A DNA stretch of 9,826 nucleotides. It comes from a virus. Its lineage: Duplodnaviria > Heunggongvirae > Uroviricota > Caudoviricetes. Below the pieces are notes generated by a model. That model was not told the origin of the DNA. It did no database searches and saw only the letters and a program-made list of their open reading frames with translations. The translations under genes and the position numbers were made by a program. The stretch spans positions 1 through 9,826 of the IMG/VR virus record IMGVR_UViG_2617270990_000005; one strand, written 5' to 3'. How positions within the stretch are numbered: the first letter of the stretch is position 1; each line of letters begins with the position of its first letter. Below, piece by piece: positions 1-9,826 of the stretch.

Positions 1-23
1 TGGAGAGTGTTTTATCTGTGAAC

Positions 24-914
24 TCAGGCTGCCAGATCATCGTTTCCGATGGAAGCATAATAAGCTTTTTCTGCTTCTGCCGGAGGAGTATGGCCCAGCC
101 TTCCCAGCAATCGTCGATTGTTATACCAGTCCACCCACGTTAGTGTGGCCAGTTCCACTTCTGCACGGTTTTTCCAGCTCTTACGGTGTATTACCTCCGC
201 TTTGTAAAGACCATTGATGCTCTCAGCCATCGCGTTGTCATACGAGTCGCCTGTACTCCCTGTTGATGCCAGTAATCCGGCTTCTTTTAGTCGCTCCGTA
301 TAGGCCAGTGACACATACTGAGAGCCTTTATCGCTGTGATGGATGGTGCCAGACGGACGACGGGCCCACAACGCCTGCTCCAGCGCATCCAGCACGAATG
401 TCGTTTCCATAGACGATGAGACCCGCCACCCCACGATGTATCCGGCAAACACATCAATGATAAACGCCACATAGACGAAGCCCTGCCATGTGCTGACGTA
501 AGTAAAATCAGCCACCCACAGCTGGTCAGGTCGTTCTGCCACGAACTGACGGTTTACGCGGTCGCCTGCGGCAACGGCTTTCCGGCTGATGGTCGTACGG
601 ACCTTTTTACCCCGGAGAACACCGGCAAGTCCCATAACCGCCATGAGACGTGCCACTGTACATCTGGCCACCCTGATTCCTTCCCGTAACAACTGACGCC
701 AGACTTTACGCACACCGTACACCTGATGATTTTCATCGTATACGCGCTGTATCTCTCTCTTCAGCCAGTCGTCGTGCTGCGCACGGGCACTGCGTTTATC
801 CGGATGATGTCGCTGTTGCTGACAATGGTAATACGTTGACGGGGCAATATGCAGTTCGCTGCATACCGGTCCGACCCCGTACTGCTCACGCAGCTTATCC
901 AGCAGTGGCATCAT
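24..914 (-). CDS. IS3-family transposase OrfB (DDE integrase-like catalytic part), expected to be made as an OrfAB fusion by -1 frameshifting
   Basis: 296-aa ORF; I recognise the translation as near-identical to IS629/IS1203 OrfB (recalled, not searched). Start ATG (912..914) overlaps the orfA stop in the -1 frame. Confidence 0.9.
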
Positions 915-1237
915 TTTTTCCAGAGGCGGTCGAACTCCGCCTTCGCAAAATAAGCGGAAGCCTGGCGAAGGATATCGTTACTGCGGCGCAGTTCACGATT
1001 TTCACGTTCCAGCTCTTTCAGACGCTGACGTTCAGCGCTGGTGAGCCCACCATCACCGCCCCCGGTATCCCGCTCATGCTGGCGAACCCAGACACGCAGA
1101 GTCTCCGGCGTACAGCCAATCTTTGGGGCAATGGAACAAATTGCCGCCCACTGTGAGTCATATTCATCCTGACTTTCCAGAACCATACGAATCGCCCGCT
1201 GACGGACTTCGGGGGAAAAACGAGTATTTTTAGTCAT
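911..1237 (-). CDS. IS3-family transposase OrfA (helix-turn-helix / leucine-zipper DNA-binding subunit)
   Basis: 108-aa [25 protein letters not shown]...; matches my recollection of IS629 OrfA almost residue for residue. The [25 protein letters not shown] stretch is the leucine-zipper region typical of IS3 OrfA. Confidence 0.9.
914..919 (-). promoter_or_regulatory. Candidate -1 programmed frameshift site (A6 run) at the orfA/orfB overlap
   Basis: Plus-strand T6 at 914..919 is AAAAAA on the coding strand, immediately before the orfA TGA stop (911..913), with the orfB frame offset by -1. Exact slip site not verified. Confidence 0.5.
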
Positions 1238-1291
1238 CCTGTTTACCTCTTTCTCAGGGAGTTTAGTCTCCAGGATTTCCGGGGCGGTTCA

Positions 1292-2236
1292 GAGGAAGGA
1301 TCAGGCCGTACGCAGGTTATAAGGATGATGCTCACGGTATCGAGCACTGATGCCGTTACCCTGAAAGTTGATCCGTCCGTTGTGCTGGCAACCCGGCAGT
1401 ATGTTGATAGTGCTGTAATTGAGGTGAAAACCTATACAGACAACGCGATAAAAAAGCACGTTGACACCGCTAATCCGCATAGCCAGTACCTGTTGATTGA
1501 AAATGCTCTTAAAGAATTGATTAAGGCCGGGTTGGTTGGAGAGGCTATCAAAAACCTTGGTTTGGATAAAACAGTTCAATTAGCAGCCGATGCGTTACCT
1601 GCTTCTGGTGGGAGGGTTACTGGTGATGTGATTGTTGAAGGTATTATCTCAGCAGTCGGACACGAAATGATCGTGGAAAAAGAGAGTGGTTTTTCAGGTA
1701 TTCATATCAAAAATAAAAGCAGTGAAAATGGAAGTGCATGTGGTTTGGATTTTTCATTTGGTGGAGCAATTATGTCGTCGATTATTTGCGGCATAATGGG
1801 AAACGGCGCGAACTATATTGATTTTGCTTTATCTCCATCAGGGGAGATCTCCGATCGTCGAGTTAATGCATTCACAATGAATGCTGATGTGAAAAAATTG
1901 ATTTTTCAGAATGATTGGGGCATTCAGGGGTATGTGAAAAATACAGACTTTACTCAGGTAATGGCTGATGCCGGTTGGGTGCGTTTTCCAAATGGAATAA
2001 TTTTACAGTGGTGTTGGGGGAATACTGATGGTGGCGGCTGGGCTTCAGCCCCTTTTCCTATTGGTTGGCCTGTTCGCTGTTTTGGTATTTTGCCATGCAA
2101 TGTGGCTGGTGATGCAGCAGCGTCGGCGATTGCTGGAGTTAAAAGATTAAGCGATCGAGATATGCAGGTTTCTTTATTAGAAAGAACAGGCGTCGCTGCG
2201 TCAAAACCATTCTTTTGCTTTGGTGTGGGGTGTTAA
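1292..2236 (+). pseudogene. Tail-fibre protein, C-terminal (receptor-binding) fragment, 5'-truncated by the IS insertion; longest ATG-initiated ORF is 1325..2236
   Basis: Reading frame is open from the IS junction at 1292 through to stop at 2234..2236. Translation is tail-fibre-like in composition (Thr/Ser/Gly-rich, Trp/Cys-rich C-terminus with GWVRFPNGIILQW) and is followed 2 nt later by a tail-fibre assembly gene. 303 aa is short for a complete tail fibre. Assignment is by resemblance only. Confidence 0.55.
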
Positions 2237-2238
2237 TT

Positions 2239-2670
2239 ATGTTTAGTAATATATATTTCAGTGCTAAGAATAACTCATTCTTTTTTGAGTCAATGAAATC
2301 AGACTATGAAAAAACGAATACATGGCCTGATGACATTGTTGAAGTTGAATCTGATATTTATCAGAAATACACAGGAAGGCCGCCAGAAGGAAAAGGTAGA
2401 GGAGGCGACGCTTCCGGTCAGCCTGTATGGGTTGATGTATCAGAGCCTACAGCCGATCAGTTAATTGCGTTAGCTATACAGCAAAAAAAAGACTTGGCTG
2501 AAAATGCAGGTACAGAAATTGCGTGGCGGCAGGATGCGATTGAAGCTGGTATTTCAACCGATGATGAAGTTATTCAGCTTGCGAAGTGGAAGAAATATCG
2601 GGTGCTATTAATGCGTATTGACACATCAAAAGCCCCCGACATTATCTGGCCTGATATCCCTGAGGATTAA
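2239..2670 (+). CDS. Tail-fibre assembly chaperone (Tfa / P2 gpG-like)
   Basis: ATG at 2239 sits 2 nt after the tail-fibre stop, with a G-rich stretch (2226..2230) upstream. C-terminus ...KWKKYRVLLMRIDTSKAPDIIWPDIPED matches the Tfa-family C-terminal signature as I remember it. The six-frame ORF at 2215 begins with TTG and overlaps the upstream gene, so 2239 is the more likely start. Confidence 0.75.
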   Translation: MFSNIYFSAKNNSFFFESMKSDYEKTNTWPDDIVEVESDIYQKYTGRPPEGKGRGGDASGQPVWVDVSEPTADQLIALAIQQKKDLAENAGTEIAWRQDAIEAGISTDDEVIQLAKWKKYRVLLMRIDTSKAPDIIWPDIPED

Positions 2671-3635
2671 TTTGATAGGCTTTTTAGTCTAAAGTTTGCA
2701 ATTAAATTATCTTTAATGATATTAGCTATTGAATAGCTAATGCAAATAGTGCATGCGATTGTTGTTATGACTAACCAATCAGATGCAAATTGTTTTGCAA
2801 ACTGAATGGCATAGATTTGTATAAGATATATGTTTTTTGAGTGCTCGCGAATTGTGAAGGTGTTTTTTGTTTTCAGGGTGATATCTAGAACTTTTAAAAA
2901 AACAAAAACACCAGCGAATGGAAGTGAAAAAAGCATATCAAAGGTATATGTGCCATATGAATAATTTACGGATGCCTCAATGATGACCAAAATAATGGAA
3001 CCAATGAGTAAATATGTATTGTTATTTCTTATGTTATTTTTATTTATAAGGTATCCAAGCATAAACAATGGAAAACCCATGAAAAGACCGTTTCTGGAAA
3101 AGAAAACTGTAGCGAGAGACCATATGTCACGATTTATGTCAATGGAATAATTTGCGCGATATTGAAGTAACGTGCCGCACGTATAAAGTATGCAGCATAT
3201 GATTATTAATGTGCGATCTTTTAGCTTAGCTAAAAGTAATGTTAATAATGCCGATACTATCAGGGCAGGGAAAAACCATAAGTGCCAAAATCCAAATACT
3301 GCATTTAGAGATAAATATGTAAGGTCTGTCGCTAAAGGCTTACCCGCCCTAATAAAACCAACTAATCCTAGTATTATTGGTAAGTAAAGAAGCGTCCATA
3401 GAGCATAGGTTTTTATATTGTGAGAAAACCATTTTTTAATTTTATTTTTTTGCATTACAGAAAAATAAAAATATCCACTAGTAATGAAAAAGAATGGCAC
3501 TGCAATCCTTAGCAGTCCCTGGCAAGTAACATATCCTATATAATTACTGTTGCCGCCTAAAATGTCTGTGTGTATAAAAATGATACAAAACGCAAAGAAA
3601 AGTTTTGCGTAATCAATTGAGGAAAGGTTTTTCAT
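2667..3635 (-). CDS. Acyltransferase-3 family integral membrane protein (Oac/OafA-like putative O-antigen/LPS O-acetyltransferase); prophage cargo gene
   Basis: About 10 predicted hydrophobic helices. Contains the family-typical IAVPFFFITSGYF motif and an N-terminal helix ending in His (IDYAKLFFAFCIIFIH). Coding sequence is conspicuously AT-rich. Start chosen at ATG 3633..3635 (MKNLSSID...), which gives a family-typical short N-terminus; the maximal ORF starts at 3704 and neither start has a clear Shine-Dalgarno. Stop codon overlaps the Tfa stop (convergent). Confidence 0.8.
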   Translation of the reverse strand: MKNLSSIDYAKLFFAFCIIFIHTDILGGNSNYIGYVTCQGLLRIAVPFFFITSGYFYFSVMQKNKIKKWFSHNIKTYALWTLLYLPIILGLVGFIRAGKPLATDLTYLSLNAVFGFWHLWFFPALIVSALLTLLLAKLKDRTLIIICCILYTCGTLLQYRANYSIDINRDIWSLATVFFSRNGLFMGFPLFMLGYLINKNNIRNNNTYLLIGSIILVIIEASVNYSYGTYTFDMLFSLPFAGVFVFLKVLDITLKTKNTFTIREHSKNIYLIQIYAIQFAKQFASDWLVITTIACTICISYSIANIIKDNLIANFRLKSLSN

Positions 3636-3761
3636 ATAGAGTCTAGTCGCGCAATTAGGAAAAATTGTGGTTATTTTACTTACAAAAATTCTAAGGACAA
3701 TCATTTAGTCTGCACAATTTACACATGATTGAACAAAATTAGAGCTAGGTCTCTTGTTGCT

Positions 3762-3805
3762 CCCCTCGGTGAAAACCAATCCGAGGGGTATATTTTTACT
3801 TGTTT
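3762..3805 (+). terminator. Intrinsic-terminator-like hairpin, oriented for the + strand
   Basis: 8-bp GC-rich stem CCCCTCGG (3762..3769) pairs with CCGAGGGG (3781..3788) around an 11-nt loop, followed on the + strand by the T-rich tract TATATTTTTACTTGTTT (3789..3805). On the - strand the 3' flank is not U-rich. Confidence 0.4.
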
Positions 3806-4292
3806 AAAACAGACTGGATGCGGCGGCGCTGATATTATTCAGCGCTGAGTTGGCTGTGTTTTGCAGGTTGCCGAGTAAATCACTCACTGATGAAGACTGG
3901 AGGCTTTCGCGCAGGTCTTCATCCTGCCTTTGAAACGTGATCGTAAATTCTATTTTCTTCGGCTCCCCATACTGGTCAAATTCAGTATCGGTGGTCTGAA
4001 GCTGCGTTATCGAATACATGCCATAGATCCGCCCGGTGCCGCTGATAAGAGGCCAGGGGCGTCCGGTGTAGGCCTGTGTATCGAGCACAGTTAGACTCAC
4101 CTTACCGCCGGTCACTGATGGGTACAAAACACCGGATAAGGTAATCTGATCGTCACCTGCACCAATGTATTGCCACTTTGCCGATCGGTTTATGCGCTCG
4201 TTCTTTACATGCCGCCATGTCTTTGACTGCTGTAATTGTTGGTGGGGAATGGTTTTTAACTCAAAGACGAACATTCCGTAAACCATCATCAT
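3804..4292 (-). CDS. U: Phage tail protein U (P2 gpU-like)
   Basis: 162-aa ORF MMMVYGMFVFELKTIPHQQLQQSKTWRH... resembles the P2 gpU N-terminus as I recall it. AGGAGAG Shine-Dalgarno lies 8-9 nt upstream, and the gene starts 12 nt after the tape-measure stop. Confidence 0.85.
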   Translation of the reverse strand: MMMVYGMFVFELKTIPHQQLQQSKTWRHVKNERINRSAKWQYIGAGDDQITLSGVLYPSVTGGKVSLTVLDTQAYTGRPWPLISGTGRIYGMYSITQLQTTDTEFDQYGEPKKIEFTITFQRQDEDLRESLQSSSVSDLLGNLQNTANSALNNISAAASSLF

Positions 4293-4304
4293 TGTTTTGC
4301 TCTC

Positions 4305-7300
4305 CTAATCTTTGTCTCTGAAACTGCTACCAGAGCGGGAACGCTTGTTAAGTTCTGCCCCAACTGCATCAGTCACCATCCGTGCAATGTCGCGGGCGTC
4401 GTTGCTGAGATCGCCGTGCATATGAATGTGAATATGTATTTCATCAGGAGCGGTGTTTTGCGCCGGTTTGCTGGCTTGTTTACTGGATTGCCCGCTAATA
4501 GCCTGTACTTCAACTGCCGGTTTAATCGGTGCTGATGCCGCCGCGATAACCGGGCGCGCGCTAAGTTGGGCCAGGTTTGCGCCTGGGGGTGATTGTGCTT
4601 CCTGCCATGCGCCGTGGACGGCTAATGCGCGGGGCAGATTCTTAAACACGATATCGCCAGGGCCGATCCGCTTTTTGGTTGCATCCAGCATCCCGCCGGT
4701 ATTGTCCGCAATTTTCTGTAACCGCCGTTGAGTTCCCGTATCAACAGCAATCACTGGTGATGGTGGGGCGATAGGTGGCGCGGTTACTGCTTTCATATCG
4801 ACAGTGAGCGTGCCAACCTTGTCCTGCAGCATAGCCAATCCTGCCGGTGTGAGTTCCTTCTGCACTTTCTCCGCTTTTGCTTTCGCCGCTTCAATCCCGG
4901 ACGGAATCAGCCCCAGCTTTTCAAGTATCCAGCCAACCATTTTGGCCAATCCAGTCAGAGGTAACATTAGCCCCTGAATTGCCAGGCCAAACACTTTGCC
5001 GAACGTCTCCCCAGCGCTTGCGCATTTATCCAATGTCTCTTTGCTGGTCGTCATTGGTGAAAGCAGGTTGCTGAACCACTGCCACAACTGAGAAACGGCA
5101 TTTGAGATCACATCAAAGACGGGGGCCAGTCCGGCGAAGGCATCACGGAACGGCGTAAGCGCCTGCATTACACCGGCAAAGAAGCCCGCAAAGAAGGCTT
5201 TGATCGGCTCCCAGAATCGCCAGATAAGCAACCCTGTGGCAATGAAGGCCGCGCCAATCAGCCCGATCGGGCTTAACAGCAATGACAGCGCGCCGCCGAG
5301 CATCGAGAGGGCCGAGCTAGCGATCCCCATGATTGCAGGTATGCCGGTCAGGCGAAGCAGGAGACTACCAAGCCCTTTTACAATTCCGCCCAGGGCGGCA
5401 CCTGGTGAGATAAACGCGGCGGCAAGCAGTCCTCTCAATGGGGCAAGCGCGCCAGCCAGTTTCCCGGCGTTGCCGGTCATTCTACTGAAGACGACACCCC
5501 AGCCACGGATGCCGCCAAGCGGCCCGGAAATAACGCCAGCCAGGCGGCTGAACAGTGTCACCGCGCCACCCAGCCCGCTCCCGCTGGTTAGCAGGGCAAA
5601 GCCGAGTTGAAGTTTTGCCAGTGGCCCCAGAAGTAAGCCAATAGCCAGGGACGTTGCGCCAATCCCGGCGGTGAGGGCCAGCACACTGCCGCCAACAGCC
5701 AGAAGGGTTTTTGATAGCTGCGGATTCTTATTCGCCCATTCAGTCATCACGCCGATCGTGCCGGTCAGTGCCTGGGTGAGTTTTCGCAGTGCGCCGTCCG
5801 CCAGTTCTTCAATCTGGATACGGAATGCTTCCCAGGCGCTATCGAGTTCTTTTAGATCCCCGCCCAGGTTGTCCGCCATTTTTTTTGCGACGGTAGCGGA
5901 TTCACCGGCAGCGCCCTGAAGTTCTTTTGTGAGCTTTTGTAGTTCTCCCGAGCCTGCCGCCTGTACCAGCGTCTGGAGGCCCACAAAGGCCTCTTCACCG
6001 GCGATATTTTTGAAGAAAGATACCTGATCAACCTGCCCGTATTTCTGTGTGGCTTTGAAAAGGTCTAACAGTACCGTTTCCATCGGGCGCATTTTCCCGT
6101 TGGCGTCGGCAACCGACACGCCTAGCTCTTTCAGAGCATCAGCCGCGGCTTTTGGTGGTGAAGCAAGGCGGGATAGACTGGAACGTAATGCTGTACCCGC
6201 GTCACTGCCGCGCAGACCGTTATTGGCAAGCATACCCGCCATAGCGGATGCCTCTTCCAGGCTAATACCCAGATTAGCCGCCACTGGCCCCGCGTATTTC
6301 ATTGTGTCGCCCAGGGCGCGCAGGTCGGTATTGGTACGGGTAAATGCGGCTGTTAGCGTATCGCCAACCCTGTCCATCTGATCTGATGACAGCTTGAATT
6401 GCGTCAGGATGTTTGAACCGATATCAGCGGACTCACCCAGATCCATGCCACCGGCTAGCGCCATATTCAGAACGCCAGGCAGCGCAGCCTGAATTGACTG
6501 TGGTGTAAAGCCAGCCATTGCCAGGAAGGCTTGCCCGCTGGCGGCGTCTCGCGTGGTAAATGCGGTTTCAGCGCCAAGTTTTTTGGCCTGGGCGCGCAGG
6601 GCGGCAAACTGTTCATCGCCTTTATCCAGGCGGGTCAGTGCGCCTACGCGCGACATTTCCTCATCAAAACCCACGGCAGGGGCCAGGAAGCGTCCGGCAG
6701 CGTAGCCCGCTCCCGCGCTTGCGCCAATCGCCACCGCGCCGCCGGTGCGCAATTTGCCCGCTGTGGCGCTCAGACGGTCATAACGGGCGCGCGCGTTGGT
6801 GACTGCGGCAAGTTGTCGCCGTTCTCTCTCAAGCGTCTGGTTGTATTGCTCAGTGCGTCTGATAGCGCTTTGAATTGTGCGATCGCCGCCCGCCAGTGAA
6901 ACGCCGTGCGCGCGCAGCGCCTGGGACGCTTGCTGGAGTTTTGCTGTCTCCTGTGACCGGCTGGCATTCAGGCGATCAAGTTTCGCTGCCAGTGCCGTCA
7001 TGCGCTCGCGCTGTGCGTCGGTTAGTACCGTGCCGTTTTTCTGTGCTTTATTCAGGCCGTCAAAGGCTCGCTGTGTTGTGGTGAGTTGCTGGGATGTCTT
7101 TTTAACGCGCTCATTCAGGCGGTTGAATGCCTGGGATTGCGTTTCCAGATCTTTGATAGACGATTGTGTTTTTTTGAGGGATTCAGATAAGCCGCCCACT
7201 GAGTTGCGGGCGGCATTTACCGGGCGGGTTAACTTATCAATCGCACTGAAGGCGACACGGATATTAAGGTCTTTCATCTTCACTGTTTCCGCTTCGGATA

Positions 7301-7313
7301 GCCGCCCGTTCAC
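4305..7313 (-). CDS. T: Tail tape measure protein (P2 gpT-like)
   Basis: About 1000 aa with an N-terminal coiled-coil-like Gln/Ala/Arg-rich region, a long central Gly/Ala/Leu-rich hydrophobic block and a C-terminal domain. Sits between E/E' and U as in P2. The 7313 start is GTG, preceded by GAGGTGA at ~9 nt; an in-frame ATG at 7275..7277 is an alternative. Confidence 0.85.
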   Translation of the reverse strand: MNGRLSEAETVKMKDLNIRVAFSAIDKLTRPVNAARNSVGGLSESLKKTQSSIKDLETQSQAFNRLNERVKKTSQQLTTTQRAFDGLNKAQKNGTVLTDAQRERMTALAAKLDRLNASRSQETAKLQQASQALRAHGVSLAGGDRTIQSAIRRTEQYNQTLERERRQLAAVTNARARYDRLSATAGKLRTGGAVAIGASAGAGYAAGRFLAPAVGFDEEMSRVGALTRLDKGDEQFAALRAQAKKLGAETAFTTRDAASGQAFLAMAGFTPQSIQAALPGVLNMALAGGMDLGESADIGSNILTQFKLSSDQMDRVGDTLTAAFTRTNTDLRALGDTMKYAGPVAANLGISLEEASAMAGMLANNGLRGSDAGTALRSSLSRLASPPKAAADALKELGVSVADANGKMRPMETVLLDLFKATQKYGQVDQVSFFKNIAGEEAFVGLQTLVQAAGSGELQKLTKELQGAAGESATVAKKMADNLGGDLKELDSAWEAFRIQIEELADGALRKLTQALTGTIGVMTEWANKNPQLSKTLLAVGGSVLALTAGIGATSLAIGLLLGPLAKLQLGFALLTSGSGLGGAVTLFSRLAGVISGPLGGIRGWGVVFSRMTGNAGKLAGALAPLRGLLAAAFISPGAALGGIVKGLGSLLLRLTGIPAIMGIASSALSMLGGALSLLLSPIGLIGAAFIATGLLIWRFWEPIKAFFAGFFAGVMQALTPFRDAFAGLAPVFDVISNAVSQLWQWFSNLLSPMTTSKETLDKCASAGETFGKVFGLAIQGLMLPLTGLAKMVGWILEKLGLIPSGIEAAKAKAEKVQKELTPAGLAMLQDKVGTLTVDMKAVTAPPIAPPSPVIAVDTGTQRRLQKIADNTGGMLDATKKRIGPGDIVFKNLPRALAVHGAWQEAQSPPGANLAQLSARPVIAAASAPIKPAVEVQAISGQSSKQASKPAQNTAPDEIHIHIHMHGDLSNDARDIARMVTDAVGAELNKRSRSGSSFRDKD

Positions 7314-7500
7314 GCCAGGCTATCACCTCACTCAGGGACATAGTGAAAACCTCTGAGGGCGGCCAGTTGAAAATAACTGCTATATCAGCAACCAGATCAT
7401 CGATCAGGTCAAAGTGGGGCGCGTTTACTCGCTCTCCGTCTCCGTCTCGTTCTTCGTGCCAGGCTCCTTCGGCGCTAAAAAAGGCGTGAGCGCCTCGCAA
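7264..7500 (-). CDS. E' extension frame of the tail assembly chaperone, expressed only as the E+E' fusion (7736 to 7264) after a -1 frameshift
   Basis: ORF in the -1 frame relative to gpE; overlaps the 3' end of E and the 5' end of T. The sequence after the slippery site reads FFSAEGAWHEERDGD..., continuous with gpE ...EALTPF. Confidence 0.7.
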   Translation of the reverse strand: MRGAHAFFSAEGAWHEERDGDGERVNAPHFDLIDDLVADIAVIFNWPPSEVFTMSLSEVIAWRERAAIRSGNSEDERP

Positions 7501-7736
7501 AGTTCAACAAAGTCAGATGTTGCCATTTCGCTGATTTCTTTGAGCTTCAGGCGCGGGGAAGTGCAGCGGGTTAGCAGGGTGCTGATGCTGTCCACGTCCA
7601 TATTCATCACGTTCACCAGGCGAAGGCCGCGCAGGGTACCAGCCTGTTTCACTTCGTCAGTGATCGTGATGGTTTTGATTTCGTTGCCGTCGCGTTTAAT
7701 CGGGCGTGTCAGTGTTACGGTGTTTTCTTCGGTCAT
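7425..7736 (-). CDS. E: Tail assembly chaperone (P2 gpE-like)
   Basis: 103-aa acidic ORF between tube and tape-measure genes. GGAG Shine-Dalgarno 9 nt upstream of ATG 7734..7736. Carries the conserved frameshift arrangement with the downstream E' frame. Confidence 0.85.
   Translation of the reverse strand: MTEENTVTLTRPIKRDGNEIKTITITDEVKQAGTLRGLRLVNVMNMDVDSISTLLTRCTSPRLKLKEISEMATSDFVELCEALTPFLAPKEPGTKNETETESE
7476..7482 (-). promoter_or_regulatory. Slippery heptamer T_TTT_TTA for the -1 programmed ribosomal frameshift of the tail chaperone (E to E+E')
   Basis: gpE zero-frame codons are CCT TTT TTA GCG (P F L A); plus strand 7476..7482 is TAAAAAA. A -1 slip gives TTT TTT AGC..., which is exactly the E' frame. 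Confidence 0.7.
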
Positions 7737-7751
7737 CGTTTTAATCTCCGG

Positions 7752-7771
7752 GCGGCATCACCCGATGCCGC
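7752..7771 (-). other. Stable stem-loop in the tube-chaperone intergenic region
   Basis: GCGGCATC (7752..7759) pairs with GATGCCGC (7764..7771) around a 4-nt loop, giving an 8-bp GC-rich stem. It sits immediately 5' of the gpE Shine-Dalgarno on the mRNA, with no U-tract after it. Confidence 0.45.
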
Positions 7772-7789
7772 GCCTGTAGTGGTTGTTAG

Positions 7790-8302
7790 TTATCCCATGC
7801 CCAGCGCAGACATTACGCGGGAAGGGTAAATATTTTCGTCGTTGCGTTTGTACACGAAGTTCAGCAGGTCAATTTCCCAGATGGGCTTATCGTCAATTGA
7901 CAGCTTGTAGTACGTGTTTTTAATGGCGTAGGTTACGGACGTATCTTCGCCCTGCTTGCTTTCGCCGCCGTCGATTTCGGTGAATTTGCCGCGCATTTCC
8001 ACGTCAACGATCTGACTCTCGCCGGATGTGTAATATTCCCCGGTGAATCGGATAAGCGTTCCGTCCAGATCGCCGCCGTATTCCAGTAGCAGAGCCTGAA
8101 CCAGGCCGCCTACAACCATCGTGGCATCAAGCGCGCCGCTATCCAGTCCGAGATCGACAGCAACAGAGCCAATCATCCCGCCGCCCTGATAGTCGTCAGT
8201 TTTGCGGGTCAGTTTTGGCAGCGTGACAGATGTCACTTTGCCGATATTGTTCACGCTGTTCACAAAGCAGGTGAACAGCCGTAGTTTTGGTGGAATCGCC
8301 AT
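7790..8302 (-). CDS. FII: Major tail tube protein (P2 FII-like)
   Basis: 170-aa ORF containing ...VTLPKLTRK...GGGMIGSVAVDLGLD..., matching the conserved tube-protein core as I recall it. GGGAG Shine-Dalgarno upstream; ATG abuts the sheath stop codon. Confidence 0.9.
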   Translation of the reverse strand: MAIPPKLRLFTCFVNSVNNIGKVTSVTLPKLTRKTDDYQGGGMIGSVAVDLGLDSGALDATMVVGGLVQALLLEYGGDLDGTLIRFTGEYYTSGESQIVDVEMRGKFTEIDGGESKQGEDTSVTYAIKNTYYKLSIDDKPIWEIDLLNFVYKRNDENIYPSRVMSALGMG

Positions 8303-9309
8303 TTAGTTACTCCCCAGAGACGAAAACGCGCCTTCAAAATATTCATCGGTGAACGTCTGGATCAGCGTCAAATCTTCCATCGGTGGCACCGGCGTGTACT
8401 TGTAGCGGATCGCCACTTTGCCCTGAATCAGGTTTGCGGTTCCGTTGTCCACGATGTCAAACCAGGCTTCCGCGCCAAGCAACTTGCCAGCTGTGACCAG
8501 TGCACTGAGTTTCTTGTTAATCGCGCTCACCACGTCTTTCACGTTGGTCGGGGTGAGTGGCCCGTCAATGGTTTCAAATTGCGCCTCTGCGATGGTGTCC
8601 GCCAGGATTTGCGCCGTGCGGGTGTACACCTCAAACACAAATTCATTGGTGTCTGTGGTGCGGTTACCCCAGAAACGGAAGCCATTACGCTTGATGATGG
8701 TGGTGATTTCGGCGTTGTTCAGCGTCTGTGCGTCACTGTCTTCAGCCTGAAGCGCCCAGAAAACATCCTTCGAAATGCCAAGCGCATTGCTGACGGCAAT
8801 GTTAGATAGCGAGCGGTGCCAGCCGTACTGGTTATCAATAAACGCGCGCAGCCCTACCGCATAGGCCGGGGCCGGGAATACTTCATTTTCCCCGGACACC
8901 TGGTTATATGCGATGTAGTCAGGCCAGATCAGCGTGAGTTCGCGTGATGCGAAGGTTTTACGATACGCGAGGGCTTCCGCCAGCGTCTTGCAGCCGTTAC
9001 AGCTTGCATAAACATAGGCGCGAAGCTGTTTGGCGATCACACAAAGCTGTGCCGTCACTTCTTCGGTGTCGTATTCAGGAACCGCCAGGATGCGCGGTCG
9101 ATACTGTGTCTTCTGTTCGGCAGTCAGAAGCGCATACATGCCGGTGTAGTTACCTTCAGCATCAGAGCCACCGATAATCAGTTGCACTTGCGTTTCCGCT
9201 TCTGCGTCGCCTTCCAGCGGCTTGGCTGCGGCGACACGAACAACAATGACTTTCGCGCTTGCCTGGTCTGAAATGGCTTTCAGCGTTTTGTACAGCGTCC
9301 CTGTTTTCC
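8303..9309 (-). pseudogene. FI: Contractile tail sheath protein (P2 FI-like), 5'-truncated by IS insertion
   Basis: Frame is open from stop (8303..8305) up to the IS junction at about 9309/9310 with no plausible start codon. The translation begins mid-protein (GKTGTLYKTLKAISDQ...), aligning with P2 FI from roughly residue 65 onward (from memory). The six-frame ORF 8303..9187 begins at an internal GTG. Confidence 0.85.
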
Positions 9310-9826
9310 CATAAGCGCTAACTTAAGGGTTGAACCATCTGAAGAATGCGACGCCTCGGTGCCTCGTTAAGACGATGCCTCGCGTTCTTCAATTGCGTTT
9401 TGTAGGCTGTCAGGGATACTGTCCCACGAATGGCCACCTGTAAGCTCCAGATGACCATTTTTGTTATTCTCCACAACGAGTTAGTTCTTCTTTTCGGATC
9501 CGGCACTTCTGGGGGGGAAATCCAGCGATGGCTGGATTATGTCGTCAATTAAAAATGCGGCGAGTAGATTAGCAAATATCCACGCTTTCGCGAGTTCAGG
9601 TTCCTTTGCACGCAAAGCATCCAGGTGCAGCAAACTTTTGAGCCGCTTAAAAGCCAGTTCAATTTGCCATCGCAGACGGTAACAATCAGCCACTTGCTCT
9701 GCTGAATATTCATCTTCCGGTAATGATGTTAGCAATAGCACATGGCCCGCTGCTTCCAGCGTTTCCGCCTGAACTACTCGTCCTTTTCGACGATTCTCGC
9801 TGAGCAGTCGGGTTTTACTGATTAAT
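9310..9826 (-). mobile_element. IS4-family insertion sequence, IS186-like; partial, continues past the window end
   Basis: 9310..9332 reads CATAAGCGCTAACTTAAGGGTTG, which I recall as the IS186 terminal inverted repeat (not database-checked). It is adjacent to a CCCTGTTTTCC flank (9299..9309) and contains the C-terminal part of a transposase gene. Confidence 0.7.
9481..9825 (-). CDS. IS4-family DDE transposase, C-terminal part (5' end outside window)
   Basis: Frame is open from the window edge to stop at 9481..9483. Contains YRLRWQIELAFKRLK, an exact fit to the IS4-family Y-(2)-R-(3)-E-(6)-K signature. Confidence 0.8.
   Translation of the reverse strand, partial: LISKTRLLSENRRKGRVVQAETLEAAGHVLLLTSLPEDEYSAEQVADCYRLRWQIELAFKRLKSLLHLDALRAKEPELAKAWIFANLLAAFLIDDIIQPSLDFPPRSAGSEKKN

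Follow-up and report, generated by a model that had tools for sequence, protein, structure and literature searches.

Why do the tail genes of a P2-like prophage face each other? In P2 the late genes from H to D are colinear, as the original prediction had stated and as we confirmed: V, W, J, I, H and G are followed by fun(Z), and this in turn by FI, FII, E, E', T, U, D and ogr. The stretch of DNA analysed here (the window, 9,826 nucleotides) departs from this P2/186 order, in which all genes lie on one strand and D comes right after U. ORFs and Pfam domains bear out the strands that had been claimed: H' and G on the + strand, and the acyltransferase gene, U, T, E/E', FII and FI' on the - strand. 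The prediction took this order to imply an inversion or a module replacement. We consider it very probable that the window derives instead from a P88-like prophage whose convergent order is native to its clade, which carries insertion sequences (IS) in H and FI, and which has acquired a cassette of fibre and cargo genes. The window itself spans an entire draft contig of 9826 bp (GCA_000705005.1, JNSB01000110.1) and probably represents the middle part of such a prophage, family Peduoviridae, from a host that is likely to be Escherichia or a close relative. Its features are as follows.

1..1291, - strand: IS3-family insertion sequence (orfA 911-1237, orfB 24-914; Pfam HTH_Tnp_1, rve)
1292..2236, + strand: tail fibre gene H', without its first 114 codons (Pfam Phage_tail_fib, Gp53-like_C)
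1292-1434, + strand: conserved shaft part of H'
1435-2236, + strand: variable receptor-binding part of H' (homology to the relative L014 ends at 1434)
2239..2670, + strand: tail fibre assembly protein G (Tfa), 143 aa (Pfam Caudo_TAP, 114 bits, E=5.8e-33; PHROG 188)
2667..3635, - strand: AT3-family integral-membrane acyltransferase, a cargo gene ('moron'; Pfam Acyl_transf_3, PF01757)
3636..3803, no strand: AT-rich spacer between U and the acyltransferase gene, 168 nt, 35.7% GC (from sequence)
3804..4292, - strand: gpU, tail protein of the P2 GpU family and final gene of the FI-U operon (Pfam Phage_P2_GpU, 134 bits, E=2.2e-39)
4305..7313, - strand: tape measure protein T (Pfam PhageMin_Tail, E=1.8e-56)
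7264..7736, - strand: tail assembly chaperones E (7425-7736) and its extension E' (7264-7500) (Pfam Phage_TAC_7, Phage_P2_GpE)
7790..8302, - strand: tail tube protein FII (Pfam Phage_tube, E=9.8e-44)
8303..9310, - strand: tail sheath gene FI', without its first 61 codons and promoter (Pfam Phage_sheath_1, Phage_sheath_1C)
9308..9826, - strand: IS421 (IS4 family), with an intact inner end and an outer part truncated where the contig stops (identity to IS421 of E. coli strain 53)

FI, FII, E/E', T and gpU all score above their Pfam cut-offs (PF04984/PF17482, PF04985, PF10109 with PF06528, PF10145 and PF06995, respectively) and make up a P2-family tail module of the Peduoviridae type. E and E' are joined via a -1 frameshift at the slippery sequence CCT TTT TTA (7476-7484), and reading the -1 frame after TTTTTT reproduced the E' ORF. 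The source record also calls G at 2239-2670. gpU is 42% identical to P2 gpU and 67% identical to that of P88.

Two insertion sequences in tail genes

Both ends of the contig fall inside IS copies, so that its IS-flanked appearance partly mirrors the break points of a short-read assembly. The left element, which we take to be IS629/IS1203-like, matches IS3-family copies of E. coli strain 53 at 99.6-99.7% identity. It ends at 1291 with TGAACCGCCCCGG, an intact inner terminal repeat, and the contig stops short of its outer end. In the strain 53 copies the terminus, ...GGGGCGGTTCA, abuts unrelated DNA; these E. coli copies show an intact terminus at 1291, which rules out a canonical IS3 with a truncated end. 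On the right, 519 nt match IS421 as annotated in E. coli strain 53 at 100% identity, and the 25-nt terminal inverted repeat of IS421 begins at 9308. A 36-mer spanning the junction between the left IS and H' had no match in the representative-genome collection.

In the source genome, the IS3-family element interrupts the fibre gene H of the prophage, and IS421 its sheath gene FI. The full H gene encodes 428 aa in E. coli ES1 (NZ_CM184353.1) and in intact prophages from Logan assemblies; the Phage_tail_fib match of H' aligns profile positions 126-150 with residues 1-25, and the listed ORF begins at ATG 1325. FI encodes 396 aa in ES1, and homology stops at 9310. These tail genes are dead in the source genome, H lacking its baseplate-binding end and FI its start codon and promoter. 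The real lesions of this genome are the two IS insertions that inactivate H and FI.

Gene order in relatives and origin of the FI-U block

IS-free intact prophages in the Logan assemblies that are 99.96-99.99% identical over 1290-9310 have the same gene order, with D and ogr divergent beyond FI. The ES1 prophage, also IS-free and with the same order, is 97.5% identical over this interval, and its int-to-ogr segment is located between cpxP and fieF. The ES1 and Logan prophages are the same element, with the same fibre tip, Tfa and acyltransferase, but unlike the window's copy they are complete and free of IS. In the collection, 97 blocks index exactly this acyltransferase protein; all 24 contigs that were read carry it. 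gpD, the Ogr/Delta activator and the P2-type capsid, portal and terminase proteins lie outside the window; the intact copies with 99.99% identity encode them, as does ES1 (PF05954, PF04606 and PF05125, among others).

Named phages of the Peduoviridae share the arrangement. In Escherichia phage P88 (Xuanwuvirus), Enterobacter phage phiT5282H (Novemvirus) and Klebsiella phage 3LV2017 (Reginaelenavirus), V W J I H G is met by U T E' E FII FI, and D(-ogr) is divergent; the window supplies the convergent half of this layout and its near-identical intact copies the D-ogr half. Their gpU proteins are 67-72% identical to that of the window, and their tail-operon DNA 68-71%. In a comparison that covered 8 kb of this region, the best phage match is phiT5282H, which aligns to 55% of the query at 70.8% identity. 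The ICTV genus criterion is about 70% nucleotide identity over the genome. Since DNA identity is about 70% over about half of the region, the window's prophage does not belong to the species P88, phiT5282H or 3LV2017.

We also surveyed IMG/VR, splitting the loci by gpU type (window-type versus P2-type). Of the 67 informative loci with window-type gpU, 66 had D diverging from FI, and J lay opposite to U in 49 of 50. By contrast, D followed U in all P2-type loci (80/80) and J was on the same strand (34/34).

The layout is therefore ordinary: it is normal and conserved in a large, sequenced P2-like branch, and is not a rearrangement of the source genome. Intact relatives are normally convergent, an outcome that the prediction itself had named as refuting it, and the claim of an inversion or replacement at this locus is not supported. 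The absence of gpD after U had been part of the case. A Pfam search indeed detected no Phage_GPD homologue anywhere in the window, and U is followed by 168 nt of 35.7% GC and then by the acyltransferase gene of 32.1% GC; yet the argument drawn from this falls away, as gpD and ogr sit beyond FI on the opposite strand in relatives. The convergent layout was already known from deposited annotated genomes. We call it known on their strength because our search of the literature (P88, Citrobacter phiSM, Burkholderia P2-like phages, Xuanwuvirus) turned up no paper that sets out the inversion explicitly.

P2 and the window's clade share the gene families; both also frameshift between E and E', keep a cargo site behind G (occupied by fun(Z) in P2) and encode an activator of the Ogr type, and their proteins are 29-58% identical. 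They differ in that P2 has FI-FII-E-T-U-D-ogr colinear with H-G, in one F operon, whereas in the clade FI-U is inverted and D-ogr forms a separate divergent unit. In the clade's native architecture, a single long late unit, O...S-V-W-J-I-H-G, is oriented rightwards, the FI-FII-E/E'-T-U operon leftwards towards H-G, and D and ogr away from FI across a 156-215-nt spacer. The inversion of FI-U relative to P2 is old and fixed; in a deep ancestor, the FI-U block alone probably inverted while D-ogr stayed in place. Of the inversion originally proposed, only this clade-wide evolutionary event stands, and at the present locus the same order in IS-free 99.96-99.99% identical prophages speaks against any.

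Could IS recombination or another recent event have flipped the tail operon or the fibre block here, parting U from D? Two IS bound the segment and both interrupt phage genes, and a rearrangement was the original suspicion. These elements belong to different families, IS3 and IS4, which precludes homologous recombination between them. An IS-mediated inversion would be marked by two inverted copies of one IS and by IS-free relatives in the other orientation; neither was seen. Order and orientation are identical in the IS-free near-identical prophages, in ES1, in the three named phages and in 66 of the 67 IMG/VR relatives. The G|U junction, moreover, lies within the contig and is the same in intact relatives, which refutes a local event at that very point. 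We regard such an event as extremely unlikely. Still less credence is due to a chimeric contig that misjoins fibre and tail genes, an outcome that a short-read draft contig with repeats at its ends might invite: the G/acyltransferase/U junctions are unique sequence and recur in many independent assemblies of differing origin, including a finished chromosome, and we hold the chance of an artefact to be negligible.

Another alternative is that the contractile-tail operon (FI-U) of an unrelated phage was inserted in reverse and the original lost. Phage genomes are mosaic, and the GC content of the tail operon (55%) is unlike that of the fibre block. The deviant GC, however, is that of the fibre/cargo cassette and not of the tail operon. 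FI, FII, E, T and U are 34-46% identical to their P2 counterparts, within the 29-58% range of other virion proteins of the same prophage, such as those of the capsid and baseplate and D (50%); the identity pattern against P88 is parallel, and all domains are P2-family Pfam domains. Module replacement, which the gene order had been thought to imply, is thus unsupported, the divergence of FI-U from P2 matching that of the other virion genes, and we judge it improbable, if less so than a local flip. We give hardly any weight to the further idea that FI-U is currently switchable by a Hin/Gin-type invertase. Around half of the relatives do carry a DNA invertase gene between U and the fibre genes, and a truncated invertase adjoins U in E. 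coli AMSCJX04, but neither the window nor its 99.99% identical relatives have one. Repeat searches at the block boundaries, which included P88 and a further relative (L006), found no inverted repeats flanking FI-U. The 65-nt repeats of P88 (23822-23886 and 26862-26926) bracket a fibre segment only, and a single orientation prevails in 66 of 67 loci. The window therefore offers none of the inverted repeats or recombinase genes that might have been expected at the breakpoints, and FI-U lacks the recombinase and bracketing repeats of switched segments of the Mu G, P1 C or e14 P type.

These results correct the assumption that the P2 gene order is universal in Peduoviridae. Convergent H-G and U-T-E-FII-FI with a split-off D-ogr is a lineage signature (P88-like phages, Novemvirus, Reginaelenavirus and hundreds of prophages), and annotators should not take it for damage or rearrangement.

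The fibre, Tfa and acyltransferase cassette

The suggestion that the low-GC fibre/Tfa/cargo block is a swapped-in cassette held up well. GC content is 43.1% in the H C-terminus, 41.0% in G and 37.8% across the cassette at 1435-3799, as opposed to 55.1% in the tail operon (3804-9310); segment by segment it ranges from 32 to 43% across 1435-3803. A relative with a 99% identical gpU (L014) shares only 1290-1434 on the left and 3800-9310 on the right, the latter at 91.7% DNA identity, and has an invertase and other fibre genes between the breakpoints at 1434 and 3800. Homology to it starts at 3800, placing the right breakpoint near this position. Identity is 98-99.5% in the cassette versus 86-97% in the adjacent H-shaft, U and T.

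In this clade, cargo sits in the interval that separates G from U, a slot corresponding in position to the P2 fun(Z) site. Its contents vary: about half of the relatives have an invertase there and one (L015) the acyltransferase. P88 carries a second, inverted fibre/Tfa set and a DNA invertase between the fibre genes and U, where the window has the AT3 acyltransferase; 3LV2017 has extra fibre genes in that position, and phiT5282H has nothing. The acyltransferase gene was probably acquired jointly with the fibre tip and Tfa, in one low-GC mosaic cassette (~1435-3800). If the three travel as a single exchangeable unit, a phage would gain a receptor specificity along with an enzyme to mask this receptor in its lysogen.

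The protein is a clear member of Acyl_transf_3 (PF01757), scoring 68.5 bits against a cut-off of 31, with residues 28-324 aligned to positions 2-322 of the 326-position profile. Its ORF reaches to 3704, but ATG 3635 is the likely start because homologues are 319-322 aa long (322 aa in the ES1 annotation). The 3' ends of this gene, 32.1% GC, and of G overlap by 4 nt. The match to PHROG 3333 (O-acetyltransferase) is weak (E=5e-5), and the best named homologues are called 'acyltransferase family protein' only. NCBIfam gave only sub-threshold VanT membrane-domain matches, a PDB sequence search gave no match, and across the homologue, NCBIfam and PDB searches no characterised relative or solved structure was found. 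Among the nearest known systems, we presume, are phage-borne AT3 O-antigen acetyltransferases such as Oac of Shigella phage Sf6. Like the Oac type, the window's protein is a single-domain, multi-pass Acyl_transf_3 protein of ~320-345 aa encoded by low-GC cargo of a temperate phage; it differs in that no characterised enzyme was found to be closely related to it in sequence. We infer that it would acylate a surface polysaccharide in the lysogen, for lysogenic conversion or superinfection exclusion. As an intact cargo gene, it could still alter the cell surface, if this predicted function is correct.

The spacer between U and the acyltransferase gene contains a hairpin, CCCCTCGG-N11-CCGAGGGG, at 3759-3785, and a weak sigma-70-like match on the - strand at 3700-3673 that does not rise above chance. 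A promoter and terminator scan of 1250-4400 gave matches no more numerous than in shuffles; it missed the hairpin because the loop is 11 nt long.

The spacer between D and FI

The conserved motif of the D|FI spacer and its geometry, on which the proposal is based, suggest that this spacer drives late transcription in both directions under Ogr control, as the P|O spacer does in P2. A strict search for TGT-N12-ACA matched only 3 of 65 D|FI spacers and missed P2's own annotated sites, and the empirically conserved form T[GC]T-N12-ACAAC was adopted after it. This form occurs in all 65 spacers (56 distinct sequences), as one central element each, over a background of ~0.1 per kb, and is similar to the activator sites annotated for pF and pO/pP of P2.

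Tentatively, and with slightly less than even confidence in the combination, we propose that the inversion of FI-U created a second bidirectional Ogr-dependent region at D|FI and that fibre tip, Tfa and acyltransferase travel as one cassette. A D|FI control region of the P|O kind, if real, would uncouple gpD expression from the tail operon. Both the spacer motif and the cassette that joins fibre and acyltransferase genes offer leads that are modest but testable. The element is centred 82-88 nt from the start of FI and 68-95 nt from that of D. A point against the promoter reading is that its half-site is TCT in most relatives rather than the canonical TGT.

Gene content of the window

We assigned the genes of the window by ORF listing and Pfam scans.

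Features of the window (coordinates, strand, identity)
1-1291: IS3-family element at the left end, inner terminus intact
1292-2236, + strand: tail-fibre gene H' without its 5' end (coding from 1292; ORF from ATG 1325 to 2236)
2239-2670, + strand: G, tail-fibre assembly gene
2667-3635, - strand: Acyl_transf_3 membrane protein (Pfam), ORF open to 3704
3804-4292, - strand: gpU
4305-7313, - strand: tape measure T
7264-7500, - strand: E'
7425-7736, - strand: E
7790-8302, - strand: tube FII
8303-9310, - strand: FI', 5'-truncated sheath gene
9308-9826: IS421 at the right end, inner terminus intact

Every gene named in the original prediction was present, and its observations of a convergent order, a missing gpD and a GC drop were correct. 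ORF listing and Pfam scans found no gpD homologue in the window, and GC content, at 55.1% in the tail operon, drops in the fibre tip (43.1%), G (41.0%), the acyltransferase (32.1%) and the 168-nt spacer below U (35.7%). E and E' are joined via a -1 slip at a conserved CCT TTT TTA site (7476-7484, - strand), where reading in the -1 frame gives exactly the E' ORF. The window is the complete draft contig JNSB01000110.1 (GCA_000705005.1), which ends inside both IS copies, as is usual for short-read assemblies at repeats. The junction 36-mer had no match in the representative-genome collection.

Gene order in relatives and its origin

The P2 order from which the original prediction started, H-G-fun(Z)-FI-FII-E-E'-T-U-D-ogr, is indeed colinear. 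The proposal that the window departs from it by a local inversion or module replacement did not survive comparison with close relatives. Index entries for the identical acyltransferase protein occur in 97 blocks of the assembly collection; 24 contigs were read, represented here by seven places, and every one carries the protein. At these places, ogr and D lie on one strand and FI-FII-E-T-U-acyltransferase on the other, beyond which G-H-I-J-W-V-S-R continue to the capsid genes, back on the ogr/D strand; the order is visible only in part in L005 (Logan SRR36207453) and L011, owing to a cut contig or a disrupted FI. These prophages are IS-free, and over 1290-9310 they match the window at 99.96-99.99% identity. 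A complete prophage with this order, from int through ogr and at 97.5% identity, sits between cpxP and fieF on the finished E. coli ES1 chromosome. The layout also occurs in P88 (Xuanwuvirus), phiT5282H (Novemvirus) and Klebsiella phage 3LV2017 (Reginaelenavirus).

We also surveyed the best 80 IMG/VR loci with a window-type gpU (67-99% identity). Of the 67 loci showing both D and U, 66 have D divergent from FI; J and U lie on opposite strands in 49 of 50. By contrast, among 80 IMG/VR loci with a P2-type gpU, D directly followed U in all 80 and J shared its strand in 34 of 34. From the survey, the intact prophages and the named phages, we conclude that the convergent layout is a clade trait: close intact relatives are normally so ordered, and gpD, whose absence after U had been read as a sign of rearrangement, sits in them just outside the FI-U block. 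Annotated public genomes of phages from three genera already show this architecture, as do hundreds of prophages; a literature search found no paper commenting on it. The two survey exceptions are L080, with a different baseplate type, and L046 (IMG/VR 2690316161_000021, 2128-12585), which appears to be a rearranged defective prophage. L046, the sole surveyed locus with J-I-H on the strand of U, retains only the N-terminal part of H, lacks FI and FII, and has T cut at residue 250.

Relative to P2, exactly the FI-U block is inverted, with the D-ogr strand unchanged. The block could have been inverted in place or imported as a foreign tail module. Compared with the P2 equivalents, its proteins show 34-46% identity, inside the 29-58% spanned by the prophage's capsid, baseplate and D proteins, and the identity profile against P88 is parallel; this favours an old in-place inversion over import. 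No inverted repeats flank the FI-U block in the window, an intact copy or P88, which has long inverted repeats solely around the fibre segment beside its invertase. The two IS of the window belong to different families and have no part in the gene order.

The fibre cassette and the convergent junction

The suggestion that the low-GC fibre/Tfa/cargo block is a swapped-in cassette was borne out. In the IMG/VR relative L014, gpU is 99% identical and the DNA 91.7% identical over 3800-9310; left of 3800, homology is confined to 1290-1434 (85.5%), and a DNA invertase and different fibre/Tfa genes lie between the shared segments. The breakpoints, inside H at ~1434 and just below the U stop at ~3800, both match the GC drop. 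The cassette of L015 (IMG/VR) and ES1, moreover, matches the window at 98-99.5% identity, and the adjoining H-shaft, U and T at only 86-97%. Separately, the tape measure gene (4305-7313) is the most diverged gene in comparisons with the otherwise near-identical prophages L015 and L001 (86.5% in L015 versus 96-99.5% for its neighbours).

Across the clade, the gap between U and G corresponds in position to the fun(Z) site of P2; about half of the loci have an invertase there, some have this acyltransferase, and others nothing. In a relative at 80% identity (E. coli AMSCJX04, L002, 19592-20489), all of R to G is gone, including tail completion, baseplate and fibre genes, and a 5'-truncated serine-recombinase pseudogene, the remnant of an invertase-type cargo slot, lies directly beside U.

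The cargo of the window is a single-domain AT3 acyltransferase (Pfam, 68.5 bits) with a weak PHROG match to 'O-acetyltransferase'. Its reading frame extends a further 23 codons (3636-3704) ahead of the start that all homologues use, and gene calls differ (345 aa in Logan/NCBI versus 322 aa in RefSeq ES1), but the homologue lengths, all 319-322 aa, point to ATG 3635. Sequence, profile and structure database searches found no characterised relative or solved structure. Phage AT3 O-antigen acetylases exist, and our best guess by analogy is that the protein would acylate surface polysaccharide in the lysogen.

G and the acyltransferase are convergent and their 3' ends overlap by 4 nt (2667-2670), leaving no space for a terminator between them. 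Just below the U stop, at 3759-3785, lies an 8-bp GC-rich hairpin, CCCCTCGG-N11-CCGAGGGG. Because a T-run (TATATTTTTACTT) follows it on the + strand only, it looks like a terminator for H-G transcripts crossing the acyltransferase antisense, not for the U operon. At the equivalent junction P88, by contrast, has an 18-nt perfect-stem palindrome between its convergent invertase and U (27555-27596), likely a bidirectional terminator; the window has no such palindrome between G and the acyltransferase.

The D-FI spacer and mobile elements

In P2, D is the final gene of the F operon; here it is split from the tail operon and would need its own promoter. The D-FI spacer is 156-215 nt long, and one T[GC]T-N12-ACAAC element was found in it in all 65 IMG/VR relatives (56 distinct spacer sequences); the background rate of the motif in these loci is ~0.1 per kb. 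Its centre is 82-88 nt away from the start codon of FI and 68-95 nt from that of D. The ES1 copy, a perfect TGT-N12-ACA, resembles the annotated pF activator site of P2, and the sole other perfect copy in the ES1 late region lies in the divergent P-O spacer. The P-O spacer of P2, in which one annotated activator site serves both promoters, measures 173 nt between start codons, compared with 177 nt for D-FI in ES1. From the conserved element and this geometry, we propose that the D-FI spacer is a putative bidirectional Ogr-dependent late promoter, which would drive both D and FI-U. The window itself lacks this region: IS421 took away the first 61 codons of FI with all upstream sequence, its promoter included.

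H likewise lacks 114 N-terminal codons, the baseplate-attachment part. With both genes truncated, the tail genes of this copy are non-functional whatever adjoins the IS elements, but its acyltransferase gene is undamaged. In L005 (320-5402), a Mu-like element with MuA and MuB genes abuts a truncated 262-aa sheath gene of the same prophage; in this other sample a mobile element has thus disrupted FI a second time, independently. In E. coli strain 53 (L012, 1056-5943), the same IS3-family element is split by a group II intron, itself split by IS421; this nested pile-up, which adjoins kwaAB defence genes, accounts for the thousands of E. coli records that matched the window at both ends.

What the first reader, a model, noticed from the sequence alone, without database searches (positions are those of the whole stretch)
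2667..3635. AT-rich acyltransferase-3 membrane protein gene as prophage cargo next to the receptor-binding module
This is the only gene in the window that is not phage-structural or IS-derived. Its base composition (roughly 30% GC by eye) is far from the GC-rich tail genes, so it looks like a recently acquired moron. It encodes a ~10-helix membrane protein with acyltransferase-3 hallmarks (VPFFFITSGY motif, His-terminated first helix), the family that includes Sf6 Oac and Salmonella OafA. Sitting beside the tail-fibre/Tfa pair, it could O-acetylate the same surface polysaccharide the phage uses as receptor, giving seroconversion and superinfection exclusion. The usual N-terminal Arg/RG motif appears replaced (IDYAKLFF), so substrate and activity cannot be inferred and it may be a divergent subfamily. 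Whether this exact protein is already described I cannot tell without a search.
Basis: partly seen in the sequence, partly recalled or inferred. Interest (0 to 1): 0.65.

Follow-up and report, generated by a model that had tools for sequence, protein, structure and literature searches.

The report
Prophage-borne membrane acyltransferase beside tail fibre
An intact, AT-rich gene for a ten-helix membrane acyltransferase (AT3 family) sits as self-transcribed cargo next to the tail-fibre genes of a broken P2-like prophage; this kind of cargo is already known (NeaT, Oac), but this rare lineage is uncharacterised and its target sugar is unknown.

Summary

- The TM1 motif is not replaced: D8-x-x-K11-x10-H22 fits the published R/K-X10-H motif. 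The deviant motif is RXXR in TMH3, which reads H72-N-I-K75.
- Low GC does not show recent acquisition. Homologues only 57-72% identical are all 31-36% GC.

New findings:
- Homologues sit convergent to, and 4-7 nt overlapping, the tail-fibre assembly gene in at least five myovirus tail backbones with two unrelated fibre tips.
- They carry a conserved promoter-like block of about 100 nt.
- Close alleles are under purifying selection (pN/pS about 0.14).

The closest studied relative is NeaT of E. coli CFT073 (same slot and orientation, 19% identity at profile level). The protein is already deposited as "acyltransferase family protein". Substrate and any phage-exclusion role remain untested. Verdict: a new member of a known kind, of moderate interest.

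The parts
2667..3635 (-). AT3 (Acyl_transf_3) membrane acyltransferase CDS, 322 aa. The stop codon shares the palindrome TTAA (2667-2670) with the stop of tfa.
3673..3700 (-). Sigma-70-like promoter of the AT3 gene: TTGTCC, 16 nt, TAAAAT.
   Evidence: Consensus scan. The -10 (within AGTAAAAT) and the TTGT of the -35 are invariant, with the same 16-nt spacing, in five homologous loci whose further flanks are unrelated. Function is inferred, not shown.
3636..3737 (-). Upstream block of about 100 nt that travels with the AT3 ORF (leader, promoter and a conserved ATTGTG..GTAAAT..ATGTG segment).
   Evidence: MAFFT alignment of the upstream regions of WIN, L004, L019, L022 and L023. Similarity stops about 105 nt upstream of the ATG.
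3762..3788 (.). G+C-rich hairpin (CCCCTCGG / CCGAGGGG) 15 nt after the gpU stop. An A-run lies on one side, which gives a T-run on the + strand. It is the likely terminator closing the FI-U operon and stopping H-G read-through.
   Evidence: Sequence. RNA folds of -17.8 and -18.8 kcal/mol. An analogous hairpin sits at the same place after gpU in phage phiT5282H, which has no AT3. Inferred.
2239..2670 (+). Tail-fibre assembly gene (tfa / P2 G-like), convergent with the AT3 gene and overlapping it by 4 nt.
   Evidence: Pfam Caudo_TAP at 114 bits. PGAP annotation in ES1.
1325..2236 (+). C-terminal 303 residues of tail fibre H (residues 126-428 of the intact protein). The N-terminal part is cut off by the IS3-family element.
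   Evidence: 100% identical to residues 126-428 of H in L010. Pfam Gp53-like_C and the end of Phage_tail_fib.
3804..4292 (-). gpU tail protein, the last gene of the FI-FII-E-T-U block, which lies upstream of the AT3 cassette on the same strand.
   Evidence: Pfam Phage_P2_GpU at 134 bits.

Best explanation
The gene encodes a functional stand-alone AT3 (TmAT-fold) membrane acyltransferase. A P2-like temperate phage carries it as a lysogenic-conversion cassette.

**Proposed mechanism**
- In the lysogen the gene is transcribed from its own sigma-70-type promoter. That promoter lies downstream of the gpU terminator and points against the late tail-fibre operon (inferred).
- The protein inserts in the inner membrane with ten helices, N and C termini inside (modelled).
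- It binds an acyl-CoA, most likely acetyl-CoA, from the cytoplasmic side. Binding would use D8/K11 (TMH1), F49/G54 (TMH2), K75 (TMH3), G194 (TMH6) and S266/Y270 (TMH9).
- It passes the acyl group at the periplasmic face, near the invariant His22, onto a hydroxyl of an envelope glycan. This step is inferred from work on OafA, OafB, Oac and HGSNAT.

**Likely target.** The most likely acceptor is LPS (O-antigen repeat or core) during or after export. That would change the surface that phages and antibodies see. I put this target at about 0.35-0.4 on its own. The general claim, an active envelope-glycan acyltransferase expressed as prophage cargo, is much firmer.
For: **Family and fold**
- The PF01757 match is above threshold and nearly full length.
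- The confident AF2 model has ten TM helices.

**Conserved residues.** D8, K11, H22, F49, G54, G194, S266 and Y270 are retained. H22 and G194 are invariant in 112 relatives, and these positions match the published motifs.

**Selection.** Among five close alleles there are 14 synonymous and 7 conservative non-synonymous polymorphic codons, giving pN/pS of about 0.14.

**Own transcription unit.** The promoter-like site is conserved across five unrelated flanks, and a terminator hairpin lies between gpU and the cassette.

**Cargo status.** The same slot is empty in phiT5282H and holds a DNA invertase in P88. The gene is a constant feature of this prophage type at several chromosomal sites.

**Link to surface and host-range functions**
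- It always abuts tfa, in at least five tail backbones.
- Sf6 shows the same geometry, with tailspike and oac convergent.
- The Pantoea stewartii homologue lies between hisI and gnd.

**Precedents.** Phage AT3 proteins that acetylate O-antigen and block adsorption include Oac, OafB/BTP1 and PhiV10 (review PMC9558356).
Against: - No experiment exists on this protein.
- The first Arg of the TMH3 RXXR motif is essential in Oac, OafA and OafB. Here it is His72, and it is Q/H/S/T in 8 of 9 close relatives. A His that is 84% conserved in the wider subfamily is Gln273 in all nine close-family sequences, the window protein included. The donor or the chemistry may therefore differ.
- AT3 similarity does not follow fibre-tip similarity. 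This argues against tight coupling to the phage's own receptor.
- NeaT, the nearest studied relative, gave virulence and aggregation phenotypes with no identified substrate. The paper reports no LPS analysis.
- No Shine-Dalgarno sequence is visible before the ATG.
- AT-rich DNA in E. coli is often silenced by H-NS (general knowledge).
Confidence: 0.6

Rival explanations
1. It is a host-fitness factor of the NeaT type. An active AT3 acylates a non-LPS envelope component (enterobacterial common antigen, osmoregulated periplasmic glucans, peptidoglycan or an exopolysaccharide). This changes aggregation and host interaction, with no role in phage receptor masking.
For: - At profile level the subfamily is homologous to NeaT over its full length (hhalign 98.3%, E 1e-14, 294 columns).
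- NeaT occupies the same slot in the same orientation and overlaps tfa.
- NeaT affected bacteraemia fitness, swarming, aggregation and curli/cellulose (PMC3573123).
- The AT3 lineage is independent of fibre-tip type.
- E. coli AT3 paralogues are known to act on ECA and OPG (review PMC9558356; otherwise my own knowledge).
Against: - Identity to NeaT is only 19% at profile level, and pairwise BLASTP gives 26.6 bits, so function cannot be transferred.
- The invariable placement against the tail-fibre module in five backbones has no obvious reason if the function is unrelated to phage-host surface recognition. It may, however, simply be a permissive moron site.
Confidence: 0.25
2. It is a TmAT-fold protein that no longer transfers acetate from acetyl-CoA. 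It either uses another donor or acyl group, or acts as a transporter or modulator like the poorly understood VanT membrane domain.
For: - The best NCBIfam matches are VanT membrane domains (68.6 bits, far below their cutoffs), and tblastn picks up vanT genes on plasmids.
- TMH3-Arg is lost and H273 is replaced by Q in the whole close clade.
Against: - The catalytic His22 and the DxxK, FxxxxG, TMH6-Gly and SxxxY positions are all retained.
- Lys replaces the TMH1 Arg in bona fide acyltransferase families (Cas1_AcylT, TraX; PMC12423673).
- The VanT domain is itself now regarded as a probable acyltransferase.
Confidence: 0.08
3. It is silent or decaying passenger DNA with no current function, retained only because the prophage remnant has not yet been deleted.
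For: - The prophage in the window is defective. The fibre gene is cut by an IS3-family element and the sheath gene is truncated next to an IS4-family fragment.
- The gene is AT-rich and lacks a visible ribosome-binding site.
- It is rare, found in 1 of 5426 complete E. coli genomes.
Against: - The ORF is intact and identical to the allele found in many intact prophages.
- pN/pS is about 0.14 among alleles.
- Homologues kept the full length, the key residues and the promoter block through 30-40% protein divergence.
Confidence: 0.05

Closest known systems
NeaT of E. coli CFT073 (P2-like prophage phi-b0847; Wiles et al. 2013, PMC3573123)
   Same: - It has a PF01757 AT3-only architecture and similar size (343 aa).
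- It is about 30% GC in a 51% GC genome.
- It lies in P2 'moron position 2' next to the tail-fibre assembly gene, in opposite orientation, overlapping the tfa 3' end.
- Most of its relatives are in Firmicutes and Bacteroidetes.
- Profile-level homology covers the full length (hhalign 98.3%).
- In the homologue L019 the slot is exactly G|FI, as for neaT.
   Different: - Pairwise similarity is limited to one motif (26.6 bits), so this is a separate AT3 lineage and an independent acquisition.
- NeaT matches phrog_3333 strongly (E 1.8e-22), while the window protein barely does (E 5.6e-5).
- NeaT has R-X10-H and a basic TMH3 segment.
- In the window's phage type the FI-U block is inverted, so the neighbour on the other side is gpU rather than FI.
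Oac (OacA) of Shigella phage Sf6 and related seroconverting AT3-only O-antigen acetyltransferases (OacB/C/D, PhiV10 Oac)
   Same: - It is a stand-alone 10-TMH AT3 protein encoded by a temperate phage.
- The gene is convergent with, and immediately downstream of, the receptor-binding protein gene (tailspike in Sf6).
- It shares the R/K-X10-H and FFXISG-type motifs.
   Different: - There is no significant pairwise similarity (21.9 bits), and the profile match covers only TM1-3.
- tblastn of the window protein against 50,697 phage records finds nothing at E 1e-5.
- Oac's essential RXXR (R73/R75/R76) corresponds to H72-N-I-K75 here.
- The host phage is a myovirus with fibres, not a podovirus with an O-antigen-cleaving tailspike.
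VanT N-terminal membrane domain (AT3 domain of the serine racemase of vanC/E/G/L/N clusters) and stand-alone Clostridia/Firmicutes AT3 proteins
   Same: These are the closest annotated sequence relatives outside the small enterobacterial clade: 25-36% identity, NCBIfam vanT-CELN at 68.6 bits over the membrane domain. They share the VPFFF-SGY, R181-N, G194 and E220 signatures.
   Different: - There is no racemase domain.
- The score is far below the VanT family cutoffs (900 and 675 bits).
- The function of the VanT membrane domain is itself unresolved (PMC12423673).
HGSNAT / GWT1 (solved TmAT-superfamily structures)
   Different: They are eukaryotic enzymes at 13-14% identity, with extra domains and different acceptors. 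They are useful only as a mechanistic template.

Membership tests
Acyltransferase-3 (AT3, Pfam PF01757) | Significant match to the family profile over most of its length | tested here: met
   68.5 bits against a gathering score of 31, E 7.1e-19, profile positions 2-322 of 326.
Acyltransferase-3 (AT3, Pfam PF01757) | Ten-transmembrane-helix TmAT fold, N and C termini cytoplasmic | tested here: met
   - The AF2 model has pLDDT 91 and pTM 0.91 with ten long helices.
- K/R distribution is 17 inside and 6 outside.
- This is a prediction, not an experimental topology.
Acyltransferase-3 (AT3, Pfam PF01757) | TMH1 D-x-x-R/K-x10-H motif (essential Arg/Lys and His) | tested here: met
   D8-Y-A-K11-x10-H22 is present. 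K11 aligns with the Arg of Oac. The column is K 71 / R 38 and H is invariant in 112 relatives. Motif definitions come from PMC7448272 and PMC12423673.
Acyltransferase-3 (AT3, Pfam PF01757) | TMH2 FFXISG / FxxxxG motif | tested here: met
   F49-F-I-T-S-G54 is present. F49 occurs in 111 of 112 and G54 in 98 of 112 relatives.
Acyltransferase-3 (AT3, Pfam PF01757) | TMH3 RXXR motif (both Arg essential in Oac, OafA, OafB) | tested here: not met
   The aligned segment is H72-N-I-K75. Position 72 is R or K in 85% of 112 relatives but Q/H/S/T in 8 of the 9 close-clade members. K75 is invariant in the clade. The literature calls the motif highly but not absolutely conserved, so this does not exclude membership.
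Acyltransferase-3 (AT3, Pfam PF01757) | TMH6 conserved Gly and TMH9 SxxxY | tested here: met
   G194 is invariant in 112 relatives. S266-K-N-I-Y270 is present, with S in 82/112 and Y or F in 111/112. Motifs as in PMC12423673.
Acyltransferase-3 (AT3, Pfam PF01757) | Acyl-CoA-dependent acyl transfer to an extracytoplasmic acceptor | not testable with these tools
   This needs biochemistry or genetics.
Phage seroconverting O-antigen O-acetyltransferases (Oac/OafB type) | Sequence relationship to a characterised member | tested here: not met
   BLASTP against Sf6 Oac gives 21.9 bits. hhalign reaches 80% probability over 77 columns only. tblastn finds no hit in 50,697 phage records.
Phage seroconverting O-antigen O-acetyltransferases (Oac/OafB type) | Encoded by a temperate phage next to its receptor-binding genes, as an accessory gene | tested here: met
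   It lies between tfa and gpU in intact prophages. The slot is empty or differently filled in related phages. Sf6 has the same convergent geometry.
Phage seroconverting O-antigen O-acetyltransferases (Oac/OafB type) | O-acetylation of the host O-antigen, with a change of serotype and block of adsorption by the same phage | not testable with these tools
   There are no data. The lack of covariation between the AT3 and the fibre tip is indirect evidence against strict coupling.
NeaT (nomadically evolved acyltransferase) | Orthology to CFT073 NeaT | tested here: not met
   BLASTP gives 26.6 bits over 19 residues. Only profile-level homology is seen. blastn of the window gene against 5426 E. coli genomes finds one genome, ES1; CFT073 is in the collection and did not match.
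NeaT (nomadically evolved acyltransferase) | AT-rich AT3 gene in the P2 moron slot after the tail-fibre assembly gene, in opposite orientation | tested here: met
   Shown for the window and ES1, for L019 where the slot is G|FI, and for CFT073. GC is 32% here against 30% for neaT.

The most novel reading that the evidence does not exclude
The unit is a self-contained mobile cassette: a regulatory block of about 100 nt plus the AT3 ORF. It is anchored to the conserved 3' end of tail-fibre assembly genes and spreads between unrelated myovirus tail modules whatever their fibre tip. Its clade-specific loss of the TMH3 Arg and of His273 would reflect a different donor or acceptor from the classical O-antigen acetylases. 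One possibility is modification of a conserved envelope glycan such as LPS core or ECA. That would give lysogens broad, serotype-independent protection against other phages.
Probability: 0.15. Interest if true: 0.55.

Novelty: new member of a known kind. Interest (0 to 1): 0.33.

Why it matters
Phage-borne AT3 enzymes change what phages, antibodies and vaccines see on enterobacterial surfaces. Examples are the Shigella and Salmonella serotype factors and the NeaT virulence phenotype. This lineage is rare, occurring in 1 of 5426 complete E. coli genomes, and is absent from 50,697 deposited phage genomes. It is nevertheless conserved, under purifying selection, and always placed against the tail-fibre assembly gene.

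If its acceptor were identified, it would add a new specificity to the small set of characterised stand-alone AT3 enzymes. It would also test whether the RXXR motif is truly required. As it stands, the finding is a correct annotation of an ordinary type of prophage cargo, not a new kind of system.

Tried and rejected
- **Direct DNA and protein searches of phage records.** These covered the AT3 gene, NeaT and the tail block. They returned nothing or only weak metagenomic hits, so no deposited phage could serve as an annotated reference. gpU had to be used to find the nearest phages.
- **Sequence search of the PDB**: no hit.
- **PADLOC defence models**: no match, so the gene is not a catalogued defence gene.
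- **Orthology to neaT** was considered and rejected.
- **The 345-aa upstream start** was considered and rejected.
- **Scan of GTDB species representatives**: only 30%-identical Rhodobacter genes turned up, which tells nothing about function.
- **Phase-variation signals.** I looked by eye for Dam GATC pairs like those of gtr/oafB in the conserved upstream block. There are none in the window copy, so I did not pursue it.
- **Rfam**: only the IS3 frameshift pseudoknot was found.
- **Substrate inference.** I could not work out the substrate from the host O-serotype, because only one carrier genome is available complete.
Full report
**1. What is in the sequence**

The window holds one long ORF on the minus strand at 2667-3704. 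I take that start as correct for four reasons.
- PGAP annotates the same 969-nt CDS in E. coli ES1.
- All homologues are 319-322 aa.
- A promoter-like site lies inside the 23-codon extension.
- The extension is closed by a stop in the homologous locus L004.

The gene is 32.1% GC (GC3 29.7%). The tail genes gpU, T, E, FII and FI are 49-57% GC, and the tail-fibre tip and tfa are 41-44%.

Everything else in the window with a family match is IS-derived or phage tail:
- IS3-family orfA/orfB with its ALIL frameshift pseudoknot;
- a tail-fibre fragment and Tfa;
- gpU, the tape measure, gpE, the tube and a truncated sheath;
- an IS4-family transposase fragment.

The two additions are that the gene is on the minus strand and that one motif was misread (section 2).

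**2. What the protein is**

Family and fold:
- Pfam Acyl_transf_3 matches at 68.5 bits against a cutoff of 31, almost end to end.
- NCBIfam gives only far sub-threshold matches to VanT membrane domains.
- An AlphaFold2 model built on 112 relatives is confident (pLDDT 91.0, pTM 0.91) and shows ten long helices.
- Charge distribution fits an N-in/C-in topology.
- No PDB sequence matches and Foldseek is uninformative.

Motifs, checked against the published definitions (PMC7448272, PMC9833829, PMC12423673):
- **TMH1:** D8-x-x-K11-x10-H22.
- **TMH2:** F49-x4-G54, within VPFFFITSGY.
- **TMH6:** G194.
- **TMH9:** S266-x3-Y270.

His22 and Gly194 are invariant in 112 relatives.

In fact Lys11 aligns with the Arg of Oac, and Lys is the commoner residue in this subfamily (71 K, 38 R).

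The real deviation is the TMH3 RXXR motif. The aligned segment reads H72-N-I-K75. Position 72 is basic in 85% of the wider subfamily but Q/H/S/T in eight of the nine members of the close clade. A His that is 84% conserved in the wider subfamily is Gln273 in all nine.

**3. Where it lives**

The exact protein is already in NCBI as 'acyltransferase family protein [Escherichia coli]' (for example KDT28319.1). It occurs on many assemblies, but in only 1 of 5426 complete RefSeq E. coli genomes, by both megablast and blastn. One IMG/VR contig carries it.

In every case it sits in the same P2-like prophage. In ES1 and several runs that prophage is complete, from integrase to ogr, and it is inserted at different chromosomal sites.

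The nearest deposited phages are Peduoviridae of the genera Novemvirus (phiT5282H) and Xuanwuvirus (P88), with gpU 72-76% identical. In these phages the FI-FII-E-T-U block is normally inverted relative to H-G. The slot between gpU and tfa is empty in phiT5282H and holds a DNA invertase in P88. That makes the AT3 gene dispensable cargo in a variable slot.

In the window the prophage is defective. H lacks its first 125 codons next to the IS3-family element. The sheath gene lacks about 100 N-terminal codons next to the IS4-family fragment.

**4. The cassette and its linkage to tfa**

Homologues of 57-73% identity (P0002-P0007) were located on contigs. In each of the four located homologues (P0003, P0004, P0005, P0007), as in the window-type prophage, the gene is convergent with a tail-fibre assembly gene and overlaps its 3' end by 4-7 nt. 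In the window the two stop codons share the palindrome TTAA at 2667-2670. The backbones differ:
- the inverted-block type (the window itself);
- the classical P2 order, with the gene between G and FI (L019);
- two other myovirus baseplate and tail modules (L022, L023);
- a remnant flanked by DinI- and UmuD-like genes (L004).

Two unrelated fibre tips are involved. One is a Gp53-like_C tip with a short Tfa. The other ends in '...NIAFNLLVRAA' and has a 196-aa Tfa. AT3 identity does not follow fibre identity: L004 and L022 have fibres 87% identical but AT3s only 60% identical, while L010 and L019 have unrelated tips but AT3s 69% identical.

Upstream, similarity between loci extends only about 105 nt. 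That stretch contains an invariant AGTAAAAT and a TTGT 16 nt further up. This is the TTGTCC-16-TAAAAT site found by the promoter scan.

A G+C-rich hairpin directly after gpU (3762-3788) has a counterpart at the same place in phiT5282H. It probably closes the FI-U operon and stops H-G read-through. The unit is therefore a promoter-plus-ORF cassette, which is a 'moron' in the strict sense.

Other observations on the lineage:
- A 46%-identical homologue is chromosomal in Pantoea stewartii, between hisI and gnd.
- All six homologous genes are 31-36% GC in surroundings of 48-55% GC, despite deep divergence. Low GC is therefore a maintained property and not evidence of recent arrival.
- Close alleles show 14 synonymous and 7 conservative non-synonymous polymorphic codons, giving pN/pS of about 0.14.

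**5. How it most likely works**

*Shown by computation:* family membership, fold, retention of the acyl-CoA pore and catalytic His positions, cargo status, a conserved promoter-like element, and purifying selection.

*Inferred from work on Oac, OafA/OafB, OatA and HGSNAT:* the protein takes an acyl-CoA from the cytoplasm into a central pore and transfers the acyl group at the periplasmic face onto an envelope glycan.

*Inferred from context:* it is expressed in the lysogen and changes the cell surface. LPS (O-antigen or core) is the most likely acceptor. The grounds are the phage precedents, the position beside the receptor-binding module and the his-gnd location in Pantoea. I give this target only about 0.35-0.4.

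The main rival is a NeaT-like host-fitness role on another glycan. The independence from fibre type and the altered RXXR motif and H273 leave room for a different donor or acceptor.

**6. Comparison with what is known**

The closest studied case is NeaT of CFT073. It is a PF01757 protein of 30% GC in the P2 slot after the tail-fibre assembly gene, in opposite orientation, and it is needed for fitness in bacteraemia. Its substrate is unknown (PMC3573123).

The window protein is not a NeaT orthologue: BLASTP gives 26.6 bits, and only the profile-level comparison shows homology (98.3%). Nor is it an Oac relative. PHROGs places it only weakly in the O-acetyltransferase family that NeaT matches strongly. 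It is absent from PADLOC.

At least two very different AT3 lineages have therefore been captured in the same place and orientation against tfa.

**7. Verdict**

The finding is real and correctly classed as an AT3 prophage cargo gene. The kind is known and the sequence is already deposited, though uncharacterised. Three points go beyond routine annotation:
- the strict tfa-anchored cassette structure across several tail backbones;
- the conserved promoter block;
- the clade-specific loss of the first RXXR arginine.

Novelty: a new member of a known kind. Interest: about 0.33.

Noticed in passing
window 1-1300 (minus strand ORFs 24-914 and 911-1237; Rfam hit 840-956): An IS3-family element (orfA HTH_Tnp_1, orfB rve, ALIL frameshift pseudoknot at 121.5 bits) abuts the tail-fibre gene. 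Only residues 126-428 of the fibre remain. The window starts inside the IS, so I cannot tell whether the rest of the prophage lies beyond it.
   Followed up: partly
window 8303-9187 and 9318-9741: The sheath gene FI lacks about 100 N-terminal codons (294 aa against 396-400 aa in intact prophages). It is followed by an IS4-family (DDE_Tnp_1) transposase fragment. This is a second break in the prophage.
   Followed up: partly
L009 1-4385 (Logan SRR36207453): In another sample, the sheath gene of the same prophage is truncated (262 aa) next to Mu-like transposition genes (MuA- and MuB-like, Kil). This looks like a Mu-like phage inserted into the P2-like prophage.
   Followed up: no
window 1325-2670: The fibre tip and tfa are 41-44% GC, clearly below the 49-57% of the other tail genes. 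This is consistent with the receptor-binding module itself being a mosaic import.
   Followed up: no
L016 6525-7112 (phage P88) and L017 6489-6644 (phiT5282H): The slot between gpU and the tail-fibre assembly gene holds a DNA invertase, with an invertible fibre segment, in P88. It is empty (155 nt with a terminator hairpin) in phiT5282H. The slot is a hotspot for host-range-related cargo.
   Followed up: partly
window 3705-3737 (minus strand) and the aligned parts of L004, L019, L022, L023: A conserved segment upstream of the -35 (ATTGTG..GTAAAT..ATGTG; TGTGTACACA in L019) might be a regulator-binding site. I did not recognise a match to a known operator.
   Followed up: no
window 7264-7500 and 7425-7736 (minus strand): Two overlapping ORFs upstream of the tape measure resemble the P2 E / E+E' frameshift pair. 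ES1 annotates a 'GpE family' CDS and a 'tail assembly protein' here.
   Followed up: no
L006-L008 8001-9011 (Pantoea stewartii): A 46%-identical AT3 homologue of 32% GC sits alone between hisI and an amino-acid-binding protein gene, a few kb from gnd. It is outside any prophage, so the lineage also exists as a chromosomal islet.
   Followed up: partly
L025-L029 (Rhodobacter capsulatus / R. viridis): The only hits in the GTDB species representatives were 28-30%-identical AT3 genes in Rhodobacter. Their context was not examined.
   Followed up: no
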